Source: Octopus sinensis
Taxonomy: Eukaryota
Length of the DNA: 64,000 nucleotides
Direction of reading: 5' to 3'
Assembly (NCBI RefSeq): GCF_006345805.1
Contig: NC_042997.1
Coordinates: 201,376,001-201,440,000 of the forward strand
Part shown: piece after piece, positions 1 through 64,000 of the stretch
How the letters are laid out: each line of letters opens with the position of its first letter
Position numbering within the stretch: position 1 is the first letter of the stretch
Notes under the pieces: generated by a model
Told to the model about the DNA's origin: nothing
Database searches by the model: none
The model's input: only the letters and a program-made list of their open reading frames with translations
Position numbers and translations under genes: made by a program

Positions 1-694
1 CATACTGACATGGGAGGGACATATATATACATTCATATATATGCATGTATATATATCTATATTTATTAGAAGAAATGCGGTACTCAGAAGATCGGATGGT
101 TTATATTTACAGATATTTATTTGTATATTACATTTTTTATATATATATCATATCACTTAGATCATTAGCGCTTTCTCCCATTCTAGTGGGGTTTTCAACT
201 CAAATATCTATATTTATATACATACATATACATACACATACACACACACATATATATATATATATGTCTGTATGTTTATGTACATGTGTGTGTGCAGATA
301 TGTATGTATTCATGTATGTATATATGTATGCATGGATGGGTGGATAGATCGATGGATGTGTGTGTATCTCTATGTGTATGGATGAATGTATGTATGTGTG
401 TTCCTTTTCATGTGTGATAGTGAAAGAGAGAAAGAAGATATGTGTGTCATACAGAGAACAGGACGTATTTCAGGGGGTAAGTGCACTCATACATTGATGC
501 ATGCATTTTGCACATGCATGAGCTGTAGATAGTAAAATAAATAACCTGTGCAAAGCTTTGCCAAGATGGATTTAATTAATTAGAGATGTACTAAACAGCA
601 TGGAATGAACTATAGGAGTGTATAATAAGATTTAACATGTATGTGTGTGTGTGCATGTGTGTTAGTGTAAGGTAAGGAGAGAGAAACAGAGAGA

Positions 695-915
695 TCATCA
701 TCATCATCATCGTCGTCGTCTGTGTCTATTGCCGGCATGGGTTGGAGGGTTTGGCAGTAGCTGGCAAGCTGGAGGGCTGAACCCGGCTCCAGTCACCTGC
801 TTTGGCACGGTTCCTGTGACTAGATGCCCTTACTAATGCAAGCCACTTTACAGAGTGTATTGGGTGCCTTTTATGTGACACCACCACCACCAGTGCTTTT
901 TACGTGCCACCAACA
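695..915 (-). mobile_element. Degenerate 3' tail of RTE-clade LINE
   Basis: (CAT)n followed by gccggcatgggttgg...tagatgcccttactaatgcaagccactttacagagtg, same as the 3' end of the RTE at 11500. Confidence 0.75.
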
Positions 916-967
916 CCCAACAGGGTCACCAAATACTTTGCAAAACAAAAACAAAAAAAAGAACATG

Positions 968-1890
968 CTGACCAAAGCCTTGTAAGTGGATTTAGTAGAC
1001 GGAAACTGAAAGAATCTCGCATATATATACACACACACACACACATATATATATATATGTATGTATTTATGTATGTATGTATGTGTGTTTTTATGTCTGT
1101 GTTTGTCCCCACCAGCATCGTTTGACAACTGATGTTGCTGTGTTTACAACCATGTAACTTAGCAGTTCAGCAAAAGAGGCAAAGAATAAGTCCTGGGGTC
1201 ATTTTGTTTGGCTAAAGGTGGTACTCCAACATGGCCACTGTCAAATGACCAAAACAGGTACACAAAAGCTGTTGGCTGAGTTGTTAGATTGTTGGATAAA
1301 ATGTTTCACAATATCTGTTCTGACTCCCTGCAGCCTGAGTTCAAATACCACTAGGTCAGCTTTGTCATTCATTCTTCTGGGATCAATAAAAACATACTAA
1401 TCCAAGGTGATGGATTAACAGAACATTTAGATGTCTCTTGTTATCTGACTCTAGCTTTCTGTCAAAAACACCTTTGATTACTGTGTAGACAAGCATTGCC
1501 ATCACACATATATATATATAGAGATAGATATACGTATGTATGTATGTATGTATGTATGTATGTATGTATGTATGAATGTATGTATGTATGTATATGTTTG
1601 TGTATCTTTGTCACCCCCACACACACTCCCACCCCCACACACACTCCCACCCCCACACACACTCTCACCCCCACACACACTCCCACCCCCACACACACTC
1701 CCACCATCACTTGACAACCGATGTTGGTGTGTTCACATCCCTGTAACTTAGCAGTTTAGCAAAAGAGAGCGATAGAAGAAGTACTAGGCTTACAAAGAAT
1801 AAGTCCTGGGATTGATCCGTTCTACTAAAAGGTGGTGCTCCAGCATGGACGCAGTCAAATGACTGAAACAAGTAAAAGAATAAAAGAATA
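968..1890 (+). mobile_element. Two partial copies of tRNA-derived SINE family A (968-1260, about 1590-1890)
   Basis: Shared body gaccaaagccttgt.agtggattt.gtagacggaaactgaaag and tail aagaataagtcctgggg...atgactgaaacaagtaaaaga. Confidence 0.8.
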
Positions 1891-3115
1891 AAGGAATACA
1901 TGTCTATGCATAAACACAGATGAGTGTATGAGTAAGTAAATAAGGAATCAGGAGGAGAGAATTTACACACACACAGCCACACACAACACACATACACAGA
2001 ATGCAGCACAATACACACAGAAAACACCAGCAAAGCACACAAACACATCTAAACTTCCCACTCAAAACATTATTGATACCTAATGTTAGGAATTTAGAAG
2101 CATTTGGTAACAGATAGCTTGCTTCTGAATTGGATTTGCTTCCTGTCAATCGATTCCTCTGTAATTTGCAGGCAATTACAGATATATATGTATACATTAC
2201 GGATATAAACACACCCATTACAGATATATACACCAAGGCCTTTGTGAGACAATAATGACATGTTGAAATGAGAAGAACAAACTCTGGTAATTGGAAACAC
2301 CAGTTTGTACCAGATATTACAATGGTTTCTATTTTACTGTTGTATTGTTGATGGTAAGCGAACACTAAAACCTAATGCCTATTTCAGCTGATAGAGAAAA
2401 GAAGAATTTTTGTTCATGAAACAATTTCTGCATCATAAGTCTTTCCATGTCCAAGTGTACACAAACATGTTAAATCTTATTATACACACCTATAGTTCAT
2501 TCAATGCTGTTTAGTACATCTCTAATTAATTAACTCCATCTTGGCAAAGCTTTGCACAAAACACCAGCAAATGTATTATTTGCTTTTCTGACATAAAAGC
2601 AATTTGTTCTTATTTGCTATCAAGGGAGACTTGATAACTGTCGTTGATAATGTGCAACAATGCAGAAATGTTATGTGCCCTATGGTCCAATGACAGCATT
2701 CAATGCTGGGTTTTACTCACATATTCTCTATAAGGAGAATTTTTTCAGCATTTTCTGTTCTGCAGCATATCTTACACGACCATGTTGAATATGACTGTAC
2801 ACTCTGACAGTCCATTTAACACTGCTTAGTGACATCATCATCATCATCATTTAACGTCTGTGTCCATCCTGGCATGAATTGGAGCTGGTAAGATCAGGGT
2901 TTAGGGTTCCATTGACACTAGGTTCCATTGACTATTTTGGCATAGATTTGTGGTTAGATGTCCTTCCTAACACCAACCACTTTACAGAAGGTACTGGCTG
3001 CTTTTTATATGACACCATCACCAGTGCTGTTCACATGGTGCCATCACCAGAACTTTTTACATGACACCAGTGCCAGTGCTTTTGACAATCATGTTAGATT
3101 GTTTCTGAAGTTATT

Positions 3116-3826
3116 ATAGCAGTTGTTTTAATCTCAGCTCATCTCTAATTAAACACACCACAGCAGTTGTTCCAATCTCTAATTAAACACACCACAAGAG
3201 TTGTTTTAATCTCAACTCATCTCTAATTAAACACACCACAGCAGTTGTTTTATTCTCAGCTCATCTCTAATTAAACATACCACAGCAGTTGTTCCAATCT
3301 CAGCTCATCTCTAATTAAACACACACCACAGCAGTTGTTCCAATCTCAGCTCATCTCTAATTAAACACACACCTCAGCAGTTGTTCCAATCTCAGCTCAT
3401 CTCTAATTAAACACACACCACAGCAGTTGTTCCAATCTCAGCTCATCTCTAATTAAACACACCACAGCAGTTGTTCCAATCTCAGCTCATCTCTAATTAA
3501 ACACACACCACAGCAGTTGTTCCAATCTCAGCTCATCTCTAATTAAAAACATCACAGCAGTTGTTCCAATCTCAGCTCATCTCTAATTAAACACACCACA
3601 GCAGTTGTTTTAATCTCAGCTCATCTCTAATTAAACACACCACAGCAGTTGTTTTATTCTCAGCTCATCTCTAATTAAACACACACCACAGCAGTTGTTT
3701 TAATCTCAGCTCAGCTCATCTCTAATTAAACACACCACAGCAGTTGTTTTAATCTCAGCTCATCTCTAATTAAACACATCACAGCAGTTGCTTTAATCTC
3801 AGCTCATCTCTAATTAAACATACCAC
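3116..3826. repeat. Minisatellite, about 43-45-bp unit, about 16 copies
   Basis: Tandem cacagcagttgtt(cc/tt)aatctcagctcatctctaattaaacac(ac). Confidence 0.95.
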
Positions 3827-4499
3827 CAGACACTGCTGGCAACTGAATCTGTTATAATTCATGGCTTAAGGACGTTTCTTTGTTTTTTTTTAATACAGTC
3901 TCTGATGAGTTGATGATGTAGTTTGATTGTGTGGTAATACTTTGTGTGACAGAGATTTTCATTAACAAAACACATGAAGAATGTATTGAATAAACAAACA
4001 TAAAAACGTATCTCTAGTCTTGTTTTACACTGTGTACTCAGTGTTTGAAGAAATATCGATGGATAACTACATAAAGATATTTAGAGAAATAATTAAATTT
4101 CTCTTCAAAATAAATCGTTTGAACTATAATCAAACACATGGAGTTCTAAACACAGGTTATATATCATGGTCTATATATGGAACTAAACACACACACACAC
4201 ACACACATACACACACACACACAATGCACGCACACACACACACACACAAACATATAAATGTTTTTTTTTATGCAAAGGTTTAATGCGGGAATCTGAATGT
4301 TTCTTTCCATTTAAAGTTGAACTTTGAATTGAAACATCACTCAATACTTTTTAGTGGAATACCATCTCTATATTGATTATTACAAGGAAAAGTTTTGACA
4401 GTGACTGCAAAGTGTGGGCTTTGTCTGATGAAACTTCACTGTTAGCATTTTCATCGTACATACATACATATAAACACACATACATACATATATATATAT

Positions 4500-4700
4500 A
4501 TAGTTCTATATTTAAGAGATGAGGAATTATGTACATTATTTACATTATTTACAATTGACACATATTTGTTCTCATCTTTTTTGTTGTTAACACGTTTTGG
4601 CTGATATACCCTCCAGCCTTCATCAGATGTCTTGGAGAAATTTCAAACCTGGGTTCTCATTCCTAAGGTATTTTTCAATGTTACTTCTTCTACTACTACT

Positions 4701-4756
<56 letters not shown>

Positions 4757-5014
4757 TTTACATTATTTATATTTGACAAATATTTGTCCTCATCTTGATT
4801 GTTGTTAACATGTTTCAGCTGATATACCCTCAAGCCTTCTTCAGGTGTCTTGGAGAAATTTTAAACCTGGTTTCTCATTCCTAAGGTATTTTTCAATGTT
4901 GTTATCATTATCATTATCATTATCATTATCATTATCATTAGTATTATTATTATTCAGGTCACTGCCTGGAATCGAACTTGGAATCTTAACCACTATGCCA
5001 TATGCCCTTGGGCA
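4500..5014 (-). mobile_element. tRNA-headed short element with a tandemly duplicated hammerhead-like (PLE-type) tail
   Basis: Minus strand: A-box TGGCATAGTGG (4990-5000), B-box GTTCGATTCC (4968-4977), (TAA)n, then two copies of CTGA(T/A)GA-AGGCT.-loop-CAGC.-(G/A)AAAC at about 4805-4850 and 4588-4632. Confidence 0.65.
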
Positions 5015-5024
5015 TGTATATATA

Positions 5025-5190
5025 TACACTCTCGGAGTGGTTGGCGTTAGGAAGGGCATCCAGCTGTAGAAACACTGCCAGATCAGACTGGGCCTGGCAC
5101 AGCCTTCTGGCTTCCCAGACCCCAGTTGAACCATCCAGCCCATGCTAGCATGGAAAACAGACGTCAAACGATGATGATGATGATGATGAT
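5025..5190 (+). mobile_element. RTE 3' tail fragment ending in (GAT)n
   Basis: ggttggcgttaggaagggcatccagctgtagaaac...gcatggaaaacagacgtcaaacgatgatgat. Confidence 0.85.
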
Positions 5191-5445
5191 ATATATCTGT
5201 TGTAAACTATTTATAAACCTATATATAAAAATCATTCTGAACTTGTTCTAGTTGTTTAATATCAGGGAAGCACATTTATGACCAATAACATTCCAGCCAT
5301 GACCATATAGTTTTATAGACCAAATTGTCTATATCCAGAACAACACTATCAAACATGTCCTTCCCTTTGTATTTAAAGACACCAGCCTAAGATTCAAGTG
5401 AGATTTGACTGCTATTTCTTGCCAGTTATTATGACTACATAGACG

Positions 5446-5482
<37 letters not shown>

Positions 5483-5764
5483 GTTCTTCATTTCTGAAAT
5501 TCTGAAATAAACAACCAAAGTGCCACTGCAGTATATTTCTCTGTTAACCCATTGGTAGAATGACTGCTACAGTTAATTTCCTGAAAGATATGATTTTCCA
5601 AACCTTCTAAGCATTATTTAATCAGTTTTCATATCAAAATTTGTATTAAATATAGATTTTTAGGTAAAACTAACAACATGTCTTTTCTATAAAGTCTGCA
5701 GCTTAAAATGTTCCTTCTTTGATGTTTCATTTTTAATTTACTATTTCATTTCATATTTTCAATC

Positions 5765-5876
5765 ATTACATATGCACGTGTATATATATACATAACTGTG
5801 TGTACGTACGCATGTATGTATGTACGTATGTATGTATGTATGTATGTATGTGTGTGTGTGTGTATATATATGTGTG

Positions 5877-5913
<37 letters not shown>

Positions 5914-6188
5914 CCACACATATGTATACATATATCTGTACATATATGAGTGTATATGTATGTGTGTAAAAATCTATGTATTGATATATATAAATATATG
6001 TATATATTGATATACATGCACATATACATGTGTATATGAATATAAGTATAACTTTATATATCTATATATATATATAAATTTAGATATATATATATATTTA
6101 TATATACAGACATATATATGAATATTAATTTATATATGTATGTATATATATATATATATATGTGTGTATATATATAAATTTATATATG

Positions 6189-6219
<31 letters not shown>

Positions 6220-6833
6220 TATATATATAAATTTATATATGTATATATATACACATATATATATAAAGAGAGAGAGAGAGAGAGATATCACACATGTCTG
6301 TATATTTCTGAGTATATATGTATCTATGTATGTATTGGTGCATGCATGTATATATGAGTGTGTATGTGAACATGTGTTGGTATTGGACATGTGTGAATGT
6401 GTGTAAGTGTATATGGATGTAATGGAGGTTATGTTACCAATAACCAAAATCGAAACTATATTTTTTTTCTCAATAACCATTGGAATTTTATCAATTCTGT
6501 CCCATGCGTATGCATGCATACATACACACACACACACACACACACAAATGCATACATCACATAAACACACACACATGCAAACCTACAGGAACACACACAC
6601 TCATACACCCATACATACTCAGACAGACATATATATCTATATACATAGATACATACATACATACATATACAACATACACATAGAAATATAAATACTTAGA
6701 TACATACATACATACATACATACATACATACATACATACATACATACATACATACATACATACGTACGTACGTACATATGTACGTATATACATGTATAGA
6801 TAGATAGATAGATAAATACATACATACATACAC

Positions 6834-6899
<66 letters not shown>

Positions 6900-6904
6900 C
6901 AGAC

Positions 6905-6951
<47 letters not shown>

Positions 6952-7050
6952 TAGATAGATAGATGCATGCATGCATATACATACATACATACATACATAC
7001 ATACATACATACATACATACTACATACATACATACATACGTACATACATA
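5765..7050. repeat. Compound microsatellite field (TATG, TA, CA, TACA, TAGA, CAGA)
   Basis: Direct inspection; explains the YVCM/IYIY ORFs. Confidence 0.95.
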
Positions 7051-7689
7051 CTTATATGCAATCTATTATCAATTCTTAGTTCACTCTTCTTTTCCAAACC
7101 TCATCTATTATGTTAAAAAAAACCCTATCATAAACAAGCCTCCTCTCCCTCTACATGTCTCTCTCTCTCTCCTCCCTCCTACTGTTCATCTCCAGCTATC
7201 ATGACTCTCCTCATGGTTTTCCCTCCTCCCAGACCTCGATATCTCTTTGAAGGTGTCGCTGTACATAACACAAAGTTTGTTTACAAATGTTTGAATGTTA
7301 CAAGTTACTAGAGACGTTTTTTTTTTTTTGTTTCCTCATGGAACTGTTGCAACTGTTTCTCACATGCAAGAAATGTTCAAGAGTTTTGGTTTCTTGCAGT
7401 GGCTGCATAAAAGATGCTGAGGATTCCAGGCAAATATTTGTTTTCGATGTTGCCTCAAGGGGACAATGACAAATAATGGAGATGTTTGGCATTAGGCTGT
7501 GCAGGAGAAGAAGACCCATCAAACCAAGTGAAATCGTAGTCATGTCAGATACCCATGACCTGCTCAAAATCACAGTGCACTGCAGGGAATCGTACTCAGG
7601 ACTTTACAACCGTGGGCCGAATACCCCTAACCACTGAGCCATGCACCTCCACTCTCTTAATCATAGAGAAAAGGAGTAAAGTGATATAT

Positions 7690-7895
7690 TTCTTTATTGC
7701 CCACAAGGGGCTAAACATAGAGGAGACAGACAAAGGGATTAAGTCGATTATATTGATCCCAGTGCGTAACTGGCACTTAATTTATCGACCCCAAAAGAAT
7801 GAAAGGCAAAGTCAGCCTCGGCGGAATTTGAACTCACAACGTAACGGCAGACGAAATACGGCTACACATTACGCCCAGCGTGCTAACGTTTCTCC
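7690..7895 (-). mobile_element. SINE family B copy (tRNA-like head, MetaSINE-like core)
   Basis: Reverse complement of gttagcacgc.gggcg...gagttcaaattccgccgagg..gactttgcctttcat.ctttt.gggtcgataaattaagt; flanked by direct repeat aggagtaaagtgata. Confidence 0.8.
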
Positions 7896-8159
7896 TTAGA
7901 GGAGTAAAGTGATAGAGACAGAGAAAGGAAAGTCTCAGTCATTTACAATGACAATTAGACTTGAAATACGATTGATCTTTTCTCGTTTCTTTACTTTCAA
8001 CAATGAAGAAGAGAGAAAGACGTTTAGTAATGAATAGAGGGAAATTCTTTCAGGAGTTTTGTTTTTATTCTGAGAGTTCTAGAATGATCGAGTGTTAGTT
8101 CTCCCTTCTTCCCCCCCCCCCGGTACATATTCACGATCATTCATAGTTCACCAGGCTCC

Positions 8160-8352
8160 AATAATAATATTATAATAATAATAACAATAATAATAATAAT
8201 AACATCGAAAAATACTTTAGGAGATGAGAACCCAAGGTTCGAAATTTCCCCAAGATACCTGAAGAAGGCTGGAGGGTGTTACAGCCAAAATGTTGTGTTA
8301 ACAAACAAGATAAGGACAAATATCCATCAAATGTAAATAATGTAAATAATGC
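8160..8352 (+). mobile_element. Tail of the HHR-bearing family seen at 4500 and 58900
   Basis: gatac-CTGAAGA-AGGCTG-loop-CAGCC-AAAA-TGTT-GTGTT (core decayed), followed by aagataaggacaaatatccatcaaatgtaaataatgt. Confidence 0.7.
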
Positions 8353-8787
8353 CCTATGGTTTTGTTTTTGGATAAATATTAATTAGCCCTGTTTACGGTA
8401 TTATTAGTGCTATTCTTTTTCTAGACATATTGGTAATTCTTGTCTTATTTTATGAAGTACTAACTTCATTTCGCCTCTATTCAAACATCCTAGTCCCTCC
8501 TTTATATAGAAATAACCCATAAATATTTCCCTAGACCACTGCTTGCTCACTCTTTTGCCTATCAAATTCAAAGCTTCACACTGGAAGATAGAATGATTTT
8601 AATATATTGAACCTCCTGGCCTCTTCTCGAGGCCCTGTTCTTTCCTCTTCCCTTCGTTTATTTTATTTTATGCATTTCTATTCACTCTGATGAAGCTCCA
8701 TGTACTAGATCGAATGTCCAATGAAGATCATCATCATCATCATCATCTCATCATCATCGTTTAATGTCCGCTTCCCATGCTAGCATC

Positions 8788-10420
8788 CTGAGAGAAATGT
8801 AGGACATAAGAAGCATCAAATGTGGTGTGCAAGAGAGACGTTTGCGCTGGTATGGTCATATACTACAGATGGATGAAGAGAGATGTGTGAAGAAGTGCCA
8901 CTCCCAAACAGTTGAAGGAATCCTGGGTAGAGGTAGACCCAGGAAGACATGGGATGAGGTGGTCAAGCATGACCTTCAAGCGTTGAGCCTCACAGAGGCA
9001 ATGATGAAAGACTGAGAACTCTGGAGATATGCTGTAACTGCGAAGACCCGGCAAATAAAGCGAGTTCATGGCTGTATCCAACACTAGTTTCACATAACCA
9101 GCTGCAGCCCATTCAAAAGTACCTTGGATCATAGGGCGACCTGCTGTGCTTATCTATGATCATAGGGCAACCTGCTGTGCTTGAGGATACCTATTGAGTC
9201 AAGTACATCAACATCAAAATAAAAATCAAATGGAAATTGTAGCTGTGATACCTGTGCCGGTGGCACATAAAAAGCACCATCGGAATGTGGCTGATGCTAG
9301 CGCCGCCATTGACTGGCTTCCATGCTGGTGGCATGTAAAAAGCACCAACTGATTGTGGGCTTTGCCAGCCTCCTCTGGCCCCTGTGCTGGTATCGCATAA
9401 AAAGCAGTGGTGCTGGTGCCACATAAAATTAACTGATGATGGTACCACATAAAAAGCAGTGGTGCTGGTGCCAAGTGCAAAGGATTTGTGCTATGCCTTG
9501 TAAAATGCACTGATGCTGGTGCCATGTAAAAAAAAAATGCACTGATGCTGGTGCCATGTAAAAAAAAATGCACTGATGCTGGTGCCAAGTGCAAAGGATT
9601 TGTGCTGTGCCTTGTAAAATGCACTGATGCTGGTGCCATGTAAAAAAAAAAAGCACTGATGCTGGTGCCATGTAAAAAAAAAAGCACTGATGCTGGTGCC
9701 ATGTAAAAAAAAAATGCACTGATGCTGGTGCCATGTAAAAAAAAAAGCACTGATGCTGGTGCCATGTAAAAAAAAAAAGCCTGATGCTGGTGCCATGTAA
9801 AAAAAAAATGCACTGATGCTGGTGCCATGTAAAAAAAAATGCACTGATGCTGGTGCCAAGTGCAAAGGATTTGTGCTGTGCCTTGTAAAATGCACTGATG
9901 CTGGTGCCATGTAAAAAAAAAAAGCACTGATGCTGGTGCCATGTAAAAAAAAAAAGCACTGATGCTGGTGCCATGTAAAAAAAAAATGCACTGATGCTGG
10001 TGCCATGTAAAAAAAAATGCACTGATGCTGGTGCCATGTAAAAAAAAATGCACTGATGCTGGTGCCATGTAAAAAAAAAAAGCACTGATGCTGGTGCCAT
10101 GTAAAAAAAAAATGCACTGATGCTGGTGCCATGTAAAAAAAAAAAGCACTGATGCTGGTGCCATGTAAAAAAAAAAAGCACTGGTGATGGTATCATGTAA
10201 AAAGCATTGGTGATGGTGCCGAAGGTGCAGCATAAAAGCCACTGGTGTTGGTGCCAATTAAAAAGCATTGGTTCTGGTTCTGTGACACACAAAACGCAGT
10301 TGGTGCTGGTGCCCAGTAAGAAGCACTGGTGTTGGTACCATGTAAAAAGCAGCCAGTAAACTTTGTAAAGTGGTTGGCATTAGGAAGGACATCCAACTGT
10401 AGAAACCAAGCCAAAACGGA
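8788..10420 (+). mobile_element. RTE LINE 3' fragment (ORF C-terminus plus 3' UTR)
   Basis: QERRLRWYGHILQMDEERCVKK...RGRPRKTW motif typical of RTE C-termini; 3' UTR matches the copies at 11500 and 13780. Confidence 0.9.
9400..10260. repeat. About 31-bp minisatellite expanded inside the RTE 3' UTR, with higher-order interruptions
   Basis: More than 20 copies of (a)n-gcactgatgctggtgccatgt; variant ccaagtgcaaaggatttgtgct.tgccttgt recurs at about 9471, 9585 and 9856. Confidence 0.95.
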
Positions 10421-11008
10421 CAATGGAATCTGATGTCTATGAAGACAAACAAATTACAAATACAGTAAACTGGTTATATAACACAAAGCATGAGAATGTC
10501 CAAATGTATTAATATTATATAAGATGCAATCATCTTGGAAAGGCAACATGCAAGCTGAGTGAGATTTCAATGCTGTTTCCACTCGATTAAACAACTCCAT
10601 TTAAGCCAACAGTTCTCAGCCATTTTTTTCCTACGGGCCTCTTTGATTGCTTTCATTTATTTCATTAGAACCTCAAAGGCATTCAGGGTTTTAAAAATCC
10701 TATTATATTTTTTAAATTAAATATTATCAGGAATTATACTTTTAAAAAAAAATTGGTAAAATGTATTTGGTGAATTACAAGAATATACTCTTTTACTTGT
10801 TTCAATCATTTGACTGCGGCCATGCTGGAGCACCACCTTTTAGTCGAGCAAATCGACACCGGAACTTATTCTTTGTAAGCCTAGTACTTATTCTATCGGT
10901 CTCTTTTGCCGAACCGCTAATTTACAGGGACGTAAACACACCAGCATCGGTCGTCAAGCGATGTTGGGGGGACAAATACAGACACACAAACATATGCACA
11001 CACGTTCA

Positions 11009-11042
<34 letters not shown>

Positions 11043-11047
11043 TACTC

Positions 11048-11080
<33 letters not shown>

Positions 11081-11082
11081 TC

Positions 11083-11226
11083 TACATTTAGAATGACTGA
11101 GGTAGTAATACGAGTCATAAAGGTCATTATTATGAGATGATTATAAGATCTTTATTATCATCTTATAATCATCTCATAATAATGACCTTTATGACTCGTA
11201 TTACTACCTCAGTCATTTTAAATGTA
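11083..11226. repeat. Near-perfect hairpin, 67-bp arms and 10-nt loop
   Basis: 11083-11149 pairs with 11160-11226 with a single G-U wobble. Confidence 0.95.
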
Positions 11227-11350
11227 TATATTTGTCGCTACCTGTCATAAATAGCCTTTTTCTATTTGGAATATGCATTTTCGTTGATTTTTCATATTTT
11301 ACCCTTACATTTCCATGTGTATTTTATATTTTCTTTTCGTAACATATTTC

Positions 11351-11395
<45 letters not shown>

Positions 11396-11499
11396 CCATC
11401 TGATCTGATTACCTCATTTTTTCTAATATATAATACCTGTACATCATCTCCAAACCTTCCGATATATATATATAATATATATATATTATATATATATAT

Positions 11500-13499
11500 A
11501 TCATCATCATCATCATCATTGTTTAACGTCCGCTCTCCATGCTAGCATGGGTTGGACGGTTCGACCGGGGTTCTGGGAGCCAGAAGGCTGCACCAGGCTC
11601 CAGTCCAATCTGGCAATGTTTCTACAGCTGGATGCCCTTCCTAACGCCAACCACTCCGTGAGTGTAGTGGGTGCTTTTTACGTGCCACCTGCACAGGTGC
11701 CAGGCGAGGCTGGCAACGGCTATGAGTCGGATAGTGCTTTTTACGTACCACCAGACCAGGGACCCTGGCTGGTTCAATTCGATTTCGAATTCGCTTGCCC
11801 CAACATGTCTTCACAAGCAAAGGGGGTTGGCATGGGTGCCTGTCGTACGGTCGCATTGGAGTATTTTACGTGCCACGGCCACGAGTCGGATAGTGCTTTT
11901 TACGTACCACCAGGCCAGGGATCCTGGCTGGTTCAATTCGGTTTCGATTTCGATTTCGCTTGCCCCAACATGTCTTCGCAAGCATGGGGGGTTGGCATGG
12001 GTGTCTGTCGTCGGATGAGGTTCTATATCGACTTCGCTTGCCTCAACAGGTCTTTGTGTCCAAGGAGGAAAGGCATTCATAAGGGGCTGGGCTCACTTGT
12101 CCTGCCTGTCTTCTCACGTACAGAATATTTCCAAAGGTCTCGGTCGCTAGTCATTTCCTCAGTGAGGCCTAAAGTTCGAAGGTTGTGCTTCACCACCTCG
12201 TCCCAGGTTTTCCTGGGTCTACCTCTTCCACGGGTTCCCTCAACTGCTAGGGATTGGCACTTTCTCACACACCTATCTTCATCCATTCTCGCCACATGAC
12301 CATACCAGTGCAATCGTCTCTCTTGCACACCACACTGATGCTTCTTAGGTACAACATTTCTCTCAAGTGCTAACGCTCTGTCGAGTATGTACACTGACAT
12401 TACACATCCATCGGAGCATACTGGCTTCATTCCTCACGAGCTTACGCATGTCCTCAGCAGTCACGGCCCATGTTTCGCTGCCATGTAGCATGGCTGTTCG
12501 TACACACGCATCATACAGTCTGCCTTTTACTCTGAGCGAGAGGCCTTTAGTCACCAGCAGAGGTAAGAGCTCCCTAAACTTTTCCCAGGCTATTCTTATT
12601 CTAGCAGTTACACTTTCAGCGCACCCACCCCCACTACTGACTTGGTCACCTAGATAACGGAAGCTATCAACTACTTCTAGTTTTTTCCCCCTGGAAAGTG
12701 ACGGAAGTTGTTTTCTGCAGATTTTCGGAGGTTAATGCTCCCGAGCATCTGCCACATACAAAAACTATCTTCCCAGTTACCCTACCTTTGACATTGCTGC
12801 ACCTCTTATGTGTCCATAGCTTACACTGGTACATCTTATAAGAGTTTCTACCTACACCTTTTCTACAGATCGAGCAGGGCCATCTTCCTGAAGACATTTG
12901 TGGATTGTCTACCTTCCTACTTATTAGTACTTTGGTTTTAGCTAGGTTGACTCTAAGGCCTCTTGATTCTAAACCCTCCTCCGTCCACCCTGGAACTTCT
13001 CCTCCAGTTCTGATAGTGACTCAGCAATAAGAGCAAGGTCGTCAGCGTAGAGGAGCTCCCAGGGACAGCCTGTCTTGAATTCCTCCGTAATTGCCTGGAG
13101 TACTATGATAAATAGGAGGGGGCTGAGTACTGAACCCTGGTGGACCCCAACCTCTACTTTGAATTCTTCTGTGTACATGTTGCCAACCCTAACCTTACTT
13201 ACGGCATCTCTGTACATGGCTTGCACAGTCCTCACCAGCCATTCATCTATCCCTAGTTTCCTCATTGACCACCAGATAAGGGATCGGGGGACCCTATCAA
13301 AAGCTTTCTCCATGTCAACGAAAGCCAGGTACAGGGGCTTATCTTTGGCTAGGTATTTCTCCTGCAGCTGCCTTACCAAGAATATAGCATCAGTGGTACT
13401 TTTCCCTGGCACGAACCCAAACAGCATCTCATCTAAACTAACTCTCTCTCTAATTAGTTGGGCTATGACCCTCTCCGTAACCTTCATTACTTGATCCAA
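11500..13499 (-). mobile_element. 5'-truncated RTE-clade LINE (RT to C-terminus, frameshifted)
   Basis: AFVDMEKAFDRV, GVHQGSVLSPLLF, LLYADDLAL RT motifs (12969-13499); LYDACVRTAMLHGSETW; RRLHWYGHVARM and RGRGRPRKTW; (GAT)n tail; inserted in (TA)n. Confidence 0.95.
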
Positions 13500-13683
13500 T
13501 ATATATAATATATAATATGTTTATATATATATATATATATATTATATATGTATGTATATATATATATATATATAATATATATATATATGTATGTATATTA
13601 TATATATATATGTTGTATGTATATATATATATGTATGTATATATATATATATATATATGTATATTATATATATTATATATATG

Positions 13684-13715
<32 letters not shown>

Positions 13716-13759
13716 ATATATATATATTATATATATATATATATATTATATATATATAT

Positions 13760-14545
13760 ATCATCATCATCATCATCATCATTTAGCATCCGTTTTCCAT
13801 GCTAGCATGGGTTGGACGGTTCTACTGGGTTCTGTGAAGCCAGAAGGCTTCATCAGGCCCAGTCAAATCTGGCAGTGTTTCTACGGCTGGATGCCCTTCC
13901 TAACGCCAACCACTCCGTGAGTGTAGTGGGTGCTTTTTACGTGCCACCCGCACAGGTGCCGAACGGATGGTGCTTTTTATGTGCCACCGGCACGAGGGCC
14001 AGGCGAGGCTGGCAACGGACACGAAACGGGGCGATGCTGGCAACGGTCGCGAAACGGAAGGTTCTCTTACATGCCACCGGCACTGGTAACACATCTGCAA
14101 TTTCCATTGATCGATTTCGATTCTGATCCTCACTTGCCTCAACAGGTCTTCACAAGTAGAGTTTCGACATGCCACCGGCACTGGTAACACATCTGCAATT
14201 TCCATTGATCGATTTCGATTCTGATCCTCACTTGCCTCAACAGGTCTTCACAAGTAGAGTTTTGTGTCCCAAGAGGGAAGGTATGCATACGTAGGCTGGC
14301 TCCATCCCATGTAGAAGGCCACGGGTTATGGACTCACTTGTCCTGCCGGGTCTTCTCGCGCACAGCACACTTCCAGAGGTCTCGGTCTCTAGTCATTTCC
14401 TCAGTGAGACCTAAAGTTCGAAGGTCGTGCTTCACCACCTCGTCCCAGGTTTTCCTGGGTCTGCCTCTTCCACAGGTTCCCTCAACCGCCCGCTAGGGTG
14501 TGGCACTTTTTCACACAACTATCTTCATCCATTCTTGCCACATGA
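13760..14545 (-). mobile_element. Second RTE 3' fragment with an internal duplication of about 99 bp
   Basis: Same C-terminal coding remnant and 3' UTR; acatgccaccggcactggtaacacatctg...cacaagtagagt repeated at about 14068 and 14167. Confidence 0.9.
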
Positions 14546-15344
14546 ATATATATATATATACGATGGGCTTCTTTCAGTTTCTGTCTACCAAATCTACTCA
14601 CAAGGCTTTGGTCGATCCGAGGCTATAGTAGAAGACACTTACCCTAGGTGCCATGCAGTGGGACTGAACCTGGAACCATGTGGTTGGTAAGCAAGCTACC
14701 ACCACCACACAACCACTCCTATGCCCATTGCATATAAATTTTAGCAAAAAGAAACAAACAAAAAAAACTTATATGGCACCCCAGGAGTCATATGGACCCC
14801 CCCCCCATTTGAGAACCACTATTTGAAACCCAAAAGTTCATTGACAGCAAAAGGTTCCATTTCTCTCTAAATACCAAAATTAGCTTCCTGTTGTTTCAGT
14901 GTCTGTCACCTGCAGTTTCCCATGATGTAAGATTAAATATTTCCATGTTTTCAATTCCATTGCTGTTGACACCCTAAAATAAATACCTGTCAAGTCTATA
15001 AAATATGAAATCTTAACGACAATATTAATATTTTATCGATAAATCTAAAGAATTTCTCGTCTCATAAATATAAATTGATTCGTTTCTGCAAAAACTTTTC
15101 TTATTTCTTGATCATTTCTTTGATAGTTCTCCTTTTCTTTCTCTTCGTTCGTTACTTCTGGCTAGGATTAATTAATGTGGCTAATGTCGGTCTCTCCGTT
15201 TTCACAAGGTGAAAATGGTGAACACTTCAACACAACCTTTTTGTTTTTATGGTTGGGTTTCTTTGTTTTGCTGTTGTTTTTTTTTTGCATTTTTGCATTG
15301 ATTAAATTATTTTCTAATTTCAAATGTCTCCAAGTGCTTTTTAT

Positions 15345-16360
15345 TTCTCCTCTCTCTCTCTCTCTCTTTCTCTTTTTCTTTCTCTCTCTTTCTCTTTTTC
15401 TCTCTCTCTCTCTTTCTCTTTTTTCTCTCTCTCTCTCTCTTTCTCTTTTTCTCTTTCTCTCTTTCTCTTTCTCTCTCTCTCTCTCTTTCTCTTTTCTCTC
15501 TCTCTCTTTCTCTTTCTCTTTTCTCTCTCTCTCTCTCTTTCTCCTTCTCTTTTTTCTCTCTCTCTTTCTCTTTCTCTTTTCTCTTTTTCTCTCTCTCTCT
15601 CTCCTTCTCTTTTTTTCTCTCTCTCTCACTCTTTCTCTTTCTCTTTTCTCTCTCTCTCTCTCTTTCTCTTTCTCTTTTCTCTCTCTCTCTCTTTCTCCTT
15701 CTCTTTTTTTCTCTCTCTCTCTCTTTCTGTTTCTCTTTTTTTCTCTCTCTCTCTCTTTCTCTCTTCTGCCACCAAAACAACATTAGCTGTTCTCTAACAG
15801 CTTTAGTTTAGTCTCAGTGTCACTGGACATCAATGGGAAGAGGGAAGGAGAGAGAGAGAGAGAAGAAAATGAAGAAAGGTAAAGAGAGGAGGTAATAAAA
15901 AAAGAAAGAGAGAGAAGGAAAGAAAGGAAGAGAGAAGGGAAATAAAGTAAGAAAGAAAAGGAGAGGGGAGGAAGGAAAGATGGAAGGAAGGAAGGAAGGA
16001 AGGAATGAACGAACAAACATACAAACAAAGAAAGGAAGGAAGGAGGGAAGGAGGGAAGGAATGGAGGAAGATAAAAGAAAGAAAGAAATAAACATACAAA
16101 GAGAGAGGGAGAGAAGAAAATGAGGAAAGGTAAAGAGAGGAAGAAATAAAAAAAAAGAAAGGAAGAGAGAAGGGAAATAAAGTAAGAAAGAAAAGGAGAG
16201 AGGGGGAGGAAAGAAGGAATGAAGGAACGAAAGAAAGAACGAAAGAACAAACGAACAAACAAACATGCAAAAAAAAGGAAAGAAGGAAGGAAGGAATGGA
16301 GGAAGAAAAAGAAAGAAAGAAACAAACAAATAAATAAACAAAGAAAGAAGGAAAAAAAAT
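15345..16360. repeat. Polypyrimidine (CT/CTTT) tract followed by polypurine (GA/GAAA) tract
   Basis: Y-rich 15345-15770; R-rich 15835-16360 with an internal duplication. Confidence 0.9.
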
Positions 16361-16719
16361 TCCCAAGTCTTGTCTTCTTCAATGGTAAACATAACCTTTG
16401 AATGAGAAGAAAAAAGATGTTTTGTAGAGATTTTTCCAACCAATATTTAAGACAATAGATGTAGTCTTAATTAACTTGAAATTTTTATTAATAATTAAAA
16501 ACAACATCTACATATATTTAAACAAATTTAAATGTTGGATTTTGTATGGAAAAACAAAAACAGTTGAAGGAAAATATAACGATTTTTTTTTCTCAGATCA
16601 CCTTTTGAAGGTGTTGTAACAATGGGTTCAAGACCAGGTTGGGAACCTTTCTTATATCCGTAGGGCAGATTAATTAAATGTAATACAGGATGGAGCATAA
16701 AGTGTCATCTTCCCTTCTT

Positions 16720-17412
16720 TTATGCACAATAACGACCCATTTCTCGACCGGATTGTAACTTGTAATGAAAAGTGGATTCATTGAGACAACCATTGATGCT
16801 CAGCTCAGTGGTTGAACACCGATGAAGCTCCACGGTACTTCCTGACGCCAAAGTTGCACCAAGAGAAGGTCATGGTGACTGTTTGGTGGTCTGCGGCCAG
16901 TCTCATCTATCACAGCTTTTTGGATCCAGGCAAAATCATTACGGCGGAGAAGTACTGTCAGCAAATGGATGAAATGCATAAGAAACTCCGACAACAACAG
17001 CCAGCATTGGTCAAAAGAAAAGGACCAATATTTTTCTATGACAATGCTCAGCCGCACATCGCACAACTGACCCTGCAGAAGTTGAATGAATCGGGCTATG
17101 AAACTCTGCCTCATTCGCCATACTCATCAGACCTCTCGCCTACCGACTACCACTTTTTCAAGCATCTCGACAACTTCCTGCGTGAAAAATGCTTCAAACA
17201 CCAAGACGATGCCAAACACGCCTTCAACGATTTCATTGACACCAAAACACAGGATTTTTATGCTACTGGCATAAATAAACTTGTTTTGTGTTAGCAAAAG
17301 TGAATTGATTCTGATGGTGTTTATTTCAATTAATAAAGTTTTGTTTGAGCCGAGATATGTCCATCTAGATTTAAAGGTTAAAAACTGCAAGAACTTTCTT
17401 GACAACCTAATA
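16720..17412 (+). mobile_element. Mariner (Hsmar1/cecropia-like) transposase 3' relic with right TIR
   Basis: IVTCNEKWI, KVMVTVWWS, YDNAQPH and YSSDLSPTDYHFF DDD-domain motifs; TIR ending gaactttcttgacaacctaa plus TA at 17381-17412; in-frame stops upstream. Confidence 0.92.
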
Positions 17413-17419
17413 TGATGGA

Positions 17420-17945
17420 AAGTGTCAGCTGTCTACAGACAGCATTTGTTTACTGATCATGCTTCAAGAACCCTGCGAAGAATTCTTGCAGTTTCAAGCA
17501 GTGGCTGATTTTTGCACCAATCTTTTTCAGCCATATTGGTAGTTGAGTGCAGATACTTCCTCATGCACCAATAACTATTGGTATCACGTCTAATCCCTTC
17601 ATTGACCGCAACCTTCGTATTTCCCACTTCAAATCATCATAATTCTTTATTTTTTTCTTCTTTCACATTGATTCTGTTGTCACCAGAGCATGCTATGTCG
17701 ATAATCATACATGTTTTTTCTCTTTTATTCACCACAACAATGTCCAGTTTCCAATGTCTGGTTGGGTGATCACACTGAATCATTGCATCCCACAGGGTTT
17801 TGCAATTCTCATTTTTGGTGACTCCTTCTGGAGTTTGCTCATACCACGTCTTTGCTCTTTATAGACTGTGATTTCCACAAAGCTCCCAATGGATCGTTTT
17901 TGCCACATTGTCATGGCGTCTTTCATATTCGTGTTGTGCATACAC
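17420..17945 (-). mobile_element. R4/Dong-like RLE LINE 3' relic
   Basis: Minus-strand remnants YERRHDNVAKTIHWE, CMIIDIAC and ETARILRRVL. Confidence 0.75.
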
Positions 17946-18007
17946 TAACAGTATGCCACATTATATTATTATTATTATTATTATTATTGGTAGTAGTAGT
18001 AGTAGTA

Positions 18008-18039
<32 letters not shown>

Positions 18040-18040
18040 T

Positions 18041-18550
18041 TGAGTGAGAGAGCAATGCATGTCATCAAAGTGACACTGGGGTAAAATATACGATGCCCAG
18101 TATACCCATCATCACAACCATATGTGCTCAACATGGTGATCTCATATCAAGATAAACAGCGCAGGTGAGGCCCAGTTAGAAATTTCTTCAGGTTGAGTAG
18201 CCCATCCCACTCAAAAAGTCCCTGAATAAGAGTTGCTTAAGGATGTTGAACGATACACCCATGTTTCCAAAGGTGAATTATCCACACACCAATGAATTCC
18301 TTTCAACACATGGCTATGATGCTCCCCCACTACTTCTGCTCGTAATCAGAGATGCACATATCGTCAGCCACTAAGGGACATGCTCAACTGGTTATTGTCA
18401 AGCAACTGACAAGCAAATCTCTGGTATTAAGCAGAATATTTGCTGTAGCCCATCTTTTATACCAAGACAAAACAATGTACATGATAACACTTCCAACCAG
18501 TTAAACTCAGAAGTCATGAGAGTCACTGTCTGGTACTGCATCAGGGCATT
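18041..18550 (-). mobile_element. Unclassified about 550-bp non-coding repeat (family X) in (TAA/TAG)n
   Basis: Reverse complement of 23741-24287; partial third copy at 38745-39090. Confidence 0.8.
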
Positions 18551-18559
18551 TATTATTAC

Positions 18560-18589
<30 letters not shown>

Positions 18590-18593
<4 letters not shown>

Positions 18594-18923
18594 TAATTTT
18601 ATTTTTATAGCATGCTTTCACTTCACTACCGAGCGCAGCTCTGTGTGCCTTGGGTATGTGCTATGATTTGTTGTGATGCTCTGATGGTTATTGTATGGTT
18701 ATTGTTCTGCATAGGATGTGTGCAGTGCTTAGTAGTGCAATTTTCTGCATGTTATATGTGTTTGTAAGTCCTGGTGTTTTTGTTATGTATTTGTCTGAAT
18801 ATTTTTTTATCATGCCTAATGATAGGAATTGTTTCTGTTTTTAGATTCCACATTCTGGTTACCTCTATTTCCAGGTCTTTGTATTTTGAAAGTTTCTCCA
18901 TTTCTTTTAGAGACACGTTGTCA

Positions 18924-18925
<2 letters not shown>
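18590..18925 (-). mobile_element. R4/Dong-like LINE 3' end
   Basis: EKLSKYKDLEIEVTRMWNLKTETIPII and QKIALLSTAHIL remnants; (TAA)n both sides. Confidence 0.8.
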
Positions 18926-18960
<35 letters not shown>

Positions 18961-18999
18961 TTCATTATTATTATAATTATTATTATTATTATTATTATT

Positions 19000-21040
19000 C
19001 TATGTTTGACTTTTGCTTTATATTTGTACAAGTTGGCTCCAAGTCTCATCCAGAGACCTCAAGAGACAACAGGGTTGGAAGTTCTGTTGTGTTATGCCTA
19101 GTGTGCCATATATTTGTGGGGTGGGGCTGTTGTACTAATGAATGTCTAAAAAAAAAGGCTTTTTTTTTTTTTTTAAACCGAAAATTATGTTTGTTTTAAA
19201 CCTTGAGATTACATAGAGAGTATTTTGCGTAGGATATGAGCAGTTCCCATGAGCACTATCTTTTGAACTTCTGCCATTTTTGGGTTTCCTGGTATCTGAG
19301 TTAGGTAGCTATCAGCCCTTTTGCTATCATTCCCAGGGCACCTAAGACAACAGGTATTGTTTTAGTCTTCAGCTTCCACATTTTGCTGATTTCTATTTCA
19401 AGATCTTTATATTTGCTCATTTTTGGTAGGTCTTGACAGATACGTTTATATCGATTGGGACAGTCATATCAATGAGGAGGCATGTTCTTTGTTGAAGTCT
19501 TTCAATATGATGTCTGGCCTATTTGCATCTATCTTCCTGTCAGTTTGAATGGTGAAGTTCCAGAGGAGTGAGATGTGGTCATTTTTAAGCAATGGGGTGG
19601 TTGTTTGTTTCCCCAGTTTTTTTCATGGGGCAAATCCAGGTTTTTACAGATTACCCAGTGAATATATTGTGCAGCTCTATCGTGCCTGTTGAGATACTCT
19701 GTAGGCGCTAGAAGACTGCACTGGAGACCACATGGTCAATGGTTTCATTTTGTTGCTTGCATACACGACACGTTGGACTGCTTCTGATCTTTAATATGTT
19801 GGCCGGTAGTTTCTTGTTGGTAGGCATTGATCTTGAGCTGCTATGATAAACCCCTCTGTTTCAGATTTTAAGCTAGAGGCCATTAGCCATTGATGGGTCA
19901 GGGCTTTGTCGATATCTGCATTATTCGCTCTCTTTGGGTATTTGCCATAGAGAGGTTTTTCTTGCCATTTATTATTCAGAATATCTAAGGCCGCAGTTTT
20001 GGCACGGGTTTTCATGCGCCTAACTTTTTCTGTGCTTGTTTTTCTATGTATATCTCTTATCTAATCCGAAATTGGTGTATGTAGTCGAATTCACTTAGTA
20101 TTCCTTTGCCTGTTTTGTGACTGAGTATGATGCTTTCTTGTTTTCATGTTTTGAGACAAGTTTTAAACATCCAGTCCTCAGAGTTTTTCAGGTAGGGTTT
20201 CTAGGCCAATTGTAGCAATCTTCATTGTTATTGCCAGTTGCAAAAGACCACGCCACGGCCTCCCTCTTTTCTTGGCAGATAGAGTCTTTCTGTATCTGCC
20301 TTAGGGTGGTGCATTCTATGCATTGTCAACAGTTTCCTTATTTTTGTCGAGCTGACATATTTCAGTAATTGACCAGTTAACAATATTGAAACTGTAAGTC
20401 ACGACTGGTATAGCTAATGCATGATTGCTTCGATCCTGTTTCTTGCATTCAGCTCTGTCTTGAGTATTGCTCTCACTCTTCGATAGCATTCTCTCCTGAT
20501 CCTTTCCTTCATCTCTGAATGCCTATTCTGTCCCTTCAATTACCCTAGGTACTTGTAGTTCTCCGCTGGGTCTAGCTAGTTCTTTTATGACATTCTGTTG
20601 GTCAAGGTTAACGTTAGATGTTTCTGTCATTTTCCTTTGATAAAGGTAGCCTTTGTACATTTATCGAGGCCGAATTGCATTCTGATGTCGTCACTGAATT
20701 GTTTGACTATCGCTAGTAAGCCCTGAGTTGTTGATCATTTTTTGCAAAAAGCTTTAAATCATCCATGTAAACGAGATGATTATATTTTTATCAAACATTT
20801 TATACCCGTACTGCGCGTCATTGAGCAGCTTTGAGAGAGAGGTATTAAGGATAAACAAAAGAGGAGTGGTGACAGTGAGTCACCCTGGAAAATGTCACAC
20901 GAAATTTTTACATCACCAGCATTTAGGGATTCACTGTCACTGTTCAGAGTTAGTGTGGTTCTCCATGATCTCATACTTACAGTCAAGAAGTTTCGCAGAG
21001 TTGGTGCTATCTTATACATTTCAAGGCATTTCCTAATCTA
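19000..21040 (-). mobile_element. R4/Dong-like RLE LINE, 5'-truncated (RT, zinc knuckle, RLE; frameshifted)
   Basis: IFQGDSLSPLLF, YMDDLKL, WQEKPLYGKY, ETEGFIIAAQDQCLPTRNY, RHDRAAQYIHW, NRPDIIL, PVVLGALG; embedded in (TAA)n. Confidence 0.9.
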
Positions 21041-21042
21041 GC

Positions 21043-21096
<54 letters not shown>

Positions 21097-21332
21097 GGCA
21101 GTGAGCTGACAGAACCATTAGCACGCTGGGCAAAATGTTTAACAGCATTTCATCCATCTTTACATTCTGAGTTCAAATTCCGCCAAGGTCGACTTTGCCT
21201 TACATCCTTTTGAGGGTCAATAAATTAAGTGTCAGTCAAATTACCAGGGTCAATATAATTGACTAGTCTCCTTCCTTGAAATTTCAGGCCTTGTGCCTAT
21301 AGTAGAAAAGGTTATTATTATTATCATTATTA

Positions 21333-21384
<52 letters not shown>

Positions 21385-21824
21385 CATCATCATCATCATT
21401 ATTGTGGTGGCGAGCTGGCAGAATCGTTAGTATGCTGGACCCATTACTACATTCTGAGTTCAAATCCTGCCGGGGTCAACTTTGCCTTTCATCCTTTCAA
21501 GGTTGATAAACAAAGTACCAGTTCAATACTGGGGCTCGATGTAATCAACTTAACCCCTTTGCTGAAATTTCTGGTCTTTCGCCTCTAGTAGAAAGGACTA
21601 TTATTATTACTCTTTACTCTTTTACTTGTTTCAGTCATTTGATTGTGGCCATGCTGAAGCACCGCCTTTAGTCAAGCAAATCGACCCCAGGACTTATTCT
21701 TTGGAAGCCTAGTAGTTATTCTATCAGTCTCTTTTGCTGAACCACTTAGTTATGGGGACATAAACACACTGCCATTGATTGTCAAGCGATGTTGGGGGGA
21801 AAAACACAGACACAACATATACAT

Positions 21825-21891
<67 letters not shown>

Positions 21892-22055
21892 TACGATGGG
21901 CTACTTTCAGTTTCTGGCTACCAAATCCACTCACAAGGCTTTGGTCAGCCCGAAGCTATAGTGGAAGATACTTGCCCAAGGTGCCCCGCAGTGGGAATGA
22001 ACCCAGAACCACGCGGTTGGTAAGCAAGCTACTTATGACAAGTCACTCCTGCACA
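21097..22055. mobile_element. Two SINE B copies (+, 21097-21310 and 21405-21600) and one SINE A copy (-, 21615-22055)
   Basis: Family-diagnostic sequences as above. Confidence 0.8.
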
Positions 22056-22097
22056 TATTATTATTATTAATAGTAGTAGTAGTAGTAGCAGCAGCAA

Positions 22098-22165
<68 letters not shown>

Positions 22166-22384
22166 TCTGCTTGCGTTAGAGAGACTGTTGTGTGAGTAAT
22201 AGGTTATACTATGGCAGATTTCGTTCACAGTTAAATGGAAGAAGAGATATCCATTTGCTAAAAGTATTATAATTGGTTAAACTCATTTCCAGCAATGGAT
22301 ACGAGCACAGCAAATGGATATTAAAACCGATAAAAGAAGACCCAAAAAAAAACAATTTATAAAACTGATATTTTCAGCAGACTG

Positions 22385-22667
22385 ATGATGGTTCTCATTC
22401 TGATGATGATGATGGTGGTAGTAGTGGTCGTGGTGGTCGTGGTGGTGGTCGTAGTCGTGCTGGTGGTCGTGGTCGTGGTGTCGACAGTGGCGGCAGTGGT
22501 GGTGGTGGTGGTGGTGGTGGTGGTGGTGGCAGGTGGTGGTGGTGGTAGTGGTGGTGGTGGCAGTAGTGGTGGTGGTGGTCATGGTGATGATGAAGATGAC
22601 AACGATGATGATGGCAATGGTGTTGGCAGTGGTGGTGGTGGTGATGGTAGCAGTGGTGATGATGACA

Positions 22668-22702
<35 letters not shown>

Positions 22703-22880
22703 AATGATGATGATGATGACAATGATGATAATGAGAATGATGATGAGGATAATGATGATGATGATGATGATTATGATGACGACAATGTTCACGATGGTGA
22801 TGATGATTGTCTTTTTGTTGTTGTTGGTGGTGGTGGTGATGACGATGATGATGGTAATGATGGTGACGATGATGATGATG
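22385..22880. repeat. Degenerate (GGT/GAT)n trinucleotide array
   Basis: Direct inspection. Confidence 0.95.
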
Positions 22881-23379
22881 GCGGTGACGTTTTGCACGGA
22901 ACTGGATTGCAGTCACATCGCCGTTATTTCTATTGACGAATGCCAGAGGCGATCAATATTTGATGAAGATGAGAGAGCATTAAAGTTTCACAGTAATTAT
23001 ATTTTTATTGTTATATCCAATGAGAATTCTTAATTACAGCCGATAACAACTTTTACATATCAGAATATATCACATGGTGAGAGGGCAATGGGTTTAGTGC
23101 AGTTAATTCACAACTTGAAAAGTTGCTTAATGTTTAACAGGAATACATAATGATGTAGAATTATTACATATATCCCAATATACCCAAATATACACCAATA
23201 TACTCATATATATTCAAATATGGCCACCCTCAAAGAACTGGTGCTTATAGAGATTGTCAATACTAAGAACGACAACGTGTATTCTTTTATTCTTTTATTC
23301 ACTTCAGTTAGTGGGCTGCAGCCATACTGCAGCTCCATGTTGAAGGCTGCAAGTTAAGCAACCATGCGGGAAACAGGTG

Positions 23380-23690
23380 TTAGGAATTTCTCATTTTGCA
23401 GGTGAGATTTCTAAGATTAAAGATGCATTCAGTAAGCAAGCAGAGTGATTAAGATGCTGGACAAAATGCTTGTTACTGAATTCATATTTTTTCTGTTCAA
23501 ATGATTTTGAAGACTGCAGAATAAATGATAATCAGATGGGGAAATGTCCAGTGGGGTATCGATTCCCATTCAAACTGCTCCAGCCTTTGAAATGTCATCC
23601 TTGCTGTATATGGCCAAGCATTATCCTGATAGAAGAACACCTTTTGCCTTGAAACCAAAGATAGTTGTTTTTCTGATGGCGCCCAGGTGT
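23380..23690 (-). mobile_element. Highly decayed mariner transposase fragment
   Basis: KVFFYQDNAWPYTARMTFQRLEQFEWESIPH resembles the second-Asp HDNA region of mariner. Confidence 0.6.
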
Positions 23691-23698
23691 CAATGAAC

Positions 23699-23740
<42 letters not shown>

Positions 23741-23741
<1 letters not shown>

Positions 23742-24287
23742 CCCTGATGCAGTACCAGGCAGTGGCTCTCATGGCTTCTGATCTTAACTGATTGGAAGTG
23801 TTATCATGTACATTGTTTGTCTGGTATAAAAGATGGACTACAGCAAATATTCTGCTCAATACCACATTTGCTTGTCAGTTGTTTGACCTTAACCAGTTGA
23901 GCATGTCCCTTAGTGGCTGACGATATGTGCATCTCTGATCACGAGCAGAAGTAGTTGGGGAGCATCATAGCCATGTGTTGAGAGGGATTCTTTGGGGTTT
24001 GAATAATTTACCTCCGGAAACATGGGTGGTTCTTTCAACATCCTTAAACAATCTTTATTCAGGACCTTTTGAGCAGGATGGGTTACTCGACCAGAAGAAA
24101 ATTCTAACTGGGCCCCACCTGCAAGGTCATGTGCTGTTATCTTGATATGAGATCACCATGTCGTGCACATATGGTTGATGCATGTGCCTGGTGTACCCTT
24201 ATCAGACGAGTAGTCATGATGGGTATATGGGCTTCGTATATTTTACCCCAGTGTCACTTTGATGGCATGAACTGCTCTCTCACTCAA
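23741..24287 (+). mobile_element. Family X, full-length-looking copy in (TAA)n
   Basis: gccctgatgcagtaccaggc...gctctctcactc with (AAT)n on both sides. Confidence 0.8.
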
Positions 24288-24372
24288 TAATAATAATAAT
24301 AATGATGAGAAGAAGAAGAAGAAGAAGAAGAAGAAGAAGAAGAAGAAGAAGAAGAAGAAGAAGAAGAAGAAG

Positions 24373-24417
<45 letters not shown>

Positions 24418-24706
24418 AACAACAGAAGGGGTTTGAGGAGGTCATGTTTTACTCTTAGCATGCCTTTTACAATTATGTGTTATCTTTTACTTGCTTCTGT
24501 CATTAGACTATTGCTATGCTGGGGCAACACCTTGAAAAATTTTAGTTGAGTCAATCTACCCCAGCCTTTATTTTAAAGCCTGGTACTCTACTATCAGTCT
24601 CTCTTTCCAAACTGCTAAGTTATAGGGATGTCAAGAAACCAACACTGGTTGTTGAGAAGAGGTGGAGGACAAACACACACATACACACAAACACACACAC
24701 ACACAT

Positions 24707-24741
<35 letters not shown>

Positions 24742-24926
24742 CATACACACACACATACTTGTGTTAGGAAGGGCATCCAGTCATAGAAAGCACACCAAAT
24801 CTGACTGGAGTCTGATGCAGTTCTTCAGCTTCCCAGCCCAGGTCAAACTTAACTGTCCAACCCATGCCAGCATGGACAACAGATATTCAAAGATGATGAT
24901 GATGATGATATATATATATATGTATG

Positions 24927-24966
<40 letters not shown>

Positions 24967-25261
24967 CCAATGCCAGTGCCGCCTTGACTGGCTTCCGTGC
25001 CGGTGGCACATAAAAAGCACCATCTGATTGCGGTTGATGCCAGCCCACTCTGGTCCCTAAACTAGTGGCATGTAAAAAAGCACCCACTACACTCTCGGAG
25101 TGGTTGGCGTTAGGAAGGGCATCCAGTTGTAGAAACACTGCCAGATCAGACTGGAACCTGGTGCAGTCTCCTGGCTTCCCAGACCCCAATCGAACCGTCC
25201 AACCCATGCTAGCATGGAAAGCAGACGTTAAACGATGATGGCGATGATGATGATGATATAT

Positions 25262-25311
<50 letters not shown>

Positions 25312-25344
25312 ATGCTTGAAATGTCACAGTAGAACTCTCAATTG

Positions 25345-25805
25345 TAGTCTGGCCCTAGGGGACAAATTTCCAATGCATGATTCCACATTTCCAGAGGGGA
25401 CACTGTCGCAGGTCTTCCAGATTGCTCATCCTCTTCCAGAGATGTTCTTCCACTTCTGAAGTGTCCATGTCACTTGAAACATTGTGTACGACCCATTGCC
25501 TCATCACTGTAAGCTTGCTGAGGCATGCTCAAATGTCTCTGTAGCAGACTTACCGAGTTTAAAGCAAAATTCCACATTGACTTTTTGCTTCAGCTTTTTG
25601 TCCATGTTAAAACACAGACTACAGCATACATGGGATCACAAAAACACAAATTTCACAACTTGCAAAATAAACATAGAAATGTCACTCAGCACACTGCCTT
25701 GTGAAGGGCACTGCTAGCTCTCACTGTGCACAAAACCATGTGCTGACATCTGTTGGTGCACTACAAAACTGGTCAGAAAAACACTTTTGATACCACCTTG
25801 AATAT
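25345..25805 (-). mobile_element. Mariner N-terminal (HTH) relic
   Basis: Frameshifted QKVNVEFCFKLGKSATETF...QQAYSDEAMGRTQCFK...FRSGRTSLEEDEQSGRP. Confidence 0.75.
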
Positions 25806-26104
25806 GTAGGTAAAGGTGATGAACTGGCAGAATTGTTAGCATGCCAGGAAAAATGCCAGGAAGAATTTCATCCATCTAAATTCAAATTCCAAGTTAGTCT
25901 TTTGTCCATTTTGTGGGGTCGATAAAATATGTACCAGATAAGCTTTGGGCTTGATGTAATTGACTTACCCGAAAGCCCCTGAAATTGCTGGCCTTGTGCC
26001 AAAATTTGAAATTATTGTATATGTAGGTGTATGTTGTCCTACACAATAATCTTCAGTCATTTATTATCATTTATTATCATTCATTATCATTTATTATAAT
26101 CGCA

Positions 26105-26930
26105 AGAGTGGCTGTGTGGTAAGTAGCTTGCTTACCAACCACGTGGTTCTGGGTTCAGTCCCACTGCATAGCACCTTGGGTAAGTGTCCTTTACTATAGC
26201 TTCAGGCCAACCAAAGACTTGTGAGTAAATTGGTAGGCGGAAACTGAAAGAAGCCCATTGTATATATGTATACAATTTTTTATAATTATGATTATAATTA
26301 TAATTAGGTTTCAGCAAAAAATTTGCTTCACTACATACCGAAAATTTAGAAATAGCAGCCAAACACCTAACTATTTCTCTATCTTAAGAGAATCTCCCAG
26401 ATAACATAATATAAGATCATCATCATCATCATCGTCGTTTAACGTCCGTTCTCCATGCTAGCATGGGTTGGACGGTTCGACCCGGGTTCTGGGAAGCCAG
26501 AAGGCTGCACCAGGCTCCAGTCTAATTTGGCAATGTTTCTACAGCTGGATGCCCTTCCTAACGCCAAGATAATATAATAATATGTATATGTATATATATT
26601 ATATATATATATATATATATCTATATATATATATGTGTGTGGTGTGTGTGTGTGGTGTGTGTGTGTGTGTGGTGTGTGTGTGTGTGTGTGTGTGAGTGTG
26701 TGTGTATATGTGTGTGTTTGTGTGTCTGTGTTTGTCCCCCAACATCGCTTGACAACTAATGCTGGTGTGTTTACGTTCCCATAACTTAGCAGTTCAGCAA
26801 TTAAGATTGATAGAATAAGTACTCGGTTTACAAAGAATAAGTCCTGGGGTCGATTTGCTCGACTAAAGGCAGTGCTGCAGCATGGCCGCAGTCAAAATAA
26901 CTGAAACAAATAAAAGAATAAAAGAATAGC
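26105..26930 (+). mobile_element. SINE A with a PLE-like fragment (about 26290-26410) and an RTE tail (26415-26570) inserted in its internal microsatellite
   Basis: SINE head gagtggctgtgtggtaagtagc...gggttcagtccc; insert 26320-26400 similar to 46835-46920. Confidence 0.8.
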
Positions 26931-27904
26931 TAGGCCTAATAGATTACTATTTTAGTAGTCTGGACCTTTACCACCATAGCCAACTGTTTTAATTAACAGG
27001 CAATTAATATTTAACTATTGCAATGCTATTAATTATTCTACTGAATTATCACACTAACCTTAATTCTTTAATTCTTACATTTATTGTCACACATGAATAT
27101 TTTCTGTTTTATTTATGTAATTATGTTGTATTTTTATTTTCTTTGTCATATGTGTGTATAAATGTGCACACACATATATGTATATGTATATGTATGTATG
27201 TATATGTGTGTTAGCATGATGGACGTGTGAAGTTTTCAATTAGCGAACTAAACAACAGACTTTAAAGAGGTATTGAGTGCTAAGTTATAGCTGCCAGGAA
27301 CTATTGTAACATAACTAGAATTTAGAAAAAAAAAATATTTGAAACAACATATTACTTGCCATTCATTGGAAAAATAGCCGTAAAAATATATAAAGTTATA
27401 TATAAATGAATATATAAACATATAAAAAAACATATATATTGATATATGTAAAAATATATAACAATTTATATAGGAATTGTGTTGGAATAGAGCCAGATTA
27501 TTTTACAGGAAACATATATAACAGGTCATTGCTTCTAGAATAATCTATGTCTGTGAAAGTGGAGAAAGTTTTAGTTAAGTCTCTCTTCTAATGATGTTTA
27601 TTGTTTGTCAGTAATCAATAAACTAAAAAATATATTAGTTAGAGTAGCTTTTGTTGGGTGGGGGGGACTTGGTCCATTTCATTTAGTTTTGTGGTTGCAG
27701 AGAGATTTTTTTTTAGGGACTTTTGTTTTATTTTTGTTTCTTTATTCAGTAAAAATGTAACACAATATTATTATAGTAGCTTCAGGAGAGATTTGGTCCA
27801 TTTCGTTTATTTTTTAAGGTTTTTTTGTTTTTTTTGTTTAGAATAAAAGGGTAAAAATATATTATATTAATTACAGGGGCTTCAAGGCTTTAATCACATA
27901 CACA

Positions 27905-28310
27905 TAGGAGTGGCTGTGTGGTAAGTAGCTTGCTTACCAACCACATGGTTCAGGGTTCAGTCCCATTGCATGGCACCTTGGGTAAGTGTCTTCTACTATA
28001 GCCTCGGGCCGACCAAAGCCTTGTGCGTGGATTTGGTAGACGGAAACTGAAAGAAGCTCGTTGTGTATATGTATATATATATATATATGTGTGTGTGTGT
28101 TTGTGTGTCTGTGCTTGTGTTTGTCCCCCTCAACATCGCTTGACAACCGATGCTGGTATGTTTACGTCCCCGTAACTTAGCGATTTGGAAAAAGCAACCG
28201 ATAGAATAAGTACTAGGCTTACAAAGAATAAGTCCTGGGGTCGATTTGCTTGACTAAAGGCAGTGCTCTAGCATGCCCACAGTCAAATGACTGAAACAAA
28301 TAAAAGAGAG
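27905..28310 (+). mobile_element. Intact SINE A (other intact copies 36135-36545 +, 41890-42295 +, 57105-57515 -)
   Basis: A-box TGGCTGTGTGG, B-box GGTTCAGTCCC, central (TA/TG)n, tail ...atgactgaaacaa.taaaaga. Confidence 0.9.
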
Positions 28311-29143
28311 GCTGTACAGGTGTAACAATACTATGTTAAAAGCACCAATTTGGCCCCAAATAAAAAAAGCACCCATGCCTGACATCATGTAAAAGACACT
28401 CAGTACACTCTGTTAAGTAGTTGGCATTAGAAAGGGCTGGATGCCTCTCCTGTCATCAACCCTCACCTGTTTTCAAGCAAGGTAACATTTTCCTCATGGC
28501 CAGACATGGAAATAAAAGGCACCAGTCAGTCACAAAACATTGACACCCATTTAACAAATTAAAATTTGTCAATTGAAGGAAAGACAAACATATATAAAAA
28601 CACCCAAGCATGCACATACACATACATACACAATGGACTTTTTTTGATTCCCATTGACCAAAGAAGTTAGAAAATAATAAACATGAATGGATGGATTGCA
28701 GAGTGATGAGAGGGAAAGAGATAAGTGAGTCTAAAGAGCGTGAGTGGAGATAGTAAAAGAGCAATCAGTTCTGAGGAACAGAGGCCACTGTAGTAACAGT
28801 AAGAAAAGGCAGAGAGTGGACACAGGATGTCTGAGGGGATGGAGGTTGGGAGTCAGGATGACTTAAGTAGTTTAGCATCCTTTAACCCTTCTGCATTGGT
28901 TGTCAAAGAATAAGGGTCAGTGCCCTTGTTCTTTTTTATTTCCTTTCAGACATTGCTGAGCCTCCGCAGATAAGTAAAATAAATTACTTGTTTGGGTTAG
29001 TAAATTAGTAATTAGTTGATTGGCATCTCTCACGTCCAAGATGTTCATGTTTTAATCTTATTCAAGCTTCGAAAAGTTTTATATGACTGACAAAAAGCCT
29101 TGTGAGTGGACTTGTATCCAGATGGAAACTGAAAGAAGGGTGA

Positions 29144-29193
<50 letters not shown>

Positions 29194-29479
29194 GTACCCT
29201 TATACTGACATCGTAGGCTGGCAGTAAACAAGCTTCACAGTCATAAAAGCAATGTTTTCATTTCCAGTCTTCCATGAAAAACATGTGCAGCCATGGGGAA
29301 GTATTATCTTGCTTGGAAACAGGTGAGGGTTTGTGACAAGAAGGGCATCCAGCTGTAGAAAATCTGCCTCAACAAATTGCATCTGACCCATGCAAGCATA
29401 GAAAAGAGGAGGCTAAATGAAAAACAAAAGGACAACAAAAACAATTAAGCCCCTAACTTTGTACCCCTGTGTATGTTGT

Positions 29480-29755
29480 TGTTGTTTGTTCCTTCTCGAG
29501 CCATACCTGGCTCATAAGGGGCAGTTTTCCAGTTTAATTGGCATATAAGTTCCCCACCTGGATGGGAAGCTGGTCTGTCACAGGTGAGCTGCTAGATGCA
29601 GGAGGGAAGAGCAAGAGAAAGTTGTTGCAAAATCGTCAGCGTGGAGCTTAGGTGTTTCACTCATAAACGCATTCACACTGCCGCTCTGATATTCGAACCC
29701 ACAATCCCTTGACCATGAGTCCGCTGCTCTAACCACTAGGCCATGTGCCACCACA
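29480..29755 (-). mobile_element. tRNA-derived SINE family C (related copies about 59460-60015, 7575-7655, 58440-58665)
   Basis: Minus-strand head gtggcacatggcctagtggttagagcagcggactc...gggttcgaat. Confidence 0.7.
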
Positions 29756-32292
29756 TCCCTTAGGGTACAGGTTAATAAATACCGTGACCAATAATCCTTT
29801 TTATTATAGACATAATGACTGAAATTTTGGAGAAGGGGGATAATCGATTATATTAATCCCAGTGCTCAACTGGTACTTATTTTATCGACCCCAAAAGGAT
29901 GAAAATCAACCCCAGTAGGATTTGAATTCAAAACGTAAAGGCAGAAGAAATGTTGTTAAGCATTTTCTCTGGCATGATGTTGTTACTGCTAGTTCTCAGC
30001 CTTTTACAGTGATTCAATAACAACAACAACAACAACAAAAAAATAGATGAATATGGATTTTTCTTCTTACCATTTCCAAAGACCAACGAAATTAAACTAT
30101 TTTGGATTTGTGATCCTCGACCAACAAAGATAGACCAAATGATGATAAAGCATCATATAGAAGACTGGAATTTTCCAAACCACTTCGAGATCTTTTTATT
30201 TATTTATTTATTTATTTATTTATTTTTTTTTTACTACTATTTTCCCATTCAACACATTAGTCTGTTCCATGCCCACCACACACACAACTCATATTATATT
30301 AAATAGGAATGTAAATCTTCAAATTCTTGCTTTAATATATTCCAAAGTCAGGCTTGTTTTATGGCTATTATTACCAAGCAACAGCCAGCCATATTTTCAT
30401 ATAAATTATTGTATGCATCAATTTGAATTAGGTGATCAATAAGCTGGATATTCCGTCAACCTTTACAATGGATCATCTATAAATTTCATTTCTTCAATGC
30501 TTAGTCTTGAATAATCTTACCAAGTTGTTGCAACATCACCAATCATGCAGTCGTGTTGGAATACAAAGAAAGAATCTACTTCAAAATGGCTTCCTATAAG
30601 TCTTCTGCAAGACTGTTAGAAGATTAGTCTTAACTTTACATTTGTAATTTACTGAATGTTAATTAAAACGAAACAACCAGAGTGAACTATTTTCCGTGTA
30701 ACATAGTATGAATATTCTGCTGTGTCTGGGGAGAGTCAATTGTAAATTTACTTTATACATTACAAGTTAATGATTTCTCTGTGCCTGATGTGAACTCATC
30801 AGTTCACTCTCCGGAGTGGTTGGTGTTTGGAAGAGCATCCAGCAGTAAAAACCTTGCCAAAACTGACCTTGCCTGTGCTTGTGCCATTTAAAAAGCACTA
30901 AGTCCACTCTGCTGGTGGTTGGTGTTTGGAAGGGCATCCAGCTATAAAAACCTTGCTTGTGCCATGTAAAAAGTACTACTCACCTTCAACACACGAACTC
31001 ACATGACGAATCTTGCAAACCAAATCCAAAAATGAAAAATAACTCAGAGCACAAGAACAGTGGGTGAATATGGTAACCCAGAGGGTTTCATGGGGGAACC
31101 ACAACCGAATTTGCCACCACCAGCAGATTGCTAGGGGCACCAACTGAAGAAAACCAAATACCAGGACTTGATTGAATGATGACATGCTCAGCCTTGCTTC
31201 TCGATGAAGTCAAATGCCACAGTTTTGCTGGAAGCCTAGGCTGCTATTTCTTGCAGAAGATTGGTTTGGAATCCAAACAACTGAAGCATGTCATGGGGTA
31301 GACAACCATGTCAGCTGAGACCTGCTCAAAGACAGAATCTTTCTCTTGGCAAAAGTTAATCTAGCGTTTGCTATTTGACTCTGTGAAGCATACAGGTTTT
31401 CAATATGGAAAGTGCCCACCCCCATGGGGTGCCTAGCATGTTGAAAGGGATCTTAGGTTTTAGGGGGCGGTGAGGTAACATAATTAACCTACTAAATTTT
31501 ACCTGTAATACTAATTATACTGTGCAGGATAAAACTAGTAATGGTTCATCATCATCGTTTAACATCCACCTTCCATGCTGGTATGGGTGGGACAATTTCA
31601 CAAGAGCCAGCAAGGCCGAAGCCTGCACCAGGCTTCTGTGACTGTTTTGGCAGGATTTTCACAGCTGGATGCCCTTCCTAACACAAACCACATTACATTG
31701 TGGACTTAATGCTTTTTATGTGGTACAAGCACAAGCAAGGTCAGTTTTGGCAAGGTTTTTACAGCTGGATGCCCTTCCTAACACCAACCACATTACATTG
31801 TGGACTTAATGCTTTTTATGTGGCACAAGCACAAGCAAGGTCAGTTTTGGCAAGGTTTTTACAGCTGGATGCCCTTCCAAACACCAACCAATCTGGAGAG
31901 TGGACTCATGAGATCTCATCAGGCACAGAGAAGTCATTAACTTGTAATGTATAAAATAAATTTACAACTTTTGTCTTTGTTGAGTTTTTATCATTTCACT
32001 GTTAAAAACTTATACAATCCAAATTTATAAATTATAATCCATGTGAAGCTAGTTTAGTTATGTTACCTCACTCGCCATTTAGGTGGGTGCTAAGCATAGC
32101 AACTACTTAAAAGTGGGGCCCTACAAAAAAGAAAAACGATCAAGTACCACTGGGCTATGGGGAGAAATGCTTATGACTCTGAGATACTTGCTGAAGATAC
32201 AGAAAGGTTTCAAACCCTATGATAGTTTTAGTCACTTCAGAAGAGCTTGTAGCATCTTTAAACAGCCTTCACAACTACTTACAGATCCTCAA

Positions 32293-32326
<34 letters not shown>

Positions 32327-32959
32327 GTTTAACGTCCACTTTCCATGCTAGCATGGGTTGGATGTTTTGACTGAGGACTGGCAAACCAGATGGCTGCACC
32401 AGGCCCCAATCTGATCAGGCAAAGTTTCTACAGCTGGATGCCCTTCCCAACGTCAACTGCTCCGAGAGTGTAGTGGGTGCTTTTACATGCCACCAGCACG
32501 AGGGCCAGTCGGGTGGTACTGGCAACAGTCATGCTCAAATGGTGTTTTTTACATTCCACCTGCACAGGAGCCAGTCCACTGGTACTGGCAACGACCTCAC
32601 TTGAATGTCTCTTTCACGTGCCACCAGCACAAGTACCTCTAAAGTGACACTGGTAACGATCATGCTCGGATGGCGCTTTTTACGTGCCACTGGCACATTT
32701 TAGGATAGAATATCTTTCATGTTTATTTTGCAGTCATTCGAAAGGTTGATGTCATAATGACTTACTCAGTTCTTAATTTCTTATTTGACCATAAAAATAA
32801 ACAAAGATGACAAGCAGAGTCTCACTTGATAGGGAAGATTAAAATGTCTCTACGTTTGAGATGTGTGAATGTTAACAAGATTATTATCGGTTGGGGGGGG
32901 GGGATGTTGTTGGAGGTGGGAGGGGGAAGTGAACTATTAACCTCATCTTTTGAGATAAT

Positions 32960-34510
<1,551 letters not shown>

Positions 34511-36957
34511 TTTAACGTCCGTTTTCCATGCTTTTCTACTGTAAGTACAAGGCCCGAAATTTTGTGGGAGATCGACCCCAGTATGCAACTGGTACTTAAT
34601 TTATCGACCCCAAAAGAATGAAAAGCAAAGTTGACCTCGGCGGAATTTGAACTCAGAATGTAAAGACAGACGAAATACTGCTAAGAATTTCACCCAGCAT
34701 GCTAACATTTCTGCCAGCTTACCATTTTCCATGCTGGTATGGGTTGGACGGTTTCATCTGTGTTGGCAAGCAGGAGAGCTGCACCAGCTCCAGTCTGATT
34801 TGACATGGTTTCTATAGCTGGATGCCCTTCCTAATGCCAGCCACTTTACAGTGTGTGCTGGGTGCTTTTTACATGGCACTGACACATGACTGCCGCAGGT
34901 CAATCCTCTTCAGCAGGGAAAGTGACCTTAACACCTCAGCTATGCAGTTTGGGTTTTCTTGGGTATTGGAAGCTTTTTCCATGGCACCAAACAAGATTTG
35001 GAAAAAAAACCCAATTCTTTTATGGTCAAGGTGCCACACAGCGGCTTCAATCCCACTGCGTGGCATCTTGGGCAAGTGTCTTCTACTATAACCTCGGGCC
35101 GACCAAAGCCTTGTGAGTGGATTTGGTAGACAGAAACTGAAAGAAGCTTGTCGTATATATGTATATATATATATGTATGTATGTATGTGTGTGTATATAT
35201 TTGTGTGTCTGTGTTTGTCTCCCCAACATCGATTGACAACTGATGCTGATGTGTTTACGTCCCCGTAACTTAGCGGTTCAGCGAAAGAGACTGATATAAT
35301 ATGTACTAGGCTTACAAAGAATAAGTCCTGGGGTTGGTTTGCTTAACTAAAAGGCGATGCTCCAGCATGGCCATAGTCAAATGACTGAAACAAGTAAAAG
35401 AGTAAAGAGTAAATGGTTGGCTAATTCATTAATGATAACAAACACCCCCATCTCACCACCCGTGATCACTACCTGTGCAGGTCCCTCCTCTCTATCTTCC
35501 ATGCCTATTTGGATACTCTACCATCCCACCCACTCCCTGCCAGCCATCCCAATTTCTCTCGCCATTACTTGTTACAGACACCTCTTCCCCATCCTTAAAC
35601 TCCCCATTTTTACACTCTTATGGAACATCCCTCCTCTATACCCCCTCTGTACCAATATATATTCCCCCTACACTGCTTTCTGGGGGTAGTTCTTGATTCT
35701 TCTCCAACACAATCTTTTTCTCTATCTTTCTCCTTAACACTGGCTCTCCTTCCTCGCCTTCCCTGTTCCACTGGGGAGCAAAGTGTCACCTTTATAGTAG
35801 GACACCTACCTCTAACTTATTTTTACTCTCACTCCCCTCACCTGGCATAAAACCACTTCCCATCCCAGCCGAGGGGTCGCCGTCTCGTGTGCTGCTTGTT
35901 GACCCCACTAGAGGCAGTGCCACTTAAAAAGCAACCAGTACACTCTGTAAAGTGGTTGGCATTAGGAAGGGCCAGAAACCAGGCCAAAGCAGACAATGAA
36001 GACTGGAACAACTCCCCGTATTTACCAGCTGCTGTCAAACCATTCCACCCATGCCAGCATGGAAGATAGTTGTTAAATGATGATGATGATGGTAGTGGTG
36101 ATGATAATGATGATGGCAGCAGTGATGGAATATTAGGAGTGGCTGTGTGGTAAGTAACTTGCTTACCAACCACATGGTTCCGGGTTCAGTCCCACTGCGT
36201 GGCACCTTGGCCAAGTGTCTTCTACTATAGCCTCAGGCCAACCAAAGCCTTGTGAGTGGATTTGGTAGACGGAAACTGAAAGAAGCCCATCGTATATATG
36301 TATATATATATGTGTGTGTGTGTATGTGTTTGTGTCTGTGTTTGTCCCCCCAACATCGCTTGACAACTGATGCTGGTGTGTTTACGTCCCCGTCACTTAG
36401 CAGTTGGGCAAAAGAGACTGATAGAACAAGTACTAGGCTTACAAAGAATAAGTGACTAACTCGTGGGGTCGATTTCTTCGTCTAAAGGCGGTGCTCCAGC
36501 ATGGCCACAGTGAAATGACTGAAACGAGTAAAAGAGTAAAAAGCGAAGAGTTTATTTTTGGCATAATTCTTGTCTTAAGATACACTAAAATATGCTTCAC
36601 ATCTTTGACACAACCAGAAAAAAATATTCAACAAAATTAAAACATTTGACAGAATATTTATTGAATTCATATAAGTTTCATTTTCTTCTTTAATATATTT
36701 TTCTCTCCATGGAAAGTCTAATGCATATTTTCCATTTTAATGTGTGGCTAAGCTGTTGGGTAAATGAAATTTCGTCACTCCAACTAAGTTTCACAATAAA
36801 ATTCTCAATGTTTATTAATAAAAAGTATTTTAGCTGCTAGTTTCAAAGCTACTTATGATATAAATATATATATGTCATATTAACATGAATGACAATCTTA
36901 AGTGTTCGATATCTAATTAAATGAGTTATGGAATCATTTCTGAAACATTGTAATAAT

Positions 36958-37004
<47 letters not shown>

Positions 37005-37067
37005 CAATAATAATAATATAATAATAATAATTATTATTATTATTATTATTTTATTATTATTATTATT

Positions 37068-37735
37068 ATTTATGGGTTTTTCTTCTTCTTTCAAATTTGC
37101 TTCCATTTCTTGCCGAGTGTCTTCCCGACTCCTAGGGCAAAGAAACTCATAGTATACATTGGTAGGCCATTAAACTAAACTCACTAGTTCGTTCATTTTT
37201 TTTTTTTTTTTGATAGAAATAAAGTTAAATTAAAATACATGGGTAGTAATAGTTCTCACAGCGACAATGCTCTTCTCAATATGTGTGATGTACCAGTTAA
37301 GACTTCTTGCAGGGATGGTAAGCCAGGGATCATTCTCATATAATTTTCGGTTCTATTTTTGATCATTCCTAGTGCTCCTACGATCACTGGTATTGTAACC
37401 GCCTTGAGATGCCACATTTTCTCAATTTCAATGAGCAGGTCTTTATATTTTCTGAGCTTGTCAAATTCTTTCACAGAGATATTATGATCACAGGGGATGC
37501 TCATGTCGATCAATAAGCAAACTTTATTGTCTGGTCTTTCACAACAATATCCGGTTTATTGGCTTTGATGGTTCGGTCTGTATGTACTAGAAAGTCCCAC
37601 AGAATCGTTACATTTTCTGCTTCAGTTACAGCTTCAGGGTGGTGATTGTACCACTTGTCAGCAGTTTTGATATTGTAATGCCGACTTATTAGCCAGTGTA
37701 GATATTGGCCAACTCTGTCATGTCTTAATTTATTA

Positions 37736-37766
<31 letters not shown>

Positions 37767-38458
37767 ATTATTATTATTATTATTATTATTATTTATGGGT
37801 TTTTCTTCTTCTTTCAAATTTGCTTCCATTTCTTGCCGAGTGTCTTCCCGACTCCTAGGGCAAAGAAACTCATAGTATACATTGGTAGGCCATTAAACTA
37901 AACTCACTAGTTCGTTCATTTTTTTTTTTTTTTGATAGAAATAAAGTTAAATTAAAATACATGGGTAGTAATAGTTCTCACAGCGACAATGCTCTTCTCA
38001 ATATGTGTGATGTACCAGTTAAGACTTCTTGCAGGGATGGTAAGCCAGGGATCATTCTCATATAATTTTCGGTTCTATTCTTGATCATTCCTAGTGCTCC
38101 TACGATCACTGGTATTGTAACCGCCTTGAGATGCCACATTTTCTCAATTTCAATGAGCAGGTCTTTATATTTTCTGAGCTTGTCAAATTCTTTCACAGAG
38201 ATATTATGATCACAGGGGATGCTCATGTCGATCAATAAGCAAACTTTATTGTCTTGGTCTTTCACAACAATATCCGGTTTATTGGCTTTGATGGTTCGGT
38301 CTGTATGTACTAGAAAGTCCCACAGAATCGTTACATTTTCTGCTTCAGTTACAGCTTCAGGGTGGTGATTGTACCACTTGTCAGCAGTTTTGATATTGTA
38401 ATGCCGACTTATTAGCCAGTGTAGATATTGGCCAACTCTGTCATGTCTTAATTTATTA

Positions 38459-38460
<2 letters not shown>
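37068..38460 (-). mobile_element. Tandem duplicate (722-bp period) of an R4/Dong-like LINE 3' end
   Basis: RHDRVGQYLHW, KPDIVV, LIDMSIPCD, KLRKYKDL and PVIVGALG; ORF ends at 37256 and 37978. Confidence 0.92.
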
Positions 38461-38494
<34 letters not shown>

Positions 38495-38534
38495 GTATTA
38501 GTATTAGTATTATTATTATTATTATTATTATTAT

Positions 38535-39098
38535 TGCCTTTGCACAGCTTCTAATGCTGGAGACGTACCACAGTATCAGCTGTTCACAACCAGTGAACTA
38601 ATGTAACACCCCTTATTTTTCGAGCACCTTCCGGAGTATTCAAGCAGTTCCAAGCAGTGCTGTTTTCTGCAAGTCCTCCACCCTTATTGCAGCCCCTATT
38701 TGTTCCATGTACTTCTCAAGGTTTTTGCTAACTGTTCCCAGTTTGACCTTCACCAGTTGAGCATGTCCCTTAGTGGCTGAAGATATGTGCATCTCTGATC
38801 ATGAGCAGAAGTAGTGGGGGAGCTTCTGTTGAGAGGAATTTCGAGGGTTTGAATAATTAACCTTTGGAAACATGGTTGTTTTGTTCATCATCCTTAAACA
38901 ACCCTTATCCAATAACCTTTTGAAGTCATACACTGTTTATCTTTGTAAGAGATTATTAAGTCATACACATATGGTTGTGATGCATGTGTCTGGTGTACCC
39001 TTATCAGATGGGTAGTCATGATGGGTATATTGGGCTTTGTATATTTGTATCTCAGTGTCACTTTGATGACATGCACTGCTCTCTCACTCAATAATAAT

Positions 39099-39129
<31 letters not shown>

Positions 39130-39164
39130 CAACAACAACAACAACAACAACAACAATAATAACG

Positions 39165-39195
<31 letters not shown>

Positions 39196-39405
39196 ATGGA
39201 ACAAATAACGGCCACAATAAAGTACACAGAATAAATAGGGGCTGCAATAAGGGTGGAGCACTTGCAGAAAACAGCACTGCTTGGAACTGCATGAATACTC
39301 TGAATGGTGCTCAAAATGTAAGGGGTGTTACCTTAGTTCACTGGTAGTGAACAGCTGACACCGTAGTAGTACATTTCCAGTGTTAGAAGCAGTGCAAAGA
39401 CAATG
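38535..39405. mobile_element. Inverted pair of Dong-like 3' ends (38535-38742 minus; 39192-39405 plus) around a family X fragment
   Basis: gaacaaataggggctgcaataagggtggag.acttgcagaaaacagcactgcttggaactgc present in both orientations. Confidence 0.8.
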
Positions 39406-39429
39406 ATAATAAAATAATAATAATAATAA

Positions 39430-41268
39430 TAATATAATAATAATAAAGCAAGACATGACAGAGTTGGCCAATATTTACAATGGACAATATGTCAGCATTA
39501 TAAAATCGAAACCGCTGACAAATAGTATAAACATCATCCTGAAGCTGTGACTGAGGGAGAAAGTGTGTCAATTCTATGGGACTTTCCCATACATACCGAC
39601 AAAATTATAAAAGCTAATAAACCGGATATTATTATAAAAGATCAGACAAAAAAGATGTGTTTACTAATTGACATGAGTATTCCTTGCGATCACGATATAT
39701 CGGTGAAAGAATTTGACAAGATTAGTAAATATAAAGACTTGCTAATAGAAACTGAAAAAATGTGGCATCTCAAGGCAACTACAGTACCAGTGATTGTAGG
39801 AGCTCTAAGTACGATATAAAAAGGTACTGAAACCTATTTGAAAATGATACCAGGTTTACCATCCCTACAGGAAGTGCAAAAATCGTATTAACTGGAACAG
39901 TTCATGTACTGAGAAGAGCATTATAACTGTGAAAACAACATCCATTCATGAATTTATTTATTAAATTTGAAATAGATATTTTACCTGTGAATTTGCGCGT
40001 GTAATCTGGGAATGCATACAATGAGCTTCTCTGCCCTAGGTGTACGGAAAACACTTGGCAAGAAGCGGAAGAAAATTTGAAGAAAAAAGGAAACTAATAA
40101 TAATAATAATAATGAGTTCAAAATTTGGCATGAAGCCAGCAATTTTAGGGGAAGTGGGTTAATCAATTACATTCTCTCCCCTTCCCCCCACCAGTATTTG
40201 ACTAGGGCTTGATTTTATTGACCCCCAAAAGGACTAAAAGTCTTGCTGAGACTTGAACACAAAGCATAAAAGCTGGAAGAAATGCTGCTAAGCAATTTGT
40301 TTGATGTGCTAAAAATTCAACCAACTCACCACTTCAATGATAATAATAATAATAATAATAATATAATAATAATAAAGCAAGACATGACAGAGTTGGCCAA
40401 TATTTACAATGGACAATATGTCAGCATTATAAAATCGAAACCGCTGACAAATAGTATAAACATCATCCTGAAGCTGTGACTGAGGGAGAAAGTGTGTCAA
40501 TTCTATGGGACTTTCCCATACATACCGACAAAATTATAAAAGCTAATAAACCGGATATTATTATAAAAGATCAGACAAAAAAGATGTGTTTACTAATTGA
40601 CATGAGTATTCCTTGCGATCACGATATATCGGTGAAAGAATTTGACAAGATTAGTAAATATAAAGACTTGCTAATAGAAACTGAAAAAATGTGGCATCTC
40701 AAGGCAACTACAGTACCAGTGATTGTAGGAGCTCTAAGTACGATATAAAAAGGTACTGAAACCTATTTGAAAATGATACCAGGTTTACCATCCCTACAGG
40801 AAGTGCAAAAATCGTATTAACTGGAACAGTTCATGTACTGAGAAGAGCATTATAACTGTGAAAACAACATCCATTCATGAATTTATTTATTAAATTTGAA
40901 ATAGATATTTTACCTGTGAATTTGCGCGTGTAATCTGGGAATGCATACAATGAGCTTCTCTGCCCTAGGTGTACGGAAAACACTTGGCAAGAAGCGGAAG
41001 AAAATTTGAAGAAAAAAGGAAACTAATAATAATAATAATAATGAGTTCAAAATTTGGCACGAAGCCAGCAATTTTAGGGGAAGTGGGTTAATCAATTACA
41101 TTCTCTCCCCTTCCCCCCACCAGTATTTGACTAGGGCTTGATTTTATTGACCCCCAAAAGGACTAAAAGTCTTGCTGAGACTTGAACACAAAGCATAAAA
41201 GCTGGAAGAAATGCTGCTAAGCAATTTGTTTGATGTGCTAAAAATTCAACCAACTCACCACTTCAATG

Positions 41269-41270
<2 letters not shown>
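39430..41270 (+). mobile_element. Tandem duplicate (929-bp period) of a Dong-like 3' end plus a decayed SINE B
   Basis: Identical ORFs at 39547 and 40476 (WDFPIHTD, KPDIII, IDMSIPCD, PVIVGAL). Confidence 0.92.
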
Positions 41271-41302
<32 letters not shown>

Positions 41303-41560
41303 TGATGATGATGGTTTGAAATTTTAATAATAATCCTTTCTGCTATAGGCACAAGGCCTAAAATTTTGGGGAGGGGGGAGAGTGAATTACATCGACCCCA
41401 GTACTCAACTGGTACTTATCTTGTTGATCCCGGAACAATGTAAGGTAAAGTCAACATCAGTAGTGTTTGAACTCAAAAGGTAGAAATGGACAAAATGCCA
41501 CTACTAAACATTTTTCTCCGTGCAATAATGATTCTGCCAGCTCACCGTCTTAATAACAAC

Positions 41561-41592
<32 letters not shown>

Positions 41593-42479
41593 TAATAATA
41601 ATAATAATGATAATAACAATAACAACAACAATAATAATAAAAAATTATAATAATAATGACAATAGTAATAGAAGTAATAATATTAATAACAACAATAACA
41701 ATAGTAATGATAATAACAATAATAATAACAACAGCAATAATAACAATAACAACAATAATAATAATAACAATTATAATAATAATAATAACAATAATAATAA
41801 GAAGAAGAATAACAATTATAATAACAATAATAAGAATAATAGTAACAATAATGATAACAACAATAACAATAATAACAACAACAATAGGCACAGGAGTGGC
41901 TGTGTGGTAAGTAGCTTGTTTACCGACCACATGGTTCCGGGTTCAGTCCCACTGCATGGCATCTTGGGCAAGTGTCTTCTGCTATAGCCCCGGGCCGACC
42001 AATGCCTTGTGAGTGGATTTGGTAGACGGAAACTGAAAGAAACCTGTCGTATATGTGTATATATATATATATGTGTATGTGTGTGTATATGTTTGTGTGT
42101 CTGTGTTTGTCCCCCTAGCATTGCTTGACAACCGATGCTGGTGTGTTTTCGTCCCCGTCACTTAGCGGTTCGGCTAAAGAGACCGATAGAATAAGTACTG
42201 GGCTTACAAAGAATAAGTCCCAGAGTCGATTTGTTCGACTAAAGCCGGTGCTCCAGCATGGCCGCAGTCAAATGACTGTAACAAGTAAAAGAAAGAAAGA
42301 AATAAGAAGAACGATAATAATAACAACAATAATTATAACAACAACAACAATAATAATACTAATAACAATAATAATAATAATAACAGCAATAATAATAACA
42401 ACAATAATAATAATAACAATAATAATAATAACAACAATAATGACAACAATAATAATAATAATTTGGATCATTCTTGAAA

Positions 42480-42895
42480 CGTTCAGTCACCTTTTAATTA
42501 TATTGCTGGGAGGCAGCACTTCCATCTTTTCCCTCAGATTCCTTTTCAAGAATAAGTTGAGGTGGACTTGGTCAAAGAGTAAAGTATCTGTCTTCAGTCC
42601 TTTCAACCAAGTTCACCAGGCAACCTCTTTTGCTAAGGTCAACTGGAAAAGAAACACTGCATGCTCTTCCTAGTCAAAGGAAGGCCGCAGAACAATCTTC
42701 ACAATAGCAAGATCCATCCTACAAGTGACAGCATACGTTTGACACAAACCCTCAAATCAACAATGGACAGAAGCACAGAGAATAGTTCTGTCACTCTGTG
42801 AGCATCTCAAGCAAGCCTCAATGACAGCACTTCCCTGTAGAGTTTATCTCAACCTAGCAATGCTCCTTGGCAGCACGGCCAGGCCAGGGATTTCT
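42480..42895 (-). mobile_element. Decayed Tx1/L1-clade ORF2 C-terminal relic
   Basis: Minus-strand LAWPCCQGAL..DKLY...CLRCSQSDRTIL...HC resembles the zf-RVT region. Confidence 0.45.
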
Positions 42896-42964
42896 GAAAT
42901 AACAACAGCAACAACAACAACAATTATTAGAATTTGGGAATGGATTTTTTGTTGTAAATGAGAC

Positions 42965-43525
42965 ATTTAAGAAACACACAAAAACCATTAGATTCACTTC
43001 AATATTTAAATTTAATTTGCCAAAATATTTTCATCACTTTGAGACTGCGACCTGTCCACTGAAAAAATTCCGTGCTGCATCTCGGAATTTTGCCAGTGAA
43101 CAGGTCACGGTTTCAAAGGGATGAAAATATTTTGGCAAATTAAATTTAAATGTTGAAGTGAATCTAACAGTACAGGACATAAAAAAAAACCGTTGAAAAC
43201 AATGAGAAACGAAAACAAAAACAAAAACATAGAAATTAACGTTTTTTTCGAACAACGAATAAAACAAAGAGAGAAGCGAGACATGCAACATAAAGAATAT
43301 TCCCCTTCATCAGTTGTCCTTGCAGCACTGAATTTTGTCAGTGAACAGGTAGCGGTCGCAGAATGACGAAAATATTTTGACAAATTAAATTCAAATGTTG
43401 AAGTGAATCTAACAGTTTTTGTGTGTTTCTTAAATGGCTTATAAACACCTTCCACACTGCAATTGTTTTCGTTCCAGCACACGATCTCAGATCAGGTCAC
43501 TTGCTATGCAAGTACATCTCCGTAA
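42965..43525. mobile_element. PLE-like remnant with an 85-bp-arm imperfect palindrome (42988-43167) and a third direct copy (43325-43435)
   Basis: ttagattcacttcaa.atttaaatttaatttg.caaaatattttc repeated in inverted and direct orientation; CTGATGAAGGGG on minus at about 43302-43313. Confidence 0.55.
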
Positions 43526-44261
43526 ATGAGACATTATTTCCTACAAAAATATTGTGTAAATAATTAGCAGTTAAATGGTTTTATTACAGCAGGTAAAATG
43601 CTTGTCATTGTTGTATAAAATGAATTTTGAAATAAGTTTTATTTACTATATTCAGACATGTAAAGTACTAAATTTTATATTGCAAAATTTTTCTTTCAGA
43701 TTTACAGTTATGTAGAAAATATGTCATCGTCTCAGAAGTTGACTGTTGAATTATTTAACAAAGCATTTTAAAACCAAATCATAAAGTTTCCAGGTGACTT
43801 TATTGATTCTTCAGCAAAGTTTTAACATGAAAACATGATATCTCATTTGTGACTAACGTTAATACTTTACACTTTGAAGAAACTTTTCATGGAAATGAGT
43901 TTTGTTCTATGATACAACATTTAATGAATAATTGAAGACGATTATTCCTATGACACCACAGATTCCTTGCTCCAAGACGAGGTGTAATTGACCTACTGTG
44001 TGCAAAGCAGACAAAAACATGATTATGTGCAATTTTTTTTATATATTTTGTTATTTTATATTTTATATCCTGCATTTTATGAGAAATTGTATTGTTGGAA
44101 ATTGTATTGCTTTCCAATGGACCAATCATTGATGCGTGGTGTTCACAGTGGTGATAGTGACAAGGGAGTGTCTGTACAACTTGGGTGGAGTAAATACTAC
44201 AAAGCATCTTTGTCCAAATGCACAGCTATACCAGTTTCCTTACTGATATGTTACGGGAGAA

Positions 44262-45305
44262 AGGTGGCGAGCCGGCAGAAACGTTAGCACGCTGGGTAAA
44301 ATGTTTAGCGGTATTTCGTCTGCGTTACGTTGTGAGTTCAAATTCCGCTGAGGTCGACTTTGCCTTTCATCCTTTCGTGGTCGATAAATTAAGTACCAGT
44401 TACGCACTGGGGTCGATGTAATCGACTTAATACTTATGTCTGTCCTTGTTTGTCCCCTTTGTGTTTAGCCCCTTGTGGGTAATAAAGAAATAGGTATTTC
44501 TTCTGTCTTTATGTTCTGAGTTCAAATTATGCTGAGGTCAACTTTGCCTTTCATCTTTCGGGGTTGATAAATTAAGTACCAGTTGCGTACTGGGGTTGAT
44601 CTAATCGCCTGGCTCCCTCCTTAAATTTTCAGGCTTTGTGCCTAGAGTAGTAAAGAATATTTTGGTAACTCCAAGGCAGCAAGCTGGCAGAAACATTAGC
44701 ACGCCGGGCGAAATGCTTAGCGGTATTTCGCCTGTCGCTACGTTCTGATTTCTAATTCCGCAGAGGTCGACTTTGCCTGTCATCCTTTCGGAGTCGATTA
44801 AATAAGTACCAGTTATGCACTGGGGTCGATATAATCGACTTAATCCGTTTGTCTGTCTTTGTTTGTCCTCTCTGTATTTAGCCCCTTGTGGGTAGTAAAG
44901 AAATAGGTATTTCGCCTGTCTTTATGTTCTGAGTTCAAATTCGCTGAGGTCAACTTTGCCTTTCATCCTTTCAGGGTCGATAAATTAAGTACCAGTTGCA
45001 TACTGGCATCAATCTAATCGACTGGCTCCCTCCCCAAAAATTTTGGACTTTGTGCCTAGCGTAGAAAAGGATATTTTGGTAACTCCAAGGCAGCAAGTCG
45101 GCAGAAACATTAGTACGCCGGGCAAAATGCTTAGCAGTATTTCACCTGTCTTTACATTGAGTTCAAATTCTACCGAGGTCAACTTTGCCTTTCATCGTTT
45201 CGGGGTCGATAAATTAAGTACCAGTTGCATACTGGGATCAATCTAATCGCCTGGGTCCCTCCCCCAAAATTTTGAGTCTTGTGCCTAGAGTAGAAAAGAT
45301 ATTTT
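44262..45305 (+). mobile_element. Tandem array of SINE B units (other copies 56490-56725, 61436-61670)
   Basis: Three heads (ggcagaaac.ttag.acgc.ggg) and five cores (gactttgcctttcatcctttcggggtcgataaattaagtacc). Confidence 0.9.
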
Positions 45306-46174
45306 GGGGGAGAGTGGAGGTTGGAGGTGGGCAGAGAAGAGTAGAGAAAAGAAAGGGGTCCAATTTCAAAAGGATACTTGGTGGGGCGAGCTCCAAAAGG
45401 GGTCTCAGGGAGTAGCATCCTTACATTCTTAAGCTAGTTTTCCACCACATTTCTTAAAAATCCTGGTAGAGGCCTTGGTCTTGGGACCACTTATATCTAG
45501 AAACCGAGGTTGGGGGTAAGCAATGCTATGCTCCCCATAGAAAATCCAGCCCCCAAAAAAGCCACATGATAGCAAAGGAGAATGGGCACCAGCCAGCCCA
45601 AAGATTGGGATGGGTTGCATCTGCCTACCTCAGTTGCTATGGCATTGAGATAGATCCAGCTACCCCCATTAACGGGTACAAAACCTGGATTTAAAACACT
45701 GGATGACGATGATGATGATGATGATGGTGATGTAATCCTGGTGGTTACCGTTTTCCCTCTTAAATCAGTTTCATATGCCAGCTGACCGCAACGAATGTTG
45801 GTGACGTCTGAGTTAGCAATAAGCTGTTAGACTTCAGTGATTTTTCTCACTTGGTAAATCCTATTGTCCTACTACTAAATACTACTACCCTGTTATTCTT
45901 TCATTCTTTTTACTTTTGACTGTGGCCATGCTGGAGCAATGCCTTTAGTTGAACAAATCTACCCCCTGGGACTTATTCTTTGTAAGCCTAGTCTATTGGT
46001 CGCTGTGGCCAAGCCACTAGGTTACGGGGATGTAAACACACCAGCATCGATTGTCAAGTGATGGTGGGGGGACAAACACAGGCACACAAATATATACATA
46101 CATATATATACATATACATTATATACATATATATATATATATAATATATATATATATTATATATATATTATATA

Positions 46175-46285
<111 letters not shown>

Positions 46286-46359
46286 ATATTAGGGAATAAA
46301 TCCAAATTTACAGGGAAAAAATCAGATTTAGGATTAAATCCAATTTTATAGTAAAATAT

Positions 46360-46678
46360 TATATAATATTAATTTGAGACAAAACCACTATTTTGCAAAA
46401 CAAACAAGGAAAGACTTAATCAAAACATAAAAATTTTTAATATAAAGAAATAAACGCCACTACAATCGTTTCATGTCTTCAATGACATTCGTCAGGTGGA
46501 TTTTCGATCTCCTAATCTGTTTTAGGAGATCGAAAATCCACCTGACGAATGTCATTGAAGACATGAAACGATTGTAGTGGCGGTTTATTTCTTTATATTA
46601 AAAATTTTTATGTTTTGATTAAGTCTTTCCTTGTTTGTTTTGCAAAATAGTGGTTTTGTCTCGAATTAATATTATATA
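46360..46678. repeat. 319-bp near-perfect palindrome (156/157-bp arms, 6-nt loop)
   Basis: 46360-46515 vs 46522-46678: one substitution and one 1-nt indel. Confidence 0.97.
46538..46580 (+). ncRNA. Minimal type I hammerhead ribozyme motif (mirror copy on minus strand 46457-46499)
   Basis: ccac-CTGACGA-ATGTC-attgaa-GACAT-GAAA-C-gatt-G-TA-gtgg: intact core, stems I/II/III, GUA cleavage triplet. Confidence 0.85.
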
Positions 46679-46704
46679 TATATATATATATACATATATA
46701 CATA

Positions 46705-47381
46705 TATGGTTATCCGTAATAATGAAGGGTGAAATTAATTAATTTGGAAAAATTATCAATTACACCAAGTAGTCTTCGGCATGTAAAAGCCTCATTCGAG
46801 GAAAATTTAAGTAATACTAAGCAATAAGGGTTTAGCAACGAGTTGCCTTACCACATACCGAATTTAGAATAGCAGTCAAAGGGTTATAGCTATTTCTTCT
46901 ACTAAAAAGGGAGATCTCAGTAAAAACAGCATTTGGAAGGCAGACACAAACAGGTAAGAGAGAATGAATTGACTGCAATCTATCATACATTTTTTTAGTT
47001 ATCCACGGACGTACGTTTCGAAATCAAGTTTTAAGGAAAGCATAAGAATTAAATATTAAATATTAAATAATAAATAATTCTATCTTACCGAAACTTCTTT
47101 TCTCTTCAGCGTAGAATACTATAATCATAAATGATTATATATTGAATTTTGAGATACAGAAGGCACCAACTCCACTCAGTATCAGAGCGAGCTAGAATCC
47201 GCAACTGGTATCACCGAATTCAATTGTGAATGAAACGATTGTGTCAACAGCCCCTTCCCACCCGCGTGTAGCCAAAACAAGATGCTGTGGTCATCTACTG
47301 AGATAAAATATGGTTATCCGGCAAGGCAACTCGTTATCCGGTAAGGCAACTCGTTGCTAAACCCTTATTGCTTAGTATTAC
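46705..47381 (-). mobile_element. PLE-type pseudo-LTR element with an inverted terminal segment
   Basis: Direct repeat tatggttatccg at about 46705 and 47309; perfect 42-bp inverted repeat 46811-46852 / 47340-47381; contains an HHR; inserted in (TA)n. Confidence 0.7.
47002..47115 (-). ncRNA. Type I hammerhead ribozyme motif with a long stem II
   Basis: Minus: tctacg-CTGAAGA-GAAA..AAGTTT-(AT-rich insert)-AAACTT..TTTC-GAAA-C-GTAC-G-TC-cgtgga; GUC triplet, palindromic stem III. Confidence 0.8.
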
Positions 47382-49022
47382 ATATATACATATATATATA
47401 CATATATACATATATATATACATATATACATATACATATAAATACATATTTCGTTTTTGGATTTGGTTTGCAAGATTCTTTATACGAGTTCGTATGTTGA
47501 AGCATATTCTTTTGTGTCTGGAGAGAGTCATTTTTTTTTTGTGCCTTATAATGTAACACACTCACTGGTGAAATTTCCACTTATTTCATATTTTTATTCT
47601 CCCAAAATTTTCATTGCGTCTTGCAACCTTTTCAATAGACTTGGCTCTTTTCAATTGTACTGTGAGGTGGATGTAATTGTCCTTGGGGGTAATTGTCCTG
47701 ATACAGTTAAACTGGGCCATATCCGGTCTAAATATTCTACGTGTTTTATGCTCAAACTGACAAAGACTAAATCCAGCCTCTCACACCTACCGTATAATGT
47801 CATGCTAAAATATATATTATCATGGCTTTGAAGTCTAGAAGCAGCAAGATAATACATCATTAATTCAAATCAATTTGAATAAATAAACATCAGGTTTGAC
47901 ACGATAATCGAAAAGCTAAATGGTTAAACATTGACTGTATTTTGCATTGAAATGTTGATGTCAACAACTGGCAGAGTTCATAGATATGCCATCTTGGTAG
48001 GTAAAAGTACAGCTGTGACTTATGAGGAAGAAGTAAACCGTAAATATTAATGATTAAATATATAAAAAAAAACTAAGTGATTTCCAATTCATTCTAAAGA
48101 TTCTAATTTGATGTATGGAATTCAATATTCAATGTTCAATATGTTCGATATATAGTTCAATAAACAGGTTTTGATTTTGGACAGTTATAATCTTCTAGTG
48201 TTTTTAAACCTACATATACATACACACATAGATATGTACATGCATGTGTTTGTGTGTACATACATATAACGTATGGAATTCATGCATACACACATTTAAA
48301 TATATGTATGGAAGACATAAAGCCAGTAGGTTTAAGAGATGAATATATATTTATTTAACCGTGTGACTTCCATAGAATTATGGTCATTTTGCAAGCTTCT
48401 TCATGTCGTATGAATTTCAGTATTCAAGAAATTATGCGTACATGTTTGCTAGAATATGTATGCTTAGTATTATACAATACAGTTGTATACAGCTTCATAT
48501 TCACATGTTAATGCAAATATAGAAGGCTAGCTCGTAAGATCTCCAGGATAGCATGGTTACATCAACAATTCAACTCTGAATATACACACAAAATTTCCTC
48601 TTAATATACACAATGTATGGAAGGCTGGAACTGGGCAATCCTCCATTTGAAATGCTAGGCCTTTCAACTCATTCGTCATATAAAAAAGTTCATTTTTGTA
48701 GATAAGACATATCATCATCTTCCTCATCATCTAACGTCCGCTTTCCATGCAAGCATGGGTTGGACGATTTGACTGAGGACTGGCAAACCAGATGGCTGCA
48801 CCAGGCTCCAATCTGATCTGGCAGAGTTTCCACAGCTGGATGCCCTTCCTAATGCCAACCACTCTGAGAGTGTAGAGGGTGCTTTTACGTGCCACCGGCA
48901 TGAAAGCCAGTCAGGTGGTACTGGCGACGGCCATGCTCAAATGGTGTTTTTTACGTGCCACTGGCACTGGAGCCTGTTCAGCAACACTGGCAACGACCCC
49001 ACTCACATGTTTTTTTCACGTG

Positions 49023-49072
49023 CATGGAGAGATATCCCTATTCCTTGGCTGGAATAGGGATATCTCTCCATG
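49023..49072. repeat. Perfect 22-bp hairpin with a 6-nt loop
   Basis: catggagagatatccctattcc-ttggct-ggaatagggatatctctccatg. Confidence 0.95.
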
Positions 49073-49755
49073 ACACATCTATATGTAGCTTGTCCATCAT
49101 TGTGAGTAACCTAATTAAGCACCCCAGTGGGATAATCTCTGGTTGCCTTTGAAGCCTGTACTGTCCTTTCTCTCTCTTTCATACACATGTTCCTTGAGAG
49201 ATGGTTGCTTCTCCTTCAGGTTTTCTTGATTTTAAATTATCTGTATCTTTGCTTTTTTTCTAGGTAGGGATGTTTGCTCTATGTAAACCTATTTCTACCT
49301 TCAGGAAGAGGTGGACCATAATAGTGCAGCTTCCACTCTTTGATCTGGCCAGCATGGGAGGCCATACAAGGAGCTGGTGCTATGAGGTCTTTCATACAGG
49401 GTTTGCATTAGAGACAGACCTCATAGTTCTCAGGGTCAGTGAGGGACAAAAGCCACCATATGGCAACCAAGACTAAACCTTGTGGTGGACATATATATAT
49501 ATATATATATATAATATTAGGGAGTAAAACTCCAAGCTTAAAGAGAAAAATTCAATTTAGCATTAAATCAAATTTCACAATATAAATATATAATATATAT
49601 AAATTAGAGAAAAACCACTATTATGCAATTCAAACAATGATAGACATAAACCAAATCATAAAGAAAAAATAAAATATATTATAAAACATATAACTAGATC
49701 ACAAAAATTACAAAAAAATGAATAAACAATCTAATTATATATATATATATATATA

Positions 49756-50254
49756 CTAGCAGTATCGCCCGGCGTTGCTCGGGTTTGTAAGGGAAATAAC
49801 TATATAAGCATTTTTAGAGAGTTATAGCCAAAAAATAGGGAAAAAATGCATTAAAAATGGAAAAAAAATTAAGGTAAATTTCTTTTTAAATCGTTGACAC
49901 ATCGTAGATATTTTTAGAGAGTTACTTCCCTTATATAATAGCGAAAAAAATACATTAAAAATGGAAAAAAAATTAAGGTAAATTTCTTTTTAAATCGTTG
50001 ACACATCGTAGATATTTTTAGAGAGTTACTTCCCTTATATAATAGCGAAAAAAATGCATTAAAATGGAAAAATATGATGGTAAATTTTTTAAAATCGTAG
50101 ACTCATCGTAGACGCGCGCTAATACCCAGAAGGGCTCGATATGACTCACGACTATAAGATACCCGGTTTTGGTTACACTGCACCGCAAAATGTGGGAGTA
50201 GTTAGGAATCTAAATCGTAGGAGACAGACACACACAACCACTCTTATATAAAGA
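49756..50254 (-). mobile_element. Non-autonomous Helitron with an internal tandem repeat of about 104 bp
   Basis: Minus strand 5' TC, 3' hairpin CCCGAGCAACGCCGGG then CTAG, inserted between A and T, no TSD. Confidence 0.85.
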
Positions 50255-50363
50255 TATAAGTCACGTAGTTATATACACATACTTTGTTATATACACATTC
50301 TTAAAAGAAAATGTTTTTTTTGAATACAACATTTATAAAGAATAAAATATTTTTTGGTTTTTC

Positions 50364-51030
50364 TTAACCCTTTCGTTACAATATTTCTGACCAAAATACA
50401 ACCCCTTATGTGTTTCAATTAATTTCTAACGTAATCATAAATTTAGTCTGGTTTCATTAACAACAATAACTTTTTTATTTATCAATATATTAACGTGAAT
50501 TTTGGAAGATAATTAATGAAATGTCCTCAACCAATTCTATACTATAATTTTTGTCACAAAGTGACTCTAATTGCAGGTAGATACAGGTAAATTCAACAAA
50601 ATATAAAATTATTAAAATTTTGTTCAAACATCGCTATAGAAAATGGGTTATTAGCTAATATTCAATTGGGTATACAACAAATTTACGATAGAATTTGTTA
50701 TTCTGGGTAACCTTCTGATACCCATAATAATATTTATGGCAAAATAGGCCTTAATTTCATTTAAGGTTGTGGGAAATAACAAACTATCCTTTCTTTCGTT
50801 TTGTTTACGTTTAGCGTAACGTTTCGTTTCTGCCGTAATGATTTCAAATGGGCTCATTCGAAAAAGTAAATAGAAATAGTCTAAGGCTTTACTCTTCTGG
50901 AAAGTCTGTGGCTTGGTGCAGTTTCTTCAGAAAAATCACCGAAAGAAACAGTTTTTAAATTTTCACTCCATTCAGGTACCAATTCGTTTTCTTTATCGCT
51001 GTCGGATCACTGTTTTCACTTTAATAGCTG
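50364..51030 (-). mobile_element. piggyBac transposase fragment with one TIR
   Basis: TTAA-CCCTTTCGTTAC terminus at 50364; EIITAETKRYA...PTTLNEIKAYFAINIIMGIRRLPRI resembles the piggyBac/PGBD4 N-terminal core. Confidence 0.75.
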
Positions 51031-51376
51031 CAAACTTGTAAAGACAAAGGAGGAGAAGGGTGATAGCGTCAGTGAAACAATTCGCTCCCTTTGTGTGTGT
51101 GTGCATTTGCATGTGGTGTAAACGACATTAAGAAAAACATTTGACATACACACCAGAATGTGAGTTTTCTGTAAATTTTGCTTAATTGGAGTTTAAATTT
51201 AAAAACTGGACCTGGCATGACCCGATGCATTCTACTCTTAAAATGCTAGGTAAATTGTAATTGAAGAAATCCTATATTGTAGATTTCTATAAGTTACAAA
51301 GGGAGGCAGATAAAATCTGCCTTTTATAATAAGAGATGATCCATATTCTTTGTAATTGTTTGAAATTTACACTTCT

Positions 51377-51417
<41 letters not shown>

Positions 51418-51567
51418 TATATATATATTTATGGTATGTTTCGTTAGGAACGTAGCGGAGTACAGCTTAAAGCCTATCCACCCCCAGAATTACCCAATAC
51501 TATCTGGAAGCATCATTATATATTTTCAAATTTACATTTGAGCATTTGTTGGAGACAACACTTGAAT

Positions 51568-51673
51568 ATCTCCTGAGGAAGCACAACAAGATTTCACTAT
51601 GCAAACAAGCATTTGCATAATTAAATACCTGTAGTTTTGGAGAACTATATTGTGTGGAAACATTTGTGGTGAT
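51568..51673 (+). ncRNA. Degenerate hammerhead-like motif with a long stem II (probably inactive)
   Basis: atctc-CTGAGGA-A-GCACAA...TTGTGT-G-GAAAC-attt-GTG-gtgat; G at the cleavage position. Confidence 0.45.
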
Positions 51674-51743
51674 TAAAAAATAACTGTCCAACCATACTCC
51701 TTCTTGTTGACTCCAATTTAATCAATATATATATATATATATA

Positions 51744-51780
<37 letters not shown>

Positions 51781-51793
51781 CGGTGTCTGCTAC

Positions 51794-51839
51794 TCTAGGC
51801 CGATGAAGGACAATGATCCTGAAACACGGTGTCCCTAGA
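51794..51839 (+). ncRNA. Type I hammerhead ribozyme motif (U4C core variant)
   Basis: tctagg-CCGATGA-AGGA-caatga-TCCT-GAAA-CA-cgg-TG-TC-cctaga: 6-bp stem I, 4-bp stem II, 3-bp stem III, GUC triplet. Confidence 0.8.
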
Positions 51840-52005
51840 TGCAGTTCCAGCAGTTGGGGGTGTTTGTCTCCCCTTCGTATGTGTATATAAAGACACAGGA
51901 TAAAATGTGTCGAAGCTGTCAGGAGGCGTTCGATGCCTCCTAGGGCTATATAACGGTGGTGTACCCCCTACTGTCACGTTCTTGTTAGATTGACAGTATA
52001 CAACC

Positions 52006-52063
<58 letters not shown>

Positions 52064-52067
<4 letters not shown>

Positions 52068-52342
52068 CAAAAAGGAGAACCTAATTCAAAGACTACAGAT
52101 CCAATAATCCATCACTGGAATGGTGGAAATCTGTAAAACTTTCCAGAAGTTTATCTTTCAAATATATATGAGCATGTCTATATGTGCAACTATATGCATG
52201 AGAATACATACATAAGACGTACAAATCTGTACATACATACATAAAAAAATTACACAGTTGTTGATGTTGAAATTCCAATGAAGGAGCCTTGGATCTAGGT
52301 TAGAAACCGGTTCTTTCTCTATTGGCAAGAAATCTTGAAATA
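52064..52342 (+). mobile_element. 3' end of RLE LINE family B (other copy 54362-54982, minus)
   Basis: LIQRLQIQ..ITG..ICKTFQKF* C-terminus; 3' UTR stem-loop ccaatgaaggagcc...gg.tctttctctattgg; ends in CATA repeats. Confidence 0.75.
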
Positions 52343-52623
52343 AACTGAATAATGACATACATGTGTACTTTCATACCAGATTCCCATATCCTTCTTCGTA
52401 TGCGGAATGAAAACTTCTTATGACGGCACCAAATTGTCACATTATCTCTGAATTTTTAGGCATGAATAACACAAGAAAAACCAGTCAAATATAAATATAG
52501 AGATATTTCGTCTGACATAAACATTTCTGTGCATTTTGCTTCTATTATATTTCTCACAACAATTCACAATGATAAAAAAAATATTGTATTGAAATTTTTC
52601 ATAAAATATATATATACCTATAT

Positions 52624-52668
<45 letters not shown>

Positions 52669-52737
52669 AATATAGATATAGATATAGATAAATATATACA
52701 CACATACATATATATATATGTACACACACACACACAC

Positions 52738-52777
<40 letters not shown>

Positions 52778-52965
52778 TAGGGAGAATTCACAAAAAAAAA
52801 CAAAAGACAAAGATAGGTGGTTGTAGACAACAAACAGATGTATTAGTATAACGCCAGGGAAGTGAAAAAGTCTTTAAAGTTTCGAGCCTACGCTCTTCCA
52901 CAGAAAGGAACACAGAAAGAAACAAGGAGAGAAAATAAAGAATGTGTAGTGGCTAGTGATCTATT
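52778..52965 (-). mobile_element. Short PLE-like repeat with an HHR-derived motif (second copy 58720-58892, plus)
   Basis: cttt-CTGTGGA-A-GAGC-gtag-GCTC-GAAAC-TTT-aaag at 52872-52907 (minus); cttt-TTGTTGA-A-GAGC-atag-GCTC-GAAAC-ATA-aaag at 58763-58798. Confidence 0.55.
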
Positions 52966-53470
52966 ATGGTGGTGTGTGGTATATATATATAATGTATGTA
53001 TGTATGTATATGTATGTATACATATATGTCGTCGTCAACATCATCATCATCATCATCTTTAACATCCGTTTTCCATGCTGGCATGGGTTGGACGGTTCGA
53101 CTGGGGTCTGGGAAGCCAGGAGGCTGCACCAGGCCCCAATCTGATCAGGCAGTGTTTCTACAGCTGGATACCCTTCATAATGCCAACCACTCTGAGAGTA
53201 TAGTGGGTGCTTTTTATGTGCCATCAGCACAAGGGGCCAGAGGAGCTGGCATTGACCACAATCGGATGACCTCTTAAAAATATGGCATTTCCCCCTCCAT
53301 ATTTTTAAGACGTCATGGGTCAACAAGTTTTTTGGGATCTGACAATATGCCTCAAAGCTAACCCCTTTATGAATGGGAAACCTAAGCTAATCCCATAAAC
53401 TGGCCTTCCCCAATTTTAATATATACTGCTCCACATTTTAGAGTATGCTTCTATTTATGTTTTTTACAAA

Positions 53471-53523
<53 letters not shown>

Positions 53524-53530
53524 TTAGTTT

Positions 53531-53584
<54 letters not shown>

Positions 53585-54509
53585 TATATATAAAAAATAC
53601 AAAATGGGACAAGAACGCAAAAAACACAAAGAGACGACACAAAGAACGGACGAGTCATTCGAAGCCTCTAATCTTCAGTCAGGAACCGGATCGTCCTAGC
53701 AAATTTCGGCTGATTAATCCTGATATCGCTCAGATCCGGCCAGCCCCAAGGAAAAACTAAGCTGCGAGCATTAGATTTCTTGGAAAAGGGATCGAATGTA
53801 TACAAGGACAGAAAAATAGACGATGCCACACGAATATAAATACAAAAAAACAAGAATGGTAATAATGGGACAAAAACAGCGGGTGTTATACGACTTTAGA
53901 CAATTGAACTTATCTTAGCGGGCATGTGCGTGTGTGTGTGTGCGTAAAACAACTCTGTTATGTCTGCTAGTACTATGACTCCACCACTACCATTCAGCTC
54001 CCATGGTTAATAACCATTCCTTAATTTCTACATTACTAGTAAGAAACAAAAGACAAAGGCCATTATTAAAACAGTTACATAAATATTGTAACCCAGTAGT
54101 AATCAGAAGAAGACCAATGACCAGCACCATTTGTAAGAAAAACATGTAAAGTTCCTAAAAATTGATATCATGAAAAGGTAATTGAATTTGTTTCAATTTA
54201 TTTTCCCTTCTCAAGTGACATAACTAAATTACCTTCAACGATTGAAACCAGTCACATATTTTGAGGAATATGTAAATATTTTCTTTTATTCATGATAATT
54301 TCTCGAAAGAGTTTCTTTTTGTTTTTATGTGTATACGTATACATGTATCTATATATGTATGTATGTTATCATTCAGGTTTATTTTAAGATTTCTCGCCAA
54401 TAGAGAAAGAGCCGGTTTCTAACCTAGATCCAAGGCTCCTTCATTGGAATTTCAACATGAACAACAGGGTATTTTTGTTTGTATGTATGTATGTATATTT
54501 GTATGTATG

Positions 54510-54544
<35 letters not shown>

Positions 54545-54691
54545 GTATGTATGTATGTATGTATGTATGTATGTATGTATGTATGTATGTATGTACGTAC
54601 GTATGTATGTATGTATGTATGCATACATGTACTTATATATGTATATATGTATGTATGTATGTATGTAAGTATGTATGCATGTATCTATCTA

Positions 54692-54726
<35 letters not shown>

Positions 54727-54989
54727 TTCTATGTATGTATATATGTATGTATGTTCAAATTTGTATGTTTTATGTATGTATTCTCATGCATATAGTTGCA
54801 TATCTAGACTTGCTCATATATATTTAAATGATAAACTTCTGGGAAGTTTTACACATTTTTACAGTTCCAGTAATGGATTGGATCTGTAGTCGATGAATTA
54901 ACTTTCTTCTTTCTAGTTTTTAATAAAACTAATTTATCAAAGTTGGTATTTAGTCTGTTACATATCACAGGGCCCCAATAAATACATAC

Positions 54990-55482
54990 ATATCCATTGA
55001 AGCAACAAGTTGCGTATTTGGCATGGGAGACTATCAAAAATACGATACTATCTCAAACTTTGGAGCCACAACTGTCAGCCTTGTTAAATAACTAGTTAAT
55101 CTTAAGATGAATTAACTGAGGGAGTCTTTTATTCGTGATCGTAATGATTTTCATTTAAAACTTGAATTTAGCATGCAGAGAGTTACTACAAACAACATGG
55201 CAGGACACAACATCAACAACAACACAGTTGAAGAACAGAACGAAAACAACAGCTCAAACAGGTGAACAAATTCTTTCTAGCTGTAATTACAGAAGAAACC
55301 GTAACTACAAAACTCATTTCTCTTGGAGTTATGAATTGAATAATGATCTATTTAACGGCTAGGAAAAAGTGAAACAAAACCCCACTGTTGACTATATAAA
55401 TCGATTGAAATCATATAAGGTTGATCTGCATTCGAAAATATATCATTTTACTATAAAGCAACTATGCCAACAAGCAGCATTT
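54990..55482 (+). mobile_element. Probable 5' UTR and N-terminal relic of an R4/Dong-like LINE
   Basis: FSWSYELNNDLF*...VDYINRLK...YHFTIKQLCQQA resembles R4-clade N-terminal regions; preceded by atacatacata. Confidence 0.45.
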
Positions 55483-55484
55483 TT

Positions 55485-56420
55485 ATGTATGTATGTATGT
55501 AAGTATGTATGCATGTATGTATGTACGTATGTATCCCTCTATCTGTCTATGTATATATGTGCAAATTTTTATGTATTGTTTTATGTATGTCTTCTTATGT
55601 ATATACTTGCATATTTAGACATGTTCATATATACTTAAAGGATAAACTTCTGGAAGGTTTTATAGATTTTACAATTCCAGTGATGGCTTGAAACTATAGT
55701 TTTCGAATTAGCTTTCTCCTTTCTGGTTTTGAGAAGCCTAATTTCTCAAGATTGGTATTTAGGCAGTGTGTTACATATCCAGTGCCCCAATAATTGCAGG
55801 TATAAACCTGAACTTGTAATCTGGATAGAGTAACTGCAGATTTCTCAATAGTTCAGTATAAGTATTCTCTTTTTCACTGATCCCCAGCTTTATGTTAACA
55901 TCTGCTGATCAGCTGATTTGCCCAACTGTGCACAGTTTCTCTTCTCTATCCCAAATCACTATGTCAGGTCTGTTATACTTACATTTTATTGAGGTTTTCA
56001 CTGGAACATTCCACCAGTATTATGAGTAGCTACGGCTTCTACCATACTGTGGGTTCTTATTTCTTTATCCTTGGAGTTATCCTTTTGATGGATTTCATTA
56101 TAGAGTGTCCTAACTACAACATCATGTCTCATTGGTAGATAATACTGTGATGCTTATGATGTGGGTGATATCTTTGGCATAATCTCTACAAAGTCTGCAT
56201 CGTTTGTCACATTTTACTGCTTTTCCTGCATCTCTATTACTTTTGTGTATCAGGTACTTGATTGATATTTCCTGTTCCAGCATTGCAAATATACTCTCCA
56301 AAGTAGGAGGTAGTAATCCAATTGTTGGCCCATGATAGACTGCTTTAATGTTCAACGTTACTATCATCTCTGAGCTTTCTACTAACATATCCATGCATGC
56401 CCTTCTGCTCATATACGCTC
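55485..56420 (-). mobile_element. RLE LINE family B 3' relic (zinc knuckle plus RLE)
   Basis: CRLCRDYAKDITHIIS, KYNRPDIVIWD and YTELLRNLQLLYPDYKFRFIPAIIGAL. Confidence 0.85.
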
Positions 56421-58265
56421 ATCCTTTCATCTGATGGTATGTTGTGGTATTCATCTTTTCATCTGATGGTATGATGGTATGTTGTAGTAAGGCGGCAACC
56501 TGGCAGAAATGTTAGCATGCCATGTGAAATGTGTAGCCATATTTCGTCTGCCGTTACGTTCTGAGTTCAAATTCCGCCAAGGTCGACTTTGCCTTTCATC
56601 CTTTCGGGGTCGATAAATTAAGCACCAGTTACGCACTGGGGTCGATGTAATCGACTTAATCCATTTGTCTGTCCTTGTTTGTCCTCTCTGTGTTTAGCCC
56701 CTTGTGGGTAGTAAAGAAATAAGTATGTTGTGGTATTAAGGTTATCAGACAAGGAATGCTACTCAAGGAGCTGCCTTCCAAGTCTCATGGTATTATCAGC
56801 CTCGTGAATGAAAACTTGGTCAAGGGATGCACTTCGGCTCTTTATAGTTAAAAGATGTTATTGAAGGGATATGATACAAGATTCAAAGGCATTTTGGATC
56901 AATGTTGCGCCTGTTGCCTTATTTGCATTTTACATAGAGGTAGTCTACATCACTGTTGATGTGGAAATTCTCTGCTTGTCAGGATCTTCCAGGTTTTCAC
57001 ACCAAGGACTTGCACTGCATCAAGCATCCAATCAAGCAGACCAAATATTGATATGAGTATTGTATGGATGTATGTATGTATGCATGTATGCATATATATA
57101 TGCTCTTTTACTTTCTTACACGCTTCAGTTATTTGACTGCGGTCATGCTGGAGCACCACCTTTAGTCAAAGAAATCGACCCCAGGACTTATTCTTTGTAA
57201 GCCTAGTACTTATTCTATTGGTCTCTTTTGCCAAATAGCTAAGTTTCAAGAACATAAACACAACAACATAGGTTGTGAAGTAATGGTTGGGGGACAAACA
57301 CAGACACAAAGACACACACACATAAATATATAGACATATATACATATATATATATGACAGGCTTCTTTCAGTTTCCATCTACCAAATCCACTCACAAGGC
57401 TTTGATTGGCCCGAGACTATAGTAGAAGACATTTGCCCAAGGTGTCACACAGTGGGACTGAGATTGGAACCATGTGGTTGGGAAGCAAGCTTCTTACCAC
57501 AGAGCCACACCTGTATAAGTATAATTATACTCATCATCATCTCACCTAATGTTTGCTTTCCATGCTGGCATGGGTCAGACAGTCTGACAGGAGCTGGTAA
57601 ATTTGGGAGCTGTATCAGTCTCCATTGTTTGTTTTGGCATGGATTCTGCAGCTAGAGGCTTTCAGAGTGTATTGAATACTTTTTACATGGCACCAGTCCT
57701 GGTGCCTTTTGTGTGGCACCATCACCAACAAAGTTACCAAATACCCAGCAAGACAAAACCCCTCAAATAGGAGGAGGAGTAGTATTGCAGGAGGATGGCT
57801 TTGAGCCAGTTGAGAGATTAAAGGTACAAAGGGACAGTGATAGGAGTATTGCTGTAGATATACGGATTACCCGGTTGGAAAAGGAAAGGAGAGTGAGTTG
57901 GAGAGTAAGATAAGGAGAGCAGTAAAATAGTTGGCATTAGGAAGAGCATCCAGCCATAGAAACCAAACTAAAACAGACAAGGGAACCTGGTGTAGCACTC
58001 TGGCTTGCCGGATCCTCTCAAACCATCCAACCCATGACAGCATGGAAAGCGGACGTTAAATGATGATGATGACGATGATGATGTTGATATATATATAATG
58101 AGAGACACTGAAGACAGAAGATAAGAGAATGTTTATTGATCACATTCTCATATCTTCCATCTTCCGTCTCCCTCATTAATTACATACATAACGAACACTA
58201 AGCCAGTGAACGTGCTTTACTGGTAAGGTACTAGGTGTATACCATACGATTTATTAACTAATAAT

Positions 58266-58300
<35 letters not shown>

Positions 58301-58901
58301 CATACATACTAATAACATATTATATATATATATATACATACTAATAATACAGATATAGATATATAGATATATAGATACATAAGCGTGGCTGTGTGGTAAG
58401 AAGCCTGCTCATGAAATTAATGTGTAGGTGGTTGAGTACTCCATGGACGTGTACCTTTAACATAGTTCTGAGGCAGGTTCAGTGTGACACAGAGTGTGAC
58501 AAGGCTGGCCCCTTGAAATACAGGTACAACTCATTTATACCAGCTGAGTGCACAGGAGCAATTTGAAAATAAGGTGTCTTGCTCAAGGACACAACACATC
58601 GCTGGGAATTGTACTCACGACCATATCGTTGTGAGCTGAATATCTCAACCACTAAGCCACGTGCCTCACACACACACACACACACACACAGACATCCGCC
58701 ATGATTGATCACTAAAAATCCATGAGTTTTTTAATTCTCTCTCTGTTTATTTGCTCATATTCCTTTTTGTTGAAGAGCATAGGCTCGAAACATAAAAGAC
58801 CTTCTTACTTTCCCGATCATCAAACTAATTCACCTGCTTATTGCTCATACACCTGTCTTTATCTTTTGTTTTTCTGTAAATTTCAACTATATATGCATTT
58901 G

Positions 58902-58959
58902 GAGTTCTATATTTAAGAGATGAGGAATTATGTACATTATTTGCATTATTTACATTTGA

Positions 58960-59010
<51 letters not shown>

Positions 59011-59012
59011 TG

Positions 59013-59051
<39 letters not shown>

Positions 59052-59238
59052 TTAATAATAATAATAATAATATAATAATAATAACATCAAAAAATATCTT
59101 AGGAATGAGAACCCAAGTTCGAAATTTCCCTAAGACACTTGATGACGGCTGGAGGGTATATCAGCCGAAACGTTGTGTTAACAACAGACAAGATGAGGAC
59201 AAATATCCGTCAAATGTAAATAATGTAAATAATGTATA
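58902..59238 (+). mobile_element. Best-preserved copy of the HHR-tailed short element, with an inverted terminal segment
   Basis: gacac-TTGATGA-CGGCTG-loop-CAGCC-GAAA-CGTT-GTGTT at 59134-59179; 58931-58960 is inverted relative to 59209-59238. Confidence 0.7.
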
Positions 59239-60459
59239 TATACATATGTACATACATGCATATATATACGTACATACACACCTATATATATATGTACATA
59301 CACGCACATACAATAGCTTTACCAATCCCCCAGCTTCCGCCTCCCAAATCCACTCACAAGGCTTTGGTCAGCCTTACCCAAGGTGCCACACATTGGAACT
59401 GAACCCAAAACCACATGCCAGGGAAGCAACCATTTTAACCGCACTGCCACATCTGTTCCTACCGTTCATAATATTTGTTTGTTCCTTCTCGAGCCATGCC
59501 TAGCTCATAGGGCCGGTTTCCCAGTTTCCCTACTAACGCCAACCACTCTGGGAGTGTAGTGGGTGCTTTTTATGTGTCACTGGCACAAGGGCCCGTCAGG
59601 CAGCACTGGCAATGACCATCCTCGAATGGTGCTTTTTACATGCCACCACCTGGGAGCCAGTCAGGCGGCATTGGCATCGATCCATGCATGAATGATGTTT
59701 TTTGCGTACCACCAGCACGGGTGCCAGTCAGGTGGCACTAGCATCGGCCACAATTACAATTTCTGTGTAAAAGTTTGCATATGTATATTGTTGTATGTAT
59801 GTGTGTGTATATATTTGTATGCAGAGCAAACTATATGTCTCTCTTCCAGAAAGTTGTGGTGAAAGAGTCAGCAGAAGTTCACCATTACCTTCTGCCAGAT
59901 CTGCATGGAGCTTAGGCGTTTCGCTCATAAAAACACACATCGCCCAGTCTGAGATTCAAACCCGCGATCCCCCAACTGCAAGTCTGCTGCTCTAACCACT
60001 AGGCCATATGCCTCCACTTCATAATATTTAGCTTCTCTTATTTTTAATGCCTAATATTTGTGAAAACACTTTATTTGCAGGTTATATAAAATCTGTATTT
60101 GTCGCAAGTCTACTTTCAACTTTGATAATAGAGCAGAAAATAATTCTCAACAACAATAAACTATCGGAAAGCAGGATATCAACTAGAGATATTCTATATG
60201 TCGTATCAGCAGTAAAACCACCGACAGAAGCTGGAAATATTTTCTTTCCAATTTAGAAAAGTTCAGCAGAATAAATATGATATGATGCTGGCAGGACTTG
60301 AGATCCATTTAAACCTGTAAAGTGTCTGTCCTATAATAAAATGGAAATTAATCTGGGCCATTATGGTTTTATTTCCTGCTCACGTTAAATGTTATTACAC
60401 TTTGAAGAATATCATAAACTTTGATTGAAAACTAAATTATTTTTACCCATTCAAGATGT

Positions 60460-61435
60460 AGATGTGTGTGTGTGTGTGTGTGTTTGCATAGAAATTTGTA
60501 AGTCTTTGTGTATGTATGTGTTTGTGTACATATGTGTTTGTGTATGTGTGTGTGTGTGTGTGTATAAGTGTTTGTGTATGTGTGTGTGTGTGTGTGTATA
60601 AGTGTTTGTGTGTGTGTGTGTGTGTAAGTGTTTGTGTGTGCATGTGGGTGTTTGTGTGTGTGTATGTATGTGTGTGTGCACATGCGTGCATATGTGTGTG
60701 TGTATGTGTTTGTGAGTATTTGCATGGAAATTTGTTTGTGTATGTGTTTGTGTGCGTATGTAAGTGTGTGTGTGTGTGTTTGCATAGAAATTTGCAAGTC
60801 TTTGTGCATGTATGTGTTTGTGTATATGTTCATGTGTGTGTGTAAGTGTGTGTGTGTGTGTAAGTGTTTGTGTGTGCATGTGTGTGTATGTGTGTGTACA
60901 CGTGTGCATGTGTGCATGTATGTGTTTGTGAGTGCATGGAAATTTGTGTTTGTGTTTGTGTGGTGTGTGCGTGTGAGTGCGTGTTTGTGTGTGTAAGTGT
61001 TGCTGTGCACATGTAGGTGTTTGTATGTGTGTGTTTGAGTGTGTGTGTGTGTGTTTGAATAAAAATTTGTAAGTCTTTGTGTGTGTGTGTGTGTGTGTAC
61101 ATATGTGTTTGTGTATGTGTTCATGTGTGTGTGTGTGTGTGTGTGTGTATTTAAGTGTTTGTGTGCACATGTGGGTGTTTGTGTTTGCTTGTCTGTGTGT
61201 ATAAGTGTTTGTGTGCGTATGTGGGTGTTTGCGTGTGTATGTGTGTACACACGTGCATGTGTGCATGTATGTGTTTGTGAGTGCATGGAAATTTGTGTTT
61301 GTGTATGTGTTTGTGTGTGTGTGTGTGCACATGCATGCATGCATTCGTGTGTGTGCATGGAAATTTGTAAGTGTTTGTGTATGTGTTTGTGTACGCATTC
61401 ATGTGTGTGTTTGTGTGTCGGTATATGCTTGTGCA
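60460..61435. repeat. Degenerate (TG)n field with a recurrent gcatRgaaatttg cassette
   Basis: About 7 copies of the cassette between 60486 and 61370. Confidence 0.9.
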
Positions 61436-62249
61436 CGGCGAGCTGGCAGAAACGTTAGCACGCCGGGCGAAATGCTTAGCGGTATTTCGTCTGCCGTTAC
61501 GTTGTGAGTTCAAATTCCACCGAGGTCCCTTTTACCTTTCATCCTTTCGGGGTCGATAAATTAAGTACCAGTTACACACTGGGGTCGATGTAATCGACTT
61601 AATACCTATGCCTGTCCTTGTTTGTCCACTCTGTGTTTAGTCCCTTGTGGGTAATAAAGAAATAGGTATATGTTTGTGTGGGTGGGTGTGCATGTGTGTT
61701 GCCATGCATGCATGCGTGTATGTATGTATGTAAGTGAATGTAAGTATGCACATATCTGTGTTCATGTCTCAGTGTCTATATGTGTCTAAGTGTATGTCTG
61801 TATATGCATGTGAATGTGCATGTGTGTATCAGTATCTCTGTGTATATGTTTATATACATGTCTGTATATGCATGTGAATATGCATGCATGCGTATGTATG
61901 GTGACATCATCATTATCATTGTTTAACGTCCGTTTTCCATGCTGGCATAGATTGGATGGTTTGACAGGGGACTGGCAAGCCGGGAGGCTGCACCAGGCTC
62001 CAGTCTGATCTGGCAAGTTGATTTTTATACGCATAACCCTTAGATGCACATGCATTTCGGTATTTAACGCAGCTGCATTTTGGCATCTCATTTCAGCAAA
62101 AAGGTGAAAGGTTACCTGCAATTTGGGTTTCAGTGATAAACCAGCATCTCTTGCAATATTTTATACTTTCATCCCCAAAATAAGTTTTCAGAATCTACCA
62201 TATAAAAAAAAATGACATTTGAAAAAAATTGCTTTTCTTTTGCGGTTCA

Positions 62250-62631
62250 TCTCTCTATATATAAACGGCAGTTTGTCTGTGCGTGTTTCTGTGTGTCTGT
62301 TTGCTTGTACCCTCACCCCGACCACGGCTTTCAACCGATTCTGATGAAACTTGACACACACATAGCCCAATGTCATAATTCAAAACTAACGCAGCGAAAA
62401 TTTTGAAAAGTTTCCCCAGTTCTGAAAAAAATCGATAAATTCGACATGGGGTCGAGAATCGGAAACACGAACCACAGTCTAGGGGACGCAACTCCATCCT
62501 TTTTTGACTCTCAAAAAAATATTTACCATCATTTTTTTCCATTTTTTTGCTATTTTTTGGCTATAACTCTCTAAAAATGCTTTATAGTTATTTCCCTTAC
62601 AAACCTGAGCAACGCCGGGTGATACTGCTAG
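62250..62631 (+). mobile_element. Non-autonomous Helitron
   Basis: A|TCTCTCTATATATA start; 3' hairpin cctgagcaacgccggg plus CTAG|T end; 3' about 100 bp shared with the 49756 element. Confidence 0.85.
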
Positions 62632-62647
62632 TTGTATATAAGCATAT

Positions 62648-63460
62648 ATCATCATCATCATCATCACCATCATTTAACGTCTACTTTCCATGCTGGCATG
62701 GGTTGGACGGTTTGACAGGGGACTGGCAAGCCAGAAGGCTGCACCAGGCCCCAATCTGGTCTGGATGCCCTTCTTAATGCCAACCACTCTGAGAGTGAAG
62801 TAGGTGCTTTTTACGTGCCGCTGTCATGGGAGCCAGTCAGGCAGCACTGGTATTGGCCATATTCAGATGATGCTTTTTGTGTGCCACTCGCACGGGAGCC
62901 AGTGGGGCGGGGGGAAGGCTGGCATTGATCATGTGTGGATGGTGCTTTTTACATGCCACTCGCTTGGGGAGCCAGTCAGGTGACACTGGCATCGGCCACA
63001 ATTACAATTTCCGTATATAAGTTTGCATGTGTATATGTGTGAGTGTGTTGATGTGTTGCCAGTGCCTTTGTATATATGTATCATCATCATCATCATCCTC
63101 ATTGTTGTTTAATGTCTGCTTTCCATGCTGGCATGGGTTGGATGATTTGACTGAAGACTGGCAAGCTAGAAGGCTGCACCGGGCTCCAATCTGATCTGGC
63201 AAAGTTTCTACAGCTAGATGCCCTTCCTAACGCCAACCACTCCGAAAGTGTAGTGGGTGCTTTTTACGTGCCACCAGCACAGGGGCCAGCCAGGTGGCAC
63301 TGGAAACAACCATGTTCAAACGGTGCTTTTTAAATGCCACCGGCATGGGAGCCATTCAGGCGGCACTGGCATCAACCCATACATGAATGGTGCTTTTTGC
63401 ATGCCACCAGCACGGGGGGCCAGTCAGGTGGCACTGGCATCGGCCACAACTACAATTTCT
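62648..63460 (-). mobile_element. Two RTE 3' UTR fragments (further copies about 24965-25255, 31545-31900, 32293-32700, 48712-49020, 53030-53270)
   Basis: (CAT)n-tttaa.gtc..ctttccatgctggcatgggttgga...ggatgcccttc.taa.gccaaccactc. Confidence 0.85.
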
Positions 63461-63790
63461 GTGTAAAAGTTTGCATGTGTATATGTGTGTGTGTGTGTGT
63501 ATGCGTGTGTGTTGTTGTGTTTGAGTGTCAGTGCCTATGTATACATGTATGTGTGTGTGTGTGTATTTGTGTGCTGAGCAAACAATATGTCGCTCTTCCA
63601 ACTTTAAAAGTAAATAGGGTCTCAGAAAACTGTGATTCCTTTATTCTTTACCATTTCTTTTTTATGGAACTCAGTCACTGGAAAGTGAACATACTGGAGC
63701 ACTACCTTCATTGAAGAGAAAAATGTAATCTCCTGATTACATCATCATCATCAACATCACTATCATCATCACCATCATCATCACTATCGC

Positions 63791-63856
<66 letters not shown>

Positions 63857-64000
63857 CATCATTATGTTTTTATGTCAGCTTTTCCATGTCTGCATGGGTC
63901 AGATGGAATTCATTGTGGCAGACTTTCTACAGCTGGATACTTTTCCTGTCATCAATTCTCACCTGTTTCCAAATCCAGGTGCATGGCTTAGTGATTAGGG

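Follow-up and report, generated by a model that had tools for sequence, protein, structure and literature searches.

Inverted pLTRs, tails and central palindromes have been described for Penelope-like elements (PLEs) (PMC8557442), as have dimeric minimal hammerheads and opposite-strand pairs of them, lying 100-700 bp apart, with the end of an intron by helix I in D. virilis (PMC4209133, PMC6765202). Inverted, tailed, hammerhead-bearing PLE stubs are already known. The choice between antisense self-priming and an unspliced sense template is left undecided in the accessible part of PMC3846280, whilst PMC2377424 notes splicing of most transcripts and holds copies that lack an intron to be at a disadvantage. 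The PLE protein of Poseidon of Anolis (PAc) cut and extended both strands in vitro, starting at two internal sites that bound the tail, with no difference in start site seen between the strands; inverted insertions are not derived from this in the text available (PMC11167929). Recent Penelope families are reported among the repeats of Octopus vulgaris (PMC13282606, the accessible text of which does not use the word ribozyme), and the available parts of PMC12910113 and of a bioRxiv preprint (10.64898/2026.07.22.740005) held nothing further on these PLE and hammerhead points. Our search of the literature, which covered openly available papers, found no report of spliced PLE stubs, of a strict rule pairing long with short arms, or of copy ends at a hammerhead cut.

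The window, a 64,000-nucleotide stretch of the Octopus sinensis genome, had in an initial annotation been credited with a hammerhead on both strands of a near-perfect 319-bp palindrome, and the arms and both motifs were found where claimed (Table 1). The arms, 46360-46515 (156 nt) and 46522-46678 (157 nt), are one substitution and one 1-nt indel apart, and the RNA hairpin of the palindrome has a predicted energy of -248 kcal/mol (z = -40 against 100 shuffles). The extent of the insert had to be revised: the palindrome does span 46360-46678, but the whole insert runs from about 46262 to 46678 and is asymmetric, with around 80-100 nt more on the left, where the arm carries a tail (46279-46359) and a TAA run; the right arm is untailed. 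At the tailed end the ATT run has seven units, compared with three in ORF-bearing copies. The 6-nt 'loop' of the palindrome consists of additional exon-1 sequence of the left arm, which is joined to the right arm by way of a 3-nt TTA overlap. The insert is almost certainly real, an ordinary-looking PLE stub of known kind, and this single locus is probably inert.

Table 1. Features of the insert, its flanks and a neighbouring arm (positions in the window)
Feature	Position	Strand	Remarks
(TA)n target microsatellite, left flank	46090..46261	.	sequence; copies sit in (TA)n
Tail of long arm, about 80 nt (to 46279), with expanded ATT run	46262..46359	-	putative distal priming site at its outer end
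Exon-2 part of long arm (element 5' UTR)	46360..46508	-	
Type I hammerhead motif, left copy	46457..46499	-	predicted cut after A46461
Exon-1 remnant of long arm (nt 12-27)	46509..46524	-	spliced directly to exon 2
TTA microhomology, 3 nt, at the head-to-head arm joint	46522..46524	.	L001, overlap 3
Exon-1 remnant of short arm (nt 21-27)	46522..46528	+	splice junction TTAGGAG/ATCG at 46528/46529
Short arm, exon-2 part	46529..46678	+	putative proximal priming site (AATATTATATA) at its end
Type I hammerhead motif, right copy	46538..46580	+	predicted cut after A46576; self-complementary stem III ACGAUUGU
(TA)n target microsatellite, right flank	46679..46706	.	sequence
Tailed solo arm of second PLE-like family	49514..49736	-	start lies about 13-17 nt downstream of the hammerhead cut predicted for its family

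The family to which the insert belongs (the window family) resembles the Penelopes of Adineta vaga and other EN+ PLE inverted pLTRs in its head-to-head repeats and central palindrome, and in its optional tail at one end, its 5' intron over the promoter region and its AT-rich targets, as far as the available text of PMC3846280 and PMC8557442 goes. It differs from the inverted insertions described there in having a tail of about 80 nt, as opposed to 30-40, in the nearly strict pairing of long with short arms, in the stub being without coding sequence, and in that most of its arms lack the intron whose retention those papers treat as an EN+ PLE hallmark.

No host exon was found in the window, a Pfam search of 112 window frames giving only transposase and RT fragments. 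These are fragments of an RT, of a mariner-type transposase and of a piggyBac/IS4-type transposase, at 12972-13520 (-), 16797-17291 (+) and 50654-50926 (-) respectively. A second palindrome, at 42988-43167, has 90-nt arms that are 89% complementary and no spacer. Beside the stub, at 46707-47390 and likewise in (TA)n, lies a unit of a family of about 606 bp with a 60-nt inverted end, the copies of which are near-identical and form head-to-tail arrays with frequent head-to-head flips. The CUGANGA-GAAA core was not found in L201, a locus of this family, and the family resembles a PLE-type element that is non-autonomous, very young and lacking a canonical hammerhead.

The hammerhead of the window family, CCAC-CTGACGA-ATGTC/GACAT-GAAA-C-GATT-G-TA-GTGG, has its cores at 46542 (+) and 46495 (-), and combines the type I features of CUGANGA, GAAA, NUH and three helices conserved in relatives. 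It is like the minimal PLE hammerheads in being of type I with a short palindromic helix III and a short helix I, and unlike them, in the accessible text of PMC4209133 and PMC6765202, in that the base of stem II is closed by A-U instead of the usual G-C. A search of the 2.72 Gb genome found 267 exact copies of the 43-nt core and none of the reversed pattern used as a control, hence the motif is not a product of chance; a further 4104 related matches have an N7 other than C, again with a control count of zero. Across relatives loop 2 varies, and GUC/GAC and a self-complementary stem III are mostly kept, with ACATTTGT as the exception; only such stem features are independent evidence of conservation, the core being fixed by the search pattern itself. 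The Rfam check suggested for the motif, covering 40000-54000 with a cut-off of E<=5, gave only sub-threshold hairpin miRNA models and no hammerhead, hence the ribozyme call rests on motif, conservation and folding. Stem III, described as one transition from a palindrome, is not a damaged one, as ACGAUUGU self-pairs fully with G-U wobbles; sister subfamilies carry ACAATTGT and ACGATCGT. The variants ACGATTGT, ACAATTGT and ACGATCGT self-pair whilst ACATTTGT does so poorly.

That the hammerhead needs a dimer agrees with the folding predictions: the monomer fold has a probability of 0.005, and the cofold minimum of two copies is a double hammerhead (-21.8 kcal/mol, versus -16.6 for two monomers). 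The ribozyme of the window is accordingly predicted to work as a dimer only, via its self-complementary stem III. In a read-through RNA of the window the duplex is about 76 kcal/mol better than a forced hammerhead fold, leaving a ribozyme-versus-duplex switch, as had been suggested, unsupported as a design; the palindrome is better read as a by-product of insertion.

Parent copies of the window family have TCACTTC, which resembles the initiator consensus, and after it exon 1 (27 nt), a GT-AG intron and the hammerhead; two AT-rich end points with 80 nt between them come next, and then an ORF. The ORF, which is single and downstream of the repeat, has RT and C-terminal GIY-YIG motifs, and three loci (L042, L093 and L101) link it to the exact motif of the window. 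L042 comprises the end of a GIY-YIG ORF, a long spacer, a tailed hammerhead repeat and an inverted untailed copy, whereas in L101 and L093 the repeat continues into the ATG and then RT with YRDD; the distal, or tail, end in L093 is 57 nt upstream of this ATG. A direct Pfam search of the AT-biased ORF detected neither an RT nor a GIY-YIG domain, no match was found among PDB sequences, and a homologue search among longer proteins found none. The homologues that are available, which include an Octopus protein, carry RVT_1 or HTH_animal, with GIY-YIG in the atlas clusters, and the motifs are common to homologues.

By its motifs the parent matches the Hydra clade, as that clade is described in section 11 of PMC8557442. 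The shared features are DKT in place of DKG (QSDKTRNLY), a CxCX5C linker (CTCRDKFKC), CxxC and CxH around E and N (CYLC..E..LLN..KCRH), the hammerhead, a (TA)n insertion bias and a single ORF; the GIY-YIG core is without CCHH, having at most one cysteine pair between VVYK and YIG. The differences from that description are KWK for RWK (the element reads RIKWK, homologues RWK or RWR/RWA), a unit of around 5.5-6 kb as against less than 3 kb, an asparagine-rich insert between thumb and endonuclease, as in A. vaga, and a 5' intron of 1.1-1.6 kb. Partial tandems together with inverted, 5'-truncated copies having a one-sided tail, and a hammerhead in the pLTR adjoining the 5' intron, are further features shared with EN+ PLEs. 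The family may already be catalogued. In L042:4403-5719 (-) and L101:5140-5400 (-) the insert between the RT thumb and the endonuclease is Asn/Lys-rich and in frame; it is absent from nine aligned homologues, although Penelopes of A. vaga are reported to have one. Internal repeats make up the intron and the 3' spacer in L042:1100-4400, L096 and L102, among which some copies hold two or three consecutive exon-1/donor modules.

The arms diverge by 0.7% from the column majority (228 of 32308 letters, assembly errors included). Of the suggestion that this is a very young inverted PLE or retrozyme-type insertion, the young inverted PLE stands and the retrozyme-type tandem does not: the window family consists of head-to-head pairs and solo arms, with tandem duplicates in only three of 90 pair loci. 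Non-LTR retrozymes are similarly non-coding, PLE-derived and equipped with a type I hammerhead, but are head-to-tail tandems in the available text of bioRxiv 10.64898/2026.07.22.740005, whereas stubs like that of the window are head-to-head pairs that arise afresh with each insertion. A MITE or other DNA transposon was also rejected, as the ends are asymmetric and the centres variable.

Long copies read tcACTTCATAAATTAAAACAGATTAGGAG followed by gtatgt, then the intron, then ttttag and ATCGAAAATCCACC; in seven copies this GT..AG intron is 1093-1588 nt long. Both arms in the window instead read TTAGGAG/ATCG and are intron-less. Genome-wide there are 246 exact junctions, 214 of them spliced, including that of the window, and 32, in long copies, retaining the intron; the patterns were of 30 and 33 letters, one matching spliced junctions only, so that the unspliced were counted separately. 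A sister subfamily has a GTAAGT donor 4 nt further upstream, and in 12 of its 15 close pairs the stubs are joined exactly at that donor and the acceptor, two of the remainder fitting an AGAAG/GTATGT donor and one being without an unspliced counterpart among the copies found. Since allele 146G occurs in both spliced and unspliced copies (ten and three arms respectively), splicing probably took place more than once. The intron-less arms are a departure from the retention hallmark rather than grounds for excluding the family from EN+ PLEs. Some of the stubs could derive from a master copy that had itself lost the intron: two loci, L125 and L126, have intron-less arms that keep promoter-side upstream sequence, implying that read-through RNA can also be spliced before copying.

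The 5' ends of the arms form a wall, with 125 of 180 starting at +1 to +13 relative to the initiator-like A and 36 at +1 itself; only two of the 33 arms reaching +1 in the sample examined continue far upstream. The start site, splicing and cleavage are all read here from DNA copies of the RNA. The base before +1 is a G in 24 of 42 spliced arms and in none of ten unspliced arms, in a search that covered G and not T. Such a G is a signature of the cap; the partner arm can supply it at most loci, L013, L019 and L115 being those with no such source, and a cap-derived G on the template mRNA is only suggestive.

The 3' ends of the arms fall into two groups: of the 180 arms, 67 stop exactly at +177 and 80 at +258. 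These sites lie 137 and 57 nt before the ATG and each have a TA or TAT overlap with the target. Among 90 pairs, counted only where the arms lay within 90 bp, 77 were composed of a long and a short arm, two of two short and one of two long arms, and ten were unclassifiable, hence 77 of the 80 classifiable pairs have one tailed and one untailed arm. The loci examined, about 240 out of related places that run into the thousands, were chosen partly by patterns; in those not selected by the short-arm query the pairing is long with short in 53 of 56, and in the sister subfamily in all 15 close pairs. L024, being the same place as L006, and the second copies in L032, L033 and L157 were dropped before counting. 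Each of these last three loci holds a tandem duplicate of the complete inverted unit, spaced 0.4-1.1 kb from the first, either a real duplication or an effect of assembly. ATT runs beyond three units were seen at the tailed end of 11 of 106 arms (L001, L029 and L023 among them) and reach nine units, possibly because a telomerase-related RT slipped or because the microsatellite grew later.

In 20 of the 77 pairs it is the short arm, and in 25 the long arm, that extends further in the 5' direction by more than 5 nt. Short arms found as solos extend to +1 and lie within clean (TA)n, and L085 and L089 have an ORF on the untailed arm and none on the tailed, the reverse of L042. The pairs are joined by overlaps in 47 cases, bluntly in nine and through filler in 34, the filler in L004, L018 and L109 being templated by the sense strand. 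Substitutions common to both arms number 24, compared with 1.9 (maximum nine) in 2000 shuffled pairings, and fit fold-back or later conversion between arms equally well; 114 are private to one arm. Position 103, at a homopolymer edge, is discordant between the arms in nine of 13 pairs, which is probably noise.

These observations suggest that the palindrome is probably a dead-end insertion of a young PLE with Hydra-clade motifs, formed by twin priming on a spliced sense mRNA with joining by microhomology. In twin priming of L1, both target ends prime cDNA, resulting in an inversion joined by microhomology; here the two cDNAs would overlap in what they copy, so that the product is an inverted duplication, and each would begin at a fixed internal site. 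The element endonuclease would open both strands of a (TA)n target, with priming then at the distal site from one target end and at the proximal site from the other, probably on the same RNA or inside a single RNP dimer. Both cDNAs would extend to near the 5' end of the mRNA, and their 3' ends would be joined through microhomology, with occasional fold-back or templated filler. Full-length copies would come from read-through into the downstream repeat, on RNA that is mostly unspliced, which may be why introns look retained. That both arms are templated by RNA is supported by the short arm reaching further in 20 of 77 pairs, the solo short arms that reach +1, and the contrast of L085 and L089 with L042. 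This reading extends the two-strand, two-site result in vitro: PAc likewise has two internal start sites bounding its tail and an AT-rich target, although its sites are inside the ORF and those of the window family in the 5' UTR with TA/TAT microhomology to the target, as far as can be judged from the accessible text of PMC11167929.

The main rival, which we consider unlikely, is fold-back with later deletion, in which a single cDNA, primed at the tail on the spliced mRNA, folds back at its 3' end and uses itself as template up to the proximal AT-rich site, where it is captured by the second target end, the varied centres being later one-sided deletions from the hairpin tip. The long-and-short rule and the shared variants are explained in this manner, as are the more frequent arrival of long arms at +1 to +3 (32, versus 18 short; 12 versus 3 in the least biased subset) and the commonest junction, TTTATG/ACTTC, which resembles a fold-back of the long cDNA; the templated filler shows that short fold-backs occur. 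However, deletions, some of several kilobases, are needed for the 20 pairs with the further-reaching short arm and for L085 and L089, in which the untailed arm is the longer, and solo untailed arms reach +1 in clean (TA)n. For intron retention and for PLE palindromes of the head-to-head type, PMC3846280 proposes that an antisense transcript primes itself; this fits the geometry, the central palindromes and the minority of 32 in 246 junctions that keep the intron, yet most arms are spliced at GT-AG sites of the sense strand in at least two subfamilies and stop at the sense initiator, and those of the second family described below stop at the sense-strand hammerhead cut; this makes it highly unlikely.

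A further possibility is a non-autonomous unit able to propagate itself (SINE-, retrozyme- or MITE-like), which would have arisen a single time from a spliced copy and then multiplied as an entire palindrome, possibly one with a ribozyme/duplex switch. This would suit the high copy number, the tandem duplicates of the entire unit and the existence of intron-less copies with upstream sequence. Nevertheless it is improbable, for the junctions vary by locus, each subfamily matches its own intron-bearing parent and donor, alleles cross between spliced and unspliced classes, the ends are asymmetric, and the duplex would bury both hammerheads. Palindromes are also a known artefact of long reads, and among the pieces listed from contigs of four sequencing runs compared with 46270-46900, none spans the centre by 31 letters on both sides. 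A chimeric read or assembly fold-back is nonetheless very unlikely, given the 90 pairs with different centres and varied junctions, the outer ends at two fixed sites with a tail on one side only, the arm 5' ends that stop at a biological landmark, and the substitution and indel between the arms. Twin priming on a spliced mRNA is the reading preferred here.

Whether the template was intact when copied can be gauged from the position of the arm ends relative to the hammerhead. In the window family 145 of 180 arms span the entire motif and one starts within 2 nt of the cut, suggesting that its RNA was mostly uncut by the hammerhead; this agrees with PAc in vitro, where uncut RNA is the main substrate. 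The sequence at 49515-49735, noted previously as a related copy lacking the hammerhead, is alike to about 60-80% in AT-rich pieces, but belongs to a separate family having a hammerhead of its own (GAC-CTGAGGA, a long stem II, GAAA-CGTACG-TA-GTC), the GAC/GTC stem being AAC/GTT in some copies. This second family also occurs as long and short pairs, and repeated ACTTATT units are present at its 5' junctions. In 40 loci taken in list order from 143 matches, 18 of the 44 arms covering +9 start at +1 to +9 after the predicted cut and none at -8 to 0, alignment ends being fuzzy in the AT-rich tract; by the same measure the window family has four of 161. The upstream half of the hammerhead is missing, as judged by eye, in around 40 of the first 100 matches. 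Hence the copy 5' ends of the second family pile up at the predicted cut, where the PAc RNA-seq in the available text of PMC11167929 has no ends, and 49514-49736 is likely to be a copy of a 3' cleavage product. A pause at a U run, or a second start site, is a possible alternative source of these ends; a block at stem II would stop copies upstream of the cut, where starts are rare. A search for copy ends at the cut in the ACGATCGT subfamily recovered just two arms, both from the source locus.

The head-to-head origin, the sense of the template, intron retention and cutting in vivo are left open in the accessible text of PMC3846280, PMC8557442, PMC4209133 and PMC11167929, and the stubs offer countable genomic evidence on all four questions. 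We tentatively propose, at somewhat less than even confidence, that the thousands of stubs in the genome are a fossil record of insertion in which a dimeric RT-endonuclease primes both target ends on a single sense mRNA, spliced and capped, at two fixed positions, with introns retained only via unspliced read-through and about 40% of templates cut by the hammerhead in the sister family whose stem III is a perfect ACGUACGU. The window and sister families provide natural strong and weak hammerheads, and a young ORF-bearing family that is usable in the existing in vitro assay. If true, the cutting of those templates would count as evidence from the genome for in vivo cleavage by a PLE hammerhead, at a frequency set by the strength of stem III, a link that rests on two families.

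Follow-up and report, generated by a model that had tools for sequence, protein, structure and literature searches.

The element at 51778..52012 (+ strand) of the window, by which we mean the whole 64,000-bp stretch of DNA that was analysed, is best read as a recent, 5′-truncated copy of a non-LTR retrozyme that lies within a TA microsatellite, was probably inserted by an enzyme of Penelope type and is probably silent; to this reading as a whole we assign a probability of about 0.8. That the element is a truncated retrozyme copy can be taken as nearly certain. It consists of positions 364 and 1–234 of a young 364-bp hammerhead repeat and lies between two (TA)n runs, the left and right target microsatellites at 51725..51777 and 52008..52063. 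The copy starts about 10 nt past the inferred start site of the unit and lacks 130 bp of it, including the promoter-like segment and the 55-bp tail. At its other end, TTATAT at 52007..52012 (+ strand) corresponds to unit position 234, a fixed end of the family, and merges into the TA target. By its sequence this is an ordinary truncated insertion, and a recent one since only two private substitutions (51849 and 51891) separate it from 32 near-identical arms. As the promoter-like segment is missing and only one ribozyme is present, the window copy is likely inert. Minisatellites were also seen in the window at 3175–3826 (period 44/90), 9384–10351 (period 32/63) and 49834–50112 (period 104).

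A type I hammerhead occupies 51787..51844 and is made up of an outer helix, stem I, stem II and the stem III region, all on the + strand, as are the features that follow. The outer helix, CUGC/GCAG, is set off by an internal loop, UAC/U. Stem I (UCUAGG/CCUAGA, 6 bp, 51794–51799 with 51834–51839) leads into the core strand CCGAUGA (51800..51806), which has C instead of U at position 4 (U4C) in agreement with the family consensus, and stem II (AGGA/UCCU, 4 bp, 51807–51810 with 51817–51820, CAAUGA loop) is followed by the GAAA of the core (51821–51824). Loop III, CACGGTG at 51825–51831, precedes TC at 51832–51833, and the near-palindromic stem III region ACACGGUGU (51824..51832) provides a minimal stem. 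The predicted cleavage site, which we take from standard hammerhead numbering to be GUC/C, falls at 51833..51834. Downstream, 51845..51888 is the 3′ strand of a long rod whose upstream partner is missing from the window copy; in full units the equivalent segment is paired to the leader together with some 25 nt that precede the start. Two hairpins, GACACA/UGUGUC (51892–51897 with 51906–51911) and AGGAGGC/GCCUCCU (51921–51927 with 51935–51941), and a subterminal hairpin, UACUGUCA/UGACAGUA (51969..51998), complete the copy. The original prediction had listed the hammerhead, hairpins, TA runs and a repeated heptamer, and each of these motifs was found where it had been placed. Visual inspection also raised a type III fold through the first heptamer, which was rejected for its poor stem I and because the heptamer is absent from sister families. 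Against Rfam, the window piece gave no hits at the gathering threshold and 43 matches at E ≤ 10, none of them to hammerhead families. The hammerhead motif exceeds chance, because it recurs about 400 times and its stems covary with sister families.

Tandem copies gave a unit period of 364 bp; the unit is non-coding and within the 150–450 bp range of retrozymes. A genome search returned 1926 candidates, and among the 40 that were scored, the top copies were 98–100% identical. Exact matches to a 17-mer of stem I and core numbered at least 401 genome-wide, 388 with C4 and 13 with U4, while reversed 17-mer controls gave no matches genome-wide. In this family of about 400 genomic copies, U4C is thus the consensus and not a product of decay, which settles whether C or U is usual at this position, a check that had been proposed beforehand. 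C4 lies in a CpG, where decay would run toward the canonical U, and it is common to subfamilies that are about 80% identical. Such a core would escape a canonical hammerhead descriptor. Two cores in tandem were found in copies L026/L027, L087 and L111, and the longest natural array met was under three units. The only T4 run in the unit, at position 289–292 (L026:1425–1428), coincides with one fixed end. Assembled contigs from runs not on record as RNA cover the unit and the ORF1 cassette described below, with starts, ends and strand not readable from them. Back-junction reads would not single out a circle, since genomic multimers contain the same junction.

These data bear on the retrozyme-like monomer of about 230 nt that had been proposed from the window alone. 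Its retrozyme-like character is backed by paralogues, a natural multimer, covariation and a strongly folding circle, and the tandem multimers that were to be sought do exist. The size was wrong: with its missing 130 bp the island falls short of the 364-bp tandem period. The heptamer CGGTGTC, present at 51781–51787 (+ strand) as the ordinary leader of the unit and again at 51827–51833, had been taken to mark a unit-length junction, yet intact copies have CCAGCTGAC ahead of the first heptamer, and the heptamer is missing from sister families. Nor does it change along with loop III, as the leader stays CGGTGTC in subfamilies with loop III CACGTG. Apart from the heptamer being present at both places, nothing favours the island itself as a monomer whose ends mark the circle junction. 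The tandem period already refutes this; the island is truncated on its left, stops on its right at one of the two fixed ends of the family, and has heptamers that do not covary, leaving that reading with practically no weight.

An older sister family has the canonical core in 29 of 30 motif rows, a 31st row having come from a family-A copy. In the two-family alignment, stem I was 99% paired with three of its six pairs changed on both sides. Across the 24 distinct rows of the covariation alignment, drawn from both families, 91% of cells were paired, two-sided changes occurred in 7 of 14 pairs and the covariation score was 0.361 compared to 0.211 for shuffled and at most 0.127 for slid alignments, figures which represent a handful of independent events between related families. 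This pattern suggests that the hammerhead is under selection. Further families retain the topology with new stems and a palindromic loop III (CATG, CGCG, CTATAG or CTGCAG), and their cores read UUGANAA (U3-A8), UUGACGA (U3.G8) or CCGACGA. The change from C3-G8 to U3-A8 seen in sister families is a known natural covariation, and the variant has been reported in Cercyon (PMC4209133; this and the other sources given by identifier are cited for the portions of their text that were available). The U3-A8 core was observed in L213–L216, L222, L265 and L266, with stem I GCUGCA/UGYAGC and loop III CGCG or CATG. U3.G8-core families (UUGACGA) were observed in L206, L209 and L230–L250, and the youngest LINE subfamily lands mainly in these. 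U4C in a viroid hammerhead lowered activity in vitro and still supported infection (PMC3088659). The octopus family carries the same core change as that viroid, unlike which it has U4C as the consensus of a genomic family; within the literature covered, with subscription journals mostly outside it, the viroid work was the only report of U4C in a hammerhead that was found.

By itself the 229-nt window piece folds modestly (z −2.1), whereas the full unit as a circle reached −136.3 kcal/mol versus −92.2 ± 5.2 kcal/mol in 60 shuffles (z −8.5). The fold favours the + strand (−79.5 versus −63.1). In 16 of 16 haplotypes from three families, a stretch of 23–27 nt ahead of the start is base-paired with the segment that follows the ribozyme, which implies selection on read-through or circular RNA. 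The stem III sequence did not pair alone and gave −10.7 kcal/mol as a two-strand duplex; its pairing probability was about 0 in the monomer and in the unconstrained dimer. In the monomer, the core CCG pairs with the CGG of loop III (p 0.99), an inactive pairing that C4 favours. For the natural dimer (G000:C5:98887597–98888249), energies of −187.5 for a double hammerhead and −179.4 for two single hammerheads were obtained, with a minimum free energy of −190.4. The natural dimer is hence predicted to favour the double hammerhead over two single ones, and the models incline us to the view that dimers still cleave. Amphibian hammerhead ribozymes cut as dimers (PMC7229834), and eight of nine frog retrozyme dimers were uncleaved in vitro (10.64898/2026.07.22.740005).

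The hammerhead could instead be weak or dead, with read-through linear multimers being copied by a Penelope enzyme and U4C persisting as cleavage would be irrelevant. The detrimental effect of U4C on the viroid ribozyme in vitro (PMC3088659), the dominance of the CCG:CGG pairing in the monomer and the several non-canonical cores among sister families all fit this, and linear multimers could yield the arms of more than one unit described below. On the other hand, C4 sits in a decay-prone CpG and is yet held at 388:13 and shared by the ~80%-identical subfamilies, the stems, the palindromic loop III and the U3-A8 swap covary, and natural arrays are under three units at longest. We consider a weak or dead ribozyme unlikely.

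The footprint of insertion was read from the first 30 of the 388 exact matches, which represent 25 insertions with 39 arms. In this sample, 32 of the 39 arms ended at position 234 (16 arms) or 289 (16 arms), and 29 of these 32 ran into TA. Arms in both orientations were present in 13 of the 25 insertions, and 17 arms exceeded 370 bp, that is, more than one unit. Penelope-like elements (PLEs) are described as having an inverted truncated arm, a one-sided tail of 30–40 bp and a bias for (TA)n (10.1101/2021.04.23.441226). An inverted 5′-truncated arm, a one-ended tail and a microsatellite target were likewise found here, the tail being 55 bp, not 30–40 bp. By analogy, mobilisation by a putative Penelope-type enzyme is probable. 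Intact 775–781-aa frames with RT and GIY-YIG domains of PLEs are present in the genome, where a GIY-YIG search gave 147 matches. In 43 PLE loci (30 of the 147 matches and 13 longer stretches) no unit-like sequence was found and the termini were unrelated to the unit; other PLE families may exist. An RT plus GIY-YIG frame was absent beside every unit examined, so the unit is not an autonomous PLE, and the window element does not map as an ordinary fragment of a coding PLE in those 43 loci, the outcome that would have counted against the original prediction. Among the PLEs, a young two-ORF element was observed at L190:1174–7091, with a 479-aa ORF1 overlapping a 781-aa RT/GIY-YIG frame, CCAAT/TGACGTC-rich terminal repeats and a hammerhead of its own.

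A 1.75-kb cassette with the gene for a 454-aa CCHC protein interrupts the unit in 5 of the 25 insertions. Atlas neighbours of this protein include ZCCHC3-like RNA-binding proteins, and no homologs at E ≤ 0.001 were found among 7990 candidates. It is homologous to ORF1 of a LINE (25%, E 2e-30) with an intact APE-RT-zinc-finger ORF2, and cassette and LINE have a common 3′ end. HAL1 elements are ORF1-only as well, and the cassette resembles them as an ORF1-only derivative with a common 3′ end. The LINE has the domains of Tx1 elements, APE, RT, a C-terminal zinc finger and a CCHC ORF1; from these domains and its target preference we infer that it is of L1/Tx1 type. The homolog search gave no clade name for it, the nearest named RT homolog being from Argonauta hians (65%).

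Cassettes are flanked by host duplications of 11–19 bp, occur in tandem arrays and carry remnants of former hosts' leaders. Their hosts are several hammerhead families, and they also lie behind TATA-like boxes of other hosts. Template jumping was rejected as the source of the junctions, because duplicated sequence of the new host flanks the cassette on either side, external to the leftovers of older leaders. Among the 30 closest LINE loci, 18 end at a hammerhead unit start, of which many may be copies of one composite, 5 at a tandem element, 1 at U2 nucleotide 1 and 3 elsewhere (one of these, judged by eye, at a hammerhead unit that has mutated), and for 3 the 3′ end lay out of view. Independent evidence for targeting comes from the occurrence in several hammerhead families and in U2. 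More distant LINE copies sit behind TATA boxes. In a U2 gene cluster (L302:4000–9583, G000:C3), a full-length LINE has its 3′ junction at U2 nucleotide 1, and at its 5′ end the U2 promoter is followed by an 11-bp duplication, then by a leader from a sister retrozyme and then by the LINE. That leader indicates that the transcript started at the ATCG of the sister retrozyme. One cassette also ends at a U2 5′ end, with the duplication not visible on its 5′ side. For Keno, the insertion site in U2 is internal. What the landing sites have in common seems to be a transcription start and not a particular sequence. Neither a non-LTR element targeting transcription starts nor Tx1 in retrozymes was found in the literature covered, which lay mostly outside subscription journals and Repbase.

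Three further observations concern these elements. A dispersed repeat with CCAAT and TATAAAA boxes (L065–L084, L042, L049, L050, L053, L062) carries, at what is likely its start, arrays of 3–4 ORF1-only cassettes. In L201, L202, L205 and L223, distant ORF1-only paralogues (25–40% identity) form mixed tandem arrays with one junction motif. At about 7770–7830 of L344, a LINE 3′ end leads into ATCGC, pyrimidine-rich sequence and a GC hairpin; this sequence had no Rfam hit and looks like that of a small snRNA, for instance U7.

With the cassette adjoining the unit in 5 of 25 insertions, the unit might be the terminal repeat of a coding element, either an RT-coding PLE or a composite with the ORF1 cassette, and the window copy a solo repeat. 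Divergent cassettes indeed occupy divergent units, and in a tree of 25 cassette proteins, from which the length filter removed one outgroup row, proteins clustered by host with switches (9 changes versus 17.8 shuffled). Set against this, the 11–19-bp duplications are of whichever host flanks the cassette, U2 and TATA-promoter hosts are also entered, leftovers of older hosts' leaders are carried along and the cassette protein is homologous to a LINE ORF1, whereas no RT frame adjoins any unit and PLE termini are unrelated. A terminal-repeat origin appears very unlikely to us.

In full units, ATCAGT lies 57 bp ahead of the ATCG start. The corresponding pattern, A[TC][CA]AGT and mostly ATCAGT, was found 57–59 nt upstream in 18 of 20 U1 genes and 57–61 nt upstream of 24 of 30 U2 5′ ends, and upstream of none of 20 U6 loci. 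For the retrozymes, to which we gave our own family letters A–F, rows with a preceding element tail were left out and overlapping loci were partly de-duplicated. The motif was present at 56–59 nt in 51 of 66 rows of family A (45 of them at 57), at 51–54 nt in 23 of 25 rows of family B, at 55–57 nt in 7 of 11 rows of family D and at 59 nt in 4 of 9 rows of family F, as well as in 2 of 5 rows of family C and 2 of 4 of family E. In the window, ATCAGT has a background of 0.0003 per base and the looser pattern one of 0.0015; the match is only 6–7 nt long and was noticed after the fact. ATCAGT also opens an RNA hairpin in the retrozyme, and a TATA-like run is present in the unit at about −30. A 3′ box pattern read by eye from the U1/U2 flanks was not found in the unit. 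Taken together, the sequence leans toward a promoter of snRNA type rather than a TATA or Pol III promoter. The retrozyme leader captured by the LINE copy in the U2 gene suggests, indirectly, that this promoter works.

A TATA-type promoter, or a PSE plus TATA (Pol III) promoter, with ATCAGT incidental or serving the RNA hairpin, would account for the TATA-like run near −30 and for the sole T4 run of the unit at position 289, a fixed end; the same LINE family also inserts behind plain TATA boxes. We hold it to be a doubtful alternative, given that the motif is missing from all 20 U6 loci and that U1 and U2 share the motif distance with families A, D and F. Moreover, in one sister family a T4 run directly follows the ribozyme, and the retrozyme promoter appears to drive transcription of LINEs longer than 5 kb that contain T runs. 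Among U6 loci, a variant tandem array was observed at G000:C1:141926002–141953129, with an octamer-like ATGCAAAT near −75 and TATA near −30.

Under the preferred reading with an snRNA-type promoter, multimeric copies would be transcribed by Pol II from ATCG, about 32 nt ahead of the core, and the RNA would read into the next unit because the unit is without a 3′-box-like motif. Pairing via their near-palindromic stem III, two weak hammerheads would then form a double hammerhead and cut, and the 364-nt monomer would close into a rod-like circle in which the promoter DNA sequence is carried along. A Penelope RT/GIY-YIG enzyme would nick (TA)n, prime at the UUAU sites 234 and 289 and copy round the circle. 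The L1/Tx1-type LINE and its ORF1-only derivative would insert at the start, borrow the promoter and travel with the retrozyme. Jointly, promoter-bearing retrozymes, a Penelope enzyme and a start-site-targeting, promoter-less LINE lineage may form a three-tier parasite system, to which, taken as a whole, we give even odds. In such a system, non-canonical cores (U4C, U3.G8, U3-A8) would be tolerated as cutting is gated to the dimer, and the Penelope enzyme would spread retrozyme circles into (TA)n. The LINE would recognise Pol II starts as such, in retrozymes, U2 and TATA-type hosts alike, insert at +1, steal the promoter and ride the retrozyme to new sites.

The family has the unit size, the hammerhead in each unit in tandem, the copies and the circle fold of metazoan non-LTR retrozymes, and cleavage is predicted. 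It shares with them a non-coding unit of 150–450 bp (350–390 bp in mussel) with a type I hammerhead in each (PMC7229834), and a GC content below 50%, monomers and short multimers, a predicted self-paired circle and co-occurrence with PLEs (PMC7229834; 10.64898/2026.07.22.740005). It differs from them in the family-wide U4C core, in mostly dispersed, inverted, two-armed (TA)n insertions rather than long arrays, in the promoter motif shared with U1/U2 and in LINE parasitism at the start. Newt satellite 2 is a hammerhead repeat of about 330 bp with an internal snRNA-type Pol II promoter (Coats, Zhang and Epstein 1994, as cited in PMC2220036), a combination that the octopus unit would share if its promoter is of that type; the octopus family differs in its mollusc-like genome, variant core and Penelope-type dispersed insertions. 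With the hammerheads of PLE terminal repeats (pLTRs) it has in common the short palindromic helix III and the dimer model (PMC4209133), and with PLEs the inverted 5′-truncated arm, one-end tail and (TA)n bias (10.1101/2021.04.23.441226), whereas the octopus unit has no RT/GIY-YIG frame, helices I (6 bp) and II (4 bp) of canonical size and a 55-bp tail. Target-specific LINEs of the Tx1 clade include Keno in U2, Tx1L in Tx1D, and Tx1-Mar (PMC4494074, PMC4640811). The octopus LINE resembles them in its APE-RT-zinc-finger ORF2, multicopy gene or transposon targets and tandem arrays (PMC4494074, PMC4640811), and differs in landing at U2 nucleotide 1, at hammerhead-repeat starts and behind TATA boxes.

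The significance of these results rests on the family and its LINE parasite, not on the window copy. Transcription and mobilisation of animal retrozymes have been described as an open question (10.64898/2026.07.22.740005), for which the family supplies three testable leads: a candidate promoter, an insertion-marked start site and a footprint of Penelope type. With U4C as the consensus core, whole families are missed by canonical descriptors and by Rfam. If the promoter is indeed of snRNA type, the case of newt satellite 2 would be extended to a distant phylum, in a mollusc-like genome. If the LINE does aim at start sites, this would constitute a new targeting rule, possibly by a route via basal transcription factors.
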